The notes under the pieces were generated by a model. It was not told the DNA's origin, searched no databases, and saw nothing but the letters and a program-made list of their open reading frames with translations. Position numbers and translations under genes: made by a program. From IMG/VR virus record IMGVR_UViG_3300028833_000077: a DNA stretch of 64,000 nt; one strand, given 5' to 3'. Positions 1 through 64,000 of this stretch are shown piece by piece (positions within the stretch are counted from its first letter, which is position 1; each line of letters begins with the position of its first letter). Source of the DNA: a virus. Lineage: Duplodnaviria > Caudoviricetes.

Positions 1-516
1 ACTTGTGATTTTGCCACTTGCTCCTCCGAAAGGAGCTTCTTTGTCTTGTAATCTACTTTCATGTTTTAAAGCTTTAATTGTTAAATATTGACTTAAGTCG
101 AACATGGGTGATGACCAACTGAAGGACTGTTCATCTTCCTCAAGTCTATACAAGCACCCATCATCTCCTAGTTTTTCTATTACTTTTCTATCTCCTACTT
201 TCACACTTTTGATGGTAAACTCCCTACCAGCCATGTCTTCCATATCAGAGGCAACACCATAGGGATAACCACCATCACTATCCAAACCCTCCCTGACTCT
301 TACAGTATCACCTACTTGAAATAGAGGAATAGGAAGAAGCCACTTCTCATCATAATAGTATTTACCTATAAGGAAAGTACCATCAGAGGGAGTAGGCTCG
401 GGTAATGTGAACACCCCTGGCTTATACATGCTGTCATTGAAGGTACAAGTATGCCTTGAATTCCATGTACCAATCTTTATATAAGGATTGATAATGACTT
501 TATCACCTGCTTTCAT
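1..516 (-). CDS. Hypothetical protein with two KOW/SH3-like motifs, runs off the window edge
   Basis: Own translation MKAGDKVIINP...FQVGDTVRVREG..., open to position 1; start overlaps the stop of 503..796. Confidence 0.65.
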   Translation of the reverse strand, partial: MKAGDKVIINPYIKIGTWNSRHTCTFNDSMYKPGVFTLPEPTPSDGTFLIGKYYYDEKWLLPIPLFQVGDTVRVREGLDSDGGYPYGVASDMEDMAGREFTIKSVKVGDRKVIEKLGDDGCLYRLEEDEQSFSWSSPMFDLSQYLTIKALKHESRLQDKEAPFGGASGKITS

Positions 517-796
517 GTCTCTTCACTATTATATCAGCCAGTTCCTCTATAGAGAGTGACTGTAATTTGTTTATTAACTCTGAGTATGAGTATGTAGGAC
601 ATACATCATACACTTCAGCAGTGGTCTCCTTGTACCATACATAGTCAGTCAAGTCAGGCTCAGGGTCATACTTGGAGAGCTTGTCCTTTGCAATGATATA
701 TCTTGCATCGGACATGTCCACCCCAGCATCAATCAATCTCTGCACCTGCTCCCTATTGAGGAAGTCCTTAGAGGTGCTGTTGTCCAATGTAATCAT
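503..796 (-). CDS. Hypothetical phage protein
   Basis: ORF in a tightly packed minus-strand array. Confidence 0.7.
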   Translation of the reverse strand: MITLDNSTSKDFLNREQVQRLIDAGVDMSDARYIIAKDKLSKYDPEPDLTDYVWYKETTAEVYDVCPTYSYSELINKLQSLSIEELADIIVKRHESR

Positions 797-1217
797 ACTC
801 TTCTGAATTCATTAAGTAACTTAGGGTGCATCAACTGGTATTTCTCATTCTTCTTGAGGGCCTCTAAGAGACTGTCATCCTCATTGTAGTTGTACCAATC
901 CGTCCAGACAGTGCCTTGGTCAGAGAGGTACTGGTATCTCTTCTGTATCATTTCAGTAGTTTCTGTAACTTACTTTTAATACAAACATATCTGCCCATCA
1001 AGTACATGTTGTACTGGGCCATCATAGAATGTCTGTCAGGCATGGTGGGACTATAGTATCCATGCACCAGCCTTGTAGCTTCATTTATTGTCATGTGCAT
1101 TCTCTTTAGGGTTACCATTCTCTTCATAGGAGTTGCATAGCCTTATTGAACTGACAGCAGTCCCACAGTACTTACTGACAGGACAGCCTATACAAGAGGG
1201 ATATTTGTCAAGGTATC

Positions 1218-1502
1218 TCATGAGGCCTCCCTTTCCTTATCCAGTTCCATGCTAGCCTGCTTCACACTCTCATAATGGGCAGGAAGTACTCTGTTCCTAT
1301 AGTACTCATATATGTCAGGCCCACCTTTGATGCTATTTTGCATAGCCTCTAATACAGTGGCTGTAAATTCACCTACAGCAGACAATATACTAACAGGGTT
1401 GACTTCTGTAGTCTTCAGCAAGTCAGATGCCTTGAGGGTATCCAACAATTGTGCATTGAGCTTCCATGCTCCAGATGCCATTCTTTCTTCTTCTTTCTTC
1501 AT
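1218..1502 (-). CDS. Hypothetical phage protein
   Basis: ORF with A-rich leader, overlaps the next start. Confidence 0.7.
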   Translation of the reverse strand: MKKEEERMASGAWKLNAQLLDTLKASDLLKTTEVNPVSILSAVGEFTATVLEAMQNSIKGGPDIYEYYRNRVLPAHYESVKQASMELDKEREAS

Positions 1503-1667
1503 TGTCTAAAGAGCTATTAATGATTAGTAAAAAGTAGAGAGGGGGACAGCATTAAGATTATGCAAGACGGATGACTGTCCCCTGTCCCTATATAAGAGAG
1601 CCTGCCCAGACCTGATAGAATCAATGTTAATAACGGAAATAAAAAGTGGAAAGGGCAGGCATGATAG

Positions 1668-1895
1668 TCAAGTGTTGACGTAGGCTCCTTTGAGGATTTC
1701 CCTCTTCTGGTTTATTAGAGCCTTCTTAAGAGTAATGAGAGTCCTCTTGGCCTCACAGTAGCCATCCACAGAAGCAAACATGTCATGCTGTCTTGTGAAC
1801 TGTAGGATGTGGTCAATCTCTTTCTTGGCCAACTCAATCTCCTGAAACCTCTTGTAGGCATCAGTGACGTAAGAAATAGTTAAAGGGTGTTTCAT
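1668..1895 (-). CDS. Hypothetical phage protein (start MKHPLT)
   Basis: ORF; internal ATG with A/T-rich leader preferred. Confidence 0.6.
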   Translation of the reverse strand: MKHPLTISYVTDAYKRFQEIELAKKEIDHILQFTRQHDMFASVDGYCEAKRTLITLKKALINQKREILKGAYVNT

Positions 1896-2116
1896 AATTG
1901 TAATCTGAAATTGTTGTAAAATCCTTAAAGAGTAGAGATAGACCATCCCCAAAAGCTAATGCTGCAACATCAGCTAATGGAGACAGTAAAAGAACCTGCC
2001 AGAGGCTGTCCTCTTCACTATTGGTTAAGTGGTAAGTGTGGCAGGCTTTTATCCATTATAGAATTGTGGCTCTTTGGGGTACAACTCCTCAGGCCGCTCT
2101 TCATACTGTTGCTTAT

Positions 2117-2446
2117 TTACCACGCTTCCATGTTTACATCTTTATCCAATGTATGTATGAAATCTCCAATGTCCTTCACATCACAAATGTCAGAGAAGTC
2201 AATATAAACATTGTCACATCCCATACAGTCTCCAGCAGGACTATAAGAGCAAAGCTCTGAAAGTTCCTTGTATTTATCCTCTTTGATAAGAGAAATAACC
2301 TGTTCTAATCTACTTATTACAACTTGTTTCAATGCCTCTTTGTATTTGGAAGAAACAATTTGTGTTGCGTTGTCTTCCCCAATTCCTGCTTCTTCTAATG
2401 TGTCTATTAGAGTTTCTCTAAATTCTTTATCAAATATTTTCTCCAT
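2117..2446 (-). CDS. Hypothetical protein
   Basis: 109-aa ORF, TAATG-coupled to the upstream ORF. Confidence 0.7.
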   Translation of the reverse strand: MEKIFDKEFRETLIDTLEEAGIGEDNATQIVSSKYKEALKQVVISRLEQVISLIKEDKYKELSELCSYSPAGDCMGCDNVYIDFSDICDVKDIGDFIHTLDKDVNMEAW

Positions 2447-2718
2447 TATATTTTCTGTTTTAATGATTTAACCAAGAGAGCAGTCAGATATGTTCTCTCT
2501 TTAAGTTCCTTATTTTCCTTACAGTCTGAGATGAACTGACTCTCTTCCTCTTTGGTCATCTGATCTCTGAGGTAAGAGCCAATTCTCTTATCCACATCAA
2601 TAATCTTCTGTTCTTCTGCAGTGATATCATTTATGTCCAGTTCTCTATCAAAGATACCTTGAATTTCTTTCTCAAGGTTCTGTTCCTAAAGAGGATATTC
2701 CATGTCATTATTTTCCAT
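2446..2718 (-). pseudogene. 90-codon ORF with in-frame TAG at codon 11; C-half resembles a Bacteroidetes anti-sigma N-terminal helix motif
   Basis: MENNDMEYPL*EQNLEKEI...RIGSYLRDQMTKEEESQF...KELKERT; TAA overlaps the ATG of the next gene. Confidence 0.55.
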
Positions 2719-2977
2719 AACTATATCTCCTATGTTTTGTTGTAAGTATTCTAATTCAAGAGTAAAAACTCTCTCTGAGAGTCCTCACTCTTGTGTGATG
2801 TAGCTTGCCATCTTCATAATAATAGACAGCAGCATTGGCTGCCATCAGGCTCAGCCAGGTTCTGAACTTGCCATAGGTATTGATACCATAATATTTGGCA
2901 ACAGCCAGAACAATAGGATTTGATGTACTTATCTTCATAATATCTAATTGTTGTAAGTAATCAAAAGAAAAGAGGGC

Positions 2978-3211
2978 TCATGAATCCATGTAGCCCTCAT
3001 GAAACTCCTCAGAATAAGCCTTCATGACAACCTCAGGCCACTTGTCTCCAACAAGATTATGTATCCTTCTGCGAAGTCTTCCACAGTAGTCTACATTCTC
3101 ACAACCAAGATTGCCATAGTAGCCTTCCTCATATCCTAATGAAGCAGCAAGGCAAGCAGCCTCCATTACTCTGACATTATAGTCAAACTGTCTAATGAAC
3201 TCTTTTGTCAT
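2978..3211 (-). CDS. Hypothetical phage protein
   Basis: ORF with ACCCTTTA leader. Confidence 0.65.
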   Translation of the reverse strand: MTKEFIRQFDYNVRVMEAACLAASLGYEEGYYGNLGCENVDYCGRLRRRIHNLVGDKWPEVVMKAYSEEFHEGYMDS

Positions 3212-4028
3212 GTGTCTAAAGGGTCTAAGGTGAAAACTCCTGGCATAGGCTATAAAACAAGCAGTATAGCCAGGAGTCCTTTTATGAAGGGATTAATCTT
3301 TCTTCTCAAGCCTGTCTATAAGCAGGGAATACTTGAAGTCGAACCATTTCTTGACATCTGGGTCTTTGGAACATGGGTTGAAACCTGTCATAGTACATGC
3401 CAGTTATGTTCATCATCCTCACACAAGCAGTCTCCAACCTTTGCAACAGTACCATCTGTAAGAAGGTAACAGATGCCATCATCAGACTTTGTTATGGAAT
3501 GTATGCAGGGCAGGTAGAAGATATCCTCGATTGATTTGCCCTCAATGTGTATACACTGCATGAAAAAAGCTAAGATAGTTGTGGGATTTGGGTAGATTTG
3601 AAGCTAAATTTGTGGTATAGCTAAGATGAGAGGTAGCAAAATGTCCTGATTCTATGGTAAAAAGCAGGATAGTATGCTGTAGAATGGTGAGTAGGTAGTG
3701 TCATAACCTGATGTAATGTGGGTGGAATTGGATTGGGGAGATAGTGGGGTTGAGGGTGGGGAGGGTGTTAAAAGCCACGTTACTTGCATATATGCAACTA
3801 ACTCAATGTGGAACTGTTAAATGTTAACACATCAGTACATGAAATGTTAAATGTGAGTATATTCATTCCTTATGGCTATCTCTCACTATACATAGTAGAT
3901 ATGAAGACCACATTCCTTACACCTATGCAACTAACACCACAATAGACAGGACTGAGTTGTTATGACAGGAGGAAGGTACCATATCTTAGACAGGAAATCC
4001 AGATCATCTCGTGGGGGATAAGGGGGTT

Positions 4029-4143
4029 TTCCTTTCTTCTTCTTCTTTTCTTTATTTATTTCTTTTCTTCTTTTCTCTTTATGTTACTTTCTCTTTTCTT
4101 CTTCTCTTTCTTGTTTTCTTTTCCTCTTCTTCTTTCCTTTTGC
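4029..4143. repeat. Polypyrimidine (TC-rich) low-complexity tract
   Basis: About 115 nt of almost only T/C. Confidence 0.8.
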
Positions 4144-4232
4144 TTAAAGAAAAGCTCCTAAGGATGTCCTTTAGATTCTTTTGTGTATTAAAGTTTAGCA
4201 TTAACTTTGTAGCATCAAACAAGGATCGTTAC

Positions 4233-4904
4233 ATGACATACAAAGGCAGAGAGATTACAGTGGAGCAGGTGACCACCTCCATGGTAAGGGAGATTATACA
4301 GTCTCAGTTCTTCACACTCCAGAGGATGACTTCCCATAGGTACAGATACATGACTTGGGGATATACAGACAGAGACACCATCTTTGACTACGGCAAGGTC
4401 TTGGAAGCGTACAAGAAGTACCTTAATCACCCTAGGAGCAAACCTCCTATAGACTTAGAGACAGGTATATTGAATATAGTGAAGGAGTGCCCATCCAACC
4501 TTCTGACAGATGCTCTATTGGAGCACAGGAGAAGGAAAGAGGAGCAGTGGGCAGAGCGTAAAAGGCAAAGCCGAAACCCCACTATAAAACCTACCATACA
4601 GGAAAATCCCCAACAGTTTAATACAGGTATTATGAAGTTACCATTGACCCAAGAGAGACAGAGTTATTCTGAGCAGCTTGAAGATATACGGTGGACTGCC
4701 TTCAGGACTTTTGTATTTGTTGTAAAAGGCCAGAAGTGTGAACTGTGCGGCTCTACCCACTACATAAACCTCCACCATACCAAATACATTCCAGGCAGGA
4801 GTGCCTGGGAGTATACCTGCAATGAGGTACAGGTACTGTGTCGGGAATGCCATGAGAAGATTCATAATATCAAAAAGGATACAGGAACTTCCACAGACTT
4901 CTAA
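4233..4904 (+). CDS. Protein with C-terminal HNH (Zn-binding) endonuclease domain
   Basis: CELCG...LHH...LCRECHEKIH; TAACTTTG promoter box at 4202 supports the ATG at 4233. Confidence 0.75.
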   Translation: MTYKGREITVEQVTTSMVREIIQSQFFTLQRMTSHRYRYMTWGYTDRDTIFDYGKVLEAYKKYLNHPRSKPPIDLETGILNIVKECPSNLLTDALLEHRRRKEEQWAERKRQSRNPTIKPTIQENPQQFNTGIMKLPLTQERQSYSEQLEDIRWTAFRTFVFVVKGQKCELCGSTHYINLHHTKYIPGRSAWEYTCNEVQVLCRECHEKIHNIKKDTGTSTDF

Positions 4905-5043
4905 GGAAAATCTTTCATATCATCGCTAAGTTTCCATTTCCTGGGTAAAAAAACTATGTACCATGGGGTAAGTCGCATGTACCTAGAGAAAAAATATAAA
5001 GGGCAAGGTACTCTGACCTCACCCTTTCTTGACTGTCCTAAGA

Positions 5044-5454
5044 CTATTCCTCATCACGCTTCTTGAGATACTCCTTCTTCTCCTCCTCAGAGGCCCACAC
5101 GTCAAATCTGACAATGCTGGGCTGGCCTGCCTTCTTAAGCTCCTGGCCGTAGATGAGTGAGATGGGGAGCTTGTCACCCTCATCATAGTTGTCCTGAATG
5201 TTCTTGCCTGCTTTCAGCTCAGGTGTCTGACCATCTTTCAGGGTAACTGTGATTCTCAGGGCCGTGTCACCACTCTGGAACTCAGTCTCTGTAACCTCAG
5301 CCTCAGAACCCTCAATGTCCTTGTAGCTGAAGCCTAAGGCTCCTGCGGCACAGATCTCTTCCAGGGTGTATGCATCACCGACGGGCTTCCACTCTGAGCT
5401 GTTGAACACTGACTGCTGGGCAACTGACATGAAACTAACGCTTAACTTTTTCAT
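5044..5454 (-). CDS. Hypothetical protein, possible OB-fold/SSB-like; paralog of 7027..7431
   Basis: Shared W..TLEE..YKD..AEV.E.E..Y.EGD.L pattern. Confidence 0.65.
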   Translation of the reverse strand: MKKLSVSFMSVAQQSVFNSSEWKPVGDAYTLEEICAAGALGFSYKDIEGSEAEVTETEFQSGDTALRITVTLKDGQTPELKAGKNIQDNYDEGDKLPISLIYGQELKKAGQPSIVRFDVWASEEEKKEYLKKRDEE

Positions 5455-6018
5455 AATACTTTAAACTTTAAAATGTGAATAATGTGATTTGTAAACTGAG
5501 AAAGTCTCAGTACAGGGCTATTTAACTCCTGCAAAAAAGGTAAGTTGTGATATTTTGTTAAAAAACAAAAATAAGCTATAGACTTAGACTATAACTTAAC
5601 TAAAGAAAGAAATATATAAAGAAAGAAAGGTAAGTCAAGCAGGCCTTTAAAAAATAAAAAAGGGAACCCCCATAACAGGGATTCCCTTCTCTTAGTATTA
5701 AAGTTCATACTTCTGCTCATACTGTGCCAGTACAGCACAGGCAGTAGCCTCCAATAGCATTTCTGCTATACCCTCATCAGACCAGTCTGGAAACAGTGGT
5801 CTATATGTTGCCAGCTCCTCCTCTGAGGTAAGAGACATGGCATACTCTGTCTTAGTCATTAGTACAAGTCCTCATGGAGTTCATGTACACTGATAAACCA
5901 CTGATTATTCTCCCAATCATCAGCATATCTCATAGCTGATTCCTTATCTCTGAATGTCTTCCAGTGCCTGTCAGAGGTATCCCTCTTATTGGCAAGTAAT
6001 ACTACATACTGCATATTA

Positions 6019-6240
6019 TTATCTATTAGCCAGTATCTCATCAAACTTCTTAAACAGTGCCTTGAATTCCTCAGAGTTAGTATCAACATGGAATTGATAC
6101 ATCAGTGCTGCCAAGAGTTCCACTTTCTCTGTCATAGGAATGCAGTAGAGGTGGAATGCCAAATCATCAAATCTCTGGACTGTTGCATTATTGTAGTCCA
6201 GGTGCTTCAGGATAATACCTGTTTCTGTCTTTGCCTCCAT
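6019..6240 (-). CDS. Hypothetical phage protein
   Basis: ORF in array. Confidence 0.65.
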   Translation of the reverse strand: MEAKTETGIILKHLDYNNATVQRFDDLAFHLYCIPMTEKVELLAALMYQFHVDTNSEEFKALFKKFDEILANR

Positions 6241-6244
6241 AATT

Positions 6245-6526
6245 TTAATGTTTAAATGTAAGTTTGTTACTATTGAATTCCTTCAAGATATCCAGCTCAT
6301 ACTCCATGTTGTGTATAATATTGTCAAGAGCTTGCTGTGCAAGGGTCTCATCACCACTTAGGAGTCCTTCAGCATCAGATAGCTAGAGTTCTTCCTTATG
6401 GACTGTCATTATGTAATTACCATCTGCCTTATTGATGATGATATCATACTTAAAGTAGTTATTTACAGTGACAGGCTCATCATTATAGCATTCAACCTGC
6501 CACTCCTTATATTGTACTGTTTTCAT
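6245..6526 (-). pseudogene. 93-codon ORF with in-frame TAG at codon 48
   Basis: MKTVQYKEW...HKEEL*LSDAEGLLSG...LTFKH; fills the gap between neighbours exactly. Confidence 0.55.
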
Positions 6527-6528
6527 AA

Positions 6529-6960
6529 TCAGTCCTCCACGAATCTATCAAAGTGAATAATATGCTGATGCTCATCACATTCCACAATCATACAGTCCTC
6601 ATAGGTAGTACTGCATGTCATAGGCCACTGTCTCATTCTGAAGTTAGTACCCTTCTTACAACAGTCAGAGAAGTAATTCACCATGTCATTGAAGGCCTCC
6701 TTAGCCTTCTTATAGTCTGTGGTGGCTATCTTACAGAAGCTACGAATGCTGCTTTCATGCTCTACAAATACTGAGTACACCTTGGGCTTCTTAAAGTACT
6801 CAATGAGGTGTTTACCCTGCATCCTACTTTCATACCCATTATACTGGATATTGTTCTCAAACCATTCAATGAAATCCTTCTCTGAAAGTCTTTCATACTC
6901 TGTGAGACCAGCTATACCTGAACAGTTGGCAATAATCTCTTTGATTCTTTCTTTTGTCAT
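6529..6960 (-). CDS. Hypothetical phage protein
   Basis: 143-aa ORF with ACCCTTTAAA leader. Confidence 0.7.
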   Translation of the reverse strand: MTKERIKEIIANCSGIAGLTEYERLSEKDFIEWFENNIQYNGYESRMQGKHLIEYFKKPKVYSVFVEHESSIRSFCKIATTDYKKAKEAFNDMVNYFSDCCKKGTNFRMRQWPMTCSTTYEDCMIVECDEHQHIIHFDRFVED

Positions 6961-7026
6961 TGTTTGTAATGTTTTAAAGGGTTAATGTATAGCCCTGCCT
7001 GTCACACAAGGCTGTGCTGGATATAT

Positions 7027-7431
7027 CTACTTTATCTCGCCTATTGCATACTCATGGAACTCCTTCAAACATGTCTGAGTACAGAGCTTGATGGTATTCA
7101 ACTTCAATTCATCTCCTTCCTCATAGTCTGGGAAGATGCTCTCATTATCTTCATCCTTCTCTTCATAGGGCAGGTCCCACTCAACCTCTGTGCCTCCTTC
7201 AAAAATGAACTTGACCTTTAAGAAGGTTCTAGTCTTACCACTCTTGTCGGTATATTCCTTCTCAATAACTTCAGCCTTCTTGACATCCTTGTACATAGGA
7301 TTAATGTACTCAGCATACTCTTCAAGAGTAACTGTCCATTCATCACTTGTCTTCCAGACCTTCTTGACAAAACCTGCCTTTGCATACCTTTCCTTGAGAG
7401 CTGCTACTCTCTTTGCATTAAAATCACTCAT
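7027..7431 (-). CDS. Hypothetical protein, paralog of 5044..5454
   Basis: Visible sequence similarity. Confidence 0.7.
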   Translation of the reverse strand: MSDFNAKRVAALKERYAKAGFVKKVWKTSDEWTVTLEEYAEYINPMYKDVKKAEVIEKEYTDKSGKTRTFLKVKFIFEGGTEVEWDLPYEEKDEDNESIFPDYEEGDELKLNTIKLCTQTCLKEFHEYAIGEIK

Positions 7432-7821
7432 GTTTTTTCTATTTAAAGGGTTGTGTTAATGTTTCTTGTTTGGCTGTTCTGTTTCCAAGTAGCCACACTC
7501 AGAGTCTTAGCTCAGGTGATGCTGTTGCTATTTCACCCACTCATCAAGAGCATCTTCAGGAGAGTATCCCAAGACATCCATGCAGTAGGCTACCTCACCC
7601 TCAAGATAGTACTTGTGGGCAATGGCAAGTGCTTCCTCTCTTGTCATAGTTATTATGTTATTTTAGTGACCACCCACTGATACACCCGGAAATCTGGCTT
7701 ACATAGTGGTTAGGATTATTACCATTTGCTATCTTCCAATTCTCAGCTTCTTGCCAAGAACGGAAACCACCTCTGATCTTCTCTGTCTTGCCAGAGACAT
7801 CTGTGAAAACTCCGTATGACA

Positions 7822-10350
7822 TTAGTACTCATCTGTTAAAGTTATCTTACCTGTATTCTGCAATGTCTGAAGAGCTGCAAAGCACTGTTCCTCATTTTCA
7901 GAGAATCTCTCAATGAGGTCAGCAACCTCACCAATAGTAGCATTATCAGCAAACTCAATCTCCATAGGAGGATTGGGTAACTGGTCATCATCAACTAATG
8001 CAAGATCCTCTTTGGTCTTACAGAATGAATAACTTAGGAAGCATGTACTATTCTTCGACACTTCCAATGTCTCTCTAAAATCTGCCATAATTTTAATTAT
8101 TTTAAGTGGTCTTCATTATATTTCAGAAAGTCTTCAACATTCCACACCTTAATAACAAAGCTGTAGTTTGTAGTTCTAGATATTTCAAGGAGATGTTTAG
8201 CCAGTTCAGTGTCCCCCATAGGATCAGGACTCTGAGGATTAACTAGAAATGCTAAACAGATGAGCACATCACCAAAGAAAGCATCCTCAAATAGCTTGAT
8301 TGGAGCATGTCCCTCTGGCAGAACATAGCAGTCATACAGATAGGGCTGGCAGCCCTCATTGAATCTAAATACAATTTCTTTCATAATTCTAATTATTTAA
8401 TTGTTAAAACTCAAAATACTTTTCAGGATCATCTGCAAGCATAGAATAGAAGTATCTTAACTGGTAGTTATACTCAGTAGGATAGTCTATGTCATACCTG
8501 TCAGTCCATAGGGTAAGCCAGTACATATTCCCATCATGGTCAATGACCAGCATTTCAGTATTTTCCTCCCAACTCCAACTACCAGAGTAAGTAGGAGCAT
8601 AAGACGATATCTGAGCATACTCAGTGCCTTCAATCTCAAACTTGTTAGGACCATCAAAGTGTCGGCCATTAAGAATAGCTTCATAAAGCTCTTTTGCAAT
8701 TTTTCCCATAATTCTAATTATTTAATTGTCCAATAAATATTACCAAATGTCATCTTATACACAACAGCAGCCTGATAAGTACTGAACTTCCTCGTCAGGT
8801 TGCCTAGAGAGTCAAATACTCTATAGAGTTTTGTCCGCATAGTCGTTTGCCATATCCAATTGATGTGAGTAATTTTCTAGCAGAGCATCATAGTCAGGAA
8901 GGATGGCATAGTCTACAATAACTTCACCATATGTGTCCTCAGTAACATCTTGATATTCAAACCTATCATCACCATACTCATCCTGACCTATACATACAGG
9001 AAGAGTCCTTTCAGAATGAATCCAAGTGAATAATCTGTTCTGGCCATAGCAGAGATAAGTAGCAGAGTAGTTATCTGTAGTTTCAGCAAAGTGTGTAATC
9101 TTATTTAAGACTACAGCCTGCACCTCAACTCCATTGGGAGCTGTAAAGGTGAATACATCATTTTTCTTCATAATCTTATTATTTACAAAATACTCTATTT
9201 GCTAAATCAAATGTTTCTCCCCAGTTATCTTTGGAGTCAGTTACTATGTTATAGAGAATAGTATCATAGACCATATCTCTAGAATAGCCAAGAGTAGAAC
9301 AAGGCTCTATTTCTTTCTCAAATGCCTCAAGGACATCAACAAGTGGAAGCTCAAGCATGTCTCTGTCTTGAGCAAAAGCCCTTAGTGCTACCAAGGGCTT
9401 TTCAGGATACTGTTTAGGGTATGCCATAACTTCTATTATTTTATTACCATTCTATCTCAGCATTATCAGGCATCAATTCTCTCCAATATGGATGGTGAAT
9501 TTCACCCTGATGCCAGAGATTACCACACTCTTTCACAGTACCATCAAAGAACTTAACTATTACCTTGTGGCCTCCAAATCCCTTAAATGGACTTTCCTCA
9601 GGAGCAGGTTCTTCAAGAACATAGTGATGGCCATCTACAACAGCCCAGTTGTGTTCTCCTCTTTCCTTATCCCACTCATGCTGTTGTCTCCAATGGTTAC
9701 AGGTGAAACACAACTGCTGTTCGTCTAACATCTTTGTGTACTCATCATCCCAGTCAGTATTCTCTTCATACTGACCACAAATCTTACAATAATGTGCCAT
9801 AATTCTTATTATTTAAAGGGTTATTATCCAGGGAGCAGGAGTTTCCTACTCCCTCGTATAGAGTTTATTTTCTTTCTCTACCATCTACATAAGGAGCAGA
9901 TGTATCTACAGTGAGTCTGTACTGTTCAATCCCCCAATGGAGCTTGTCAGCATTCTCCTCACCAATCTCAAGAGCCAATGCCTTGGTTAACTCAGCAGCC
10001 CGGTAGCAGCCAACTTCTCCTGCCTCCTTGACACCTGCACCATATCTAGCAAGCTCATAGGGAGTACCAATCAGGTTAAACTCTCGGTTAATACAGACTG
10101 CATTGGAAGACCATGTGTACTCCTCATTACCATGCAGAGGATCAGACTTCTGAGTGAATCCAAATGTGGCAAGGCCACAATCAAATATCTTCACCCATAA
10201 TGTGCCCTCATCCTTGGTACCCTCATAAAGTACCTTAGAATTGTTATACACTGGAGTGCTCTTGAGCATCTCATGAATGTTAACATCAACCTCAAAATAG
10301 AGATTGTCCTGACCATTGTAGTCAGCAAACTTAACATTTGAAACTTTCAT
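7822..10350 (-). CDS. Array of small hypothetical early-type genes (7822-8088, 8097-8384, 8404-8709, 8821-9171, 9179-9427, 9444-9800, 9865-10350)
   Basis: Consecutive same-strand ORFs with AT-rich leaders and short spacers; no recognisable domains. Confidence 0.7.
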
Positions 10351-10470
10351 TTTACTTGTTGTTTAATAGGGTTATTATGCAGCTCACTTTATATAAGGTG
10401 GAGCTGCATGACCTTGGTAGAGTTAGAGTATAATGCCTACAGTTAGTAGCACTATATCAATGAATGGAGA

Positions 10471-12453
10471 TTACTTGTAATATCTCTTGACAATCCTACA
10501 GTTTCCTCCCTTCTTCTGGAAATGCTCCCAAGAGACTGTGAGAGTCCAATCACAGTTGGGAGCTGTAACTGTAACTTTCACAGGATATTGAACCTCAGAG
10601 GCCTTTACCCTCTGCCTTTTCTTAACAGAGACTACCTTGTGACCTCTTGCTAAGAGTTCCTTTAGTTCATCACTCTCATGATTGGCCTGTAATTCAGCAA
10701 GCCATTCCTTCCTATTGCTGGAGCCTACTTTGACTCCTCTGTCTTTAAAACACATGTTACTTTGACTTAATTGTTTCATCTAGTAATACCACAGCAGCAA
10801 GCCCTGTAAGACTTACTGCAAACAGAGAGTTCCAGCTATCACAGAAGAGAGCGAAGCATGCAGTGGCCATAAGACCACTCAAGGCAACAGCCCCTCTGAG
10901 AAGGGCCATTGCAAGAGTTTTGTTATTAATCCTTTTCATATCGTAAATTCATTAATCAGATCTTCCCAGCACTTTTGGGCTTCCTTCAGACTGATGGAAG
11001 ATTCCTCTATCCTGACATCTATAGCATCTATTGAGCCACCAGAATCATACCAAGGAGTCTGAACGTAGCTGTGCAGCAGGAAACATCTAGATGCAGCTTT
11101 GTATTCCACATCATCTGCTCCCATGAATTGGAGCATTCCTCTCAAATCCTCAATAGTGGGATCCCACTTAGGATCTGGTTCTGGCTCCAGACTGTAAAAG
11201 TCCAGCATAGCCTGAAAGTCTTTTTGGATAAGCTCTTCAGGGGCTACCCAGTTGTACCACTGCTCTACAGGGACACTATAGAGCAATCTTACGTCATTGT
11301 CCCATCCCTGGCTGATATCCTGCCAGATACTGAGGCACTTCTCTATTGTGCCATTTTCCTTAAAGGATAGCTGCACAATAGATGTACATTTGGAGGGGTT
11401 GCCCCCATTCTCTTTGATGCAGGCAAGAATAGCCTGATCAGAGAAGTCTGTGTAATTTCTCATCTGTTCGTTTGTTTAAAGGGTCTTGAATTCACTACAT
11501 AGCAAAGGGCCAGCATCTGCCAGCCCTAGACGAGAGAAATAGTACTGTTCACATTAGGCCCATATCATCCTTGCTTGTGGGGTAGAGTCTACAGATAGTA
11601 GGCAAACAGACCTAACTCTTGCCTCTTGCCATAATACTTGGCAGGAAGGTTGCGCCATGCCTCCTCTGTAGTGCGGCCAGAGCACACAAGTGTCCAGTCA
11701 CGGGTGTAAATACGTACCATACTAAGGTATGTTATATCCTGCAGAGCCATTGCCATGAGTTACTTGCCCTGGTACACTAATGTGCTTTGATTCAGGCAAG
11801 GTTATTCCACCTCATAGCAGTGGTCCTGCTTTAGTCCTCCATCTCAGTTCCATCCTGAGTACAGTGGTTTTATTCCATGGAGGTTGTCAAGAGTTCTGCC
11901 CTCATTGCTGAGGTGAATATCAGTTCAGACCTTTGAGCCCATACATCTCTTCTTATGGGGTCTTGCGGCTTAATGGGTCAATACAAACTCAATCCCACAG
12001 TAGATGTAATAGCATCCTGCGAGAAAGCCACCTGCTGATACCAACAGCATCATGCCATTGGCCAGCAGTTTCTCAAACTTTTCTGGTGTCATACAGTTAT
12101 TGTGTTTTACTCCTATGGAACCTAACTGAATAGGAAAGCCCAAGGAGCCCTCAACATCTTGGGAATGTTTAGGGCTTTTAGAGTTGCTACTTATCATTGA
12201 GGGCCATTACAGCATCAATGATCTTAGATGCACCAAGCCAAGTAGGAAGTAGTGCACATTCACCATCATGGAATGGGTCAACCTCCTCAGTCTCGTCAAA
12301 GTAAGCTACTTCGATGCACTGACCATACTTAGGATCATCCACCCTCATCAGACGGTAGATGTCTTCAGTACTGTTGGTACCTGCGATGATTACACACTTG
12401 CCACCCTTGTTGATGACGTTAGCAACTCTCTGGATCATCTGACTCTTTGTCAT
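10471..12453 (-). CDS. Array of small hypothetical genes (10471-10779, 10757-10939 membrane, 10936-11463, 12187-12453)
   Basis: Overlapping or adjacent ORFs; 10757-10939 has two hydrophobic segments. Confidence 0.6.
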
Positions 12454-13150
12454 AGTTGTATGTATTTAAAGGATTAGTAATTCCAGAGAATCCTTTGCAG
12501 CTTCAGTTGGCCTTGCTGATGCTGCTAGCAACAGCCTGAGTAGCTGTTGTTATTGCTGTGACAGACAGGATTGCTCCTGCTGGTCAGTTGCTGATGAGGC
12601 GTAAACCTCTGTTACTGAGAGCCCTGAAGCACTCAGCCAGCATTGACCAGGGGGGATGAACCCCAACCTGTCAAGGACAGGGGGAGGTGTGATATGTTAT
12701 CCCTGACTTATATACATACATTATATTCCCAACTTATACGCACATGATAGAAATTACTAGAATCCAGAAGTATCTTCCTCCTTTATAAATGCAATGCAAG
12801 TAGCTAAAAATAGAATCCATGACTTATACACATACACTATGTCTCATTTATATACACACATTAGGTATCTTTGATTCATACCCATACTCCAAATCCGTAG
12901 ATATCCCTGTTAACATTTGTAAAAATCCGTAGCTTTCCGTAGTAGAATCTGTTCTTTTCTGTTTATTCCTTGGCTGTCTGGATACTATTTAGTATTTATG
13001 TCCTCTCTTGACATACTAAAATGGATACTATAATAGTAGGGGGGGGATATAACCCACTCCCTAGATAGGAGGGGGCAGGTATAGATAGGTGTACCTTAAG
13101 GCTGTTCTTATACATGCATGATGTTCAAGGGCTTTATATATCTTTGCAGT

Positions 13151-13543
13151 ATGAATAGGATTCAGGCACATAATCAGGAGATTAGGAGGACTGCACAGTA
13201 TAGGGCTGAGGAGATGAAGATATTCCCCTCTCCTTTGGAGGAGAAGATGATGGCCTTGCTGGATAGGTATAATATCCCCTATGAGCTTCAGAAGATATTC
13301 TACATCAAGGCTGATGATGGATGGATAGTCAGGTACTACATAGCTGACTTCTATGTGCCTCAGGCAAGGCTCATCATTGAGGTGGATGGCAAGTTCCATG
13401 ACAAGCAGAGACAACATGACAAGAACCGCACTAAGGAGATACAACTGCATTATCCTGGTGTAGAGGTGTTCAGATGGAGGAATGAGGACTTCAAGGATGA
13501 TGGCAAGGTTGAAGCTCTCTTGGGAAAGGTGTTTGACAGGTAA
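13151..13543 (+). CDS. DUF559/Vsr-like PD-(D/E)XK endonuclease
   Basis: YIADFY...LIIEVDG.FH...D..RT motif; TATCTTTG at 13139. Confidence 0.8.
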   Translation: MNRIQAHNQEIRRTAQYRAEEMKIFPSPLEEKMMALLDRYNIPYELQKIFYIKADDGWIVRYYIADFYVPQARLIIEVDGKFHDKQRQHDKNRTKEIQLHYPGVEVFRWRNEDFKDDGKVEALLGKVFDR

Positions 13544-13659
13544 TGATGTTTCTCTTCAACTACTTAGGACTCAGGGATTTGCATTTTTCATAGGTAATGT
13601 TTTGTCGGTTGGATTTTTATTAGTACCTTTGCACCCGGTTTAACCAATGGGTAAAGCTG

Positions 13660-13983
13660 ATGAAAGGATTGGAAAGGTATTTGGCTGTACATGGGAGACA
13701 CTTCACTGAACAATTGGCTTGTGCAGTGTGCGATAGGAAATGGAGTATGCCTAAGATAAGGAGGCATACACAGAGGAGGGTATACTACAATGTGACAGGC
13801 TCTACTGATGGAGATATGATGTACCTGATGGAGACCTTCAGGCACTATCTCTCTGACTATACATGGCATAGGGGGATCACACTGGTCACTGAATGGGTAG
13901 GGGACTATAGCAAGTCTGGTGCACCTTTCTCCATGTGGGTATCTGGCCATGAAGATGACTTTGACTTGACACCTTATATATAA
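13660..13983 (+). CDS. Hypothetical protein, paralog of 42878..43294
   Basis: GLERYLAVHGRHFTEQL vs GMKRYINNYGCHFNKKL. Confidence 0.7.
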   Translation: MKGLERYLAVHGRHFTEQLACAVCDRKWSMPKIRRHTQRRVYYNVTGSTDGDMMYLMETFRHYLSDYTWHRGITLVTEWVGDYSKSGAPFSMWVSGHEDDFDLTPYI

Positions 13984-13999
13984 TGTACGTGTACATATT

Positions 14000-14095
14000 A
14001 AAAGGAGGGAGGCTTCACAGCTTCCCTCTTTCAGTTCACATACACATTATTAACTCAAAACTTACTCTTAAGAAATGAACAAAGAAATTTACTCA
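14000..14095 (-). ncRNA. Candidate small RNA 2 (ends approximate)
   Basis: Minus-strand TACATTTG box at 14101-14108, hairpin plus U-run at 14000-14030, no minus-strand ORF. Confidence 0.5.
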
Positions 14096-14152
14096 CGTTG
14101 CAAATGTAGGGAAAATATTCCTAAGTGACAAACTGCTTAGGAAAACACTAAG

Positions 14153-14251
14153 AAAAAAGAGGGCAAGCCCGATCATTGGCTTACCCTCAAAAACATAAAA
14201 CTACAAATCTAAAACAACTAAAACCTATGCAAACAAAGAAACGCTATTCTT
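14153..14251 (-). ncRNA. Candidate small RNA 1 (ends approximate)
   Basis: Minus-strand TATCTTTG box at 14257-14264; terminator stem 14159-14188 with U-run only on the minus strand. Confidence 0.55.
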
Positions 14252-14370
14252 TGCCACAAAGATACTGTTAAGTTTCCACCAGTGCAAGATGCTAAAGATT
14301 TTATTAAGACCCCCCGTTGAAGTTTCCCTATGCTAATCCTCAAAACACTATCAGGTCGCAGCAGCTGCAT

Positions 14371-17300
14371 TTACTCATCATCTGCTGTTACTACCATGTC
14401 GGGCAGGACAGAAGCAACCGTCATTATACCTACACCCTTTAAAGCCTCTTTTATGTTGGCAATCATCTTTGCCTTCTTTTTTGGATTCTCTTCAATGTAC
14501 TTCCTATAATCTACACCATAGGAATCCCCTGTAGACAACACATCCAGAAGCTCGTCGTCTGACAGATTGTCAATCACTACATTCAAATCATCTCCTACTA
14601 CACCCCCATGATCCCTGCTAATTTGAGACCTATACCGGGTGTTTTCTGAGACTTTCTCATTAAGCTTACTGCTTGTTGCTATCTTTGGGTTTTTCGGAAC
14701 CCTGTATGCTCTCTCAATCAAATCCTTTTCCCCTGGGGTCAAGAAGGATGTGTAGTAGGCTTCCTCTGCCTTATTAAGATCCTTTTTGTACTTCATCATG
14801 AGCTTTGCAGCCTTCAAGTACTTTCCATTCTTCAGGGCATCATTATACTCTTCTACATGCTTTAATGCTGCCTGTACATCATCATCATACATTCCCTTGT
14901 GGTAGTGGATCATATCTTCTCTCATTTCGTGAACTGTTGTATTCAGCTTATCGCTGAGGGGTGACACATCATTTTTGTTGAGTACTGTAGTATATTTTGA
15001 ACCATTATGGTCTAGTATTATTGGAGAGGTTTCCCCCAGTACGTTTGGAGGCCTGTCTGCAATAGCAAATCTTCCCAAAAACGGAGAATTTTGGATAAAG
15101 CGAGGATTAGGGCTATCTTTTCTAGCTGCTTCCAATCTAGGTACTACATCTTCATTAAAGTAGTTTTTAGTATATTTTGCTGCAGCTTTAGCTTGTTCAA
15201 GAGTCCAGGGTGTGCCTTGTGGTAGACTTTCCACTGTCTTCATCTGAGCCCACTCAGCAGCAGGAGCCTCTTCTGCAAATACTCTTCTATAGCCGTACCC
15301 AGGTTCCCAATTATATGCAGAAATGTTATTGAGCTCTAATCCAAGGTTATCTGCATCTGCTGGTATTAACCTTCCTCCGTTATCTGTAACTGTAGTAACT
15401 CCACTTTTTGATTTTAATATTCCACTTCCTGTCCCTCTGTAAGGAGTAGCTTTGTTGCTTCCTATTATAAAGGCATCATTTCTAGGTGTAACTAATAGTC
15501 CTGATTGTAAAGAGCCTAGAGGCAATGTTTCATCTATTTTAGGTGTTCCATACCATAGAAAACCGTCTGAATACATTGGAGTATCTTGGTATGCAGCAGA
15601 ATGCCCATCGACTTCTATTCCTATAGCAGGATCGAAAGTACCATTAGCAATGGCTTCATCTAAAGCTTTTTCTCTACTAATATAAGGCCTTCCATCTCTT
15701 GAGGATAGCAACTGCTCTAAATTATCCTCAATCTGATGTTGAGCTACAGAAGCATCTATATCTTTATATTTCTGATATGTTCTTCCTAGATCGTTGCCTT
15801 GTCTATATGCCATGTTAGGAGTATCTATTTCCACATCTCCAACTCTTGTTCTAACTTGTGGCTTAACAGTTAGATAGCCTTCAGGAACTTGGGGTCTACC
15901 TAATGGATATCTATAATTCTCAACAGCCAGTGCAGCATCTTTAGCTATGGGTTTAGCCAGTCTCCCCAATGGAGCTACCTCAAGAGCAGTGATTGGAGTA
16001 AAGTTCCCTTCTGCTGTTTCCTGTATGCCATGAGCACCAAAGCCTGCTGTCATTCCTGCGTCCAACCAAGGAAGGAGAGTAGAGGTTCCTAGTGCTCTTG
16101 ATGCTGCATTGGTAAATAAAGGAGAGGACACTGCTGCATCACCCAGCCATCCTAATCCAGCTGTAACTGCCTGTCCTGCCCCAGTCTCTGCTGCAGCACC
16201 AAGTATAGGTGCTGAAGCTACTGCAAAAGGTACAGCACTTGCTGCATATCCTAACTGGGCAAGACCTGGATGCTCCCTCTCCCAAGCTGCATTAGCTGCT
16301 CCTCCCCTGATAGCCTTTCTCTCTAGATGGGTATTCTGAGACCTACCATTAGCTACAGCCGTGGCATCATTGGATTCAACTGGGAAGTTAAGGAATGTAT
16401 CCTGAAGGGCCTTTCTCTGTCTAGCTACATTCTCTCCATTGGCTACTATATCGCCAAGGGTATAAGGTTGCCACCCATTAGTAGCATTCAGTCCTATGTT
16501 CATCCTCTGAGAAGGTTCTGTAGTACCATCATAAAGATTACCTCCAAGACCATGCTCCCATTTTCTACTATTGCGTGCAAATGTGATCATCTTGCGAACA
16601 GCAGGACTACCAGTTCTATACAGTTCAGCCTCTGTCTTGCCAGTTCTCTTCTTCAGTTCGGTAAGTCTGCCGCGATGGGAAGGTTTAATATGTATCCCCC
16701 CACCTTTAGCATATTCATCAGCCATCTGAAGAAGAGAACTGTCATTGCCTCTTGTAGCCCATAGGAGGTCAAGCACATCATTGCCTGTAGTAGGATGGAA
16801 TGTTGGTATCCTAAGATTACTGCCTAGCATCTCCATTGTCCTGTTGAACCTGTTTATGTTATCAAATGACTCTTGGAGCTTCTGAGCCCTTATCTCCTCT
16901 GGAGACACCTCATGGGTACTTACATAGGCATCCTCATCAGGAACTACCTGAGGAAGCATGGTTGTGTTCTGCTCTTGAAGGAGATAGGGATTGTATACAA
17001 AGGTGTTGTCAGGACTTTGTAAGGTAATGTCATTAGGTGCTGTTGGAGTAGGTCTTACCCCTAACATGAAGTGTGCCTGCTCCCTCTTTCTCCTATTGGC
17101 CAGGCCTTTCTTGAACTTCGGGTCTTTACTGGTAGCATCCATCTGTCTTGCTGCCTCAGGAAGATTCCCTGCCTCTAATGCAGCAAATAGCTTGGGAGAG
17201 TTGGCTCTGTTGAAGTCATAGTTGTACTTGTACATCAACAATGCCTCTTTGGAGCTATCAGGCAGACCCTTCCAATTGGGTATATTGGATTTTGCCCATT

Positions 17301-18189
17301 TCTCTCTGTCGGACAGTTCCTGTCTTACTGCCATCCTATTGTCAGCAGCAGACCATTTGTTGCCTCTCTTTCTATAGAGGTCATGCCATTTGGATGCAGT
17401 GAGTCCTGAACCTAAGGTCATCTTGCCATCACCTATGTCTTCAGGTTGCTTATTGAATCCTTCCTCCTTAATGGTCATATCTACAAGTTTGTCTGAGACT
17501 ATAGAGCCACCTCCTCTAAAGAGATTGCCTCCTTCAGCATGTTTGTTACCATAGACTGTTACGTTGGGTAATACTCCTCCCCAAGGTATGCCATCATATA
17601 TAGGCAGGCTTCCATCAGCTTCTCTAAGGACTACTCCATTATCTTCAGCATTCTCCAAATATGACTTTCTATCGTCCATGCTAACAGGCCCTCTGTAGCC
17701 ATCAGGAGACATAGTGAATGTATGATAGTCAGGAGACCATGTTCCACCAACCAGTCCTTGTGGATTAGTTAGAGGATTCCTGACTCCAGAGTAGATACTA
17801 CCATAATTGCCAATACTCTTTGAGCTGAATGTAGGATGATACACTGTTTTGAATTCATTAGAGAAATGTGCAGTTGGATCTCCTTTGAGCATCTTCCATG
17901 CTTCTTCAGGATACTTGTTGAAGTATGCCTCATAGTCATAGGTATTATCCTCATCAGGCCTGATGCCCTTGTGTTCAGCTACTTGTCTCTTCCAACTATT
18001 ATAGCTCCAGTCTGTATCAATAGGGCCTCCTTCAGCAAACTCATTGTATTTAGCCCTGATGTCACTCAGATTGGTAATGCCATTCTGGACAGCCACCTTC
18101 ATCATAGCTGCCTTCTCCTTCATTGACAGTCTGTCCCATGCGTCCTTGGGAGCCAGAAAGTCAGGGTCTATCCACTGTACCTCCTTCAT
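14371..18189 (-). CDS. Large multidomain (probably virion/cargo) protein with a GH24 phage-lysozyme domain
   Basis: IKEEGF...D..G..TLG.G...SPKLFAAL..GN..EAA.QM...GLANRR.RE; modules separated by [FYH]xxGG. Confidence 0.75.
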   Translation of the reverse strand: MKEVQWIDPDFLAPKDAWDRLSMKEKAAMMKVAVQNGITNLSDIRAKYNEFAEGGPIDTDWSYNSWKRQVAEHKGIRPDEDNTYDYEAYFNKYPEEAWKMLKGDPTAHFSNEFKTVYHPTFSSKSIGNYGSIYSGVRNPLTNPQGLVGGTWSPDYHTFTMSPDGYRGPVSMDDRKSYLENAEDNGVVLREADGSLPIYDGIPWGGVLPNVTVYGNKHAEGGNLFRGGGSIVSDKLVDMTIKEEGFNKQPEDIGDGKMTLGSGLTASKWHDLYRKRGNKWSAADNRMAVRQELSDREKWAKSNIPNWKGLPDSSKEALLMYKYNYDFNRANSPKLFAALEAGNLPEAARQMDATSKDPKFKKGLANRRKREQAHFMLGVRPTPTAPNDITLQSPDNTFVYNPYLLQEQNTTMLPQVVPDEDAYVSTHEVSPEEIRAQKLQESFDNINRFNRTMEMLGSNLRIPTFHPTTGNDVLDLLWATRGNDSSLLQMADEYAKGGGIHIKPSHRGRLTELKKRTGKTEAELYRTGSPAVRKMITFARNSRKWEHGLGGNLYDGTTEPSQRMNIGLNATNGWQPYTLGDIVANGENVARQRKALQDTFLNFPVESNDATAVANGRSQNTHLERKAIRGGAANAAWEREHPGLAQLGYAASAVPFAVASAPILGAAAETGAGQAVTAGLGWLGDAAVSSPLFTNAASRALGTSTLLPWLDAGMTAGFGAHGIQETAEGNFTPITALEVAPLGRLAKPIAKDAALAVENYRYPLGRPQVPEGYLTVKPQVRTRVGDVEIDTPNMAYRQGNDLGRTYQKYKDIDASVAQHQIEDNLEQLLSSRDGRPYISREKALDEAIANGTFDPAIGIEVDGHSAAYQDTPMYSDGFLWYGTPKIDETLPLGSLQSGLLVTPRNDAFIIGSNKATPYRGTGSGILKSKSGVTTVTDNGGRLIPADADNLGLELNNISAYNWEPGYGYRRVFAEEAPAAEWAQMKTVESLPQGTPWTLEQAKAAAKYTKNYFNEDVVPRLEAARKDSPNPRFIQNSPFLGRFAIADRPPNVLGETSPIILDHNGSKYTTVLNKNDVSPLSDKLNTTVHEMREDMIHYHKGMYDDDVQAALKHVEEYNDALKNGKYLKAAKLMMKYKKDLNKAEEAYYTSFLTPGEKDLIERAYRVPKNPKIATSSKLNEKVSENTRYRSQISRDHGGVVGDDLNVVIDNLSDDELLDVLSTGDSYGVDYRKYIEENPKKKAKMIANIKEALKGVGIMTVASVLPDMVVTADDE

Positions 18190-18330
18190 ATCCTAATCTA
18201 TTCTGCTGCAAAGATAAACAATATATTCCACTTCTCCAAATATCTTATAAAGAAAGACAGGAAGATTATATAATCCTCCTGCCTCCTCGATTAACCCCTA
18301 AAACATGAAAAACAACAAACTATGAAAAAA

Positions 18331-18798
18331 CTACTTAATGATCAAGGTTATCTTCTCTCCTCTGACATATGCCTCATGGAGCTTACTGTAGAGCTTCAGG
18401 AATGTGGCCTTTGAGTCAGTTACCATTCCTACCACATCATTCTTCCCCACCAGTATACATCCTGCACTGTCTGCTGCTGTAGAGCCTGGGTGTATCAGTA
18501 TGCCTGAGAATCCTTTCACAGGCTCTATCCTTGGCATCCTTGCTCCACGGCAGTTCATGACATACCATGGCTTCAGGGAGTACTTGGGACTAACAACATC
18601 CATTCGTACAATATATGTTCCTGTTGGTATGGCAGTCCTGGCAGCCACCTTCACCTTCTTTATCTTATCTTCAGACATGGATTGGTCAAGATGGCGGTCC
18701 TTGTCCTCACATGTATTGCAGAAGAATGTACCATTGATATACAGTCTGCCAATGGTGTATGTCTCCTTCTTCCATTTCCTGTCTATCAGTATCTCCAT
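18331..18798 (-). CDS. DUF5675-type putative endolysin
   Basis: TIGRLYING...TAIP.G.Y...F.GILIH.G.T..DS.GCILVG; next to a holin-like gene. Confidence 0.75.
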   Translation of the reverse strand: MEILIDRKWKKETYTIGRLYINGTFFCNTCEDKDRHLDQSMSEDKIKKVKVAARTAIPTGTYIVRMDVVSPKYSLKPWYVMNCRGARMPRIEPVKGFSGILIHPGSTAADSAGCILVGKNDVVGMVTDSKATFLKLYSKLHEAYVRGEKITLIIK

Positions 18799-18804
18799 TG
18801 TATA

Positions 18805-19221
18805 CTATCCTTTTTTAGCTCTCTTCTTTGTACCTACCTCCACACCTGCATCTGAGAACTTCACATCTGACTGGAAGTCCATCTTCCTTAGTTTGCAGGT
18901 CGCATCCAAACAAATGCTGCCCAATATGTTAATCATCTGCTGCTGCAGTTGGCTCACCTGTGTCTTGAGGCTGTCATTCTCCTTTTGCAGAAGGTCTATC
19001 TTCTGGTTCTGGGACATAATGACAACCTCCATGGTTTCCTTCTGAGTAGCCAAGTTGGTCTCCATCATCTTCTTATATGTATCGAATGAATCACTCATGT
19101 TTTTGATCTGCTGGGCATCGACCTCTGAGTTGAACTTCCGCCTTGTCAGGAGGAAAGTCACCACACTTGTTACTATTGTGCAGAAAAGGCCGACTATTGT
19201 TGAAATAATCCCGGTACCCAT
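18805..19221 (-). CDS. Holin-like protein (N-terminal TM plus coiled coil)
   Basis: IISTIVGLFCTIVTSVVTFLLTRRK; directly upstream of the endolysin. Confidence 0.6.
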   Translation of the reverse strand: MGTGIISTIVGLFCTIVTSVVTFLLTRRKFNSEVDAQQIKNMSDSFDTYKKMMETNLATQKETMEVVIMSQNQKIDLLQKENDSLKTQVSQLQQQMINILGSICLDATCKLRKMDFQSDVKFSDAGVEVGTKKRAKKG

Positions 19222-19392
19222 CGTGCTTATTACTTTGCCATTATATACTCTATCTGTTTCTGATACAAAGGTACACATTATATATATAGGCTCCTATACC
19301 ATTAAGGGCTCTATTATTCAGAACTAACACTTTTGCTAAGGTCTGCAATATAGAGAGGGACAATTCGTATCTTTGCCACTGATAAAATATTC

Positions 19393-22300
19393 ATGAATAT
19401 GGAAGAAACCAATTGGAATAAGACAACTGACCTGAAGACTGACCCTAGGGCATGCTGCACTAAGGAGTTCAGTCCCTACAATCAGGTGTATAGGAGTGTT
19501 GTGGTCATCCCTGAGGTTCAGGACAACCACACCATACTCAGGCAGGACATGCTGCCCAGCAAGGACACCAAGTACATCATCAGATATAACATGACCCTCA
19601 ACGGTCTGACTGTTACCATCCCTGAGGACTGCATTCTTGAGTTTGATGGAGGATGCATCACAGGAGGCACTCTGGTAGGCAATGATACCCTTGTACTGAA
19701 TGTGGGTGATGTTGACTGCATCCTTGACAATGTGACCAAGGAAGGCACATGGCGTACCATTGAGTATAACAAGGATGATACTGATGCCATGCTTGCCGAG
19801 AAGGCAGACAAGGCAGACACATACACCAAGGAGGAGGTGGATGGACTCATTGGCACACAAGACACTTCATACGATGATAAGCTTCAGGACTACTACACCA
19901 AGAGGCAGTCAGACATCAAGTATCAGGAGCTGGAGGACATGATTGAGCCTAAGGCAGACAAGGACTCCCTCTCTGATGTGGCTTTCTCTGGAAGATATGA
20001 TGACCTCCTGAACCAGCCTACTATTCCCTCACTGTCAGGATATGCCAAGGAGAGCTGGGTGAATGACAAGATTGAGGACATGCTTGGTGTGGATGCATCG
20101 GGTATATCGGCACTCAAGGCCATTCTTGAGGATGGCAGCACTGCATCAGGGATACTGTCACACATTGCACGTAAGGCAGATTCCAATGATGTGTATAACA
20201 AGACTGAAGTGGATGGGATTAGGGAGGCACTGGAACTCTCAATAAGCAAAAAGGTAGACCAGGCTTCTACTTACAGCAAGCCTGATGTGGACTTGAAGCT
20301 TGGTGCAAAGGCCAATGCATCATCACTCTCTAGAGTGGCTACCTCAGGACTCTATAGTGACCTCATCAATAAACCAACTATACCTACTGTACCCAGAAAA
20401 GTATCAGCTTTCTTCAATGATGCGGGATACCTTACAAAGGCCGATGCAAATACAGTCTCTGATTTGACGTGGACTGCCACTGCCAAGGCAAAGGCATGGA
20501 GTAGGCTGTTCAGGCAAGCAGTGCCAGAACAGGGCTCAAGCTGTATTGTGACCTTAGGCTGTAAGCGAATAGATATGGTGGCAGTATTCTTGGTGAACAC
20601 CAAGTACAATACTGGTGGGCATGTCATCCGACTGGCCTGCAGCAGCAATAATCCTTCGATGGTAGGATATGAAAACGAGCTAGCCTGTAGGGTAGTGTCT
20701 AATAAAGAAGGTAATTCCTACTTTGAGATTCAGGATAACATACTGACTCCCATAGGTCACAATATGACGCAGTGGTTTTGTAGTGTGCTTGAGCTTGGCG
20801 AAGGAGAACTCACTCCATACTATGAATTTACAGATGGTAGTACCATAGAGGATGGCTATATTGAAAGTAATGCTGTAATGGCAGACCAATCTAGTAATAG
20901 CTCTGCGATTGATAATATCTATATTGCAGGTGACCAGTTCTTTGCAAGAAGACAGGATGGCAGTACTATTACTATTGGTAACGCTGCAGTACAGCCTGAT
21001 TGGAATCAAACCAATACTTCTGCTGCTGACTACATCAAGAACAAGCCTATCATACCTTCATTGCCCAACTTGGCAAGAGTGGCAACCACAGGTTCCTACA
21101 ATGACCTTTCAGATAAGCCTGCTGTTCCTTCGTTACCTGCTCTAGCAAGAGTAGCGACTACAGGGTCATACAATGACTTGTCCAATAAGCCTACTATTCC
21201 CACAGTACCTACAAATGTGAGTGCTTTCACCAATGATGCAGGATATCTTACAAGACATCAGGACATCTCAACCAACTACTACTTCCAGCAGTTGGTCAAT
21301 AGAGTCAATGCTTTGGAGACAGCTGTTGCAGAACTCAAGAACTTCTTCTGTAAGTTGACCTTGACTAATGGTACAGTAGTAAATGTTGAAGGTGAGGGTA
21401 CATTGACTGCTGCTATGGTGACTACACCATACAGAACTACAGTTGCAAGTGCAGAGATTGGAACATTATGCACTAGTATTGGTGCTGGTGCATTCGCTTT
21501 CTGTACAAACCTTACAGATGTGAGTGTAGCAAGTAGTGTAACCAGTATAGGAGCAGAAGCTTTTGAAGGTTGCAGCAGTCTAACACACATTAATCTCATT
21601 CTTACAGGAATCACATCTATAGGTAATAATGCCTTTAGTGGTTGTACACAACTTACGTCTGCAGATTTGCCCAATTCTGTGACAAGTGTTGGTACTGGTG
21701 CTTTCAGTGACTGTACAAGCCTTACCCGTTGTGTGCTAGGATTTGGTGTATCAGAGATCAAAGATAGTACATTCCAAGGCTGCTCTAGTCTTTCCAATAT
21801 AACCATACCTAACAATATCACTAAGATAGGAGAAGAAGTCTTTAGTGGCTGTGCTGGTCTTAAGAATGTTACCATTCCGAATAGTATCACATCCATTGGT
21901 AATTCTGCTTTTGAAAACTGTACTGGTCTCATTGGAATAACCTTGAGTACTGCACTGACTACTATAGCTAGCAGTACTTTCAGCGGTTGTACTAAGCTTA
22001 ATAATGTTACGATTCCTGCAAATGTTACAAGTATAGGTACTTCTGCCTTCAGTGACTGCAGCAGTCTGACAAGCATAACTATACCTGACAGTGTGACTTC
22101 TATTGGCAGCAATGCTTTTAAAGGATGCAGTGGTCTCACAAGCATTATACTGCCTGAGAATATTACAAGTATTGGCAGTAGTGCTTTTGCAAATTGCAGC
22201 ACTCTTGTAAGTGTCACCTGTCATCCTTTGAGTGTTCCGACATTAGGGGCAAGTGTCTTTGCTAGTAATGCATCAGGCCGCAAGATATATGTACACCTGA

Positions 22301-23049
22301 GTAGCCTCAATGCCTACAAGACTGCCACCAACTGGAGCAGCTATGCAAGTGACATTGAGTCTATTGAAGAGGATTCCTACTTCTGCAGGATTACATTGAA
22401 CACTGGAGAGACAGCAGAGATCCAAGGTAGTGGTGAGCTTACCTCAGGGGCTTTAGGTGATTATACTAAGGCAAACATTACAAGTGCCCAGATAGGCCCA
22501 TTGTGTACAAGCATAGGTACTAATGTATTCAGCAATGCCTACAGTCTTACAGATGTCTATATACATAATAGTGTCACAAGCATTGGCCAGAATGCCTTTG
22601 AGAGCTGCTCAATACTTTCAAGAGTAAATAGTAGTACAGAAGGTGAGGTCAATATTCCTAGCAGTGTTACAAGTATTGGTGCTAGAGCATTCTATGGATG
22701 TTCTCGTATCACCACCTGTAACTTGGGTGATAGTGTCACCAGTATTGGAAACTACGCCTTCTTTGGTTGTGCCCGTAAGACAAGTGCTAATCCTGATATA
22801 TACTCAGGTATGACAAGTGTAGATATTCCTGCAACAGTGGCTGATATTGGCATGGATGCCTTCAAGGCATGTAATTGTCTTGAAACAGTCATACTAAGAG
22901 CTGCTACACCTCCATATTTGGGTAATTACAATGTTTTTGATAGCAATGCTAGCGGCAGAAAGATATATGTACCTGCAAGTAGCGTAGATACTTATAAGAC
23001 GACTCAGGGATGGAATCCTTATGTGAGTGACATTTATCCAATAGCATAA
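19393..23049 (+). CDS. Fibre/adhesin with BspA-type (LRR_5) leucine-rich repeats
   Basis: Many IP.SVTSIG..AF..C..L repeats; LARVATTGSYNDL and VSAF.NDAGYLT fibre repeats. Confidence 0.85.
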   Translation: MNMEETNWNKTTDLKTDPRACCTKEFSPYNQVYRSVVVIPEVQDNHTILRQDMLPSKDTKYIIRYNMTLNGLTVTIPEDCILEFDGGCITGGTLVGNDTLVLNVGDVDCILDNVTKEGTWRTIEYNKDDTDAMLAEKADKADTYTKEEVDGLIGTQDTSYDDKLQDYYTKRQSDIKYQELEDMIEPKADKDSLSDVAFSGRYDDLLNQPTIPSLSGYAKESWVNDKIEDMLGVDASGISALKAILEDGSTASGILSHIARKADSNDVYNKTEVDGIREALELSISKKVDQASTYSKPDVDLKLGAKANASSLSRVATSGLYSDLINKPTIPTVPRKVSAFFNDAGYLTKADANTVSDLTWTATAKAKAWSRLFRQAVPEQGSSCIVTLGCKRIDMVAVFLVNTKYNTGGHVIRLACSSNNPSMVGYENELACRVVSNKEGNSYFEIQDNILTPIGHNMTQWFCSVLELGEGELTPYYEFTDGSTIEDGYIESNAVMADQSSNSSAIDNIYIAGDQFFARRQDGSTITIGNAAVQPDWNQTNTSAADYIKNKPIIPSLPNLARVATTGSYNDLSDKPAVPSLPALARVATTGSYNDLSNKPTIPTVPTNVSAFTNDAGYLTRHQDISTNYYFQQLVNRVNALETAVAELKNFFCKLTLTNGTVVNVEGEGTLTAAMVTTPYRTTVASAEIGTLCTSIGAGAFAFCTNLTDVSVASSVTSIGAEAFEGCSSLTHINLILTGITSIGNNAFSGCTQLTSADLPNSVTSVGTGAFSDCTSLTRCVLGFGVSEIKDSTFQGCSSLSNITIPNNITKIGEEVFSGCAGLKNVTIPNSITSIGNSAFENCTGLIGITLSTALTTIASSTFSGCTKLNNVTIPANVTSIGTSAFSDCSSLTSITIPDSVTSIGSNAFKGCSGLTSIILPENITSIGSSAFANCSTLVSVTCHPLSVPTLGASVFASNASGRKIYVHLSSLNAYKTATNWSSYASDIESIEEDSYFCRITLNTGETAEIQGSGELTSGALGDYTKANITSAQIGPLCTSIGTNVFSNAYSLTDVYIHNSVTSIGQNAFESCSILSRVNSSTEGEVNIPSSVTSIGARAFYGCSRITTCNLGDSVTSIGNYAFFGCARKTSANPDIYSGMTSVDIPATVADIGMDAFKACNCLETVILRAATPPYLGNYNVFDSNASGRKIYVPASSVDTYKTTQGWNPYVSDIYPIA

Positions 23050-23050
23050 T

Positions 23051-23653
23051 ATGAAGAAGGTACTGATAGGAATCATAGCAGTCTTGGCTCTTATACTTTG
23101 GGGTATGAGCCAGAAGCTTAGGGAGCTTCAGACCAACTATGAGCTTGCATTGGCCAATGTGAAGGCCTATGACAGCAAGCTTGACAATTCAAACAGGAGG
23201 GCCATGTCCCTTCAGTTGACAGTGGAGCAGGTGGAGTACTCAAGAGACTCCCTGCTTCAGGTCCTTGACAAGACAAGGAAGGAACTCAAGGTGAAGGACA
23301 AGAACCTCAAGGCACTGCAGCATGTAGGCACTACATTCACCAAGAGGGACACCATACATTTCAGGGACACCATCTTCAAGAGTCCTGAGGTCAAGCTGGA
23401 CACCCTTATCAAGGATGAGTGGTACTCTCTCAAGGTAGGACTGGAATATCCCAGCACTGTGTCTGTGGTGCCCAGCTTTAAGAGTGACAAGCACATTGTG
23501 GTCTCCATGAAGAAGGAGACGGTCAATCCACCCAAGAAGTTCTTCCTCTTCAGATGGTTCCAGAAGCGGCACAGTGTCCTTCATGTGGATGTACTGGAGA
23601 ACAATCCGTACATCCAGGAACAGAAGAGCACCTATGTGGAGATAGTGAAATGA
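23051..23653 (+). CDS. Spanin-like lysis accessory protein
   Basis: N-terminal TM, coiled coil, DT-rich C-terminus. Confidence 0.55.
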   Translation: MKKVLIGIIAVLALILWGMSQKLRELQTNYELALANVKAYDSKLDNSNRRAMSLQLTVEQVEYSRDSLLQVLDKTRKELKVKDKNLKALQHVGTTFTKRDTIHFRDTIFKSPEVKLDTLIKDEWYSLKVGLEYPSTVSVVPSFKSDKHIVVSMKKETVNPPKKFFLFRWFQKRHSVLHVDVLENNPYIQEQKSTYVEIVK

Positions 23654-23924
23654 ATGTCATGACCATCATATATGCTGTCCTGTTCTACTTCATAGTAGGC
23701 ATCTTGACTACACTGACTTTCAAGAGGTATGGGGGAGGGTACATACTGGCAGGATGGCTGTGGCCTCTGACATGGGCACTGATGGTGCTCCTCGTTGTAG
23801 AGAAGTTCATAAAAAGGTTTATTATTCATACGCTTTAATATATTTAGGTTCGTTTCTTAGACCCTGTCTGTGAAGATCGGAAAGTAACTTTTTTCCATAA
23901 CGATGACTTGAGAATTTTGTTTTT

Positions 23925-25070
23925 TCATTGTTTTCCCCCACCTGTCGAGAGATAGCTGGGGGTTTTTGATATAGCATCTACCACAGTCTCATCAAGCAGC
24001 TTGGCATACACAGCTTCTGTAATCCTTGTGGATGAATGCCCGCATATCCTTGAAACTATCTTCATGTCCACCCCTTCATTGAGCAACATGGTGGCTCCAG
24101 TGTGCCTTGCCCAATGCGTGCTCACAGGCTTGTCTATGCCTGCTGCCTGTGCAACAACCTTGAGATACTCATTGTACTTCACATTGGAAATGATGGGCAG
24201 CTTGTTCCCATACTTCTCCAACACCTCAAGAGCCTTATGGTGCATGGGTATGGTGAAGGGCTTGGCAGTCTTGATCCTGCTTCCCATGTAGACCTTCATG
24301 CCCTTGACAGTGCTGATGCCTCCCACATCAAAGTCCTTGAGGTCTGTGTAGCTCAGGCAGGTGTATGTCTGAAACACAAATACATCCCTGACTCTCTCAA
24401 GACTCTTGGTGGGCAGCTTCACATCCATCAGATGCCTGAACTCCTCTGGAGTGAGGTACTTCTCTATGCCTCTGCCTTGCTTGTTCCTGTCTATGGAGAG
24501 TCTGCTGTAGGGGTTCCTCTGCATAAGTCCTTCCTCTATGGCATCCCTGATGAAGGAGTTGAGGAACCTGTGGTAATTGTTCCACTTGGAGTAGGGCTCC
24601 ATCCCCTTGGCAGTCAAATACTCATCATACTTGATGATGTTCTCCTCAGTAATAGCCTCCACCTCCACGATCCCTCCCCACTCTGAGAAGAGCCTTATGA
24701 ACCTGTCATACCTCTCTTGGGTGTCCTTCTCCTTGCCATACTTCCTCACCCTTGCCCTTGCCTTGCAGAAGTCTATGAAGGATGTACCCTTGGGCTTGAG
24801 CCTCTCATTGAGTGTGTCAAGACTACCAGAGGCCAATGCCTCCCTGACCCTTACAAGAAGATCATTGAGTATCTGGCTCAACTGCATGGCATCAGGGCAG
24901 TTGACGATGCAGCCATTCCTCCATTGGTTGGGATAGAGTGATATTCCTGTGGAGATGAACTTGCACTTTCCCTTCAGTGACACCCTGAGTTCCAATGCAG
25001 CCTTTCTCTTCTGTGTGGCTGTTTTCCTCCTGTCATATATGAATGTTATCTTGGGCTGTTTGTTAATCAT
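23925..25070 (-). CDS. int: Tyrosine integrase (Bacteroidetes type: arm-binding, SAM and catalytic domains)
   Basis: H.ARHT, GHS..T..Y motifs, RD.F.F..YT.L.Y.D, N-terminal ELRVS...ISTGI. Confidence 0.9.
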   Translation of the reverse strand: MINKQPKITFIYDRRKTATQKRKAALELRVSLKGKCKFISTGISLYPNQWRNGCIVNCPDAMQLSQILNDLLVRVREALASGSLDTLNERLKPKGTSFIDFCKARARVRKYGKEKDTQERYDRFIRLFSEWGGIVEVEAITEENIIKYDEYLTAKGMEPYSKWNNYHRFLNSFIRDAIEEGLMQRNPYSRLSIDRNKQGRGIEKYLTPEEFRHLMDVKLPTKSLERVRDVFVFQTYTCLSYTDLKDFDVGGISTVKGMKVYMGSRIKTAKPFTIPMHHKALEVLEKYGNKLPIISNVKYNEYLKVVAQAAGIDKPVSTHWARHTGATMLLNEGVDMKIVSRICGHSSTRITEAVYAKLLDETVVDAISKTPSYLSTGGGKQ

Positions 25071-25330
25071 CCTAAATAAAGTTTAATTATTTGTTAATGG
25101 GTGGTTTTAGTATACAAAGGTGTACAACTTTCTTAAGAGGGGTGTACAGAATTTGTATAGTTTTCAATGTGATGTGTACAGTATTTGTATAGTGTTCTAC
25201 CCTCCCAGCTGAGGGGACTGTAAGCAAAGAATCTTCAAGAGGCAGCTGTCTCCAGCTGTATATAATAAGAGTATCAGGAAGCAGACTGATTTGTCATAAC
25301 TCCCTGATACTGTGAATTCAAGCCCCTAAG

Positions 25331-25402
25331 TAGTCGATAGGGGAATCGAACCCCTATGCCAAGATTGAGAATCTTGTATCCTAACCATTAGATGAATCGA
25401 CC
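25331..25402 (-). tRNA. tRNA-Glu (CTC)
   Basis: GGTCGAT/ATCGACT acceptor stem, CAAGA-TTCTCAA-TCTTG anticodon arm, GGTTCGATTCC T-arm. Confidence 0.93.
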
Positions 25403-25433
25403 GCGCTGCATTCTCTTGGAGTAATACCCCCGG

Positions 25434-25452
25434 TTGCGGAAGGAGGGGGATT
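25434..25452 (-). mobile_element. Candidate attP core: tRNA-Ser-like 3' fragment AATCCCCCTCCTTCCGCAA
   Basis: T-arm 3' half plus acceptor strand with no 5' half; lies between arm-type repeats beside the integrase. Confidence 0.55.
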
Positions 25453-25561
25453 ATTACCTACCAGCCATGACTCTTGCCTAATTCTCAGTCAATCAGGGAG
25501 ATGGAGTCTTCTGCTATGGAGCCTTAGTCATCATGTGTACAGAATATGTATAGTTTTAACC

Positions 25562-25699
25562 TTATTTGAAGTCACTCTTCCTCAGTGGTTGGTTCATTAG
25601 GGGAATCCTCTTGCCATCCTTCACCATGTATATCATCACTTCCGCACCATTCTCAACAGCACGGTAGTATTCCTCCAGCATCTTCTCATCTATGTCCAT
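25562..25699 (-). CDS. 45-aa hypothetical protein
   Basis: MDIDEKMLEEYYRAVENG...; TATCTTTG promoter box at about 25717. Confidence 0.55.
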   Translation of the reverse strand: MDIDEKMLEEYYRAVENGAEVMIYMVKDGKRIPLMNQPLRKSDFK

Positions 25700-25948
25700 A
25701 TTCCTTCTTTTTGTGGCAAAGATACAAAATAAAACCCATACATATCATACCCCTGAACCATAAAAGTTGTTAAAGTTTTCAAGGTTTAAGGGAAAACATT
25801 AGGTTGAATTAGGAAAAATGTATATCTTTGTTGCCGAAATCAGTTAGGTAAAATACACAATCATAACTGACTGATATTTAGGCAAATGAATTGCCCGTCT
25901 TCAATAGGTACTTTAAACAGCATTGTAAACATTTAAACTTTAACGACT

Positions 25949-26167
25949 ATGGACAGTGTAAAAATGTCAAAGCAGGAGCAACAGTGGCAGGCTGAGAGTG
26001 ATGCCTCCACCATGGCCACTTATCAGGAAATCATCAATGACAAGACAAGGATGCAGCGTGCCATCAAGGTTGCCAACAAGAAGGCACAAGACCTTACCAA
26101 GAGGGCCAGTGCCATGCAGTCAGTGGCAAGGACAAAGGCTCCCAGGACTAGTGGCAGGAAGAGATAG
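25949..26167 (+). CDS. Small basic hypothetical protein
   Basis: ORF after promoter box at 25823. Confidence 0.7.
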   Translation: MDSVKMSKQEQQWQAESDASTMATYQEIINDKTRMQRAIKVANKKAQDLTKRASAMQSVARTKAPRTSGRKR

Positions 26168-26208
26168 TATATATTATATATAATGTACGCGCATATATCC
26201 CTTACGTC

Positions 26209-26628
26209 ATGGACAAAGCAAGTGACTACAATTCGGATCCTGTCTACTACTGCAAGACCTGCCTTAGCTTGAGCATCAAGCATGATGACTTCATGGACTC
26301 GGACTACTGCAAGGACTGTGGCAGCACCAACATAGCAGGACCTGTGGACATTGAGGTGTGGGAAAGGCTGTATGAGAAGAAGTATGGAAAGAAGTTCGCT
26401 GAGGACAATGGGGACATCAGGAAGTCACCCATATTCAGGCTGCCATTGGGCAAGCTCATGAGCAAGGTGGCCGACTCTCCAAAGTGTGACTTCATCATCA
26501 GACAGATATACAGTCATTTCCCAGAGGGCTTCAGCAGGGCGGACTCAGTGGTGATGTTCTTCGACAGACTGGTCAAGGACAACATGGTGGATAGGCTGAG
26601 GACACTGCTGTATCACATGAAATTCTAG
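26209..26628 (+). CDS. Zn-ribbon protein
   Basis: YCKTCLSL...YCKDCGS. Confidence 0.75.
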   Translation: MDKASDYNSDPVYYCKTCLSLSIKHDDFMDSDYCKDCGSTNIAGPVDIEVWERLYEKKYGKKFAEDNGDIRKSPIFRLPLGKLMSKVADSPKCDFIIRQIYSHFPEGFSRADSVVMFFDRLVKDNMVDRLRTLLYHMKF

Positions 26629-26663
26629 ATTAAACACACAACTTTTAAAACACACACAGATTT

Positions 26664-26969
26664 ATGGAAGAGACTAGAGGTAAAGAAGTGAAGATGGAGG
26701 CACCCAATGAGGAGCCCCTGTCCTATGAGAAGCTCAAGGAGATTGCAAACAAGCTCTATGAGGACAACCGCTACCTGAGAACCAGGTTGAACCAGGCCTT
26801 TGAGAACCTTAACATGTTCAACAGGCTGGACTATCTGTTCAGGGTGATTGAGATTTCCCAAAAGGAGAACCGTTTCTCTGAGGAGTTCATCACCATGTGC
26901 TACAGTGAGGTGGAGAAGGGTATGACCCCTCCTGAGCCAGAAGAGGATTCCAAAACCGAGGAGAACTAG
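26664..26969 (+). CDS. Conserved crAss-like hypothetical protein
   Basis: LSYE.L...RLDYLF.V pattern. Confidence 0.7.
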   Translation: MEETRGKEVKMEAPNEEPLSYEKLKEIANKLYEDNRYLRTRLNQAFENLNMFNRLDYLFRVIEISQKENRFSEEFITMCYSEVEKGMTPPEPEEDSKTEEN

Positions 26970-26970
26970 T

Positions 26971-27375
26971 ATGGAACAGGCAAGGAGACTGCCCAAACCC
27001 AACAATGTCATCTCTGTCCCACATGGGTTGACTACTGGGTTCTTCAAGTGGTGGTGCATATTCCTCAAGCCCTTCGTGTCACTCACACCCAAAGAGATTG
27101 ATGTGGTGGCAGCCTTCCTTAAGCAGAGGTATGAGCTGTCCAAGATAATCTCTGATGATGCCATCATTGATGAGCAGCTAATGGGTGAGAAGTCACGCAA
27201 CAAGGTACTTGAGGAGTGTGGTATCAGCAAGCAGCACTTCTATGTCATCATGAGCAACCTCAGGAAGAACCATGTCATTACTGAGTCAGGCATCAATCCT
27301 AGGCTCATACCAAATATCAGGGAGGATGACAATGGCATATTCCAGTTGCTTGTAATCTTCAGGGACAGCAAGTAG
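26971..27375 (+). CDS. Putative winged-HTH DNA-binding protein
   Basis: LTPKEIDV...CGISKQHF...LRK..VI. Confidence 0.65.
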   Translation: MEQARRLPKPNNVISVPHGLTTGFFKWWCIFLKPFVSLTPKEIDVVAAFLKQRYELSKIISDDAIIDEQLMGEKSRNKVLEECGISKQHFYVIMSNLRKNHVITESGINPRLIPNIREDDNGIFQLLVIFRDSK

Positions 27376-27376
27376 G

Positions 27377-27676
27377 ATGACATACGAGGAGATAGTCAGG
27401 AAAGTGGCGAAGGAGACTGGGTATGATGCCAAGTTCGTCAATAAGGTGTACAAGGCCTATTGGCAGACCATCAGGACATACATCAAGTCCCTACCTCTCA
27501 AGGAAGACCTTACCGATGAGGAGTTCATGAAGCTCAGGCCCAATGTCAATATTCCTTCTCTGGGCAAGCTGAATGTGACTCTTCAGAGGTATAGGAACAT
27601 GAAGAAGCATAATCAGATATTAAATGAGATAAAAGCAAGGAAGCATGACAGAGAAGCAGAAGATGGCAATTGCTGA
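27377..27676 (+). CDS. HU/IHF-like protein
   Basis: IVRKVAKETG...V.KVY...VNIPSLGKL. Confidence 0.7.
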   Translation: MTYEEIVRKVAKETGYDAKFVNKVYKAYWQTIRTYIKSLPLKEDLTDEEFMKLRPNVNIPSLGKLNVTLQRYRNMKKHNQILNEIKARKHDREAEDGNC

Positions 27677-27844
27677 AGTCTTGGAACTTGAGATACCTCC
27701 CGAGGCAGCCCTAACCATAATAGAGGGAATCATGGATAATGAGCCTAGTGGTACAGATACCCAAGTTCACCCATTCTATTGGGTTCCCGATAAGGACAGT
27801 ATAGGCTATAACATAAACATAACAAACAAATAAACCAATAGAAC

Positions 27845-28270
27845 ATGTTGAAGATAACCAATGTAAAGCCCTTATTCGACTCAGTGCTCACCACTGGTGA
27901 TGTGTTTGAGTCAGACCAGACACAAGGCAACATCATCCTCCAGGATGAGACCAAGGGAGACTTGAAGCTCTACCAGACAGTCATTGCGGTAGGCTCAGTA
28001 GTGAAGGACATCAAGCCAGGTGACAAGGTGATGATAGACATTCTTCACTATGCAGAGATGAAGTATGACAAGAACTCCCTCCAGAATGATATGGACAACA
28101 ACAAGAGGATCAAGTGGCACCTTCCATGGGTCACCATCTATGATGAGAAGGATGAGCCTCACAATTGTCTCCTCCTGAGCTCCAGGGACATCAAGTATGT
28201 CTTTGAGGGAGAGGAGGTCAAGGAGAGCAAGGTGCTTGTACCAGACACTAAAATAGTAACACTAAGTTGA
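27845..28270 (+). CDS. GroES/Cpn10-like co-chaperonin
   Basis: KPLFDSVL...GNIIL...VIAVG..VKDIKPGDKV. Confidence 0.7.
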   Translation: MLKITNVKPLFDSVLTTGDVFESDQTQGNIILQDETKGDLKLYQTVIAVGSVVKDIKPGDKVMIDILHYAEMKYDKNSLQNDMDNNKRIKWHLPWVTIYDEKDEPHNCLLLSSRDIKYVFEGEEVKESKVLVPDTKIVTLS

Positions 28271-28274
28271 TAAT

Positions 28275-28925
28275 ATGAAGAGAACATTCATCCCGGGTCT
28301 TCTGCTTGCCATTGCAGGCATGATGGCCACAGGCTGCTCCTGCCAGTCTGAGAACAAGAAGCAGGAAGTAGTATCCTCCAAGGACTATGACGGAGTAGTA
28401 CAGGACTTCACTGCCGGCACATCACACATTCAGGCCATGCACCGTCAGAAGATGTATGCAGAAGTCTCCAAGGAGTATGAGTGGAGGAATTCCAAGGTAC
28501 TCTTCAATGACACCATCCGTCAGAGCAATCTTGATGACCTGCATATAGTTGACGTGACTGATGTGTTCCAGTATTGGAATGAAGGCCCTCAGGTGCAGTT
28601 CATCTCTACTAATGTGAAGAAGGGCACTGTCATGCCTACTCCCGTACATGATGTATGGATTGAAGATGCCAGTCTGAATGATTGTCCCATCAAGCTCTCA
28701 TGTGAGGATGTGCTCAAGAGGCTTAAGGAATGGAACGGTGTCATTCCTCCTGCTGTATCCATCTCTCTTAGGAATCCTGTAGGTCCCAGAAACTGCAATG
28801 CCCAGTGGGTTGTGGGTGATGTATTTGATGTCATCTTCATTGATGCAGTCACTGGTGAGGTTGTCAACTGGAATCCTGCATTCCCAAATCCCAGTGTGAA
28901 TGGTCCTCTTGGAGAATGGCCCTGA
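28275..28925 (+). CDS. Lipoprotein with PepSY-like C-terminus
   Basis: Signal MKRTFIPGLLLAIAGMMATG-C; IDAVTGEV motif. Confidence 0.65.
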   Translation: MKRTFIPGLLLAIAGMMATGCSCQSENKKQEVVSSKDYDGVVQDFTAGTSHIQAMHRQKMYAEVSKEYEWRNSKVLFNDTIRQSNLDDLHIVDVTDVFQYWNEGPQVQFISTNVKKGTVMPTPVHDVWIEDASLNDCPIKLSCEDVLKRLKEWNGVIPPAVSISLRNPVGPRNCNAQWVVGDVFDVIFIDAVTGEVVNWNPAFPNPSVNGPLGEWP

Positions 28926-28963
28926 TTGAAATGCCGTAAAGAGTAGAGAATGATAATGGAGAA

Positions 28964-28999
28964 GGGGCCTGAGTCTGATTTTATAGGCTCAGGCTTTTT
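28964..28999 (+). terminator. Intrinsic terminator
   Basis: GCCTGAG...CTCAGGC plus T-run. Confidence 0.7.
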
Positions 29000-29008
29000 A
29001 AATTAAGC

Positions 29009-29443
29009 ATGACTATGGAGAATAGAGAATACCATAATTGTTACCATCATAATACTTGGCCTTGGGGTAATACTGTAACCATCATAACTCAAGATGGTGC
29101 TGGCACAGTAGAGATGTCTTTTGATAAAGACAATCCTGGGGTATGCTATGTGAGTGGTCTGTCTGTATTGCCCCACTACAGAAGGCAGGGAATAGGTACA
29201 TATCTGGTGAACCAGTGTATAGATTATTGTCTTACAGACCATTTGGAGAATCATGACAATCCTATCTTTAGGATGGATTTGAACTCTGTAATGGAGCCCT
29301 TTGTCTTGGATTTCTACCATAAGCTTGGGTTTCATGACATCAAGGAAGAAGGAGGCTATATGAGGATGTACAAGATACTTGCTGCAATAGACCCAATTAG
29401 ACTGACCAAATTGAACTACAGGAATGAAGTTGATAAAGTATGA
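29009..29443 (+). CDS. GNAT acetyltransferase
   Basis: LSVLPHYRRQGIGTYL...FYHKLGF. Confidence 0.85.
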   Translation: MTMENREYHNCYHHNTWPWGNTVTIITQDGAGTVEMSFDKDNPGVCYVSGLSVLPHYRRQGIGTYLVNQCIDYCLTDHLENHDNPIFRMDLNSVMEPFVLDFYHKLGFHDIKEEGGYMRMYKILAAIDPIRLTKLNYRNEVDKV

Positions 29444-29969
29444 GGATTACCAGATATCCATCTCTGAGGAGGCACTGCTTGTGAGGCAGTTCAGGAGATT
29501 GTGGAATATGGACAGGACTGCTGGCAAGGAGCATTTCTATAAGCAGATGAGTGTGCTCTATTTCACATTCGACCCATCCTCCAACTACTCCTACATCATT
29601 GATGAGAAGGAGCGTCTGAAGGAGGTCTTGGAGCAGGAGGGAATCACTGACTGGAAGCCTACACCAGAGTTCAAGGCTGCTGTAGAAATCTACAAGAAGC
29701 TCTGCATCACCTCTTCAAGCCAGTTGCTGGCAGACACAAGACTTGTCATTGAGAAGATGAGACAGGCATTGACCAACATCAACTTTGACAATCTGGAGGA
29801 GAAGGACATGCCCAATGCCATCAAGACAGTGGCAACCGTAGTGGGAATGCTTCCTAAGCTCTCTAGGGACCTTGCTGATGCAGAGAAGGCTGTTGCCAAG
29901 GAACTGGAGGAGCAGGGTAGTGCAAGAGGCTCCCAGCAGCTTACAGTAATGGATGATGACTTTGATTGA
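29424..29969 (+). CDS. Conserved crAss-like helical protein (possible small terminase)
   Basis: D.SS.Y...ER...W.P...A...Y pattern recalled from crAss-like packaging modules. Confidence 0.5.
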   Translation: MKLIKYEDYQISISEEALLVRQFRRLWNMDRTAGKEHFYKQMSVLYFTFDPSSNYSYIIDEKERLKEVLEQEGITDWKPTPEFKAAVEIYKKLCITSSSQLLADTRLVIEKMRQALTNINFDNLEEKDMPNAIKTVATVVGMLPKLSRDLADAEKAVAKELEEQGSARGSQQLTVMDDDFD

Positions 29970-30419
29970 CTATGGAGAATAAGGATGACAACCGTGTGTT
30001 CCTGCTGGCAAGGAATGCCGTACAGGACTGTCTGTTCCCCATTAGGTGGGACAAGGAAAATCTCTGCAGACTCAGGAGATGCATCGAGAAGGCCAGATAC
30101 CTACTTGATGACCCCAGGGACACCAATCTCTTTGGAGATGCAGTGGTAGCATTGTTTGAGGAGGAATACAATAACCTGAATAGTCATGAGGTGGAAGATA
30201 CTGGACAAGGAGAGGGCTGATGCCCACAACATCAGGTGTGTGGAGACTGATACTGACACCATACTCTGTGTGGACATCTCCAAGGTGCCTAAGGGCATGA
30301 CACTGCGTCAGTGGCTCAAGGAGATACAGGAGACAGGCATTGCTGTTATGGAAGGAGAAGACGGACTGACTGTAGATGCCTCCTATTTAGATGAAGAATT
30401 AAACCTCTGATATAAATGA

Positions 30420-30447
30420 AGGCAGGCAAGTTTAGCCTGCTTTTTTG
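30420..30447 (+). terminator. Intrinsic terminator
   Basis: GCAGGC...GCCTGC plus T-run. Confidence 0.7.
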
Positions 30448-30554
30448 TTTTGCTTAGTGCTATATATTAACTTGGATTAGGGTTTTCCTTAAGTCACGGG
30501 TTATCAGGGGTTTCCTTTGTACTTTTGTATCCAGAACATACAAAGGAAGAATAT

Positions 30555-32993
30555 ATGGCATCATATAACATGATAGGAGGTTTTCCTGCACAGCAGCTGT
30601 CCTTCAACAAGAAGAACAGGAAATGGAGGAAGGATGTGGTTGACTTCGCATCCAACTTCAGTCTGCTGCATTACTCTGCTTCAGTGAAGTCGGTGATGAA
30701 CATGCAGCTCAACTATGACCTCTTCAATGGAAAGATACACATGGAGGATTTGAAGCTCACGGTCAATCCCTACAGCCTCAATGCTTCCTTCATCCCTGAT
30801 GAGATACAGCACTACCCGACCATCAACTCCATGCTTGAAGTGTTGGAGGGAGAGGAGTCCAGAAGGCTCTTTGACTATAGGGTGGTGGTGACCAATCCTA
30901 ATGCCATCAGTGAGATAGAGGAAGTCAAGAACATGGAGGTGAATGCAAGGCTCCAGCAGTTGGTTGCAGATTCATCCCAGAGTGAGGAGGAATTCCAGAA
31001 TGAGCTCCAAAAGCTGTCGGACTACTTCACCTTTGAGTATCAGGACAAGAGGGAGGTGAGGGCAAACAGATTGCTCAACCACTATACTCTGGAGCAGGAC
31101 TTTGGGCATAAGTTCAACATGGGATTCCGTGATGCATATATAGTAGGAGAGGAACTCTACCAGTGTGACATAGTGGGAGGAGAGCCTACATTGGAGAAGC
31201 TTGACCCCAGGGATGTGAGGATCATCCGTTCAGGAATGTCCAACAACATCGAGGATGCAGACATGATTATCATAGAGCAGTACTGGCAGCCAGGCAGGGT
31301 GATAGACACCTACTATGACCAGCTCTCCAAGAAGGATGTGGAGAAGATAGAGCATGGTAGCTTCTATGGTGATGGTACCTATGCAGATGAGATGGACAAC
31401 ATTGATGCCCGGCACTTTGCAGTATTCCCCTTGGCTCCCCATGACAATAGTTGGGTGGCAGGTGACAAGGTGCTCACTCCAGAGAGCCTTTTCAATGATG
31501 TGGAGGACAAGTCACTGCTGCCTTATGACTTCCATGGCAACATCAGAGTGTTGAGAGTCTACTGGAAGTCAAGGAGGAAGATCAAGAAGGTGAAGTCCTA
31601 TGACCCTGAGACTGGAGAGGAGCAGTTCGACTTCTATCCTGAGAACTACAACTGTAAGCCTGAGCTTGGAGAGGAGGAGCAGGTGTTCTGGGTGAATGAG
31701 GCATGGGAAGGCACCAAGATAGGTGAGGACATCTATGTCAACATGAGACCAAGGCCTGTACAGTACAACAGGTTGAGCAATCCCTCAAGGTGTCACTTCG
31801 GCATCATAGGCTCCATATACTCCTCCAATGGGGACAAGCCTTACAGCATGGTGGACATCATGAAGCCTTATGCATACCTCTATGATGTGATTCAGGACAG
31901 GCTCAACAAGACACTTGCCAAGAATGTGGGAAAGGTCATCCGTCTTGACTTTGCCAAGACACCAAAGGGATGGGACCCTGATAAGTGGCTCTACTATATC
32001 AATGTGAATGGTGTGGCTGTCGAGAACTCCTTCAAGGAAGGTGATACAGGCCGTTCACAAGGCATCATGGCAGGTAGCATGAACAATGCCTCCAGTGGTG
32101 TAATAGATGCCTCTCTGGGCAATGAGATACAGCAGTACATATCACTGCTTGAGTGGATATCCACCAAGATAGGTGAGCTTGCAGGCATCTCCAAGCAGAG
32201 GCTGGGACAGGTGTCCAACCGTGAGACTGTAGGAGGTGTGGAGAGGGCTACACTGCAGTCATCCCATTCCACTGAGTGGCTGTTCTTCACCCATGAGAGT
32301 GTGAAGAAGAGAGTACTGGAGTGTTTCCTTGAGACAGCCAAGATAGCCCTCAAGGGCAGGAAGAAGAAGTTTGAGTTCATCCTTGAGGATGGCTCCAGAC
32401 AGATTGAGGAGATTGATGGCGATGAGTTTGCAGAGTGTGACTATGGTCTTGTGGTTGACAATTCCAGTGGGGCGCAGGAACTCAACCAGAAGCTTGACAT
32501 GCTTGGTCAGGCAGCACTCCAGAATCAGGCACTTGACTTCTCTACCATCATGAAGATATACACCACCAAGTCACTGTCGGAGAAGCAGAGGATGGTGGAG
32601 GCTAATGAGAAGAGGCTCAGGGAGATGCAGCAGCAACAGCAGCAACAGCAACTCCAGATGCAACAGCAGCAGTTACAGCAGCAGGCAGCCATGGAGCAGG
32701 CCAGGTTGCAGCAAGAACTGCTCATGCACAGGGAGAAGCTGGAGAACAATATCCTCGTGGCCCAGATAAATGGAGAGGCCGAAAATATTCGCATGTCCCT
32801 AATGAACCATGACAATGCAGAAGCCAATGCTCTTGAGAGGGAGAAGATGGCCGAGGAGGCAAGGCAGTTTGATGCACAGCTGGAGACCAATCAGAAGCAG
32901 TTTGCTGACAAGCTTGCATTGGATAGGCAGAAGCAGAAGGATGATGCCAGACTGAAGGAGAAGCAGATTGCCAAGAGTGGTTCAGGCAAATAA
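30555..32993 (+). CDS. Portal protein
   Basis: FP.Q.L...K..KW N-terminus, IQHYP, QRLG.VSNRETVGGVER, Q-rich C-terminus typical of crAss-like portals. Confidence 0.9.
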   Translation: MASYNMIGGFPAQQLSFNKKNRKWRKDVVDFASNFSLLHYSASVKSVMNMQLNYDLFNGKIHMEDLKLTVNPYSLNASFIPDEIQHYPTINSMLEVLEGEESRRLFDYRVVVTNPNAISEIEEVKNMEVNARLQQLVADSSQSEEEFQNELQKLSDYFTFEYQDKREVRANRLLNHYTLEQDFGHKFNMGFRDAYIVGEELYQCDIVGGEPTLEKLDPRDVRIIRSGMSNNIEDADMIIIEQYWQPGRVIDTYYDQLSKKDVEKIEHGSFYGDGTYADEMDNIDARHFAVFPLAPHDNSWVAGDKVLTPESLFNDVEDKSLLPYDFHGNIRVLRVYWKSRRKIKKVKSYDPETGEEQFDFYPENYNCKPELGEEEQVFWVNEAWEGTKIGEDIYVNMRPRPVQYNRLSNPSRCHFGIIGSIYSSNGDKPYSMVDIMKPYAYLYDVIQDRLNKTLAKNVGKVIRLDFAKTPKGWDPDKWLYYINVNGVAVENSFKEGDTGRSQGIMAGSMNNASSGVIDASLGNEIQQYISLLEWISTKIGELAGISKQRLGQVSNRETVGGVERATLQSSHSTEWLFFTHESVKKRVLECFLETAKIALKGRKKKFEFILEDGSRQIEEIDGDEFAECDYGLVVDNSSGAQELNQKLDMLGQAALQNQALDFSTIMKIYTTKSLSEKQRMVEANEKRLREMQQQQQQQQLQMQQQQLQQQAAMEQARLQQELLMHREKLENNILVAQINGEAENIRMSLMNHDNAEANALEREKMAEEARQFDAQLETNQKQFADKLALDRQKQKDDARLKEKQIAKSGSGK

Positions 32994-33078
32994 CCTGACT
33001 GCTTATCAGGCATTAGTAAAACCATAAGAGTAGGGGACGATTGGACTGGAATAGGTACATTTGCAAAAAATAACTTAT

Positions 33079-33987
33079 ATGGAACATAAAGGAAATTGCA
33101 TGGGCAGTGGCAAACTGATAGGCAAGCCTGATAAGAAGTTGGGTCTTGTCATCAGGGATGGTGCCATTACTACCCATACCATAGCAGACAGGGCAGTCAC
33201 CCCAGACAAGCTCTCAGGAGATGTTGTCAGCAGGGTCATCTACCCGATAGTGGAGAATGTGAGGAGAGACCTCCAGCAGCAGATAAGCTCACTCAATGCC
33301 CATGGAGTGGCAGTCAGTGACTCATTCGGCCCTTCTCCTTGTATAGGTATCTCACAGAGGGCACTGTCAGAGGTATTCCTCTGGCTGTGTGGACATGTCA
33401 GTGAACTATCAGGCAAGGACATACTGGATGTCAGGTTTGAGGTTAGTCCCTCATTCTCTTCAGAGCCTCAGGCTGAGATTACAGTGACATTGGTTCCTCC
33501 CATCAGCAAGATTGGCAGGATAGCACTCTTCATCAATGATGAGCCTGTGGATACAGAACCTGTGGCAGAGAACTACTCATTCACCACCACCATCAACAGG
33601 ACATCCAATGTGAAGGTGGAATATGACTACTTTGGCAAGAGGTTCATCAAGCAGAAGATGGTCCGCATTGGAGACCTCCCTGTGGACATGTGGTCTTATG
33701 CAGGCTCTGGTGAGGATTATCAGGATGTATATCGTCATAGGGAGTACCTGCTTGACTATGAGGGACTGACAGGCATCGAGGGCATTACCATAGCAAAGTG
33801 GGGAGACCGTATCCTGATTGTCATGGACAATGACATCCATGAGAATGTGGAGGACATCACCATGAGTGGATTCAAGATTCCATTCGATGTAGACACTGAG
33901 ACACTGGAGGGGTATGCCATCTATACCTCAAAGAAGCAGTACATTGATGGCACATGGCCCATTGAAATCAGCATGAGGGCTGCATAG
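33079..33987 (+). CDS. Putative virion fibre/decoration protein
   Basis: IRDGAITT..IADRAVT.DKL repeat; Ig-like C-half. Confidence 0.55.
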   Translation: MEHKGNCMGSGKLIGKPDKKLGLVIRDGAITTHTIADRAVTPDKLSGDVVSRVIYPIVENVRRDLQQQISSLNAHGVAVSDSFGPSPCIGISQRALSEVFLWLCGHVSELSGKDILDVRFEVSPSFSSEPQAEITVTLVPPISKIGRIALFINDEPVDTEPVAENYSFTTTINRTSNVKVEYDYFGKRFIKQKMVRIGDLPVDMWSYAGSGEDYQDVYRHREYLLDYEGLTGIEGITIAKWGDRILIVMDNDIHENVEDITMSGFKIPFDVDTETLEGYAIYTSKKQYIDGTWPIEISMRAA

Positions 33988-34031
33988 AAAGAGCTATAAC
34001 CGAAAAAATATAATAAAGGAGAAATATAATT

Positions 34032-34487
34032 ATGGCACACGGACAAGTAACAGTACCAGTACCTGGTGAGCTCATGAGCACAGCAACTGACGGCAGGGTT
34101 GTCAGTGCAGAAGGTGTGTATGACTACAACCAGCAGAAATCCCAGGAGCAGATCAACCAAGAGGTTGCAGCTGCCATCCATCAGGGAGGCGGTGGGGGCT
34201 CCATCTCAGGAGATGCCTACACCAAGAGTGAGAGTGACAGCAAGTTTGCAACCAAGGCTGAGATGAACACAACATCAGAGACTGTAAGGAGTCTCTCAAA
34301 CAATGTCAACAGCATCTCAGGCAGCGTGAACAATCTTACAGGCAATGTGAGCACACTCTACAGTAATGTGAACTCACTGACAGAAAGGGTTCAGGAGATT
34401 GTAGACAGCATTGACAGTGGCTCAGGAGTCATTGTAGAGCCAGTAGATACAGCAGATGACAGTTGGAACAATTTTAATTTGAGATAA
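34032..34487 (+). CDS. Short fibre/adaptor protein
   Basis: Q.QINQ motif, heptad repeats, C-terminal W..FNLR. Confidence 0.6.
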   Translation: MAHGQVTVPVPGELMSTATDGRVVSAEGVYDYNQQKSQEQINQEVAAAIHQGGGGGSISGDAYTKSESDSKFATKAEMNTTSETVRSLSNNVNSISGSVNNLTGNVSTLYSNVNSLTERVQEIVDSIDSGSGVIVEPVDTADDSWNNFNLR

Positions 34488-34488
34488 T

Positions 34489-36129
34489 ATGAGCAATGTA
34501 ATTACAAAGGAATGGATGGATGCCCATGATGCAGTGGTTCAGGGCAAGCTCCAGCCTCTAGCAGATGCAGCAGTGGTAAAGACCCTTTCGTCTGCTCCTA
34601 CAGAGGCAACATTGACCTATATGATAGGTACGGAAACACATAATTTCAAGATTGGTGACGAGGCTAGGGTAGCAGACAGTGCTTCTGGTACAGGCTATGT
34701 CTACTACAAGCTGTATGACATCAACAATGGTGCAGCTGTATGGAATAAGCTTGGCAGTGAAAGCAGTGGTGCACTCTTGGCAGCTATCAGGATAAGCCTT
34801 CAAGCTATTGTCAACGGCAATGTGACGGATGGTACAGACCTTAATGGTGTCGCGGTGTCAGTACAGAATGTGACAGACAATGTGTCTGCTGGTGTCAAGG
34901 CATGGGCAGGCAATGAGCTAGTGTTTGACAACCTTGCTCCCATGAAGCAGTATACAGTATCAGTAGCTGCTGTCAGTGGGTATGATACTCCTTCAAGCTA
35001 TACTATCAATAGTCTAGATCTCGGACAGACAGCTTCTCATACTTTCCAGTATACAGCAGACGGATATACTGTGTCCATCACCTCCAATCAAGGGGCTACA
35101 GATGCAGGAATATCTTCTGGTCGGCTGATATATAATGGCACGAGCTATGCCAATGAGGGCTCCTTTAAAGTTCCTACAGACACAAATGTGACCGCTAGTG
35201 AACTGAGTGCATCTGCCTTGACGGGCTATGCATCAGCTATTACTGTGAACAATAAGACCATCTCGCTTGTATACTCTACTGAGATTCTTACGGTAACCAT
35301 TACAAAGAGTGAGGGAGATGGTGACATTTCAAGCATGAATGTTACAGTAAAGGATTCAAACAATACGGTCTTAGGCACCTTATCCGACGGACAGACCTTG
35401 AAGATAGCCACAGGCACATCCTATACAGCAACAGCATCGGAGGCACCCGAAGGATACAAGACTCCTGCAGCCCAGACGGCAAGTGCCTCCCAGACGGCAA
35501 GGACTATGAGCTTTGAATACACAGTAAAACCAGATGGGATAGACATGGGTAATGGTGTGCTTTGGGCTACCAGTAATCTGACTAAGGAAGCTAACGGAAC
35601 TTATAAGTTAGCAGATAATCCTTGGGACTATGGAGCATACTTCTCATGGGGAGATACGGAAGGACATGATGTAGCAGGCCAGAATGAGGGCTATGATTTC
35701 TCTAATAGCAACTATAATAATGGTGCCTCAGGTAGTGGCCATAATCTGACTGCAAGTTTCAGTTCAGGTAATGTTACATATGATGCAGCAAGGGCCAAGC
35801 TTGGTGATTCATGGAGAATACCTACTAAGGACGAGTGTAATTGGCTGCTGAATCCCAGCAACTGCACGAATGAGTGGGTAACCAACTATGAGGGCAGCAG
35901 TGTTGCAGGTAGGCTGTTTACGAGTAAGGTGAATGGGAATAAGCTCTTCTTCCCAGCTGCAGGTTACTACTATGGTACTTCTCTCAGCCTTAGTGGTACC
36001 AATGGTTACTATTGGTCAACTGAGTTCAACAATAGTTCTAATGCCTATTGCATGAGCTTCTATAGTTCTAATTGCGACATGAACGGTAACTACAGGTACT
36101 GTGGTCACTGTGTTCGTCCTGTTCAGTAA
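34489..36129 (+). CDS. DGR target protein (receptor-binding fibre with C-type-lectin-like C-terminal domain)
   Basis: WA..NL, YFSWG, WRIPT, FFPAAG, YYWS motifs; VR at the 3' end. Confidence 0.9.
   Translation: MSNVITKEWMDAHDAVVQGKLQPLADAAVVKTLSSAPTEATLTYMIGTETHNFKIGDEARVADSASGTGYVYYKLYDINNGAAVWNKLGSESSGALLAAIRISLQAIVNGNVTDGTDLNGVAVSVQNVTDNVSAGVKAWAGNELVFDNLAPMKQYTVSVAAVSGYDTPSSYTINSLDLGQTASHTFQYTADGYTVSITSNQGATDAGISSGRLIYNGTSYANEGSFKVPTDTNVTASELSASALTGYASAITVNNKTISLVYSTEILTVTITKSEGDGDISSMNVTVKDSNNTVLGTLSDGQTLKIATGTSYTATASEAPEGYKTPAAQTASASQTARTMSFEYTVKPDGIDMGNGVLWATSNLTKEANGTYKLADNPWDYGAYFSWGDTEGHDVAGQNEGYDFSNSNYNNGASGSGHNLTASFSSGNVTYDAARAKLGDSWRIPTKDECNWLLNPSNCTNEWVTNYEGSSVAGRLFTSKVNGNKLFFPAAGYYYGTSLSLSGTNGYYWSTEFNNSSNAYCMSFYSSNCDMNGNYRYCGHCVRPVQ
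35958..36123 (+). repeat. DGR variable repeat (VR)
   Basis: 166-bp match to TR; 18 mismatches, all at TR adenines. Confidence 0.95.
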
Positions 36130-36160
36130 CTTGTCTACCAGAAGAACAAAAGTACTCAGA

Positions 36161-36216
36161 CTCTCTTGTCCCTGTCACCGAAGCCCTTCCAAGGGCTGAG
36201 AGAAGGGGACGGAGAG
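36161..36216 (+). promoter_or_regulatory. DGR target-recognition hairpin downstream of VR
   Basis: AGCCCTT-CC-AAGGGCT at 36182-36197 inside a longer imperfect stem. Confidence 0.6.
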
Positions 36217-36241
36217 GCTGGATTTAAAAAGATAATATTGT

Positions 36242-36817
36242 ATGGGTAAAATATCTGAAATCATCAGCATAGAAACTCAAAGAGAGGATCTTGCTGCCAT
36301 GCAAAAAATTCATTTGTGGAAAGAGGGCAGCTTCTTTAGAGCCTACAATTGGAGTGCTTGGCTTATTGTAAATTACTGCTATACTGAAGAGATAAGGAAC
36401 AAGCAGGTGGATCGTAAGCCCCTCAGCGTTACCAAGAGACGCTTTAAGAGTGGGGACTCTACTTACTGTCAGATTGGGTTTCCTGTCAGTTCCCTGAAGA
36501 AATTCATGCCCTCAGTCAGTCTGTTTAATCCTATAGATGACAATCATACAGAGGCTACTTTGGATTTGCAGGAAGCATGGGCTGACCAGACGATAGATAC
36601 ACTAAAAGCATCTTATAAAGCTTGGGAGGATAGCTTGGAGATTGAAGACAAGCCACAGAAGACAAATGATAGGGAGACAGATGTCTTCAGCTCTTCTCCT
36701 TTAAGGATAATGCAGATAGTATCTCAGATATTGAGCTACCCTATAGAAAGGAAGTCCCCTATAGAGAATACAGAGTTTATCAGCAGACTGAAACAACAAC
36801 TGGCTGCTGTGTTTTAA
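36242..36817 (+). CDS. DGR accessory protein, MutS-N-like (MSL)
   Basis: IHLWKEGSFFRAYNWSAW...IGFP; lies between target and TR. Confidence 0.7.
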   Translation: MGKISEIISIETQREDLAAMQKIHLWKEGSFFRAYNWSAWLIVNYCYTEEIRNKQVDRKPLSVTKRRFKSGDSTYCQIGFPVSSLKKFMPSVSLFNPIDDNHTEATLDLQEAWADQTIDTLKASYKAWEDSLEIEDKPQKTNDRETDVFSSSPLRIMQIVSQILSYPIERKSPIENTEFISRLKQQLAAVF

Positions 36818-36969
36818 TATTTTTTGAATAAAGCAGGCTGTAGTAGCAGATATCGGACAAGTTCACAGGCTGACCGTCCTGCATCTGTCAGGTGTGGGAA
36901 AAACAAAGTACACTTGATGGTTTTGCATTTGGCAATCCCTTCTTTTAGTCATATTAGGTGTCAGTCGGT

Positions 36970-37135
36970 TGCAGGTAACTACAATGGAACTTCTCTCAAC
37001 AATAGTGGTACCAATGGTAACTATTGGTCAACTGAGTTCAACAATAGTTCTAATGCCTATTACATGAACTTCAATAGTTCTAATTGCAACATGAACAATA
37101 ACAACAGGAACTATGGTAACAGTGTTCGTCCTGTT
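36970..37135 (+). ncRNA. DGR template repeat (TR)
   Basis: AAC/AAT-rich copy of VR just upstream of the RT gene. Confidence 0.95.
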
Positions 37136-37178
37136 TTAGCACTTATCTGATGTCTTGCCTCGGCTATAAAAGAACGAC

Positions 37179-38393
37179 ATGACATTTCATTTAACAAAAG
37201 ACCAGTTGAAGAAAGACTTGTATGTTGCTTACTATGATGCACGAAAACACAAGTCCCATAAGCCTTATGTCAAATATTTTGAAGCAGACCTTACCACAGA
37301 ATTAGATACACTCTGCAATGAACTGTGGAACAGGACTTATACAGCCCAGCCCTCAAAGTGCTTTATAATAGACTATCCTAAAAAACGGGAAGTATTTGCA
37401 GCCCGTTTCCGTGATAGAATTGTACACCATCTCTTATTCAATTACATCCATGCTATGCTGGAAAGGACTTTTATTAGGGACAGTTATAGCTGTATCAAGG
37501 GCAGAGGCACCCATGACGGTATAAGAAGACTCTATAAGCACATTAAGCAGGAAAGCCAGAATTATACAGTACCCTGTTATATCATGAAACTAGACATACG
37601 GGGATATTTTATGCACATTAACCGTAGTAAGCTTTTGCAGATAGCCCTCAAATCTTTAAGAGAGATGGGTGAACATAAAATCGGGAAGACAGGCTATAAC
37701 GGACAGGTATTTGGTAAAGGCATACTGTGGAAAGAAGCTGTTGATATGGGCTTTGTCAGCTGGCTGACAGAAAAGATTATCATGCTAAATCCTAAGACCT
37801 GGTGTGAGATGGCTGGCAGCATAGAGGACTGGAAAGGCTTGGATAGGAGTAAAAGTCTCTTTTACACAAAGGAGGGCTGCGGACTTCCTATTGGCAATTT
37901 AACAAGCCAACTGTTCAGTAATGTCTATCTGAATGTCTTGGATCAGTTTATGAAAAGAGTACTCAAGTGCCGGCATTACGGAAGGTATGTGGATGACTTT
38001 TATATTGTGAATTGTGATAGGAAATGGCTGCTTGGGCTGGTTGGAAGGATTGAGAATTTTCTTGCAGATAATCTTGAATTGAAGCTACACAGAGGCAAAC
38101 TTATACTACGTAGTGTACAGACAGGTATAGAGTTCTTGGGTGCTTTTTTAAAGCCATACAGGAAGTATTTTGCCAACAGTTCTCTTAGACGGGTATGCCA
38201 GAGACTTTCAGAAATCAGACATAGTGATGCGGAGACTTCTTGGAGAACCGTAAATTCCTATCTTGGAATCATGGGCCATTATTCTACCTTCTACTTAAGG
38301 TGGAGGCTGTTCATGAGGTGTTGCTATCTTAGAATAGCACCAATAGAAGTAGGCTCATCCAAGATGTTAAGACCATATTGTATAAATGTTTAA
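37179..38393 (+). CDS. DGR reverse transcriptase
   Basis: RDRIVH, KLDIRGYF, GLPIGNLTSQ, RYVDDF, FLG. Confidence 0.95.
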   Translation: MTFHLTKDQLKKDLYVAYYDARKHKSHKPYVKYFEADLTTELDTLCNELWNRTYTAQPSKCFIIDYPKKREVFAARFRDRIVHHLLFNYIHAMLERTFIRDSYSCIKGRGTHDGIRRLYKHIKQESQNYTVPCYIMKLDIRGYFMHINRSKLLQIALKSLREMGEHKIGKTGYNGQVFGKGILWKEAVDMGFVSWLTEKIIMLNPKTWCEMAGSIEDWKGLDRSKSLFYTKEGCGLPIGNLTSQLFSNVYLNVLDQFMKRVLKCRHYGRYVDDFYIVNCDRKWLLGLVGRIENFLADNLELKLHRGKLILRSVQTGIEFLGAFLKPYRKYFANSSLRRVCQRLSEIRHSDAETSWRTVNSYLGIMGHYSTFYLRWRLFMRCCYLRIAPIEVGSSKMLRPYCINV

Positions 38394-38403
38394 TTTTTTA
38401 ATT

Positions 38404-38928
38404 ATGAGTAAAATTTTTGGAAACATTTCGTATTATTCTCCAGTTAAGGAGGATGTGAGCAGAATCGTAATCAGCTATGATTTTGCTGAAGTGGGAGATG
38501 GTGAGAATGCCACTTGGCATGAGATTGCCTTCTACAAGAGACTTAATCCAAAACCAAGTCTCCAGCAAATCAAGGCAGCTGTCATTGCAGACATTGATAG
38601 TCAGACTGATGCAAGGATTCTCAGTGGCTTTGTTTGGGAGCCTGCCAGTGGCGGAGATTCCATACCTGTATGGCTTTCTCTTGAGAACCAGTTCAATTTC
38701 AAGTCAGCCTATGACTTGGCTGTTCAGAAGCAGGGTGCAACACTGCCTGTCACCTTTAAGATGGGTGAGGATAGTGAAGGTACCCCAGTGTATCATACCT
38801 TTGAGACTATGGAGGATGCAGATGACTTCTACCTCAAGGCAGTTGGCTACATCAACCAGTGCTTGAACGAAGGTTGGGTCAGAAAGGATTCCATTGACTG
38901 GTCTGTCTATGAGCAGGTGTTAGAATAG
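38404..38928 (+). CDS. Putative tail-fibre assembly protein
   Basis: WLS.ENQFNFK.AYDLA..LPVTFK; follows the fibre/DGR. Confidence 0.55.
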   Translation: MSKIFGNISYYSPVKEDVSRIVISYDFAEVGDGENATWHEIAFYKRLNPKPSLQQIKAAVIADIDSQTDARILSGFVWEPASGGDSIPVWLSLENQFNFKSAYDLAVQKQGATLPVTFKMGEDSEGTPVYHTFETMEDADDFYLKAVGYINQCLNEGWVRKDSIDWSVYEQVLE

Positions 38929-38950
38929 GATTCCTTCAAACTATAGTTTA

Positions 38951-38986
38951 AACAAGGGTATGTCTAAATGGGCATACCCTTGTTTT
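38951..38986 (+). terminator. Terminator after the DGR operon
   Basis: AACAAGGGTATG...CATACCCTTGTTTT. Confidence 0.75.
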
Positions 38987-39102
38987 GGTTATGTTTTGTA
39001 CATATAAGTAATTGATAAACAGTTGTTTATCCGTTTTTCTGGCATTGTTTTCCTCCTATCATTATTCTCCTTACCTTTGCAGTGTATTAAATTTATATTA
39101 CA

Positions 39103-39441
39103 ATGGAATCATTAGAACAATTGAAGAAGGAGCAGTATGAGGCCAAGGCAAAGCTTCATGAACTGCTGGAGACAATCAACAGTGAGGAGTACTACACCCT
39201 CACACCGTCAGAGAGGAACCTCATCAACCAGAGGAGAATGGCTCTTGAGATGTATGTAAATGCACTGTCAAGGAGTGTATATGACCATGACAGCTACTCA
39301 TTTGATGCATCAGGTGCACTATGGCCTTTGCTGATGTCAGGTGTGTTTTCAAATATGAATACTGCACCGTCCAGTGTGGATGCACTCAAGAAGGCATTGG
39401 ATGAAAAGGACTTTGAGGATGAATCAGGACATGATGATTAA
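39103..39441 (+). CDS. crAss001_48-like helical hairpin protein
   Basis: L..E..E...KL..L...F..L...E..L...Q..A.E.Y..L pattern. Confidence 0.5.
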   Translation: MESLEQLKKEQYEAKAKLHELLETINSEEYYTLTPSERNLINQRRMALEMYVNALSRSVYDHDSYSFDASGALWPLLMSGVFSNMNTAPSSVDALKKALDEKDFEDESGHDD

Positions 39442-39536
39442 CCAGCTTGCACACATTACAGGCAAGTCTAGGAAGGAGGTCATAACTGCCCTCAAGCAGA
39501 TGAGCAGCATGCCTGATGTCAAGAAGATGTTGAAGT

Positions 39537-39740
39537 ATGTCAGAAAGGGATGAGGCATGGTTGCTTGACCATATGGACCAGTTGTTGCAGTTGGTGTTTG
39601 AGAACAACCGCATGCTGATTGACCTGTGCCATGTGGTCAACATACACCTTGCTAATCATGACAAGGAGAATGAGGATGACTTTGGCAGGAATGTACTGGC
39701 TAACATTGTATCCTCAACCATAGGGTTTAACAGGCCTTAG
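39537..39740 (+). CDS. Hypothetical protein
   Basis: LL.L..ENN.ML...DF..NV.AN. Confidence 0.65.
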   Translation: MSERDEAWLLDHMDQLLQLVFENNRMLIDLCHVVNIHLANHDKENEDDFGRNVLANIVSSTIGFNRP

Positions 39741-39807
39741 TGTTTTCCTTAACCCTGATGTACTCTGAGTAGTATACTATATCTTTGTAGCATAAAAGAA
39801 GAGTAGT

Positions 39808-40095
39808 ATGTTTGATTTCAAGAAACTGATTATCAAGTACCTCAAGGACATCATCCGAAGGTTGGAGGATGATGACTGTGAGATTACTGACACTGAGGCA
39901 ATGGACATCCTCAAAATCATCAACCATAGGCCCATGAGTAAGGCAAAGGCATGTGAATACCTCAACATGTCAAGGAGCAAGTTTGATGAACTTGTCAGGA
40001 GCAATGCTCTACCAAAAGGCAGGAAACGTGTGGGCTTTAAGGAGCTCGTATGGTTTGAGGATGAGTTGGAAGCACTAACATTAAAAAAGAGATAG
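39808..40095 (+). CDS. AlpA/excisionase-like HTH protein
   Basis: MSKAKACEYLNMSRSKFDELVR...LPKG. Confidence 0.75.
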   Translation: MFDFKKLIIKYLKDIIRRLEDDDCEITDTEAMDILKIINHRPMSKAKACEYLNMSRSKFDELVRSNALPKGRKRVGFKELVWFEDELEALTLKKR

Positions 40096-40096
40096 T

Positions 40097-40222
40097 ATGG
40101 CAACAAGAAAGACTAAAAGGGGAGGCTCTATGGCAGTCAAGGCTGGTTATACCAAAAACAAAAGACGGTATAGCTGTGGTGGAAAACTCTATAAATGTGG
40201 AGGCAAGCTCAAGAGTAAGTAA
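40097..40222 (+). CDS. 41-aa basic peptide with two CGGKL motifs (absent from the ORF track)
   Basis: MATRKTKRGGSMAVKAGYTKNKRRYSCGGKLYKCGGKLKSK; starts 1 nt after the previous stop. Confidence 0.6.
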   Translation: MATRKTKRGGSMAVKAGYTKNKRRYSCGGKLYKCGGKLKSK

Positions 40223-40574
40223 GAGGCGCGTTGTCAGTACCAAAAGGTATTTGAGAGTGTTGCCCATGATAATGGCAGGATTGTATCTAACCAATACAGT
40301 CCTGTCATCTTTTGATATTGACTACCGCATCTTTTCCTATATTGCACATATATTGTCATGGTGGCTAATCCTGAAATCTTCCTATCTGTTTGGTTTCTGC
40401 TCCTACCATCGCATGTTTTTATGGTATGTCATAGTCAATGATGCTATCAACATAGTAGACTATGAGTTTACATTGCCTATAAATGACCGAGAATTTCTTG
40501 CATTACACATCATCATAGCAGGTATATTCCTGTTTCTGGTATTGTATTTCCGTCTGAAATGCAGTAACAGGTAA
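40176..40574 (+). CDS. Multi-pass membrane protein
   Basis: 3-4 hydrophobic segments, FC.YHR motif. Confidence 0.7.
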   Translation: MVENSINVEASSRVSKRRVVSTKRYLRVLPMIMAGLYLTNTVLSSFDIDYRIFSYIAHILSWWLILKSSYLFGFCSYHRMFLWYVIVNDAINIVDYEFTLPINDREFLALHIIIAGIFLFLVLYFRLKCSNR

Positions 40575-40719
40575 CATCTTTCTTCTTCATTTCCTTCATT
40601 TACAGCAGGTTATGTGACTTGCTGGCATTGTTTCATAAGCCCTGTTAAACCCACTACCTTTGCAGCATCAACGTTGATGAAAGGTAACTTAGTGTTTAAC
40701 AGTTTAAATTTTAAGAACA

Positions 40720-41673
40720 ATGTCAAATAATGAAGGTGTTTATGTTTTTCCAGATGCAATGACAAAGTCATCTGGTATTGACCCTGGCCTTTTAGCGCTT
40801 CTTAACAATGGAGGTGGCTTCGGCAACAATGGCTACTGGATTTGGATCCTCTTCATGTGGATGATTTGGGGAGGTAATGGTAATTGGGGTAATGGTATGG
40901 GAGGTAATGGACTGCTCTCCAATCAGTTATTCAATACTGAAGGCCGTGATATGCTGCTTCAGGCTATCAATGGCAGGGCTGATGCTCTTGGACAGCTGGC
41001 TCAGATTACCCATACCTCTGTAGAGACTGTGAAGGATGGTATCTTTGCTCTCCAGAATGCAATCAACCAGACTTCCAATCAGGTAGGTATGAGTGGTCTC
41101 CAGACCATCAATGCCATTCAGGCAGGTGATGCTAACATTGCACAGCAAATATGTTCCTGCTGCTGTGAAAACCGTCTGGCTATTGCCAATCAGACCAATG
41201 CTATCCAGGCATCAATGGCTGCTAATCATGCTGCTGCTACTCTTCAGGCTGCCAATAACCAAGCTGCTGCACAGCTTCAGATGGCTAATATTGAGAGTGC
41301 AGACCAGCTTGCCGTATGTAAACAGACCAACACTCTTGCTACTCAGGCAGACCGCAATACCAATACTATCGTAAAGGCTATTGCAGACCAGAATGCCATG
41401 ATCGTAGATCAGTTCTGCCAGCTTAAGGAGCGTGAGTTGCAGTCTAAGATTGACACTCAGGGTGATATCATCACTCAGCTCAGAGGCCAGATTTCAAATG
41501 ATGCCCAGTCTATGGCTTTCAACAAGGCTATCTCAGCTTTGGATGACAAGATTGATGCCATTGCTGCCAAGCAGCCTGCAACAACTCCTGTAATTTACCC
41601 GAATCTGACAGCCGTCAATGCTACACCTTGGATGGGTAACTACTGGGGAGGTGGCCAGAGCTACTGGGGCTAA
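40720..41673 (+). CDS. Gly/Asn-rich membrane-anchored coiled-coil protein with CCC motif
   Basis: GGFGNNGYWIWILFMWMIWGG TM, CSCCCENR, long Q/N/A heptads. Confidence 0.8.
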   Translation: MSNNEGVYVFPDAMTKSSGIDPGLLALLNNGGGFGNNGYWIWILFMWMIWGGNGNWGNGMGGNGLLSNQLFNTEGRDMLLQAINGRADALGQLAQITHTSVETVKDGIFALQNAINQTSNQVGMSGLQTINAIQAGDANIAQQICSCCCENRLAIANQTNAIQASMAANHAAATLQAANNQAAAQLQMANIESADQLAVCKQTNTLATQADRNTNTIVKAIADQNAMIVDQFCQLKERELQSKIDTQGDIITQLRGQISNDAQSMAFNKAISALDDKIDAIAAKQPATTPVIYPNLTAVNATPWMGNYWGGGQSYWG

Positions 41674-41692
41674 TACTGAAAGGAGGTAAACT

Positions 41693-42115
41693 ATGGCAGT
41701 TTTTCCGTATCAGTATATTAATGTTCGTGGAATCCCCACTATCAAGACCCAGACAGTAGTGGTGTCAGATTCAGCTGTGACTTTCAAGTTTGCACCTGAC
41801 TTTGACGGTAGGCCCTTCAGAGGATTGATTCTGGTCTACATATCAGAGGCCATTCCTACAGGAACTACCACCACTCTGCCAGTGCAGTTCTCCATGGCAG
41901 GCACTACCAGTACAGTGACTTTCGCTGGAGGTACTGGTGTCACAGTGGCTGACCTGCCTGGTGTAGGTATCTATCTGGTGTACTTTGACAGATGGGCTGA
42001 CACTCTGCAGCTGATTGGCAATGCACCTGCGGCTGCAGCAGTACAGACAACCTCTGACACCACTGGAGGTGAGGATTCAAACAATTCAATGAGAACCGTA
42101 AAAAAGAGTAATTAA
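41693..42115 (+). CDS. Hypothetical beta-rich protein
   Basis: ORF in operon. Confidence 0.75.
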   Translation: MAVFPYQYINVRGIPTIKTQTVVVSDSAVTFKFAPDFDGRPFRGLILVYISEAIPTGTTTTLPVQFSMAGTTSTVTFAGGTGVTVADLPGVGIYLVYFDRWADTLQLIGNAPAAAAVQTTSDTTGGEDSNNSMRTVKKSN

Positions 42116-42117
42116 CC

Positions 42118-42609
42118 ATGTTTTCAAACTTAAGCAAAGGCAGTGTCCTCTACGGTCTGGACACTAATGGGGATATGAAGTACTTCACAGCCCCGATAGA
42201 GAGTGTGACAATCCCTTATCCCAAGTACAAGAACAGCACCTATGGGCAGATGCCTGAGATGGTCATGGATATAGTGGCCATAGTCAACGGTGAGAGGAAG
42301 GAGTACAAGCAGGTACCCAGTACCACCACAGTGGCTGACTTCAGTCCTATGACCTTCATATTGGCTGACAACAAGGATTCACTGGTGAACCATATCAAAC
42401 AGTTGAGACAGACCAGCCAGGATGTGCTCAACAGTGTTCCTGAACATGAGGCACGCATACCCAAGTTGGACAGGATACTGGGGGAGATAGACCCCGGTAC
42501 AGCCAATGACAATGCTGTCAAGGAACTGAAGGGTCAGGTAGAGTCCATGCAGAGCCAGATGCAGGAGATGCTTGCCTTGCTTAGGCAGAAAGCACCAAAC
42601 ACCGTTTAA
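42118..42609 (+). CDS. Hypothetical protein with C-terminal coiled coil
   Basis: ORF in operon. Confidence 0.75.
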   Translation: MFSNLSKGSVLYGLDTNGDMKYFTAPIESVTIPYPKYKNSTYGQMPEMVMDIVAIVNGERKEYKQVPSTTTVADFSPMTFILADNKDSLVNHIKQLRQTSQDVLNSVPEHEARIPKLDRILGEIDPGTANDNAVKELKGQVESMQSQMQEMLALLRQKAPNTV

Positions 42610-42612
42610 GCT

Positions 42613-42825
42613 ATGATGGTAATTAAGTTCAGAAGCAGTGAGGATCACAGTGACCTCATGCACAAGGTAAAGAAGATGCGCAAGTTCACTGAGGAGCTTG
42701 AGGACATTCTCAACGACTGTTATGAAGATGAGCCTGAGTACAGGGGAAGCTATCGCAGGGAGTATGATGAGGATAACCTGAGGTCAAGGATGAGTGGCCG
42801 ATATGGTTATCGTGGCATGAGGTAA
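42613..42825 (+). CDS. Small protein with R/Y/G-rich tail
   Basis: ORF in operon, followed by a hairpin. Confidence 0.7.
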   Translation: MMVIKFRSSEDHSDLMHKVKKMRKFTEELEDILNDCYEDEPEYRGSYRREYDEDNLRSRMSGRYGYRGMR

Positions 42826-42877
42826 GTCTAACCATGGGGCAGTCACTGTTGGCTGTCCCTTTATACCTATTATATAT

Positions 42878-43294
42878 ATGTACCATACAAGAACTGGAAG
42901 CTACGATGAGATTCCTGAGGGAATGAAGCGATACATCAACAACTATGGCTGCCACTTCAACAAGAAGCTGTGTGATTTTGCCACATCAAGGATGTACAAG
43001 GAGGTGAATGGCAAGAAGCAGTACATCACTCCTTATACCAAGGAACAGACTGATGCGCTGTTGAAGCAGTATAATGTCCAAGTGGAGAGGAACACTTTGT
43101 ATGATGGTTGCTACGTTATTAACATGGGAAAGGCCGACTACTTTGGTAGTTCCATTCCTAATGAGCAGTGTCTTGCCAAGTATGTGAAGGATGTGCTGGA
43201 TGATGCAGATGCAGATGATGGGTACGTGTTTAACTCATTTTATGCAAAATGCATGTTCTGCAATGTCCCTATTGACTGGGAGGAATATATTTGA
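42878..43294 (+). CDS. Hypothetical protein (YG.HF..KL, KADY, D.D, IDWE motifs)
   Basis: ORF; paralog of 13660..13983. Confidence 0.75.
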   Translation: MYHTRTGSYDEIPEGMKRYINNYGCHFNKKLCDFATSRMYKEVNGKKQYITPYTKEQTDALLKQYNVQVERNTLYDGCYVINMGKADYFGSSIPNEQCLAKYVKDVLDDADADDGYVFNSFYAKCMFCNVPIDWEEYI

Positions 43295-43323
43295 AAAGGA
43301 GGGGGTTAAATAACCCCCTCTTT
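43294..43323. terminator. Bidirectional terminator between convergent genes
   Basis: AAAAGGAGGGGGTT...ACCCCCTCTTT. Confidence 0.65.
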
Positions 43324-44127
43324 ATATACAAATCTATACTTTCTTGGATTTAGAGATTTAATTTTTCTACAAATGTTACTAGTAGATGTATTAAAACTTT
43401 GTGCAGCTTCTAAAACTGAATCCCATTCAGCTATGAGATTTCCGTTTAAATCATACTGCTGTACAGCCTTGATTCTGGTATCTCTTCTTTTGTTGTATTG
43501 TATATTATCGACCCGGCTACTAGTCCAAATAAACCCTCCTGCTGATAAAGTATTGTCATCTAGAACTTCACATATATGACTCGCTCCAGTCTGTCTTTCA
43601 GCTTCCTCCATAGAGAAATACTCCCCAAGATATTTTCCGTCCAGAGTGTATTGGTAAACCGTTTTAGGAGCACTTGCCCCATTAGTGATTTTTCTTTTTT
43701 CAAGACTTTTCTTTACTGCCTCTTTTGTGTAAACACTCTCATTACAATGTTGCCGTGTCAATATATTGTTTGCATTTTCTTTATGAGTTACCCAACGCAA
43801 GTTTTCTATTCTATAATCTTGTGTATTAGTATTAATATGGTCGACTTCTGGTTTATTATACGGGTTTGGGATAAATGCGATTGCCATCAATCTATGAATA
43901 TAAGTTGTCCTCGCTTTTCCATTTTTATACAGCCTAACATAAGGGTACCCTCTAGATGCCCTGTATTTATGCAAGATAATCTCTTTAATGGTTTCTGGCT
44001 CTTGATTATCTATTATCTGTCTAACGTTTCCAAAATTAGATATATAATACTCAAAATCATATCCCACAATCGGTTTCCAGATTTCAATGCCAGCATCTGT
44101 AAGCTGCAACAATTCTTCATATGTCAT
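43306..44127 (-). mobile_element. Free-standing NUMOD4-HNH-NUMOD1 homing endonuclease
   Basis: EIWKPI.GY..Y.ISN.G, HRL.A.AFI, VDHI...NL.W.T..EN, two V.QY.L.G repeats; AT-rich; opposite strand. Confidence 0.88.
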
Positions 44128-44228
44128 TATTCTGTCAACTATATAAAACTAATTCAACAATTAAAGAGAGGAGAGAGGGTGTTAACTTCCCCTTTGTCAG
44201 TTGGTAGCTGCTCCAACCTATCTTGGTA

Positions 44229-44260
44229 CAAAAGTACTAAATTTTACTTTAATCCGCAAA
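44229..44260 (-). promoter_or_regulatory. Canonical Bacteroidetes promoter TTTG-N20-TACTTTTG for the HNH gene
   Basis: Forward CAAAAGTA at 44229 and CAAA at 44257. Confidence 0.65.
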
Positions 44261-44286
44261 TTTTAAGCATTAAAAATCAATAAATT

Positions 44287-44688
44287 ATGATAAAACAGAC
44301 ATTTGATGTAGAACACTACTGGAGAGTTGTCATCCTCTATGATTGGGATGGCAACTTTCTTTATGATGCCGTCCATGAGTTGCATGATGCAGGATTCACC
44401 AGAGAGTTTGTAGGACAGGTAATGACAGTTATGTTCCTCAGGCTTGCAAAAGCAGTGACATGCAGCAACACCAGAGACCACATCAGTGTAGTGATATTTA
44501 ACCATCATGATACAGTGGAGGACTACATCAGTTCAATAGTCCATGAGGCAGAGCATGTCAAGCAGGCCATGCTGGATGCCTATGATGTAGAGGATGCAGG
44601 GGAGCCTCCTGCCTATACCATTGGTTACTTGGTGATGAGGATGTATGAGGTATTCAAGGAGTTAACCTGTCCTTGTAGTCCTGCTTAG
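44287..44688 (+). CDS. Zincin-like metallopeptidase
   Basis: IVHEAEH...E..AY..GYL. Confidence 0.7.
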   Translation: MIKQTFDVEHYWRVVILYDWDGNFLYDAVHELHDAGFTREFVGQVMTVMFLRLAKAVTCSNTRDHISVVIFNHHDTVEDYISSIVHEAEHVKQAMLDAYDVEDAGEPPAYTIGYLVMRMYEVFKELTCPCSPA

Positions 44689-44762
44689 GGCTGTCCTTAA
44701 CTTCTTGTCTGTCTGGTTGGTACATTCTATCTTTGCAGCATAATCTTAAAAACTTTAGACAC

Positions 44763-45605
44763 ATGAATGTACCAAGTTATAGTGCCCTGCAAGACAGGGA
44801 AAGAAGGATCAGGACTCTTCAGGAATTGTGTGAGGTTGTAGGCAAGCTGGAGAAGGAGCTGCATCCCAAGAATGTATCGGAACTCAATAATGATGCAGGA
44901 TACATCAATTCCCATGATAATGCCATTGTAGAACTGAACCAGCAGGTGTATACCCTCAAGAAGTCATTGGGTGACCTTGGAGGCAGTGCTGTCTTTGAGA
45001 TGCCTGACTATCTGGGCCACTCCTTCAATGCCCTCATGGGAAACAATGGGACAGTCAAGCTCTCTGAGGATGTATCCACAGGAAGATTCGGACCTGGCAT
45101 CTTGGCCAGCAATAAGGTCACTCTCGACATTAATGGTCACTCCCTCATCTTCCCCAGCCTCTCTTCCAGTCAAGCAGGCATCATGGCAAGGGGGACCCAG
45201 GAGATAATCATCAAGGGCAAGGGTACCATTGACTCTGGTACAGGCATGGCAGTGATGTGCAATGGTAAGGGTGCGGTCATTAACCTGACAGGTTCCACTA
45301 CAGTGTATACAGCCAACAGGCCCGGTGCAGAACTCATCTATTGCTATCAGGGAACCATCAACATCACCAATGGCACCTTCAGGAACAGTGCATCCCCATA
45401 TCTGCTCAACTGCTATGATGCCAACTACAAGAATGGTACTGCACAGATCATTGTGACTGGTGGAAAGTTCTATGACTTTGACCCCAGCAACTGTATATCA
45501 GAGGGAATCCCAACAAGCTTTGTGCCTGAAGGATATGTAGTCACCAGTGCTATTGTCGTGGAGGATGAGGAGCAACACACTGTCTATACTGTGAAGAAGG
45601 CTTGA
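44763..45605 (+). CDS. Putative beta-helical fibre/decoration protein
   Basis: VSELNNDAGY anchor, TLD.NG, GG.FY.FDP. Confidence 0.6.
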   Translation: MNVPSYSALQDRERRIRTLQELCEVVGKLEKELHPKNVSELNNDAGYINSHDNAIVELNQQVYTLKKSLGDLGGSAVFEMPDYLGHSFNALMGNNGTVKLSEDVSTGRFGPGILASNKVTLDINGHSLIFPSLSSSQAGIMARGTQEIIIKGKGTIDSGTGMAVMCNGKGAVINLTGSTTVYTANRPGAELIYCYQGTINITNGTFRNSASPYLLNCYDANYKNGTAQIIVTGGKFYDFDPSNCISEGIPTSFVPEGYVVTSAIVVEDEEQHTVYTVKKA

Positions 45606-45631
45606 GGCAATAAGGAGGAGTAGAGGTTTTT

Positions 45632-48600
45632 ATGGAGAACATAAGATGGAACAAGTGCCAGACTCCACTGGAGGAGCTCTGTTGCACTGTAGAGGATAAG
45701 GTAATCAGATTTCAAGATACACCAAAGGAAGTTCAGGAGAATTTCTGGGATTTCATCAACAATGTGCCCTTCATCAGATGGATGATTTCCCCTGACAGGC
45801 CATTGGTGTCTGAGCTCCCAAGGGATGAGCAGGGTAGGGCAATCATTGATGTGACCAAGCCGCCTATACTGGAGGATACGGAGTTCTTCAGGCAAATGGC
45901 TTTCAAGTGGCAAGAAGTAAGACAGTATACCTCATTAAGGCCAAATAGGAATCCTCAGAGTGACTTTGGCAAATGGCTTCTTGAAGAGAGGAAGAGGAGT
46001 TGGGATGGACTGGTGAATCCCAACACAGGCATGTGGATAACTGGAGACCAGTACTTCTTCCTGAACTACTGCCCCATTCAGCTTATCAGGAAGGATGAGA
46101 CTGGCAAGAACAACCGTGTCATAGACTTTCCTGATTTTTGGGATGGCCACTTCCTGATTTATCATTACCTACAGAAGGCCAGACAGTCTGGGCATCATGC
46201 AGCAGAGCTTGCATCGCGTGGTAAAGGTAAGGCACACCCCTATAGCCAGACAGTAATGACTCCTGATGGACAGAAACTGTGGCGAGACATCAAGGTAGGG
46301 GACCTCCTGTATGATGAGAGGGGTGGAACCACTAGAGTGATTGTCATTCCTTTTGATGATGTAGCACCAGTCTATGAGCTTACTCTTGCAGATGGCAGAA
46401 AGGTCAGGTGCTCTGAAGGGCATCTTTGGAATGTGTACTGGCATGGATGGAGCAACAATGAGATAGTCACTATAGACACAGCCAAGGTACGTGACAAATA
46501 TGTAACCAGTAGGAAGATATGTCCCAGGAACCCAAAGGGTATAGAGTACCATATGAGCATTCCTGCTTGTGACGAGGTTGAGATGCCCTACAGAGAAGTC
46601 CCTATTGACCCATATACATTAGGAGTACTCTTGGGAGATGGAAGCTTCAGGTCACAAACTGCCAAGAACTATGCCAGACTTACCAAGACCGTAGAGGATT
46701 GGGAGGAAATGAAGGACCATATTCCATATGACTGGGAGAGGGTAAACAAGGGTAGAGATATAATCATCCGTTCAGAAGGTATAGTGGCTATACTACAAGA
46801 GCTTGGCCTTTGGGGAAAGTTGTCTACAGAGAAGCATATACCAGAGTGCTACATCAACAACTCCATACATGTCAGGAAAGAGCTCCTCCGTGGATTGATG
46901 GATACTGATGGAAGTATGCATGAGGCAAGGATTGAGCTGGACTTGAGTTCCTATCAGCTCATCCAAGATATCATCAGGATATGCCAGTCTTTGGGATATA
47001 GCTACAGGCTCCACAGTAGGGTGGGAAAATACAAATCCAATGGAGTGACTCATGTGTGCAATACTTCATACAGGTTGAAAATCTACACACAGAAGATAAG
47101 AGGCTACTTGTCCAGGAAGAATGCCATGCTTGATGCTAGAAGCAAAAGCAACTATGCTAACAGTAAGATACGAGGCATAAAGATAATCAATGTCGAATAT
47201 GTGGGTACAGAAAGATGCAAGTGTGTCACTGTGGACAATCCTACCCACCTTTATCTGATAGGTGACTATATTGTTACCCACAACTCATACTGTGGTGCAG
47301 AGCTGCTGACAAAGAGATTCCTTTTTGGAGAGAGTACCCTTGTCAGGAAAAAGGTGCAGTGTGTGGTGACAGCAGCGGATAGGAAGTATATCTATGGTGC
47401 CAACCAGATACTCAATATGTTCTGCAGCAATGTTGACTTTATTGCAGCCAACACTCAATTCCCGTCAAGCAGGCTTGTAGACTCTGCACAGTCACTGACT
47501 TGGGTGTCTGGCTACAAAGACAAGACTGGTGTAAGAAAGGGTTCTGGAAACAGTCTTATGGGTATTACCTCAGGAGATGACCAGTCCAAGTTGAATGGTT
47601 CCCGTGGTGTGCTGTACCTAATTGAGGAGGCAGGTATCTTCAAGAACCTCATGAGCCTGTACCAGATGATACGGCCATCAGTGGAGGATGGTACCTCTGT
47701 CTATGGGCAGATATTTGCATATGGCACCAGTGGTGATGATATGTCTGACTTTACATCCCTTCAGGAGATTATGTACAACCCGAGAGGTTACAATATGCAC
47801 CCACTGCCTAATGTGTATGACAAAGAGGGACAGGGCAGGCCAGAGTTCACCTTCTTCTATCCAGCATACATGAACCGTTCGGGGTGTATGGACAAGGATG
47901 GTAACTCAGATATTACAAAAGCATTACTTGAGATATTGATGGATAGGTACAATGTCAAGTACAATTCTACTGACATCAATGCCATCACCAAACGTGTGTC
48001 CCAGTATCCCATCACCCCTCAAGAGGCCATTATCAGGTCACATGGCAGCATCTTCCCAGTCACTGAACTCAATGAGAGACTGAACCAAATAGACAACAAT
48101 CCCAATGAATATGATGATGTCTATGTTGGCAATCTGGTGATGAATTCCAAGGATGGCAGTGTAGAGTTCAAGCCTACTTCAGACCAACCTATCAGGGAAT
48201 TTCCAACCAAGGACAATAAAGTGGTGGGTGCAATAGAGATATACTGTATGCCACAGAAGGGGCCTGACGGCAAGATTCCTCCTGGGAGATATATTGCAGG
48301 TGCCGACCCATTCATCAATGATACCGCCAATACCATGTCATTGGGTTCCTTCTTGATGCTGGACACATGGACAGACACACTGGTTATGGAATATACAGGA
48401 AGACCTATGTTTGCTGATGACTATTATGAGATATGTAGGTTGGCTTGTTTGTTCTACAATGCCACAGTACTCTTTGAGGCAAACAAAAAAGGTTACTTCC
48501 CATACTTCACCCAGAAGAACAGCTCACATCTGCTGGCTGATACTCCCGAGTACCTGCTAGACAAACAGCTCATCAAGGGCTTGGGATACGGCAATACTAG

Positions 48601-48994
48601 GAAAGGTGTAACCACTACAGTACCCATCAAGAACTATGGCTTTGGACTCATTAGGGACTGGCTGCTGAAACCTGTTGTGAAGATTGTCAAGAATGAGCAG
48701 GGAGAGGATGAAGAGATAACCATATCCAATCTATACAACATCAGGAACAGGGCTTTGTTGAAGGAGCTGATACTGTATAACCCACAAATCAATGTAGACC
48801 GTATCATGGCTTTGGTGATGCTGATGATATACAGAGAGGAGAAGATGGCCTTATTCCAAGGCAACTTGAAGCAGGAATTACAACTCTCTGAGATGGAGGC
48901 AGCTGAATATTGGGATAAGAACTATCCTGGGAAGAAGGATGTGTATGGCAGTAAAAAGTTTGACAGCTATTCCTGGGATAAGGGCAATTTCTAA
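45632..48994 (+). CDS. terL: Terminase large subunit with intein
   Basis: Walker A SRGKGK|S split by the intein, Walker B LIEEAG, nuclease IAGADP...DRIMAL. Confidence 0.93.
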   Translation: MENIRWNKCQTPLEELCCTVEDKVIRFQDTPKEVQENFWDFINNVPFIRWMISPDRPLVSELPRDEQGRAIIDVTKPPILEDTEFFRQMAFKWQEVRQYTSLRPNRNPQSDFGKWLLEERKRSWDGLVNPNTGMWITGDQYFFLNYCPIQLIRKDETGKNNRVIDFPDFWDGHFLIYHYLQKARQSGHHAAELASRGKGKAHPYSQTVMTPDGQKLWRDIKVGDLLYDERGGTTRVIVIPFDDVAPVYELTLADGRKVRCSEGHLWNVYWHGWSNNEIVTIDTAKVRDKYVTSRKICPRNPKGIEYHMSIPACDEVEMPYREVPIDPYTLGVLLGDGSFRSQTAKNYARLTKTVEDWEEMKDHIPYDWERVNKGRDIIIRSEGIVAILQELGLWGKLSTEKHIPECYINNSIHVRKELLRGLMDTDGSMHEARIELDLSSYQLIQDIIRICQSLGYSYRLHSRVGKYKSNGVTHVCNTSYRLKIYTQKIRGYLSRKNAMLDARSKSNYANSKIRGIKIINVEYVGTERCKCVTVDNPTHLYLIGDYIVTHNSYCGAELLTKRFLFGESTLVRKKVQCVVTAADRKYIYGANQILNMFCSNVDFIAANTQFPSSRLVDSAQSLTWVSGYKDKTGVRKGSGNSLMGITSGDDQSKLNGSRGVLYLIEEAGIFKNLMSLYQMIRPSVEDGTSVYGQIFAYGTSGDDMSDFTSLQEIMYNPRGYNMHPLPNVYDKEGQGRPEFTFFYPAYMNRSGCMDKDGNSDITKALLEILMDRYNVKYNSTDINAITKRVSQYPITPQEAIIRSHGSIFPVTELNERLNQIDNNPNEYDDVYVGNLVMNSKDGSVEFKPTSDQPIREFPTKDNKVVGAIEIYCMPQKGPDGKIPPGRYIAGADPFINDTANTMSLGSFLMLDTWTDTLVMEYTGRPMFADDYYEICRLACLFYNATVLFEANKKGYFPYFTQKNSSHLLADTPEYLLDKQLIKGLGYGNTRKGVTTTVPIKNYGFGLIRDWLLKPVVKIVKNEQGEDEEITISNLYNIRNRALLKELILYNPQINVDRIMALVMLMIYREEKMALFQGNLKQELQLSEMEAAEYWDKNYPGKKDVYGSKKFDSYSWDKGNF
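46232..47284 (+). mobile_element. 351-aa class-3-type intein with LAGLIDADG endonuclease
   Basis: Starts AHPY, has HLW, CVTVD, IVTHN|S; LGVLLGDG and LRGLMDTDG motifs. Confidence 0.9.
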
Positions 48995-49100
48995 TCAGCT
49001 TACTAATAGCCACTTAAGGAAGTGTTAAGCTTTCAAGGCAGGACACCTTATTTATGTATTTTTGCAGACAGAAGATAGTAGAAACCAAAAGAGAAGTAAA

Positions 49101-50306
49101 ATGGAAGGTTTAGATTTCAACAACATCCTTAGTGCTGGAGAGGTGGACACATTGTTCCAAGAGCCTGAGGATACTACTGAGGAGGAGACCTCAGCAGAGA
49201 AGGGGAGTAAAGCCCCCGATGAACATGGTGATACAGGAAACAAGACTACTGAGACTGATTCAGGTGAGCTCTTTGGAGGCTTTGAAGAGGAGCCGGAGAA
49301 GAAGGGGGATAAGGAACCTGAGCAGTCAGAGAGCGTAGGTAGTGGAAAAGAAACAGAAGGTGAGGGAGATTCCTCCACTGATGGCAGTGGCGGCTCTTCT
49401 CCAAATGAAAACCTCTACTCTTCCATGGCCGACGCTCTGGCAGAGGATGGAGTCTTCCCAAACCTTGATGAAGAGACCGTAAGGAATGCTACTGATGCAG
49501 AGTCCCTCAGCGACCTGTTTGAGCAGGAGGTTCTTGCAAGACTGGATGACAAGACAAGACGTGTGGCAAAGGCCTTGGAGAATGGCATAGAGCCCACTGA
49601 TGTCAGAAAGTATGAGAACACCTTGGACTTCATCCACTCCATCAAGGAGTCGGATCTCAATGAGGAGAGTGAGAAGGGAGAGCAGCTCAGGCGCAACCTC
49701 ATCTATCAGGACTACATCAACAAGGGCTATTCAGCAGAGAGGGCTCAGAAGCTCACCCAGCGTTCCCTTGACAATGGCACTGATGTGGAGGATGCAAAGG
49801 ATGCACTTCAAGGCAATCTGGAGTTCTTCCAGAAAGCCTATGACAATCTCCTTCAGGAGGCTGAGCAAGAGGCTCAGGCGGCCAAGGTGGAGAGGAAGAA
49901 GCAGACTGAGAAGCTCAAGGACGGCATCATGAAGGACAAGTCGGTGATGGGTGATATGGATATCTCCCTTGACATGAGGAGGAAGACATTCGACAACATC
50001 ACCAAGCCTGTCTACAGAGATCCTGAGACTGGCGAGTATCTCACAGCACTCCAGAAGTATGAGTCTGAGCATAGGGCTGACTTCCTCAAGTATGCAGGTC
50101 TCTTCTATACCCTGACCAATGGATTCAAGGACTTCAAGTCCTTCACCAAGGGACAGGTCAAGACGGAAGTAAGGAAAGGTCTGAGAGAGCTGGAGGCCAA
50201 GCTCAGTAATACAAAGAGGAGTTCTGACGGCAGTCTTAAGATGGTATCTACTGTAAAGGATGATCCCGAGTCCTACTTTGGAGATGGCTTCAGGCTTGAC
50301 ATTTAA
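49101..50306 (+). CDS. Acidic scaffold-like protein upstream of MCP
   Basis: Acidic disordered N-terminus; position before the capsid gene as in crAss-like phages. Confidence 0.7.
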   Translation: MEGLDFNNILSAGEVDTLFQEPEDTTEEETSAEKGSKAPDEHGDTGNKTTETDSGELFGGFEEEPEKKGDKEPEQSESVGSGKETEGEGDSSTDGSGGSSPNENLYSSMADALAEDGVFPNLDEETVRNATDAESLSDLFEQEVLARLDDKTRRVAKALENGIEPTDVRKYENTLDFIHSIKESDLNEESEKGEQLRRNLIYQDYINKGYSAERAQKLTQRSLDNGTDVEDAKDALQGNLEFFQKAYDNLLQEAEQEAQAAKVERKKQTEKLKDGIMKDKSVMGDMDISLDMRRKTFDNITKPVYRDPETGEYLTALQKYESEHRADFLKYAGLFYTLTNGFKDFKSFTKGQVKTEVRKGLRELEAKLSNTKRSSDGSLKMVSTVKDDPESYFGDGFRLDI

Positions 50307-50359
50307 AGACTTTTCCATCAGATTTGGAAAGTAGTTTTTAATGTTAAAATAGAAGTGAA

Positions 50360-52727
50360 ATGGCTGGTAAATTAGGTAAATTTCAAAAGCAGACATTTAG
50401 TTATTGGAAAGGCGATACATTGAAGAAGCACCACATGGGTGCCCTCTTCCTTCGTAAGCCTCAGATGGCAACTGACCTGATGGTTCAGCTGCTTGCCTGG
50501 CATAAAGGTAAGACACTGAACACATTCCTGTCACAGTTCCCCACAAAGACTTTTGACACGGATGATGAGTACACATGGCAGATCATTGGCAGTGCCCGTA
50601 GGAACTATGCACTGGTAGAGGCAAGGGACATTGATGGTAATGTCATTGATGAGAACTACCCCAACAATGTTGGTATTGGTGGTGAGCCATTCTACCTGGT
50701 GTTCAAGGAGGACTGGATTGGTGACTCCGAGATTGTGGTTGGTGAACTCAATGAGCTCTATCCCATGAGGCACCTTGAGGGCCATGGCCGCAATGAAGGC
50801 TCAAACACCGTGTACAGGGTTTCAGCCTGGGGTTCTGTCCGTGGTGGTATTCCTGTAGAGGAACTGCTTCCTGGCAAGAGGTTCTCAGTTGAGTATGCAC
50901 CTGTTGAGGGTGAGCTGTCTCGTAAGGCAGGTACCGTAAGGTTCTCTAGCCCCATCAGCATGCGTAATGAGTTCTCTCACATCCGTATCCACACCAAGGT
51001 ATCTGGTGCCCTCCTGAATGACAAGGTGGCATTTGGTGTACCTGTAGTCCGTGAGACTCCCAATGGAGGTAAGAAGGATGTGGTGGACATGTGGATGCAT
51101 GAGGTTCAGTGGCAGCTGGAGCAGCAGTGGGATGAGTACAAGAACTACATCCTTGCATTTGGCCGTAGCAACAGGGATGCCAATGGTGAGTACCATGACT
51201 TTGGTAAGTCAGGTGAGGCCATCCGCACTGGTGCAGGTTTGTATGAGCAGATGGAGTATGGTAACACAGACTTCTACAACACCTTCTCACTGAAGAGGTT
51301 GATGGAGAACATCTACAACATCAGCCGTGCAAACCTTGACTTCAATCAGCGTAACTTCATCATCAAGACTGGTGAGATGGGTGCTATCCAGTTCTCTAAG
51401 GCAGCTATGACTGAAGGTTCAGGTTGGAGTCCTATCACTTATGAGTACAGTGCCTCTGAGCTGGGCATCATGTCTCCCACCACAAGCAAGATGACTCCTC
51501 ATGGAGGCGCATTCAAGATGGTTGCTCCTCAGGTGACTGAGTTCATTGCTCCTAACGGTGCATATGTGAAGATTGATGTTGACAGCTACTATGATGATCC
51601 TGTCCGCAACAAGATTCAGCATCCTCTTGGAGGTCCTGCCATGTCTTACCGTTATGACATCTTTGACATTGGTACCATGGATCAGCCCAACATCTTCAAG
51701 TGTGCTGTCAAGGGTCAGGAAGGTGACTTTACGAGTTATGAGTGGGGATTAGCGGCCTAGAGTGGCCTTTACGACATTTCTGAGTTCCCACCCTTCCTCA
51801 GGAACAGAATAAGGAAAATAAACGAGGTTAATTGCTGGAAGTTCCTTAGAGCTTCAAAAGGTTTTTACAAGGTTTCAAACATTTAAATATGGAAACAGAA
51901 GAGATTTGGAAAAGCTTACCCGAGTATGTTGGCATAGAGGTTAGCAACTTAGGCAGAGTAAGAAAGAACACAAGAAAACATCATAACGATGTAATCAGTG
52001 AGTTCTGTAAAGATAGAGATGGTTACTGTAGATGCACAGTATTCCTTCCAGACGGGAGAAAGACTTCAGCACCAGTACACAGGTTAGTAGCAAAAGCGTT
52101 CATTGACAATCCTGATAATAAGACCTGTGTAAACCATAAGGATAATGATAGGACAAACAATAGAGTTGAGAATCTAGAATGGGTGACACCAAAGGAAAAT
52201 GTCAGACATTCATTCTTGCATGGTAACAGAAAGGTACATAAGGAGGTTCCCACTAATACAGTGCTGACAGACTTCCAAGTGTTCCAAATAGACAAACTGA
52301 GAACCATATACTCAGTCAGTCAGATAGCCAAGCTGTTCAATATCAAATATACCACTCTAAAGAACATCATAAGAAAAGTAAAAACCAGAAGATTGGATAA
52401 CCAGCAGCCAAGCATATATCAAGATATATATGAAGGTTCAACGACTATCCCGGAAGGGAGTAAGGCTTAAGTAAGTCTGAAATGCCTCGCCTGCACAGAG
52501 TGCAGTGAAGATATAGTCTGAACTTCCATGAAAGTGGAAGAGAGTACATGGAAACGATGTATTCGCAACACATAAATGTCAGAAATCCATTTACAGGACA
52601 AATGGGCAATCCTAACATGAGTCACGATGAAGACTCCGCAACAATCCATAAGTTTACAACAACTGGTGTTTGCGTGTTAGACCCAACCAGAACGATGAGT
52701 TTCATCCCCAGTATCTTACAGGGATAG
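50360..52727 (+). CDS. Major capsid protein, two exons (50360-51749 and 52579-52727; 512 aa spliced)
   Basis: Exon 2 reads RNPFTGQ...HDEDSA...DPTRTMS.IP, a crAss-like MCP C-terminus; junction gives EWG-F-RNPF. Confidence 0.9.
51750..52578 (+). mobile_element. Group I intron in the MCP gene
   Basis: IGS at 51776-51791; P AATTGCTGGAA, Q AACCAGCAG, R GTTCAACGACTA, S AAGATATAGTC; terminal G. Confidence 0.92.
51889..52470 (+). CDS. Intron-encoded NUMOD4-HNH homing endonuclease
   Basis: EIWK..VSN.GRV, VHRLVA.AF, VNHKD..R.NN...NLEW. Confidence 0.9.
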   Translation: METEEIWKSLPEYVGIEVSNLGRVRKNTRKHHNDVISEFCKDRDGYCRCTVFLPDGRKTSAPVHRLVAKAFIDNPDNKTCVNHKDNDRTNNRVENLEWVTPKENVRHSFLHGNRKVHKEVPTNTVLTDFQVFQIDKLRTIYSVSQIAKLFNIKYTTLKNIIRKVKTRRLDNQQPSIYQDIYEGSTTIPEGSKA

Positions 52728-52820
52728 TAGAGGAAAAAGGAGATGGAGTGAGAGGAGTAACATCCTCTCCTCCAAAGCCTTTAAAACAAACAGTAGACAA
52801 CTTTTAAGGAGAAGAAATAA

Positions 52821-53849
52821 ATGAGTAAGAGTAGAGTAGAAAAAGAAGAAGGTCAGATGGAATTGGATAACTTCACAATTGACACTACACCACAGCCAAG
52901 GGTCATACAGCCCAATCCGCAGTATGAGCCTGAGTACACCCCGAAGGCACCTGTCTTACAGGAGGAGCCTCAGGAGCTGGTCAACTGTCTCAGGAATGAG
53001 AGGGTTGAGGTGAAGTTCATTCCTAAGGAGAGTGGTCTTGTAACAGATCCCAACCATGTCCTGTCTGGCGGTATGTCAGAGAATGCCACAAGGAGCTATG
53101 TAGTTCCCAAGTTGGCTTCTACTGGTATGTACAAGAATGTCCTCACCAATGATGAGATGGCATATCTTGAGTATGTGATGGGCCTTGAGAAGGGCACCCT
53201 AAGTGTCTATAGGAGACGCGACAACTTCTGGGATGACAGCAATCCCAATGGTATAGGCAGGGTGACTCTCCACAAAAGAGGCAACTATCTTGATCTGAGT
53301 ACCCCATCGGACTACATCAAGTACAAGATACTGCTGGCCAACAAGAACTACATCTGTCCCTCTGTGAAGGAACTGGAGGAGAAGCCAAAGGCAACCTACC
53401 AGTATGTGATTGTATCAGAGGCAGCAGAGATGAAGAGTAACCTCAGCAAGGGTGATGCAACCATTGAGTGCTACACTGAGTATGGTGCCATCCGTAATGA
53501 TGCAGACAGGCTGAGGACCATTGTGGAACTGATGGAGAAGAGACCTACTGCCCCTAAGGTGAAGCTTGACTACCTCCAAGGCAAGGTCATGGAGTACATC
53601 CAGACAGACCCAAGGAAGACACTGAGGCTGCTTACAGACCCGCTTCTTCCTGCCAAGGTACTCATCAAGCTTGGTACTGAGAAGGGCATCTTAAGCTGGA
53701 GGAACAATCTCTATTACCTCCGTCAGGACAACAGTCCACTGTGTGAGATGGGTGAGGAGTCAACTCTCAACAATGCTGCAAGGTTCATCAGCAGTCCCAA
53801 GCACAGTGAGATAAAGTACCTCATAGAGGCAAAACTTAAAGAAGAATAA
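52821..53849 (+). CDS. Conserved crAss-like protein following MCP
   Basis: LDLS.P.DYIKYKIL.AN, ATYQ motifs. Confidence 0.7.
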   Translation: MSKSRVEKEEGQMELDNFTIDTTPQPRVIQPNPQYEPEYTPKAPVLQEEPQELVNCLRNERVEVKFIPKESGLVTDPNHVLSGGMSENATRSYVVPKLASTGMYKNVLTNDEMAYLEYVMGLEKGTLSVYRRRDNFWDDSNPNGIGRVTLHKRGNYLDLSTPSDYIKYKILLANKNYICPSVKELEEKPKATYQYVIVSEAAEMKSNLSKGDATIECYTEYGAIRNDADRLRTIVELMEKRPTAPKVKLDYLQGKVMEYIQTDPRKTLRLLTDPLLPAKVLIKLGTEKGILSWRNNLYYLRQDNSPLCEMGEESTLNNAARFISSPKHSEIKYLIEAKLKEE

Positions 53850-53904
53850 TCAATCAGGTGGGGGAGTAATCCCCTGCCTATTTAAAAGATAGGAGACAGT
53901 AAGA

Positions 53905-54657
53905 ATGGATTCCCAAGAGTGGCTTGACAGGTTCGACCTGCTTTACAATAACGTTACATCCAATCAGGCCCCTGGACTGACAGTCTGGGAGATAAGTGTA
54001 TTCTGCACCAAGGCTCAGGATGAGATTCTAAAGAATTACTTTCTTCCTCAGAGCAATCCCAAGCAGGCAGGCTATGATGACAATCAGAAGAGGCAGATAG
54101 ACTTCTCGTCTCTTACTGTGGCAGCAGAGATAACTAAGGGTGAACCTCCTCTATTTGATAAAAGGACTAATACGCAGAGTATTACTCTTCCTGAGGATAT
54201 AATGGTGATTATCAATGAGATGACTAATGTCCTCAGGAATGGTGCTATAGTTCCTTTGGTGACTGTCCCCATTAAGTATGATGAGTATGCAAGGCGAATG
54301 AGCAAGCCTTTCAAGCGTCCTGTAAAGAATCAGGCATGGAGACTTATTATCCATGATACAAAGAATAAGGCAGACCTGATTATAGGACCTAGTGATGTCT
54401 TCAAATCCTATGACATTAGATACGTCAAACAGCCAAAGCCCATCATTCTTGACAACCTTGATGGACTGACTATCAATGGCTATGAGTTTGATGGTCCTGG
54501 TGCTACTGGTTCCAAGAGAGCAAAAGGATGTGAGCTTGACCCTATGCTTCATGAGGAGATTCTCCAGAGGGCTGTAGAGCTTGCCAAAGTAGCATGGACG
54601 GCTACTGGCAATGACAACATCCAGGCTGTCATCCAAGCAGGCCAGAGGAGTGAATAA
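53905..54657 (+). CDS. Tail ring/connector protein
   Basis: E.SV..TKAQ, Y.IRY.K.P.PIIL, CEL....H.EI...AV. Confidence 0.75.
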   Translation: MDSQEWLDRFDLLYNNVTSNQAPGLTVWEISVFCTKAQDEILKNYFLPQSNPKQAGYDDNQKRQIDFSSLTVAAEITKGEPPLFDKRTNTQSITLPEDIMVIINEMTNVLRNGAIVPLVTVPIKYDEYARRMSKPFKRPVKNQAWRLIIHDTKNKADLIIGPSDVFKSYDIRYVKQPKPIILDNLDGLTINGYEFDGPGATGSKRAKGCELDPMLHEEILQRAVELAKVAWTATGNDNIQAVIQAGQRSE

Positions 54658-54689
54658 TATTGTTTAATTAAATACTAGGAGGATAATAA

Positions 54690-55526
54690 ATGACCATTTC
54701 GGAATTTTCTGACAGCTTCGATTCATTGCTCAATAGTTATGCATCACAAGCTATGTTCGGTAAGGAAGCCTCTCAGAACGAGATAGTCCTTGACGAATAT
54801 GAGAAGTCTGTCATTCTGACTCAGTCTCAGGATATTGTCGTCAAGAGCCTTTTCAGTGAGAAGACCAACAGTGTGGGTGAGGGCTTTGATGACTCCACCA
54901 GAAGGCAGATAGACTTCAGTTCCCTCATCACTACGGCTGACCTTAAGAGGGCAGATGACCAATCATCAGTCTATGATGACAGGGGTATCCTCTACCTGAT
55001 GCCTCTTAGGAGTGACAGTGAGGATGCCATCAATGTGTTTGACTACACCTATGATGAGACATTCCATCCGACAGGCAAGGGTACACCTATTACTGATGTG
55101 TTGTTCATCTTGAATGAGAAGCTGATTACTTCCTGCAATGGACTGAGGAAGACCTATGTGGTCATTCCCATCAACTATAAGGAGTATGACAGAATCATGT
55201 CAAAACCTTATGCCCAGCCTCTCAAGAAGCAGGCATGGAGACTCCTTCAGAACAATGCCAGAGGGTTTGACCTGAAGACAGAGCTCATTCCCAGATGGAA
55301 CCTTGTAGGAGGTGAGACCATTCAGGCATACAGGATCAGGTATATCAGGAGACCTTATCCCATCATCCTTACGGACCTGCCAGACGGTCTTAACATTGAT
55401 GGATTCACGAAGGCTAAGGAGTGTGAGTTGAACCCCATTCTCCATCCTGAGATTGTCCAGAAGGCAGTGGAGATAGCAGCCAGCACAAGAGGTCTTGTAA
55501 GGCCTTCAGAGAGACAGCAGTCATAA
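54690..55526 (+). CDS. Tail ring/connector protein (paralog)
   Basis: Same motifs as 53905..54657. Confidence 0.75.
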   Translation: MTISEFSDSFDSLLNSYASQAMFGKEASQNEIVLDEYEKSVILTQSQDIVVKSLFSEKTNSVGEGFDDSTRRQIDFSSLITTADLKRADDQSSVYDDRGILYLMPLRSDSEDAINVFDYTYDETFHPTGKGTPITDVLFILNEKLITSCNGLRKTYVVIPINYKEYDRIMSKPYAQPLKKQAWRLLQNNARGFDLKTELIPRWNLVGGETIQAYRIRYIRRPYPIILTDLPDGLNIDGFTKAKECELNPILHPEIVQKAVEIAASTRGLVRPSERQQS

Positions 55527-55549
55527 ACTAATAATAGGAGGGCAGCAAA

Positions 55550-56272
55550 TTGAGTATTGATGAAATGAGTGATGGGTTCTCTACCCTTGTGAATTCGTAC
55601 CACAGGTTCAAGGATTTTGACCGTCAGGAGATACTCGACAGCATTGAGTTTGATGAGTATGAGAAATCACTCTACCTGACCAAGTCCCAAGATGACCTTG
55701 TGCTTGCTCTCTATACAGGCAAGAATACCTTTGGTGATACCTTTGAGGGTACTGAGGAGATGCGCAGGCACCTTTCCAGTGTAGTCAAGGAGGCAAGACT
55801 TGAGCCTATAGTCACTTCCAATGGTATGCCTCTTGGCATGGAGAGCAGCTCAAAGTTCTTCACACTGCCTGATGACTTGTGGTTCATCACCTATGAGTGT
55901 GCAGCCATTGCAGATACCAGCTGTGAGAGCCTGATTAATCAGGATGTATTGCCAGTCAAGCAGGATGAGTACCACAAGATAAAGAGGGATCCCTTCAGAG
56001 GTGCCAATGGCAGGAGGGTGCTGAGGCTTGACCTTGCAGACAATGTGATAGAGCTTGTCTCCAAGACACCAGTAGCCAGCTACTACATCAGGTACATCAA
56101 GCTGCTGAGTCCCATCATCCTTGAGGATCTGCCTCCTGGGCTGACCATTCGCCACAAGAGTGAGAGGACTCCCTGTGAACTCCATGAGGGATTGCATGAG
56201 AAGATACTGGAGCATGCAGTAATGCTTGCTCTTCAGAGTAAAGGATACAACACAAAAAATGAGAATAAGTAA
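55550..56272 (+). CDS. Tail ring/connector protein (paralog)
   Basis: Same motifs. Confidence 0.75.
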   Translation: MSIDEMSDGFSTLVNSYHRFKDFDRQEILDSIEFDEYEKSLYLTKSQDDLVLALYTGKNTFGDTFEGTEEMRRHLSSVVKEARLEPIVTSNGMPLGMESSSKFFTLPDDLWFITYECAAIADTSCESLINQDVLPVKQDEYHKIKRDPFRGANGRRVLRLDLADNVIELVSKTPVASYYIRYIKLLSPIILEDLPPGLTIRHKSERTPCELHEGLHEKILEHAVMLALQSKGYNTKNENK

Positions 56273-56326
56273 CGCTGATGGTATGCCATGACCTGATGCT
56301 ATGTTTAATTTAATTGATTTACACTT

Positions 56327-57286
56327 ATGGCAGTTTATTCAACCAACCAGAACAGACATTTGTTTGTAGCCAAGTCCTACAAGGCAACTGTTGATGAAAC
56401 CTCCGATGTAGGTACAATAGGTGGTGTCAAGGTGGTAGACGGAGGTCTTGACAAGGAATTGTACTTTATGTATCGTGGTGTTGATGGCATCATGAAGAGT
56501 GATAGGATTCAGCTGAAGAACTTCAACTATGCGAAGGCCATTGCAGCTGGGGATCTCCAGATTCCCATGAAGAGGGTTGAGGTAACACTTGACTCTGAGG
56601 TGAATGGTGGCAATCCTGTTGCTTCACAGGACTACATCCTGAGGATTGAGTTCCGCAACTGGTGTGGTGCTGGTGATGATGTTCGCTACTTCAAGGACGG
56701 TGCAGTTCATGCCACATCAGCAACTACTCCTGCAGAGTTCTACAAGTGCATGAAGCAGTCACTGGACAATGCATTCTCCCGTGAGCCCTATGCCACAAGG
56801 GATTCCAATCCTTATCTGGCATTCATCCTTGACGATGAGGACAACCCCACCAAGCTGATTATCGAGGAGAAGCCCCAGCCTTGGGTGCTCGGTACAGAGC
56901 AGCAGGAGAGGGTTTACTTTGAGGTACAGCCCACGACCATCTACACTGCAGGTGATGACTTCATCTGGGGTAAGGCAGAGGTTGTTGCTCCTGTGACCAA
57001 GATTGGCAACGGCAAGCAGATTGCAGACCTTGAGTGGTTCTGCATGGGTGAGCGTGGTGACCAGTACAGGATGAAAGGATGGCCTAACTACATTGCCACT
57101 GCCTATCTGGTAGATCCCTCCAAGGAGTACAATGTGCTGGAACTGCACTTTGCCTTCACTGATGAGGGTGTAAGCAGCTACCGCAGTGAGAAGGACATCA
57201 CCATTGTGTCTGATGATGCCTCAGTGCTCAACAGTCTCATCGGTGCCATCAACACTGCTGCAGGCGTTAATATTGGGACTCTCTAA
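56327..57286 (+). CDS. Auxiliary capsid protein (crAss-like)
   Basis: MA..S.NQ.RH.FV; IADLE.FCMGERGD.YR. Confidence 0.75.
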   Translation: MAVYSTNQNRHLFVAKSYKATVDETSDVGTIGGVKVVDGGLDKELYFMYRGVDGIMKSDRIQLKNFNYAKAIAAGDLQIPMKRVEVTLDSEVNGGNPVASQDYILRIEFRNWCGAGDDVRYFKDGAVHATSATTPAEFYKCMKQSLDNAFSREPYATRDSNPYLAFILDDEDNPTKLIIEEKPQPWVLGTEQQERVYFEVQPTTIYTAGDDFIWGKAEVVAPVTKIGNGKQIADLEWFCMGERGDQYRMKGWPNYIATAYLVDPSKEYNVLELHFAFTDEGVSSYRSEKDITIVSDDASVLNSLIGAINTAAGVNIGTL

Positions 57287-57345
57287 CTGACAGGGGGAGG
57301 GAAACTCCTTCCCCCTTCATTTATTAACAGTCAAACACACATAGA

Positions 57346-57693
57346 ATGCGAGTAATCAACTATATAGTACTATCCCCTACAGAGCCTTCCCAGACAGATG
57401 TCTTGTGGGTCAAGCCTATGGGAGGAGGTGTAGTGTTCTATCTGTTTGATGGAACGTGGAAGCCACTGAAGGTTGTTGACAGCAAGGGTACTCCCAATAC
57501 AAGTGATGACACCATATGGGAAGGTGGCAGCAGTGGTGGAGGACAGCTTGGTCCCAACACAGTAGGCTCTGAGGAAATCATCAATGGAAGTGTGGGGCTC
57601 CAGGACCTCAACAAGGAGGTTACTGACAGGCTTGAGCATTCCTATGATGATGACAATGAAGCATTGTATCTTGACGGAACAAAACCACAATAA
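57346..57693 (+). CDS. Small head-fibre-like protein
   Basis: S.TEP..DVLW...Y...G.W. Confidence 0.55.
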   Translation: MRVINYIVLSPTEPSQTDVLWVKPMGGGVVFYLFDGTWKPLKVVDSKGTPNTSDDTIWEGGSSGGGQLGPNTVGSEEIINGSVGLQDLNKEVTDRLEHSYDDDNEALYLDGTKPQ

Positions 57694-57696
57694 TAT

Positions 57697-57927
57697 ATGG
57701 CAAAGACATCATTGCAGGACTATGAGTTCCTCCAGTGTGAGGATGGACTTTACTTCGGTAGGGCACTGAAGAATGGGTGCATCTCAAAGGATGCCCGTAA
57801 GCTCACTGAAGGAGAAATGGTGCAGATTCTCTCTGAGTTTGTGCAGGACTACTGTCTGAGGAATCAGAAGCCTCTCATACTGGAGAGGAATGGCAAGCCC
57901 TTCATAGAGGCCTATATAATCGTCTAG
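57697..57927 (+). CDS. Hypothetical protein
   Basis: ORF in operon. Confidence 0.6.
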   Translation: MAKTSLQDYEFLQCEDGLYFGRALKNGCISKDARKLTEGEMVQILSEFVQDYCLRNQKPLILERNGKPFIEAYIIV

Positions 57928-57981
57928 TATAATCTAAGGATAACATTCTTTTATTTTTTAACCATTTAATTTTTTACTATT

Positions 57982-58941
57982 ATGGCAGATAAGAAGTACA
58001 TTAGTAAGATTGTCAAGGGTTCAGATACCCTGTTTATCAAGGATGCCGAGGCCCAGCAGGACATTCTGGACATCAAGTCGTCAATCACTGGTGCCATGCA
58101 CTATGCTGGTATCACCACTACTGCTTTGGCAGAGGGTAGTACCACCAACCCCATCGTCATTGGTGGTGAGAACTATACCGCCAAGTCTGGTGATGTGGCC
58201 ATCTATGGTGAGCTTGAGTTTGTCTTCAATGGCACCAAGTGGCAGGAGTTCGGTTCTACTGGTTCACTGAAGGCCCTTGCTTTCAAGGACAGTGCCAGTG
58301 GCTCATTCACACCTGCTGGTACCAATGCACCCTCTGCTGTGACCTTCACTGGTCAGGCAAGCTCTGCATTCGTTACTGGTTACAATAATGATGCTGTTGC
58401 TCCCAGCAAGGCAGCTGACACCTTTGATGCAGGTTCACTCCCCAGCTTCACTGAGGGAACTTTCACTGCAGCTTCTCTTGGCGAGGGCTTCTACACTCCT
58501 GGTACAGCTCCCTCATTTGTTGAAGGTGCTTTCTCTCAGGGTACGCTCCCCTCACTGGGTGAGGCTACAACCAGCAACTTCGCTACTGAAGGTGAGGTTT
58601 CCACCTACACTGAGGCTACTGAGACCCTGACTCTGGCTGCTGCCGGCACATCTGCTGCTGTTACAGCTCAGGGTGCATTCTCTGCTGGTTCACTGCCCTC
58701 TAAGGCTGCTGACACATGGAACGCAGGTTCTATGGCTGCTATTGACACTACCAAGTTCAATGGTGGTTCCAAGGCTGCCGATACTTGGAGTGCAGGTTCT
58801 CTGCCCAGCTATACCGAGGGTGCATTCAGTGCAGGTTCTGCTGCTACTCTGGCTACTGCCAATGCTGTTACGGCTGTTGGTACTGCCGAGGCTGCTGCCC
58901 AGGTATTCTCTGGTACCACAGACACCATTACTGTGGAATAG
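57982..58941 (+). CDS. Fibre protein with GSLPS repeats
   Basis: IKDAEA anchor, F.G..W.EFG, repeated AGSLPS. Confidence 0.7.
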   Translation: MADKKYISKIVKGSDTLFIKDAEAQQDILDIKSSITGAMHYAGITTTALAEGSTTNPIVIGGENYTAKSGDVAIYGELEFVFNGTKWQEFGSTGSLKALAFKDSASGSFTPAGTNAPSAVTFTGQASSAFVTGYNNDAVAPSKAADTFDAGSLPSFTEGTFTAASLGEGFYTPGTAPSFVEGAFSQGTLPSLGEATTSNFATEGEVSTYTEATETLTLAAAGTSAAVTAQGAFSAGSLPSKAADTWNAGSMAAIDTTKFNGGSKAADTWSAGSLPSYTEGAFSAGSAATLATANAVTAVGTAEAAAQVFSGTTDTITVE

Positions 58942-58957
58942 TCAGTATCGTATTAGG

Positions 58958-58996
58958 AAAGGGAGGGGTGCAAAAATCCTCCCTCTCCCTTTTTTC
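58958..58996 (+). terminator. Intrinsic terminator
   Basis: GGGAGGGG...CCCTCTCCC plus T-run. Confidence 0.65.
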
Positions 58997-59026
58997 ATTT
59001 CTTAGTATTATAAACAGCAGAGGATT

Positions 59027-59809
59027 ATGGCCGATAACAATAGGAAATACATTTCAATCATAAACAAGGGAGGCGATGACATCTATATCAAGGATGTGGA
59101 GGCCAGAGAAGCCATCTCTCAGATAAGTGGCACTGGCAAGGCAGACAAGGTCACAGGTGCCACAGCAGGAGACTACGCAGCCCTTGACTCCAGTGGTAAT
59201 CTTACAGACAGTGGGTACAGTCCCAGTGACCATCCCACATTCACAGAGACAGCCTCACAGGTATCAGCATTGGATGCAACCCTTGTCACTGATGCACTCA
59301 GGAAGACCGCACAGACACTGACATCAGCCGAGAAGGCACAGGTGAGGACCAATCTCGGACTGGACTCCCTTTATCTCAGTACCAATGCGGCAAGCTCCTT
59401 TGTCAGTACAGGCCAGCAGACACTCACTTCAGCTGAGTTGGCTCAGATAAGGACTAACCTCGGGCTGGATTCAGTATATCTTCCACAGTCAGCAGCTGAT
59501 GATTATCTCCTCAAGGGACAGCAGACATTGACATCTGCTGAGATTGCCCAGATAAAGGAGAACCTTGGTCTTGACAGTTCCTACTTGAAGACAGGCACAC
59601 AGAACCTCTCCTCAGTGCAGAAGGCTCAGGTGAAGGCCAACCTTGACATCACTGATGCACAGCTTGCAGGAAATGCCACAGGACCCATCATTGCCCAGAG
59701 CAATACAAGCTACACTACTGCACAGGTCAGGAATATAGTCCTTTCCACCAGTGAGCCCACAAGCTCAGATGGCAACAATGGAGATATCTGGATTGTTTAT
59801 GAAGCATAA
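59027..59809 (+). CDS. Fibre protein with QTLTSAE.AQ.RTNLG repeats
   Basis: Four repeats; N-terminus similar to 57982. Confidence 0.7.
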   Translation: MADNNRKYISIINKGGDDIYIKDVEAREAISQISGTGKADKVTGATAGDYAALDSSGNLTDSGYSPSDHPTFTETASQVSALDATLVTDALRKTAQTLTSAEKAQVRTNLGLDSLYLSTNAASSFVSTGQQTLTSAELAQIRTNLGLDSVYLPQSAADDYLLKGQQTLTSAEIAQIKENLGLDSSYLKTGTQNLSSVQKAQVKANLDITDAQLAGNATGPIIAQSNTSYTTAQVRNIVLSTSEPTSSDGNNGDIWIVYEA

Positions 59810-59814
59810 CCACT

Positions 59815-60882
59815 ATGGCAACATACGATTTGACATCCAGCATACCAACCAAGATAGCAGCAGGTGACATCCTCAACTGCCCATACTCAGGTACATATAA
59901 GACCGTTACCCTTCCAAAAGGAACCTATAAGCTTGAGTGCTGGGGTGCAGAGGGAGGAAAGGGCCCTGATGGGAGTGGTAATGCCCAAAGTACTTATAAA
60001 GATGGAGGACTTGGTGGTTACTCTGTTGGTACAATAGCTCTTACAGATAGACAAACAACAGTATATTGTTATGTGGGTGGAGCAGGTACAGGTGCTTCTG
60101 GCAAGACAGCTACAGGGTGTGCAGGTGGCTATAACGGAGGGGGGAATGGAGGAAACCTTGCTTATACAAGTTCTGCGACAAATGGAGGTGGCGGAGGAGG
60201 TGCCTCAGATATTAGAATAGAAAATAATGATCTTACTTATAGGGTGATTGTTGCAGGAGGTGGTGGAGGAGCATCTTGGGTGTCTAGCCCCTCATCTCAT
60301 TATGGAGGATATGGTGGAGGTACAACTGGAGGCAATGCTATTAACGCGTCTGGTTCTGCTGTTGTAGCAACAGGAGGAACTCAGACTTCTGGTGGTACTG
60401 GTGGATATATTTCTTCATATAGTGCTGGTAACCCTGGAAGTTTTGGGCAAGGAGGTAATGGTGCTTCCAACTCTTCATCTGCTATCAACTCTGGAGCTGG
60501 AGGTGGAGGAGGCTGGTATGGAGGTGGAGGCGGAGGCCAAATAACCTCTGGAAATCAAGCTCATGCAGGAGGAGGTTCTGGTTATGTCCATGCTGGCACA
60601 AACTCTGCATCTTCTCTTGGTTCTAAGTATATACTTGCCGATGCTTCTACTACAGCAGGAAATGCATCCATGCCTTCCACATCAGGTTCTACTGAGACAG
60701 GCCATTCAGGCAATGGTTATGTGAGGATAACAGTCATCTCTGTAGACTCTGGTCTTCCCATGAAGATGAAGATAGGAGGAGATATAGTGGATGCCTCTTC
60801 AGGATACGTGAAGGTTGGAGGCAGTTGGAAGGAAATTAGCAGCATCCTTGTCAAGAAGGACGGGGAGTGGATTAGTAACTGA
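59815..60882 (+). CDS. Glycine-rich-domain fibre tip protein
   Basis: G.YKLECWGA.GG, GGGGASDIR, VAGGGGG. Confidence 0.75.
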   Translation: MATYDLTSSIPTKIAAGDILNCPYSGTYKTVTLPKGTYKLECWGAEGGKGPDGSGNAQSTYKDGGLGGYSVGTIALTDRQTTVYCYVGGAGTGASGKTATGCAGGYNGGGNGGNLAYTSSATNGGGGGGASDIRIENNDLTYRVIVAGGGGGASWVSSPSSHYGGYGGGTTGGNAINASGSAVVATGGTQTSGGTGGYISSYSAGNPGSFGQGGNGASNSSSAINSGAGGGGGWYGGGGGGQITSGNQAHAGGGSGYVHAGTNSASSLGSKYILADASTTAGNASMPSTSGSTETGHSGNGYVRITVISVDSGLPMKMKIGGDIVDASSGYVKVGGSWKEISSILVKKDGEWISN

Positions 60883-60896
60883 TTAAACATTTGATT

Positions 60897-61274
60897 ATGG
60901 CAAAGACAGTAACATTACAGCATACAGCCAATGACGAGGCACTCTATCCCATCACTCTCCCTGAGAATGTGATAGACTCCAATGGCAACAACATACTTGA
61001 ACTAATGGCTGAAAGGCATGAGTACTATGTGCCTACACTGCTGTCAGTCCCCTCAAGCAGCACTCTCACCTACACCAAGGATGGAGTGGCTGTGGAGTTT
61101 GAGACTGGTGATTTCTGCAGGGTGGCCAGCAACAGTGCATCAGGCTATGACTTCTACCAGCTGCATGGCATTGTGACAAATAATGGTGTGACCACTGCAT
61201 CATGGGTTCTTATTGGAGAGCCTGAGCCTGTGTCTACGGCAGGTTCTGCATGGTCATCATTCAACTTGAGATAA
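60897..61274 (+). CDS. Fibre adaptor sharing modules with 34489.. and 34032..
   Basis: PTL.S.P...TLTY...GD..RV and C-terminal W..FNLR. Confidence 0.65.
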   Translation: MAKTVTLQHTANDEALYPITLPENVIDSNGNNILELMAERHEYYVPTLLSVPSSSTLTYTKDGVAVEFETGDFCRVASNSASGYDFYQLHGIVTNNGVTTASWVLIGEPEPVSTAGSAWSSFNLR

Positions 61275-61292
61275 CTTCAAAGCATATAGGCT

Positions 61293-61955
61293 ATGAGTGT
61301 GATATTCAACCAATTGAGGATTTCTGATGATGGCAAGAGGATGTACATCAATGCACATGTCAATGGTGCAGAGTATTTTGATGACATCTATCTTGACAGG
61401 ATTACCATCATGACTGCCGACAAGGTCTCTGAGACCAATCCCAATATGCCTACGTCACAGTATATCTATACCAAGACCATTGAGGGACTGGAGAAAAGGA
61501 TTGACCTTGTGTTGACGGCTGAGGACTTCATAAAGACCTGGGAGACAGAACCTGATGCCATGAAGTTCAAGGCATCCGACATGTCAACCACACTGTTCTT
61601 CATATATATAAAGGTGAAGGGTACTCCAGACCAGTGCACTCCATGCAGGCTTGACGAGGAAGTGACTGTAGGTGTTACCTTTGATGAGTCACTGCTCTAC
61701 CAGAGGGTCATGGACTACACCAAGTCACTGTCAGACACTTGTCAGGTACCCAATGGGTTCACTGACTTCATCCTCCTTTGGAATGCCTTCAAGGCTTCCA
61801 TAGAGACTGAGCATTTCATCCCTGCCATCAAGTTCTACAACATGCTGTTTGGCAACTATGACGAGAGGTACTCCCGTGATGGCAGCCACAGTCCATTTGG
61901 AGGCATGGGCATGGGAAGGACAAAACCAGCAAAACCCTGCAACTGTCATGGATGA
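61293..61955 (+). CDS. Tail hub-like protein A
   Basis: FN.LRI..DGK, TPC..D, C..P..F.DFIL, C.C end. Confidence 0.65.
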   Translation: MSVIFNQLRISDDGKRMYINAHVNGAEYFDDIYLDRITIMTADKVSETNPNMPTSQYIYTKTIEGLEKRIDLVLTAEDFIKTWETEPDAMKFKASDMSTTLFFIYIKVKGTPDQCTPCRLDEEVTVGVTFDESLLYQRVMDYTKSLSDTCQVPNGFTDFILLWNAFKASIETEHFIPAIKFYNMLFGNYDERYSRDGSHSPFGGMGMGRTKPAKPCNCHG

Positions 61956-62454
61956 GATGATCTTTGAGGGAGTGACCTCCTACTACAATGCCTTGGAGAA
62001 GCTGGGGTATATGAGCTATGGCAATATGCAGAGGCTCCTGATACTCATCTTCTATAGGGACTTTGTGTACAATGACTATAGGGCCAATCTCTCCAAGGAG
62101 GACTACTACACCATCGAGAAGGCCCTTGACTGCCTGTATGGCACAACATGTTTAATACCTTATCCAGATTATTTGAAAATGGGAAAATTACATTTAGGCG
62201 AGGTTACTGAGATAGCAGAGAGGCTCAGGAACATTGAGAACACTGACGTAATGAAGCTGATGGAAGGCACTGAAGGTTGTGGTGACATATCACTGGTGGT
62301 ATGTGGTGACGAGCCTGAGGAGAAGCCTGAGCACCATCACCACCATCATCATGAGCCATTATGGCCAGAGCCATATCCTGACTTTCCTGAGGAGCCATGC
62401 AGGCCAGTACCACCCAAGCCGAAGAAGAAGAGAAAGAAGCATGTCTGTAAGTAG
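61948..62454 (+). CDS. Tail hub-like protein B with His/Pro/Lys-rich tail
   Basis: Y..L...GY, AL.CLYG..CLIPYP; H7 run. Confidence 0.65.
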   Translation: MDEMIFEGVTSYYNALEKLGYMSYGNMQRLLILIFYRDFVYNDYRANLSKEDYYTIEKALDCLYGTTCLIPYPDYLKMGKLHLGEVTEIAERLRNIENTDVMKLMEGTEGCGDISLVVCGDEPEEKPEHHHHHHHEPLWPEPYPDFPEEPCRPVPPKPKKKRKKHVCK

Positions 62455-62552
62455 GCATGATAAAGGATTTACTTAATCGAGTAAACAGTTTCATTAATCT
62501 GGCTCAGAGGAAGGCAGGAATGTCGTACCTTTGAGCCATAATTCAATCAGGT

Positions 62553-63263
62553 ATGACAGCAAGGGAAATCGTTTATAGTATCCTAAATTTATCCAAGGTA
62601 TCTTCCAGTGATGACAGCTGGGTGACGGAGGACTTGGTGTTCTTTCTCTGCAAGAAGTACCGCAGCTTCCTCATCAAGAAGGAGAAGGATAAGGAGAAGG
62701 CACAGTCTGAGTCTGTGGAAACATCTGAGTATCAGCAGATTTGCCTTGACTTGGAGAAGGTTCCTGCCATTGATGGAGACCCTTGTACTGGAGGATATTA
62801 CCTCAGGAGTGTACAAGAAGTCCCTTCCATCCTTGAGGGCACTGCACCCCAGGTATACCCGGCAGACTTCTACCAAGGCATCAACATATCATTCGTACCC
62901 AAGGAGAGGATGAGGTTCGTAGGTACTAACAAGTTCCTTCAGAACATCATATATGTTTCACTTGGAGCAGATAAGCACATCTATCTTAACAGCAGCAATC
63001 CCCAGTTCTTCTATCTGAGGCAGCTAAGGATGAATGCAGCCTTTGAGGACATTGAGAAGGCAGCAGACCTCTTGTGCGATGATGAGTGCAACTGTACTGC
63101 ATGTGACTGGATGGACATGGAGTTCCCCATGAGGGAGCACCTTGTTCCTGTCATGATAGAACTGGTGGTCAAGGATTTACTTGGGGTAAAATATCAAGCA
63201 ATTGATTACAAGAATTCGGCAAGTGATGACTTGTCCCAGCATCAGCCAACTAAGGAGGGTTAA
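62553..63263 (+). CDS. Ring protein
   Basis: T..EIVY..L...SDD, YQ.ICL.LE, D..FP. Confidence 0.7.
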   Translation: MTAREIVYSILNLSKVSSSDDSWVTEDLVFFLCKKYRSFLIKKEKDKEKAQSESVETSEYQQICLDLEKVPAIDGDPCTGGYYLRSVQEVPSILEGTAPQVYPADFYQGINISFVPKERMRFVGTNKFLQNIIYVSLGADKHIYLNSSNPQFFYLRQLRMNAAFEDIEKAADLLCDDECNCTACDWMDMEFPMREHLVPVMIELVVKDLLGVKYQAIDYKNSASDDLSQHQPTKEG

Positions 63264-63265
63264 TC

Positions 63266-63811
63266 ATGGAGCAGACATTTGAGGAATTCAGGAACAGTAT
63301 CGTCAACCACAAGAAGAGGAAGTTTCAAATCACCAACTCCATCGGTGTATATGACACGTATAAGATGATGAGGAAGGCTGGCTGGCTCAGTATAGGAAGA
63401 CCTGTCAAGGAGAAGGAGTTCTATGCCATCATCAGAGGCATCAACAACTACCTTGCAGATGAGTTGGCCATGGGTAGGGAGCTGGTGTTCCCAGCCAATA
63501 TGGGAAGGTTGGAACTCAGGAAGTCCGAGGTGGGTGTAAGCATTGTCAAGGATAAGCTGAAGATTACATATCCTGTAGACTGGAAGGAAACCTACAAGCT
63601 GTGGTATGAGGATCCTGAGGCCATGCGTGACAAGGTGCTCATGAGGAGGGAGTCTCCTTATATCTACAAGATAAGGTATGACTCCTATGATGCCACCTTT
63701 GAGAACAAGTGCTTTTACCAGTTCAAGGTGAACTCCTTCGTCAAGAAGGCTCTATCGGACAATATCAAGGCAGGCAAGGTTGATACACCTTGGTTTACAC
63801 CATTAAGATGA
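63266..63811 (+). CDS. IHF-like crAss protein
   Basis: F..IIR.IN...P..MG..E.RK, VDW..T..LW. Confidence 0.7.
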   Translation: MEQTFEEFRNSIVNHKKRKFQITNSIGVYDTYKMMRKAGWLSIGRPVKEKEFYAIIRGINNYLADELAMGRELVFPANMGRLELRKSEVGVSIVKDKLKITYPVDWKETYKLWYEDPEAMRDKVLMRRESPYIYKIRYDSYDATFENKCFYQFKVNSFVKKALSDNIKAGKVDTPWFTPLR

Positions 63812-63818
63812 TAAGACT

Positions 63819-64000
63819 ATGGTAACTGAGATACAATACACAAGTATAAAGAGAGTGCTGGATGACCTGTTGGAGCATCCATTGCTTTCAGACCTGACAC
63901 TGGAGCAGGCAGTCAGACATACATTGAGGTTCCTCTCACTGCACGGCTATCCTGAGTTCTACAAGGACAACACGGCTGATGTGGAGATACATGACTTCAG
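63819..64000 (+). CDS. Ring protein, 5' part (truncated by the window)
   Basis: MVTEIQYTSIKRVLDDLLEHPLLSDLTLE. Confidence 0.65.
   Translation, partial: MVTEIQYTSIKRVLDDLLEHPLLSDLTLEQAVRHTLRFLSLHGYPEFYKDNTADVEIHDF

Follow-up and report, generated by a model that had tools for sequence, protein, structure and literature searches.

Gene-less promoter-tail-terminator units in the accessory gene array of a crAss-like phage are candidate sources of short RNAs

The stretch of phage DNA analysed here (64,000 nucleotides, hereafter the window) carries, in the gap between two convergent genes, two back-to-back minus-strand units, each with a TAnnTTTG box, a conserved tail motif and an intrinsic terminator. 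Judged from their sequence, the units are probably, though by no means certainly, gene-less expression cassettes (promoter, conserved 3' tail and terminator) that are likely transcribed into RNAs of about 100 nt. They would be copies, lacking a gene, of the cassette from which the minus-strand array of accessory and lysis genes is built. Such a cassette would consist of a host-type (sigma-ABfr) promoter, a short leader, the conserved 3' tail (a stop codon, a U-rich motif ending in UUCAU and an AT-rich spacer) and an intrinsic terminator. In related phages the tail together with a GNRA hairpin forms the 3'UTR of a gene that converges on the gene for a 107-aa protein, and where the convergent gene is missing a promoter lies directly before the tail, as in the window. 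Host RNA polymerase is expected to start near 14251 and 14095 and to stop near 14153 and 13998, and the two predicted RNAs of about 100 nt would each consist of a single-stranded U-rich 5' part and the terminator hairpin. Function would reside in the conserved tail, which would act by pairing or by binding protein.

The source phage is crAss-like; such phages are among the most abundant viruses of the human and animal gut. The window encodes a Crass_capsid major capsid protein (50360-51760, E 2e-144), a portal, a DGR reverse transcriptase, a tyrosine integrase (23925-25070) and a tRNA-Glu (25330-25402); its source contig is listed at 149,104 bp in the protein index. In front of the genes lies the -7 box of Bacteroidota, TAnnTTTG, in many cases accompanied by TTTG 20 nt further upstream. 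An insertion of the intein type in a virion-module gene is suggested by the LAGLIDADG and Hom_end domains found at residues 403-505 of a 1120-aa protein encoded at 45632-48994. DNA similar to the locus was absent from the phage record collection, exact copies and close protein relatives were absent from IMG/VR, and the genome collection yielded a single locus only, in a MAG labelled Bacilli. The gap and its surroundings comprise the following features:

13118-13543, plus strand: gene for a DUF559 (Vsr-like) endonuclease, the upstream partner of the 107-aa gene
13660-13983, plus strand: gene for the 107-aa protein, a conserved family of unknown function, with its own promoter at 13601-13631
13984-14370 (387 bp): intergenic gap between the convergent 1272-aa gene (minus strand) and 107-aa gene (plus strand)
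14371-18189, minus strand: gene for a 1272-aa lysozyme-domain protein, with stop codon TAA
18256-18330, minus strand: 3'UTR of the DUF5675 gene, with two U-rich ...TTCAT motifs and its own terminator
18331-19278, minus strand: DUF5675 and 157-aa genes

None of the relatives examined has the 1272-aa gene at the equivalent position; its promoter in the window (18240-18209) has the TTTG-N20 spacing also found in unit 2. For the C-terminal part of its product, the closest relatives lie on two crAss-like contigs (L001 and L002), where TAG has to be read as Gln for the genes to be translated; between 1 and 26 kb the window gives no sign that recoding is needed. For the gap, stop-codon recoding (TAG as Q, TGA as W) was rejected since it opened no credible frame, and the 1272-aa gene ends in TAA. 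The DUF559 endonuclease gene lies directly upstream of the 107-aa-family gene in about 16 of the loci examined, and the pair looks like a mobile cassette. Within the gap, the two units are composed as follows:

14288-14257, minus strand: unit 1 promoter, with CTTG at 14288-14285, a 20-nt spacer and the -7 box TATCTTTG at 14264-14257
14246-14227, minus strand: unit 1 tail motif (a copy of motif A), TAG-CG-TTTCTTTGTT-TGCAT, with TTTCTTTGTT at 14241-14232
14188-14153, minus strand: terminator 1, a hairpin (14188-14159) with an 11-bp stem, seven G-C pairs and an 8-nt loop, followed by T6
14152-14136 and 14141-14120: palindromes CTTAG-N7-CTAAG and CCTAAG...CTTAGG, which flank the TTTG of the unit 2 -33 element
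14132-14101, minus strand: unit 2 promoter, TTTG-N20-TACATTTG
14091-14075, minus strand: unit 2 motif A, TAA-A-TTTCTTTGTTCAT, with TTTCTTTGTTCAT at 14087-14075
14053-14042, minus strand: motif B, TTAATAATGTGT, exact in L007 and partial in L042 and L032
14028-14000: terminator 2, bidirectional, a hairpin (14028-14005) with a 10-position stem and a GUGA (GNRA) loop on the minus strand, followed by TTTT

Two ORF-less minus-strand units with a TAnnTTTG box and an intrinsic terminator had been described in a first-pass annotation of the window, and boxes and hairpins were indeed found in both, with no minus-strand ORF of more than seven aa between box and terminator. A phage upstream element, claimed by the same annotation, was not recovered: no part of it other than the -33 TTTG could be recognised. 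On its own, TAnnTTTG is only slightly enriched (49 matches in the window, 37.8 expected); the bipartite pattern TTTG-N18-22-TAnnTTTG gives seven matches against 0.89 expected, two of them in the gap. The 10-mer TTTCTTTGTT lies about 15 nt past the -7 box in each unit and occurs nowhere else in the window (two matches, 0.17 expected). Aligned with each other, the units stay in register at a period of about 156 nt, and their global alignment scores -4, compared with -27.7 ± 6.4 for shuffled sequences. Folding is more stable than in shuffles (z of -3.9 for unit 1 and -2.9 for unit 2), mainly owing to the terminators; motif A falls in a predicted single-stranded 5' region, and outside the terminator no conserved pairing was found. 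Taken together, the statistics, the folds and the ORF scan indicate that the described anatomy is real. Two features of unit 1 count against its reading as a separate cassette, namely its location in the 3'UTR of the 1272-aa gene, whose mRNA terminator 1 also ends, and its -33 element CTTG, which matches TTTG at only three of four positions. The likeness of the unit 1 box and leader to those of the 1272-aa gene was left out of the evidence because it mostly reflects a TTTGCA promoter extension that is common here. The palindromes at 14152-14120 form a candidate operator. A similar CTTAG/CTAAG palindrome adjoins promoters in L042, L036, L040, L044 and L022. In relatives CTTAG-N7-CTAAG lies between the promoter of a minus-strand unit and the plus-strand promoter of a 200-aa gene, and could serve these two divergent promoters as a common operator.

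The functional products of the gap could in principle be peptides, from plus-strand micro-ORFs (MQTKK... and MNKEI...) or from a minus-strand 50-aa ORF (14370-14218), a proposal that we regard as barely credible. The plus-strand strings of leader and ATG quoted in the first-pass annotation are present, each ATG is preceded by an A-rich leader, and the start of the 50-aa ORF overlaps the stop of the 1272-aa gene (TAAATG). However, no plus-strand TAnnTTTG box lies upstream of the micro-ORFs, their ATG is replaced in relatives (by CGAC in L019 and L021 and by CTG in L042), and the corresponding peptides have lengths of 2 to 41 aa and no sequence in common. As to the 50-aa ORF, L005 shares only its first 11 codons, and homology in L009 covers only the last 25 or so, from about 14293. 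Tiny GTG- or TTG-started minus-strand ORFs just after the boxes were also discarded, as they are not conserved and are absent in L018.

The 107-aa protein belongs to a family of at least 67 relatives with invariant blocks. It is confidently modelled as a soluble-looking six-helix protein; the family has no Pfam, PHROG or PDB match, and the model no informative structural match. Thirty-four IMG/VR loci with a gene of this family were compared, and the IMG/VR loci together with the window, L007, L009 and L010 provided 34 distinct downstream sequences. A hairpin related to terminator 2 is found within a few bases of the stop codon in 27 of these 34. Its minus-strand loop is always GNRA-like in the relatives (GUGA, GCAA or GGGA), the better U-tract is on the minus strand, and compensatory changes preserve six of eight consensus pairs. 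The single mismatch in the stem of terminator 2 is A.C on the minus strand and G.U on the plus strand; across the sequences, as read by eye, this asymmetry is balanced between the strands, so that the hairpin does not single out one of them and behaves as a bidirectional terminator. Motif A, in the form TAA(T/A)TTTCTTTTTTCAT or similar, is located 40-70 nt upstream of the hairpin on the minus strand in relatives, and with at most two mismatches it was detected in eight of 17 related lineages (0.47 expected from shuffles). Unit 2 is 74% identical over 103 nt (blastn) to L032, L033 and L035, with 107-aa proteins that are only 40% identical. Counted against the cassette reading are L036, a gene-less locus with the hairpin and no unit, and the seven of 34 downstream sequences that have neither.

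Given this linkage, the unit 2 RNA might act in cis on the 107-aa gene in the manner of lambda OOP or par RNA I/RNA II, by sharing a bidirectional terminator and pairing with the 3' end of the mRNA; we consider this very unlikely. The tail and hairpin are tightly linked to the 107-aa family (the same 27 of 34 loci), in relatives the U-tract on the minus strand extends over the final codons of the gene, and OOP itself, 77 nt long, is an antisense RNA transcribed convergently from its own promoter (PMC12197685). In the window, however, the U-tract ends at 14000 and the 107-aa stop lies at 13983, and a 20-nt spacer between stop and hairpin limits the overlap with the 107-aa mRNA to the shared hairpin. 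Moreover, motif A showed no preference for the start region of the cognate 107-aa gene (duplex energies of -9.96 for cognate and -9.74 for non-cognate pairs, p 0.33), a test of little power since motif A and the start region are both conserved. Nor was there a cognate preference for the start region of the linked 200-aa gene (p 0.98).

The layout of unit 2, in which a stop codon, a U-rich ...UUCAU motif, a spacer and a GNRA hairpin follow one another and abut the 107-aa gene, recurs in distant crAss-like phages. The usual synteny in relatives is the 107-aa gene and the hairpin, followed by the convergent array (a membrane protein gene in some loci only, the gene for the endolysin-like protein DUF5675 and the 157-aa gene), and then by the 200-aa gene and the integrase. 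These genes recur in the window, interrupted by additional insertions that include the 1272-aa gene. In loci with a convergent gene, motif A lies 0-45 nt past the stop codon of that gene, i.e. in its 3'UTR, and three unrelated families occupy this place. Where the hairpin is kept and the convergent gene is absent, a TAnnTTTG box is positioned 13-36 nt upstream of motif A in four of five lineages: the window group, L018 (TTTG-N21-TACCTTTG), L007/8 (TATATTTG) and L042 (TACTTTTG). No lineage with a convergent gene ending there has such a box before motif A. The tail of the DUF5675 3'UTR is of the same kind as those of the units, but attached to a gene; after it comes the 1272-aa gene promoter. 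With the tail at 18256-18330 and the inserted 1272-aa gene, the minus strand from 19.3 to 14.0 kb thus reads as a row of promoter-(gene)-tail-terminator cassettes, the last two of them empty.

Similar stand-alone units had also been proposed at about 1.6, 18.3 and 23.9 kb. A scan of the window for a box and a perfect-stem terminator without an ORF returned only unit 1; unit 2 escaped it because of the one A.C mismatch in its stem. The supposed unit at 18.3 kb is the ordinary DUF5675 3'UTR with its related U-rich ...CAT motif, and no minus-strand box lies near the positions at 1.6 and 23.9 kb. The dispersed arsenal envisaged in the first-pass annotation was therefore not confirmed and reduces to one further 3'UTR with the same motif. 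Near the last of these positions (23829-23928), a 23-codon ORF starting with ATGAAAAAACAAA overlaps the integrase stop codon and is followed by a 66-aa minus-strand ORF (23829-23631), with no TAnnTTTG box nearby.

Near-identical copies of the units (97-100% identity) were found on three metagenomic contigs from other samples, L009, L010 and L046, together with the DUF559 endonuclease gene and the 107-aa gene; L046 ends inside unit 2, and in L010 the endonuclease gene is represented by its 3' end alone. Upstream of the units the contigs differ, with the gene for a 1336-aa ART-PolyVal protein in L009 and 52-, 137- and 399-aa genes in L010. Homology to the window begins at about 14293 in L009, just upstream of the unit 1 promoter, and at about 14356 in L010. 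L005, on the other side, has a near-identical copy of the final 570 bp of the 1272-aa gene; the identity continues for 35 nt beyond the stop codon, to 14339, and the sequences are unrelated thereafter. The place where homology switches partner is a single feature:

14339-14356: 18-nt stretch common to the window, L005 and L010

On these alignments the stretch marks a mosaic joint, the units travel with the 107-aa gene/DUF559 cassette and not with the 1272-aa gene, and the module of units, 107-aa gene and DUF559 gene has recombined into three or more distinct neighbourhoods. In L005 the final 185 or so codons for the 1272-aa protein correspond to a separate gene start (L005:1-1540 compared with window 14339-14928), and consecutive gene starts on that contig carry repeats of two motifs, each about 25 nt long; the protein hence looks modular in its C-terminal part.

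Among the window, L009 and L010, the units (14036-14293, 258 nt) differ pairwise at 7, 1 and 6 sites (0.4-2.7%). The 107-aa gene differs at 20-23 sites, 17-19 of which are third codon positions (17-19 of 108, or 16-18%), so that the divergence of the units is 6-40 times below that of these third positions. Differences in the units are confined to free positions of the boxes (TATC or TACC) and to spacers. There are none in the box consensus, the -33 TTTG, motifs A and B or either stem; the unit 1 tail motif is invariant, and the unit 1 box of L009 and L010 (TACCTTTG) is changed at the unconstrained n position. The comparative data thus indicate that the units are conserved rather than chance occurrences. 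The three sequences are equidistant in the 107-aa gene but not in the units; these unequal genealogies show that recombination has occurred, and the low divergence of the units may hence partly reflect a younger common ancestor and not selection.

It is conceivable, albeit doubtful, that the units are passive scars or insulators, that is, cassettes with deleted ORFs that now serve as tandem terminators separating convergent transcription units, with the short RNA as a by-product. Both units retain a stop codon before motif A, as where real genes end in relatives, removing the genes from the lysis operon would leave just this arrangement of promoter and tail, the edges of the units coincide with mosaic joints, and recombination could account for the low divergence. 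Such scars would not be expected to keep the promoter consensus intact in four separate gene-less lineages, nor would all substitutions among close copies avoid the functional motifs; motifs A and B, moreover, are conserved even though terminator function needs neither.

A more specific role was assigned to the units in the first-pass annotation, namely as trans-acting phage sRNAs whose U-rich ...CAU seed prevents translation by pairing across host start codons (those of secreted or surface proteins with AUGAAAAAAGAAA-type starts), the units forming part of a dispersed set. This role is unlikely on the present data. Motif A with its CAU is conserved far beyond chance and lies in a predicted single-stranded 5' region, and the host-encoded sRNAs FopS and GibS of Bacteroides work in exactly this way (PMC11697453, PMC7366714). 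On the other hand, the motif is of low complexity and mirrors a generic gene start: its reverse complement is the start found most often in this phage. Elsewhere in the window it mostly matches the strand opposite the start codon of a listed ORF (e.g. 1502 and 6960), and the other claimed members of the set are ordinary 3'UTRs or lack promoters. Duplexes were predicted between the units and the start regions of 86 ORFs, crudely called in the window, with internal sites and dinucleotide-shuffled units as controls. Start regions paired no better than internal sites for unit 1 (-14.8 and -15.9 kcal/mol, respectively) or unit 2 (-13.0 and -14.2 kcal/mol), and the five best duplexes showed no clear excess over shuffled units (unit 1, -23.3 compared with -20.9 ± 1.2; unit 2, -20.9 compared with -20.8 ± 1.2). 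The expected enrichment of complementarity at start codons was hence not seen among these phage start regions. The statement that no gene start in the window matches has to be corrected, as the ORF start at 1502 (minus strand), read by eye, pairs with the unit 2 motif at 13 of 14 positions; this pairing is no better than in shuffled controls. Co-variation was not found either. Of the original proposal, the stand-alone, ORF-less modules resembling transcription units are retained, since they are conserved in relatives, whereas the antisense action at translation starts finds no pairing preference in its favour. Anti-start-codon action is a reasonable but unsupported hypothesis, not specifically favoured by the data, and the finding of no target in the duplex predictions also counts against the cassette explanation.

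A broader proposal, also unlikely and to the same degree, is that the tail defines a conserved crAss RNA family (UUUCUUUKUUCAU motif plus GNRA terminator) acting in translation. In Crassvirales this RNA would arise either by release of the 3' end of the lysis-cassette mRNA or by transcription from promoters of its own. It would bind over AUG-purine-rich start sites of the MKK/MKE type, which are typical of Bacteroidales secreted proteins or of the genes of the phage itself, so as to reprogramme translation in infection or lysogeny; two stand-alone copies would then lie in the window.

Irrespective of the target, the gene-less cassettes can be compared with known systems. GibS and FopS of Bacteroides thetaiotaomicron have a sigma-ABfr promoter, an AT-rich single-stranded 5' part, a Rho-independent terminator and no ORF, and the multicopy FopS pairs next to start codons of susC mRNAs (PMC7366714, PMC11697453). 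The units have the same build; they are, however, phage-borne and not host-encoded, and their tail doubles as a gene 3'UTR in relatives. Compared with the features used to define intergenic sRNAs in Bacteroidota (PMC7366714), the units have a Rho-independent terminator and, at the level of sequence, a sigma-ABfr promoter. Several 3'UTR-derived sRNAs are known, with 21 candidates in B. thetaiotaomicron (PMC7366714) and CisR (PMC13250501). The units resemble them in that one segment is an mRNA 3' end in some genomes and has its own promoter in others, as deduced here from DNA comparisons. Phage sRNAs are a known class (OOP, sar and E. coli prophage sRNAs), and the review that covers them contains no Bacteroidota or crAss-like example (PMC12197685). 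Lambda OOP, treated in the review of phage antisense RNAs, overlaps the coding end of cII (PMC12197685). Like OOP, each unit would give a short phage transcript, predicted here, with its own promoter and terminator and convergent with a neighbouring gene. Unlike OOP, the overlap in the window comprises at most the shared terminator and leaves the coding 3' end free, the U-tract reaching the last codons only in relatives, and the conserved motif is at the 5' end, away from the overlap. A par-like type I toxin-antitoxin system does not fit either, as the convergent gene encodes what looks like a soluble six-helix protein of 107 aa and not a small hydrophobic toxin.

Rfam gave no match to the units at the gathering score (best E-values 1.3-1.7), and no covariance model places them in the FopS/GibS family. 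With E up to 10 only chance-level rows appeared; the Bacteroides sRNAs among them were BTnc060 (18.6 bits, cut-off 228.9) and BTnc231 (15.3 bits, cut-off 80.4). No CRISPR-repeat family was among these rows; a suspected likeness of terminator 1 to a Cas13b repeat was set aside. Morons are independent promoter-gene-terminator cassettes inserted between the genes of lambdoid phages. The units share with them a self-contained promoter and terminator, the position between conserved genes and a mosaic distribution among relatives; they differ in having no ORF of more than seven aa inside and in occurring as two in tandem. By analogy, the units might be described in lambdoid terms as morons without a gene.

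In the literature searched, no regulatory RNA was found described for crAss-like phages. The locus offers a candidate that is conserved, mobile and putatively promoter-driven, with exact predicted ends. It also suggests that the accessory and lysis array is built of repeated promoter-tail-terminator cassettes that are filled, emptied and exchanged. If the RNAs are inert, the locus would still be a clear example of cassette turnover at conserved non-coding joints.

A further slot without an evident gene was observed on the other strand in some relatives. In L040 (2300-2960) and L044 (2320-3030), as well as in L039 and partly in L022, a plus-strand TAYCTTTG promoter follows the 107-aa-family gene. 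It is followed by 450-600 nt without an evident long reading frame on inspection by eye; apart from a tRNA in L044 (2841-2909), no Rfam family was detected in the slot at the gathering score. Long blocks of the slot are conserved between L040 and L044, and it may represent an undescribed structured RNA.

Follow-up and report, generated by a model that had tools for sequence, protein, structure and literature searches.

Our analysis indicates that the interval described here, part of a 64,000-nt stretch of viral DNA that was analysed as a whole (the window), is the 3' end of a lysis-associated rightward operon where it meets the 3' end of a leftward integrase gene, and that its working part is a conserved, predicted intrinsic terminator, a reading to which we give a probability of about 0.8. 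The terminator is ordinary in kind and unusually well conserved at a convergent junction, and, together with the relic of a second copy, this is the part of which we are certain. Among the gene products of the window are the phage portal, large terminase and major head proteins as well as the reverse transcriptase of a diversity-generating retroelement, and the features on which the reading turns are as follows.

19393-23049, plus strand: gene for a BspA-type LRR protein of 1218 aa, at the head of the rightward operon
23051-23653, plus strand: DUF6549 gene, penultimate in the operon (Pfam PF20186, phrog_14010)
23650-23838, plus strand: gene for a 62-aa membrane protein, last in the operon (from its sequence and its homologues in relatives)
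23935-23967, plus strand: predicted Rho-independent terminator of the operon, a 28-nt hairpin with a GAGA loop followed by T5
23925-25070, minus strand: gene for a tyrosine integrase with an arm-binding domain (Pfam PF00589, PF13102, PF17293; phrog_1)

The integrase gene converges on the operon formed by the LRR, DUF6549 and 62-aa genes, and its stop codon, TGA, lies at 23925-23927 on the minus strand. By BLAST, the DUF6549 gene matches genes annotated as "lysis regulatory protein" in GenBank records of cultured crAss-like phages, and a BLAST of 23000-25500 against phage GenBank records yielded only short matches, within the DUF6549 gene and a tRNA. Searches of viral, metagenome and genome collections gave integrase relatives from rumen viral contigs and Prevotella MAGs, the nearest of them at 56-67% identity. 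The 62-aa frame opens within the DUF6549 stop, the two codons overlapping as ATGA; because homologues (29-35% identity) with an invariant LWP motif occupy the same place in three relatives (L034, L044 and L061), it is, judging from this comparison, a real gene. The original prediction had taken the stretch downstream as a 3'-UTR with three CAT trinucleotides serving as antisense seeds, and the letters it quoted are present as described. It was right that the stretch is the untranslated 3' end of the operon, but the first CAT lies inside the 62-aa reading frame. Since this CAT is coding and the integrase reaches through the hairpin to 23925, the true intergenic gap is confined to 23839-23924.

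The terminator hairpin (23935-23962) begins 96 nt past the stop codon of the 62-aa gene, has a predicted folding energy of -17.7 kcal/mol and is followed by T5 at 23963-23967. It is one-directional, in that the other strand has no U-run and no A-run precedes the hairpin. The plus-strand fold of the region is better than those of all 200 shuffled sequences (z = -2.54), and the minus-strand fold shows no significant structure relative to shuffles (z = -1.34). A simple terminator scan missed this hairpin on account of its loop limit, and it was detected by our own hairpin scan; a search of IMG/VR for the exact hairpin sequence gave no match. Together with its U5 tract, the hairpin would end the operon transcripts and stop them from running antisense through the integrase gene.

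Related loci were gathered both through the integrase and through a DUF6549 protein alignment. At least 25 distinct related rumen crAss-like contigs (including L001/2, L022, L025 and L033-L068) share a layout that consists of a DUF6549 gene, a T-rich spacer of 20-70 nt, a hairpin with a T-run and a convergent integrase stop, with a small membrane-protein (TM) gene following DUF6549 in four cases. MAFFT applied to all of the hairpins mixed two stem registers, and the GUGA class alone was used for modelling: eleven hairpins, aligned by sequence only and with the window excluded. In this alignment 91.7% of the cells are paired and eight of the eleven base pairs show changes on both sides, values reached by none of 500 shuffles, with slid registers pairing to only 40-55%. 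Hardly any variation is seen in the 13-nt apex around GUGA, and the covariation falls in the outer stem. These observations indicate an inherited terminator, with the same hairpin at the same junction across many related rumen crAss-like phages, and make this a clean case of a phage terminator long kept at a convergent gene junction.

A covariance model (R1) built from the same eleven hairpins, again leaving the window out, was searched over the whole 64 kb with filters off. Its top two matches were the terminator (23929-23971; 21.6 bits, E = 7e-4, full model) and a second site at 23863-23880 (19 bits, E = 0.005, covering only model positions 11-28, which form the apex). At the same time, two Prevotellaceae MAGs contain generic terminators that R1 scores at 24-29 bits, above the 21.6 bits of the window hairpin, and the homology of that hairpin to the DUF6549-operon terminator family would therefore rest on its position, and on the relic copy described below, and not on its score.

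In one Prevotellaceae MAG, a host hairpin very like the window terminator, with a GUGA loop (L115:1421-1541), has two T-run-plus-CAT motifs within the preceding 80 nt. From our reading of ORF translations it lies between UmuD/UmuC-like and GIY-YIG/T5orf172-like genes and is not a DUF6549/integrase locus.

The terminator had been predicted to overlap the 3' end of the integrase gene, and indeed it does, but the relationship goes further than overlap: the terminator hairpin is translated as part of the final 13 integrase codons, giving a 43-nt overlap with the operon transcripts. A comparison of C-termini showed that in most related loci the integrase stop lies inside the T-run itself, and for this reason we regard the 13-residue C-terminal extension in the window as, in all probability, a lineage-specific by-product of losing the T-run stop. 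The integrase reads into or through the hairpin in the window and in L022, L036, L058 and L035, the relatives' read-throughs being separate and of differing lengths. In the window, loss of the usual T-run stop would have led to translation of the hairpin, with the new stop falling on the third CAT; the integrase may thus have grown a tail by translating across a terminator.

Between the 62-aa gene and the terminator, and at the end of that gene, the following features can be placed.

23839-23934, plus strand: 3' trailer of the rightward operon, 96 nt, T-rich and C-poor (composition and motif statistics)
23827-23829, plus strand: CAT#1, codon His60 of the 62-aa gene
23863-23880 (approximately), plus strand: weak GUGA-capped hairpin, TCT-GTGA-AGA (R1 apex match; 15-mer shared with L025)
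23896-23898, plus strand: CAT#2, within the trailer
23926-23928, plus strand: CAT#3, within the trailer, sharing two bases with the integrase stop TGA
23899-23932, plus strand: predicted internal hairpin pairing CAT#3 with an upstream GAUGA (minimum-energy fold and pair probabilities)
23857-23928, minus strand: 23-codon frame, judged non-coding, with the CAT#3 complement as its start codon and the CAT#2 complement further on in the same frame

Both of the hairpins that had been pointed out originally, the GAGA-loop hairpin of the terminator and the GUGA-capped one, are present, but the second is weak, with six pairs and one mismatch, only four of those pairs in the minimum-energy fold, and neither an outer stem nor a U-tail. 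It matches the apex of the L025 terminator exactly over 15 nt. It lies 55 nt upstream of the intact terminator, and the intervening sequence (from about 23895) resembles the spacer of L064. Because the R1 match is confined to the apex and the 15-mer is exact, we read the GUGA hairpin as the decayed apex of a second terminator copy, probably left behind by recombination when the small membrane-protein gene was gained or exchanged.

The window hairpin had also been assigned to the same family as a hairpin that caps a putative small RNA at 14000-14030, an assignment that our model does not support. R1 recovers the terminator in full and the GUGA hairpin by its relic apex only, but misses the 14005-14028 hairpin even at E = 10 with filters off. 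That hairpin has the reversed stem polarity, with a purine-rich 5' arm, and has only the apex octamer in common with the others; at 14013 the octamer lies on the opposite DNA strand, and it occurs seven times in the window, mostly inside genes, against 1.85 expected. A three-seed small RNA of a "14000 family" is not established, and the proposal is wrong in its details.

Two observations are not accounted for by a plain terminator, namely the conservation of the apex at the level of sequence while the outer stem covaries, and the enrichment of U-runs followed by CAU in the trailers. CAT in a U-rich context had been predicted to be more frequent than in shuffled DNA, and this holds: with a T-run defined as at least six T within the 8 nt before CAT, the region has three such motifs in 156 nt, compared with 0.12 in dinucleotide shuffles, and none of 2000 shuffles reached three. 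Among the relatives (rule: five of eight T, within 56 nt before the stem), 14 of 25 trailers contain the motif against 3.85 +/- 1.6 expected, a value reached in none of 1000 shuffles; as the 25 loci are related, these counts overstate independence, though the spacers are otherwise unalignable. By our own count the motif is present in about 12 of 19 sequence-distinct trailers, with about 7 of the 19 having no CAT at all. The over-represented trailer words are CATAA, TCATA, TTTAGG, TTTCAT and TTTGTT. The claim that the reverse complements look like gene starts also stands: scored with a start-site matrix built from 89 gene starts in the window, the complements of CAT#1, CAT#2 and CAT#3 rank at percentiles 99.7, 94.7 and 93.9 among non-start ATGs, in the range of true starts. 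A uniform transcription-linked mutation bias was considered as the source of the T-rich trailers and fails, as the leaders that share the transcribed strand with these trailers are A-rich. The U-rich, CAU-bearing, start-mirroring pattern before terminators is real in this phage group, and the terminator by itself does not account for it. In the trailer at L041:2101-2140, an 18-nt unit containing the T-run and CAT is duplicated in tandem, and so the motif can multiply by local duplication.

Trailers of this composition are not restricted to the integrase junction. Three further T-rich, C-poor trailers precede terminators in the window, all on the minus strand (14249-14159, about 14092-14005 and 18330-18253), and in a 140.5-kb sample of Prevotella MAG DNA, with 22 terminator-like hairpins, no hairpin was preceded by a trailer with T of at least 0.5 and C of at most 0.1. 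The trailer at 23839-23934 belongs to a phage-specific, U-rich, C-poor class that mirrors the A-rich start regions of the phage.

Within 14000-14262 on the minus strand there are two back-to-back units devoid of ORFs (about 14262-14153 and 14104-14000), each made up of an exact match to TAnnTTTG (about 14262-14255 and 14104-14097), then a T-rich, CAT-containing body and an intrinsic terminator (14188-14159, dG -20.2; 14028-14005, dG -13.7). From their layout these units look like stand-alone small RNA genes. At 18245-18330 (minus strand), the 3' trailer of a DUF5675 gene contains two T-run-plus-CAT motifs followed by an 11-bp terminator hairpin, and its CATs (in 18253-18330) are predicted to be open, with unpaired probabilities of 0.84-0.87. 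A promoter box and the start of a gene for a 1272-aa lysozyme-domain protein follow directly, and the DUF5675 trailer could pair with the leader of that gene on read-through transcripts.

The best-surviving alternative takes the trailer itself, alone or processed from the operon mRNA, to be a 3'-UTR-derived regulatory RNA in which U-runs and CAU block translation starts of the phage or of its host by pairing with the A-rich leader, the AUG and the AAA-rich first codons. Such an RNA would be one of a phage-wide set with the 14000-14262 units and the 18253-18330 trailer, and it is compatible with the terminator. We hold this possibility only tentatively and think it on balance unlikely. The enrichment of U-run plus CAT in the window and its relatives, the over-represented words CATAA, TTTCAT and TTTAGG, the start-like scores of the CAT complements, and T-rich trailers beside A-rich leaders on the same strand, which a uniform bias would not produce, speak for this reading, as do the two ORF-less units with box, T-rich CAT body and terminator and the absence of the trailer type from the 140.5 kb of host-type DNA sampled. 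There is also a precedent in the crAss-like phage phi14:2, which produces abundant non-coding RNAs of unknown role (bioRxiv 10.1101/2020.03.07.982082).

On the other hand, the seeds themselves do not hold up as a set of three. The CATs are there, at 23827, 23896 and 23926, but the first encodes a histidine, and the fold prediction places the two non-coding CATs in helices, the probability of being unpaired coming to 0.23 around CAT#2, 0.21 around CAT#3 and 0.01 at CAT#3 itself; the internal hairpin that holds CAT#3 was not seen in relatives. A trans-acting function, for which target prediction had been proposed as a check, found no support there: duplexes with the 89 start regions of the window were no better than those of shuffled trailers, the minimum energy being as low in 62 of 100 shuffles and the mean lower in 97 of 100. 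The best start matches (minus-strand genes at 6960 and 1502) carry two to three mismatches in 16 positions, the matches in the L041 record are to the trailer itself only, and those in the complete L064 genome resemble the generic start consensus, so that neither record offered anything specific. The CAT#2 segment can pair over 11 nt, including one G-U, with the beginning of the first gene of the operon (19393/19399), a match that by our own estimate is about what chance gives for this search space and that was rejected. The regulatory reading is further weakened by the sequence-distinct trailers that have no CAT and by the lack of an exact TAnnTTTG promoter box in 23700-23934, where the trailer has only 7-of-8 matches; among relatives, the spacing from box to CAT is 0-10 nt. 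Rfam membership, raised originally as a check, was not found either: the sole match in 23600-24100 is BTnc201, at chance level (14.8 bits against a threshold of 105), and in the whole window only the tRNA reaches its gathering threshold.

A broader version of the regulatory reading, which we advance with equal reserve and consider rather doubtful, is that rumen crAss-like phages carry U-rich, C-poor RNA segments, mirrors of their start sites, before terminators, some of them trailing lysis and endolysin genes at the 3' side and others forming independent units that run from promoter to terminator. They might anneal to A-rich Bacteroidota starts that have no Shine-Dalgarno sequence and act as broad dampers of translation or as insulators against read-through, with 23839-23934 as one member, kept at the DUF6549-integrase junction in most related phages. 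Bacteroidota initiate translation without being led by Shine-Dalgarno sequences, and such segments, if functional, would offer a simple RNA route to translation control in this phylum. The papers on crAss-like phages consulted for this analysis describe no phage RNA regulator.

Less probable still, and in our view unlikely, is that the junction serves for cis-antisense control of the integrase, with operon transcripts that end at 23967 pairing with the 3' part of the integrase mRNA (its last 43 nt and its 3' trailer) and destabilising it during late transcription, loosely as in lambda sib. The geometry is suggestive: the genes converge and physically overlap the terminator, and, because scans found no minus-strand terminator 3' of the integrase gene, the integrase mRNA should extend across the trailer. 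But in most relatives the overlap amounts to the stop codon and the T-run only, the 43 nt being lineage-specific, and the minus strand lacks significant structure.

We consider it very improbable that the CAT complements initiate small genes lying on the minus strand past the end of the integrase gene. The 23-codon frame overlaps the integrase stop in an ATGA, its start context is start-like, and an ATG with an A-run occurs at the same place in many relatives, but the frames found there (2, 4, 5, 13, 19, 23, 25, 29, 35 and 77 codons) have no common sequence, several of them run antisense through the DUF6549 gene, and the motif is also found before terminators with no upstream gene able to couple. 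A conserved small minus-strand gene was rejected, as the corresponding frames in relatives are unrelated.

Least credible of all is that the inverted repeat at 23935-23962, which does adjoin the integrase gene, is the attP core for that integrase and not an RNA signal; we rejected it given that the T-run is always one-sided, that the stems covary between phages with no matching to a host site, that the hairpin also follows DUF6549 genes in the L042-L052 group, where a motif check detected no convergent integrase, and that repeats resembling arm-type sites, along with a tRNA, are found upstream of the integrase, at the opposite end of its gene (25142-25558). There, close upstream of the integrase gene, a complete tRNA-Glu(CTC) gene on the minus strand (25330-25402; Rfam, 59.6 bits), the only tRNA that ARAGORN and Rfam report, is flanked by three direct repeats of about 22 nt (starting at 25142, 25175 and 25536), and the 25100-25560 region is likely to be the attP with its arm-type sites.

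When compared with known systems, the window junction most resembles the intrinsic terminators of convergent genes, with a GC-rich hairpin, a GNRA tetraloop, a U-run and an operon that ends at a convergent 3' end; similar hairpins, several with GNRA loops, are found in Prevotellaceae MAG DNA. It differs from usual intrinsic terminators in its conservation between phages that share only about 50-60% identity in the flanking proteins and in having, as a family, a constant apex on a covarying outer stem, and it differs from those usual at convergent genes in being translated as an integrase tail and in its one-directional design with no A-run before it. Should the regulatory reading hold, the trailer would resemble the GibS-type small RNAs of Bacteroides thetaiotaomicron in having a start-complementary segment before its own terminator, a layout that it would also share with the 3'-UTR-derived small RNAs of enterobacteria. 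Unlike these, the trailer complements a generic start consensus and not one mRNA, has its motifs predicted to be paired and belongs to no Rfam family.

In phage lambda, sib and tI are the elements of int retroregulation, and in the window, too, an integrase gene carries at its 3' end a structured RNA signal that could couple integrase expression to other transcription. Unlike sib, however, the window signal terminates the opposite strand, the attachment site appears to be upstream of the integrase and not between gene and signal, and the integrase strand shows no evident RNase III-type structure.

Elsewhere in the window, the diversity-generating retroelement (34489-38393) contains a pair of 179-nt repeats, at 35958-36136 and 36970-37148, that are 87% identical, and the reverse transcriptase gene (37179-38393) adjoins this repeat pair.

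Follow-up and report, generated by a model that had tools for sequence, protein, structure and literature searches.

The window, by which we mean the whole 64,000-nt (64-kb) stretch of DNA analysed, is part of the genome of a phage whose source sample was sheep gut. Between positions 23,925 and 25,724 it carries an integrase gene, a set of short repeats, host-like tRNA sequence and a small open reading frame, all on the minus strand:

23925..25070 (−), tyrosine integrase placed in the IntCTnDOT subgroup, 381 aa (PF17293 + PF13102 + PF00589; phrog_1 integrase)
25111..25127 (−), putative proximal P' half-sites TGTACA / TATACA, at about −57 and −46 from the integrase start (sequence reading; they match the −58 site of relatives)
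25142..25160 (−), putative P' arm-type site, half-site pair 11 nt apart, at −90/−79 from the integrase start (pattern match)
25174..25192 (−), second putative P' arm-type site, half-site pair (pattern match)
25270..25311 (−), stable hairpin directly after tRNA-Glu (13-bp stem, −21.8 kcal/mol, z = −3.3)
25330..25402 (−), complete tRNA-Glu(CTC) gene (ARAGORN; Rfam RF00005, 59.6 bits)
25403..25433 (−), host-like Ser-Glu spacer, 31 nt (part of the contiguous L054 match)
25434..25452 (−), tRNA-Ser(GCT) 3' fragment, the proposed attP core or crossover region (exact 17-mer in tRNA-Ser(GCT) genes)
25535..25553 (−), putative P arm-type site, half-site pair (pattern match)
25562..25699 (−), 45-aa open reading frame (ORF list; base changes in relatives)
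25717..25724 (−), TAnnTTTG box of the Bacteroidetes −7 type, oriented so as to read into the ORF, attP and the tRNA (sequence reading)

The phage has a crAss-like signature: its major head protein shares about 55% identity with its counterparts in DAC15, cr116_1 and Kolpuevirus, its portal matches phrog_6547 and its large terminase (TerL) matches phrog_6681 (a phage-family match). Membership of the Crassvirales is read from these head, portal and terminase protein matches. A megablast search of 10 kb of the window against a phage collection returned no matches. The crAss-like phages rank with the most abundant viruses of the gut and are usually called non-integrating; how they persist is debated, with carrier state, phase variation and phage-plasmid states all having been proposed.

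An integrase with a probable substitute arginine

The integrase, already recognized in an earlier note made from the sequence alone, was confirmed by three Pfam domains: an arm-binding domain (PF17293, 25.5 bits against a cut-off of 22.6), a SAM-like core-binding domain (PF13102, 38.2 bits) and the catalytic domain (PF00589, 54.7 bits). That note also pointed out that the usual catalytic arginine position reads CLSYTD and called for a comparison with active Bacteroidetes integrases. Across 121 integrase homologues, residues K267, H319, R322, H345 and Y355 are invariant, while the first-arginine position, S240 in the window integrase, is paired with R265. Arginine is absent from position 240 in 114 of the homologues, all of which have R265, and the other seven keep R240 and do without R265; the rule that S/A240 goes with R265, and R240 with its absence, thus holds in 121 of 121.

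In the account of the CTnDOT integrase given by PMC8138268, citing Kim 2010, a substitute arginine lies downstream and the first arginine is only weakly conserved. Judged by its sequence, then, the serine at the first-arginine position is no defect, the pairing with R265 matching the published CTnDOT substitute arginine, and the enzyme does not look catalytically dead. We infer that R265 is the equivalent of the IntDOT substitute arginine, from covariation rather than from an IntDOT alignment; likewise, the probable placement in the IntCTnDOT subgroup is based on domain architecture and the arginine pattern.

A host tRNA block inside the proposed attachment site

Seventeen letters of the fragment at 25434–25452 (−) form the exact 3' end of tRNA-Ser(GCT) in more than 100 genomes, mostly Bacteroidales. 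Together with the 31-nt spacer and the tRNA-Glu gene, this fragment makes up one 123-nt block (25330–25452) that resembles the tRNA-Ser(GCT)-tRNA-Glu(CTC) locus of Prevotellaceae, with a contiguous match of 96.8% identity to host locus L054 over about 123–125 nt. The tRNA-Glu(CTC), situated between the tRNA-Ser fragment and the integrase-side repeats, is 100% identical to Prevotellaceae genes found just downstream of tRNA-Ser(GCT), and is present as a single copy in five host genomes. The 19-nt tRNA fragment proposed earlier is thus present, and matching it against Bacteroidales tRNA genes identified tRNA-Ser(GCT) and indicated a Prevotellaceae host; the attP reading was right about the Ser fragment but too narrow, since the host-like DNA runs to 123 nt and includes a whole tRNA-Glu. 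From this match the host is predicted to be a member of the Prevotellaceae with a tRNA-Ser(GCT)-tRNA-Glu(CTC) locus.

The source sample itself also contains the host-like sequence: one contig, deeper than the phage contigs, equals 25374–25452 without mismatch (at least 79 nt). A loose end at 25452 resembles the tRNA-Ser T arm and, at a second loose end at 25329, host identity stops at the last tRNA-Glu base.

All of the host Ser-Glu loci have a hairpin and a T-run where the phage hairpin stands. The phage hairpin after tRNA-Glu has no canonical T-run, and the terminator scan called no terminator there. The imperfect inverted repeat said to bracket the tRNA fragment does exist, but it is statistically unremarkable, folding no better than shuffled sequence (z = −0.18), and one of its arms falls within the host-derived spacer. 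With the block in place, the core-to-P' distance is about 240 nt, as against about 50 nt in simple relatives. Such a spacing could weaken assembly of the recombination complex; relatives L160 and L165 have the same spacing.

Repeats on both sides of the proposed core

Three direct repeats built of TGTAYAG half-sites had been pointed out from the sequence, and a scan with the corresponding 19-mer pattern found exactly those three (25142, 25174 and 25535) and none elsewhere in the 64 kb, while none of 100 shuffles reached three matches. The P' repeats span −122 to −46 upstream of the integrase start; the P copy lies 465 nt upstream, beyond the tRNA block. In relatives at 90–95% identity, the half-sites of 25142..25160 are unchanged while the flanking bases differ. 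Other relatives have repeats of their own at −91/−80 and a P arm, likewise with a motif of its own, equally far from the tRNA fragment, and across the homologues the arm motif varies together with the integrase sequence while the positions are kept. We infer that the repeats are integrase arm-binding sites on both sides of the core. For these repeats, arm-site and operator roles are not mutually exclusive.

Beyond the P arm lies the 45-aa ORF, and upstream of it the TAnnTTTG box (25717–25724), which we take to be a Bacteroidetes-type promoter motif; an ORF with a promoter of its own had been described here before, and both elements are in place. Relatives as well have a TAnnTTTG-like box upstream of the P arm. 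The ORF is probably coding, because six co-occurring base changes in the 90–95% relatives alter only one residue, conservatively. It is at most a speculative candidate for an excisionase or directionality-factor role. Pfam, PHROG and protein-atlas searches gave no homologue, protein family or look-alike, and it was not found in relatives.

Conservation of the design and inserted relatives

The integrase occurs in the same gene order in about 30 crAss-like contigs, at 56–63% identity, and a metagenome scan returned no relative above 67% identity. These contigs share one site design: a P arm, then 90–95 nt, then a tRNA 3' fragment, and P' arms at about −90/−80/−58 relative to the integrase start. 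The distance from P half-site to tRNA fragment is 90 nt here and 90–95 nt in 12 phages (11 relatives and the window), and relatives without tRNA-Glu have their tRNA-Ser fragment at this same distance from the P arm. The combination of Ser fragment and tRNA-Glu is found in L160 and L165 too, with other arm motifs and with spacers whose best match is to other host species. L179/L185 have a tRNA fragment together with a whole tRNA-Val; their nearest host matches, at one mismatch, are to tRNA-Arg, with no tRNA-Val nearby (301 genomes).

Several relatives are inserted in bacterial DNA. L172 combines bacterial genes with a complete tRNA-Ser(CGA), arm sites, an integrase and a set of genes that is collinear with 108–123-kb crAss-like contigs. 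L152 is a scar that retains a truncated integrase; it lies at the Ser-Glu locus described above, flanked on either side by bacterial genes, and its arms and integrase come after tRNA-Glu, not tRNA-Ser. Since both integrase genes are damaged, L172 and L152 speak of past insertion and not of present activity. A 58%-identical integrase also lies directly after tRNA-Ser(TGA) in G516 and G119; that of G516 is in a mobilizable element with a relaxase, the far end of which (attR) was found neither within 18 kb nor by scanning that genome for the arm motif. Where a junction contig is short, an assembly chimera formed at the shared tRNA letters is in principle conceivable.

For the window phage itself, attL and attR were not recovered from public contigs of the source sample, because these contigs, all of them k-mer contigs, break at the 123-nt repeat, which abundant hosts also carry; short-sided joints were left out. 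The check for junctions with bacterial DNA suggested by the earlier note was answered in part, by clade relatives at bacterial tRNA-Ser (L172, L152) but not by the junction of the window phage. Searches of the five host genomes whose tRNA locus matches gave no close integrase, only distant matches of at most 32% identity, and no close head protein. Among 401 genomes of the genus, the head protein had one distant match only (29% identity), and it had none in five genomes with integrase relatives. No repressor or excisionase was recognized among the ORFs at about 23.0–23.98 kb and 25.5–33 kb of the window.

Alternative explanations

Integration could be real and yet have its exchange point in another part of the 123-nt block, such as the tRNA-Glu(CTC) 3' end, or it could depend on homologous recombination by the host across the block; in either case the Ser fragment would be a passenger. 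The loose end at 25329, where host identity stops at the last tRNA-Glu base, would fit an exchange at that end, as would the L152 scar with its arms and integrase after tRNA-Glu, and 123 nt suffices for RecA-type recombination. We nevertheless think this unlikely: relatives that lack tRNA-Glu keep the Ser fragment 90–95 nt from the P arm, and the G516, G119 and L172 elements stand directly after tRNA-Ser. Nor does the tRNA-Glu end appear to be a general boundary, because the host-like letters of L160 seem to extend about 18 nt beyond it. A different objection is that a regulator of integrase transcription uses the repeats as operators and that they are not arm-type sites, in keeping with the location of the P' repeats, which lie immediately before the integrase start, in the expected position of a promoter. 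This is highly improbable given a copy 465 nt upstream, past the tRNA block, whose distance from the core is conserved among relatives, a motif that co-varies with the integrase, and an integrase that has an arm-binding domain.

It might also be argued that only a relic of the module is left, or that it has another use such as genome-dimer resolution or plasmid-like maintenance, that this phage no longer forms prophages, and that tRNA-Glu is a translation tRNA. No junction was recovered from host genomes or source-sample contigs, the ORFs searched included no repressor or excisionase, the phage makes heavy use of GAG, and tRNA genes are frequent in crAss-like phages, which persist without integrating (PMC10983915; PMC8375218). 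We consider this reading quite unlikely, however: the integrase is full-length, has all its catalytic residues and is kept at 56–63% identity and in the same gene order in about 30 contigs. Moreover, the 90–95% relatives keep the arm half-sites intact despite changes in adjacent bases, the core is an exact match to the host, and inserted relatives exist (L152, L172).

Proposed mechanism

We think it likely that the region serves a temperate crAss-like phage, with ruminant-gut Prevotellaceae as hosts, as its integration module, present here in its joined attP form, and very probably a branch of the crAss-like phages inserts into the host chromosome. That this is a temperate lineage in excised form had been proposed earlier, and the proposal gains support from the tRNA match, the S240/R265 pairing and the clade integrases found at bacterial tRNA-Ser. 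The integrase would act as a tyrosine recombinase of the CTnDOT/NBU subgroup, two-handed like that of lambda, with the N-terminal domain binding the TGTAYAG arms (one P pair; at least two P' pairs and the proximal half-sites) and the catalytic domain, in which R265 would replace the missing first arginine, exchanging strands within the 19 nt that copy the 3' end of tRNA-Ser(GCT). The host tRNA-Ser gene would be split on insertion and repaired by the phage copy of its 3' end. In the host, the order is tRNA-Ser(GCT), single-copy tRNA-Glu(CTC) and terminator; the phage has its own spacer, whole tRNA-Glu and hairpin, and therefore the left junction would be a complete Ser-Glu unit followed by the integrase gene.

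More tentatively, and with rather less than even confidence, we suggest that attP has a dual role, rebuilding the Ser-Glu operon on insertion and providing tRNA-Glu(CTC) for lytic growth, and that at least three phage lineages acquired or renewed the block from different members of the Prevotellaceae. The attP would then copy all of the host tRNA unit downstream of the crossover (spacer, tRNA-Glu(CTC) and terminator-like hairpin), and an important tRNA would not be orphaned by insertion. Transcription of tRNA-Glu(CTC) would start at a phage promoter located beyond the P arm, on its upstream side, and the lineages would differ in arm specificity. While the phage is free, its tRNA-Glu(CTC) copy, which lies downstream of the promoter box, may serve GAG-rich genes; GAG accounts for 71% of Glu codons in the 13 phage genes counted.

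Comparison with known systems and significance

IntDOT (CTnDOT), IntN1 (NBU1) and IntN2 (NBU2) of Bacteroidetes have the same three-domain build as the window integrase. NBU2 inserts at the 3' end of tRNA-Ser. Whereas the IntCTnDOT subgroup is carried by conjugative or mobilizable elements, the carrier here is a crAss-like phage of about 100 kb. As in lambda-type P-core-P' sites, the arms flank a core that equals a host tRNA 3' end, by which the gene would be restored, and host-identical DNA continues downstream of the crossover; this is so too in Haemophilus phage HP1, whose tRNA-targeting attachment site has more than one tRNA segment. In contrast to lambda-type sites, the window has a complete host-identical tRNA gene and a hairpin between core and P', about 240 nt in all, and three phage lineages that differ in arm motif share this design. 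A title cited in PMC8138268 places NBU1 insertion at the 3' end of tRNA-Leu.

Integrase genes of Crassvirales were already known at catalogue level (PMC13503771; PMC12454387). A mouse-gut catalogue (PMC13503771), pig-gut prophages (PMC12454387) and epsilon-like Parabacteroides prophages (PMC11054128) all include crAss-like phages with integrase genes or inside bacterial genomes; these are reports at the level of catalogue or annotation, in which arm sites, tRNA core and substitute arginine are not described. According to the mouse catalogue, integrase modules are rare in Steigviridae (PMC13503771), the family to which the window's best head-protein matches belong. Integrases are not mentioned in the main text of Yutin 2021. 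Carjivirus communis, a phage-plasmid (PMC10983915), and crAss001, with its carrier state (PMC8375218), belong to the same order and also persist long term in the gut, but they lack integrases and have not been found integrated, whereas the window clade has a complete integration module.

The module described here is fully anatomized in a crAss-like phage, down to arms, core and substitute arginine, and its host target can be named. Capture of a whole tRNA shows attachment sites as a possible origin of phage tRNA genes, and the integrase and attP pair is a possible genetic tool for Prevotella, like NBU2 in Bacteroides. As the module is common to a whole ruminant-gut clade with inserted relatives, lysogeny in this order becomes directly testable.

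Phage identity and gene order

Judged by its genes, the window belongs to a crAss-like phage: the major head protein (50360-51760) shares ~55% identity with its counterparts in the Bacteroides phages DAC15 and DAC17, in Kolpuevirus and in uncultured phages such as cr116_1, and both the portal and the large terminase have matches among phage families of these proteins. The best public holder of the sequence is a sheep-gut metagenome, while relatives at 90-95% occur in bovine and other gut runs from about ten studies. A wider scan yielded 77 loci, and about 30 of them, some on contigs of 93-123 kb, are arranged like the window: the integrase stands between a DUF6549 gene and attP, and attP is followed by six small conserved genes and, beyond these, the genes for portal, terminase and head proteins. 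These ~30 are crAss-like phages with an integrase at a fixed place.

Other genes in the window deserve mention. A reverse transcriptase gene (37179-38393; phrog_1423, E = 5e-80) is probably part of a diversity-generating retroelement. With 1120 aa, the large-terminase ORF (45632-48994) is of unusual length; residues 191-567 and 547-1084 give two separate matches to terminase families, the first part has extra P-loop matches of helicase-loader and primase types, and the ORF could represent a fusion or an inserted element. Finally, a 1218-aa protein with BspA-type leucine-rich repeats (19393-23049), two genes from the integrase, looks like lineage-specific cargo beside the integration module, as the related crAss-like loci (L151, L157-L231) gave no match to it.

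The integrase and its catalytic residues

The integration module comprises the following features:

23925-25070, minus strand: tyrosine integrase, 381 aa, with arm-binding, SAM-like core-binding and catalytic domains
25330-25402, minus strand (that of the tRNA-Ser fragment): complete tRNA-Glu(CTC) gene, overlooked in the earlier note
25330-25452: host-like block of 123 nt (last 19 nt of tRNA-Ser, spacer and whole tRNA-Glu)

The motif CLSYTD had raised the option of a dead integrase, and its serine (S240) does occupy the first-arginine place of most tyrosine recombinases. However, among 121 aligned homologues (about 56-96% identity), K267, H319, R322, H345 and Y355 do not vary. Seven of the homologues have R at position 240 and the other 114 have S or A; an arginine at position 265 is present in all of these 114 and absent from all of the seven. 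PMC8138268 describes weak conservation of the first arginine in the IntCTnDOT subgroup and, citing Kim 2010, states that the NBU1 and NBU2 integrases have one, whereas the CTnDOT integrase lacks it and a downstream arginine substitutes. The complete mutual exclusion of R240 and R265 fits this pattern. From its residues, the enzyme is thus predicted not to be dead.

A host-derived tRNA block in attP

The 19-nt tRNA fragment previously noticed is real, but it is only one end of what attP holds. A 17-mer within 25434-25452 (minus strand) is an exact tRNA-Ser(GCT) 3' end, from T loop to discriminator, found in > 100 genomes, most of them from Prevotella, Alistipes, Paludibacteraceae and other Bacteroidales, in line with the Bacteroidales target that had been proposed. 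An uncultured Prevotella contig (L054) matches without a break from 25452 to 25329 (96.8% over 125 nt), and attP therefore holds one 123-nt block, its peculiarity being a captured whole tRNA-Glu gene. That gene is 100% identical to the one that many Prevotellaceae genomes carry immediately after tRNA-Ser(GCT); each of five host genomes checked has a single copy of tRNA-Glu(CTC). A 13-bp hairpin (z = -3.3) follows the phage gene without a canonical T-run, and every host locus has a hairpin plus T-run at this place. In the source sample, a contig matches 25374-25452 without mismatch at a depth of about 50, versus 10-14 for the phage contigs, and a loose end at 25452 resembles the T arm of a full tRNA-Ser gene. 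Because of this deeper exact contig and the loose end, we take a bacterium with an identical site to be present in the sample and more abundant than the phage.

Two observations concern tRNA-Glu(CTC) in bacteria. Several Prevotellaceae genomes (L053, L106, L112, L013) have two tandem copies after tRNA-Ser(GCT); as the copies are not separated by a tRNA-Ser fragment, nothing indicates phage insertion as their source. At another locus (L094 5503-5526 = G005:C1), a 24-nt exact copy of the gene's 3' end lies inverted about 150 nt downstream, in what looks like a coding region.

Arm-type repeats and the proposed position of the core

The three direct repeats described earlier hold up: the 19-mer pattern has just three matches in the 64 kb (at 25142, 25174 and 25535), a number reached by none of 100 shuffles. 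The inverted repeat said to bracket the tRNA-Ser fragment is no better than chance. The window's P' half-sites lie at -90, -79 and -57 from the integrase start (with an extra pair at -122/-111), those of relatives at about -91, -80 and -58. In viral contigs, each homologous integrase has its own half-site motif, repeated ~11 nt apart, upstream of the gene, and a tRNA-Ser 3' fragment lies between two repeat groups. Between the proximal P half-site and the fragment's start there are 90-95 nt in each of eleven relatives and 90 nt in the window, and the core-to-P' distance varies (from about 50 nt at simple sites through about 155 nt in the bacterial genome G516 to about 240 nt in the window). A fixed spacing with a motif that changes with integrase sequence is what arm-type sites predict, and it points to the core being the tRNA-Ser fragment rather than tRNA-Glu.

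Among other attP variants are sites with a complete tRNA-Lys and sites in which a complete tRNA-Val comes after a tRNA fragment. Two crAss-like loci (L163, L164) have two tRNA-Ser 3' fragment copies 54 nt apart in one attP, about -218 and -164 from the integrase start. The attP of a 123-kb crAss-like contig (L166; about -170 to -110 from the integrase start) shares with the G516 junction (L142 2400-2470) the tRNA-Ser(TGA) 3' end and roughly 18 letters directly after it, suggesting a host close to G516 or an origin shared with its element.

Inserted relatives

No junction of the window's own phage was seen in host genomes or public contigs; the latter all break at the 123-nt shared block, which is longer than the assembler's word, so that no junction can be read. 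On a 1-Mb contig (C8) of G516, a full tRNA-Ser(TGA) is followed by arm repeats of the L001 locus type and a 58%-identical integrase, an arrangement also found in a second genome, G119. With a relaxase, a NikA-like gene and no crAss-like head gene, the G516 element is a mobilizable element. A metagenome contig (L152) carries an OmpH-like gene, an M20 peptidase, full tRNA-Ser(GCT), tRNA-Glu(CTC), a hairpin, arm repeats, the integrase's first 203 codons, then bacterial ATPase and PHP genes. Its integrase part has 64% protein identity, and the arms-into-gene stretch 71% DNA identity, to the window; by this arrangement, L152 is a decayed scar at the exact locus predicted for the window's phage.

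In a further contig (L172), bacterial-type genes (pectate lyase with dockerin, CotH, HepT) fill 9.7 kb without match to any crAss-like locus and are followed by a promoter, full tRNA-Ser(CGA), a hairpin, a single arm pair, an integrase without its first 22 codons and a DUF6549 gene; beyond these, the genes are collinear with crAss-like contigs of 108-123 kb (L185, L166). While an assembly chimera at the shared tRNA letters retains some probability, the internal deletion speaks against it and argues for a grounded prophage.

Near attP, no repressor or excisionase was recognised. A weak match of HU/IHF type (27377-27676) belongs to a kind common in crAss-like phages. The 45-aa ORF noted earlier is probably coding, since six base changes that occur together in relatives change a single residue; no family was recognised for it, and relatives lack a counterpart.

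Proposed mechanism and implications

Crassvirales are mostly described as persisting without integration (PMC10983915, PMC8375218, a 2026 preprint). Some of their groups in a mouse catalogue have integrase, excisionase and repressor annotations (PMC13503771), and crAss-like prophages are listed from pig-gut genomes (PMC12454387) and Parabacteroides (PMC11054128), but in the literature on Crassvirales integration we found no description of the attachment-site anatomy seen here.

In our model, the integrase's N-terminal domain would bind the arm repeats and its other domains the core, with strand exchange within 25434-25452 and the 3' end of a host tRNA-Ser(GCT) gene as partner. At the left junction, the predicted order is host promoter, restored tRNA-Ser, spacer and tRNA-Glu of the phage, hairpin, P' arms and integrase; at the right, the P arm and the displaced 19-nt fragment would precede the host tRNA-Glu, now separated from its promoter. 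The phage copy would thus keep this single-copy tRNA expressed after insertion. In the free phage, tRNA-Glu(CTC) may be expressed from a TAnnTTTG box (25717-25724) that points towards the 45-aa ORF, P arm and tRNA; relatives have a box of this type upstream of their own P arm, and GAG makes up 71% of Glu codons in 13 large phage genes.

Imprecise excision could be the origin of the host-like block. Two other phages, L160 (on a 99-kb contig) and L165, have the window's Ser(GCT) fragment, spacer, whole tRNA-Glu and hairpin with different arm motifs, and their spacers best match other host loci (L123/L051 and L074) than the window's (L054). Since the block agrees with different hosts in three lineages, these comparisons suggest its repeated capture or exchange.
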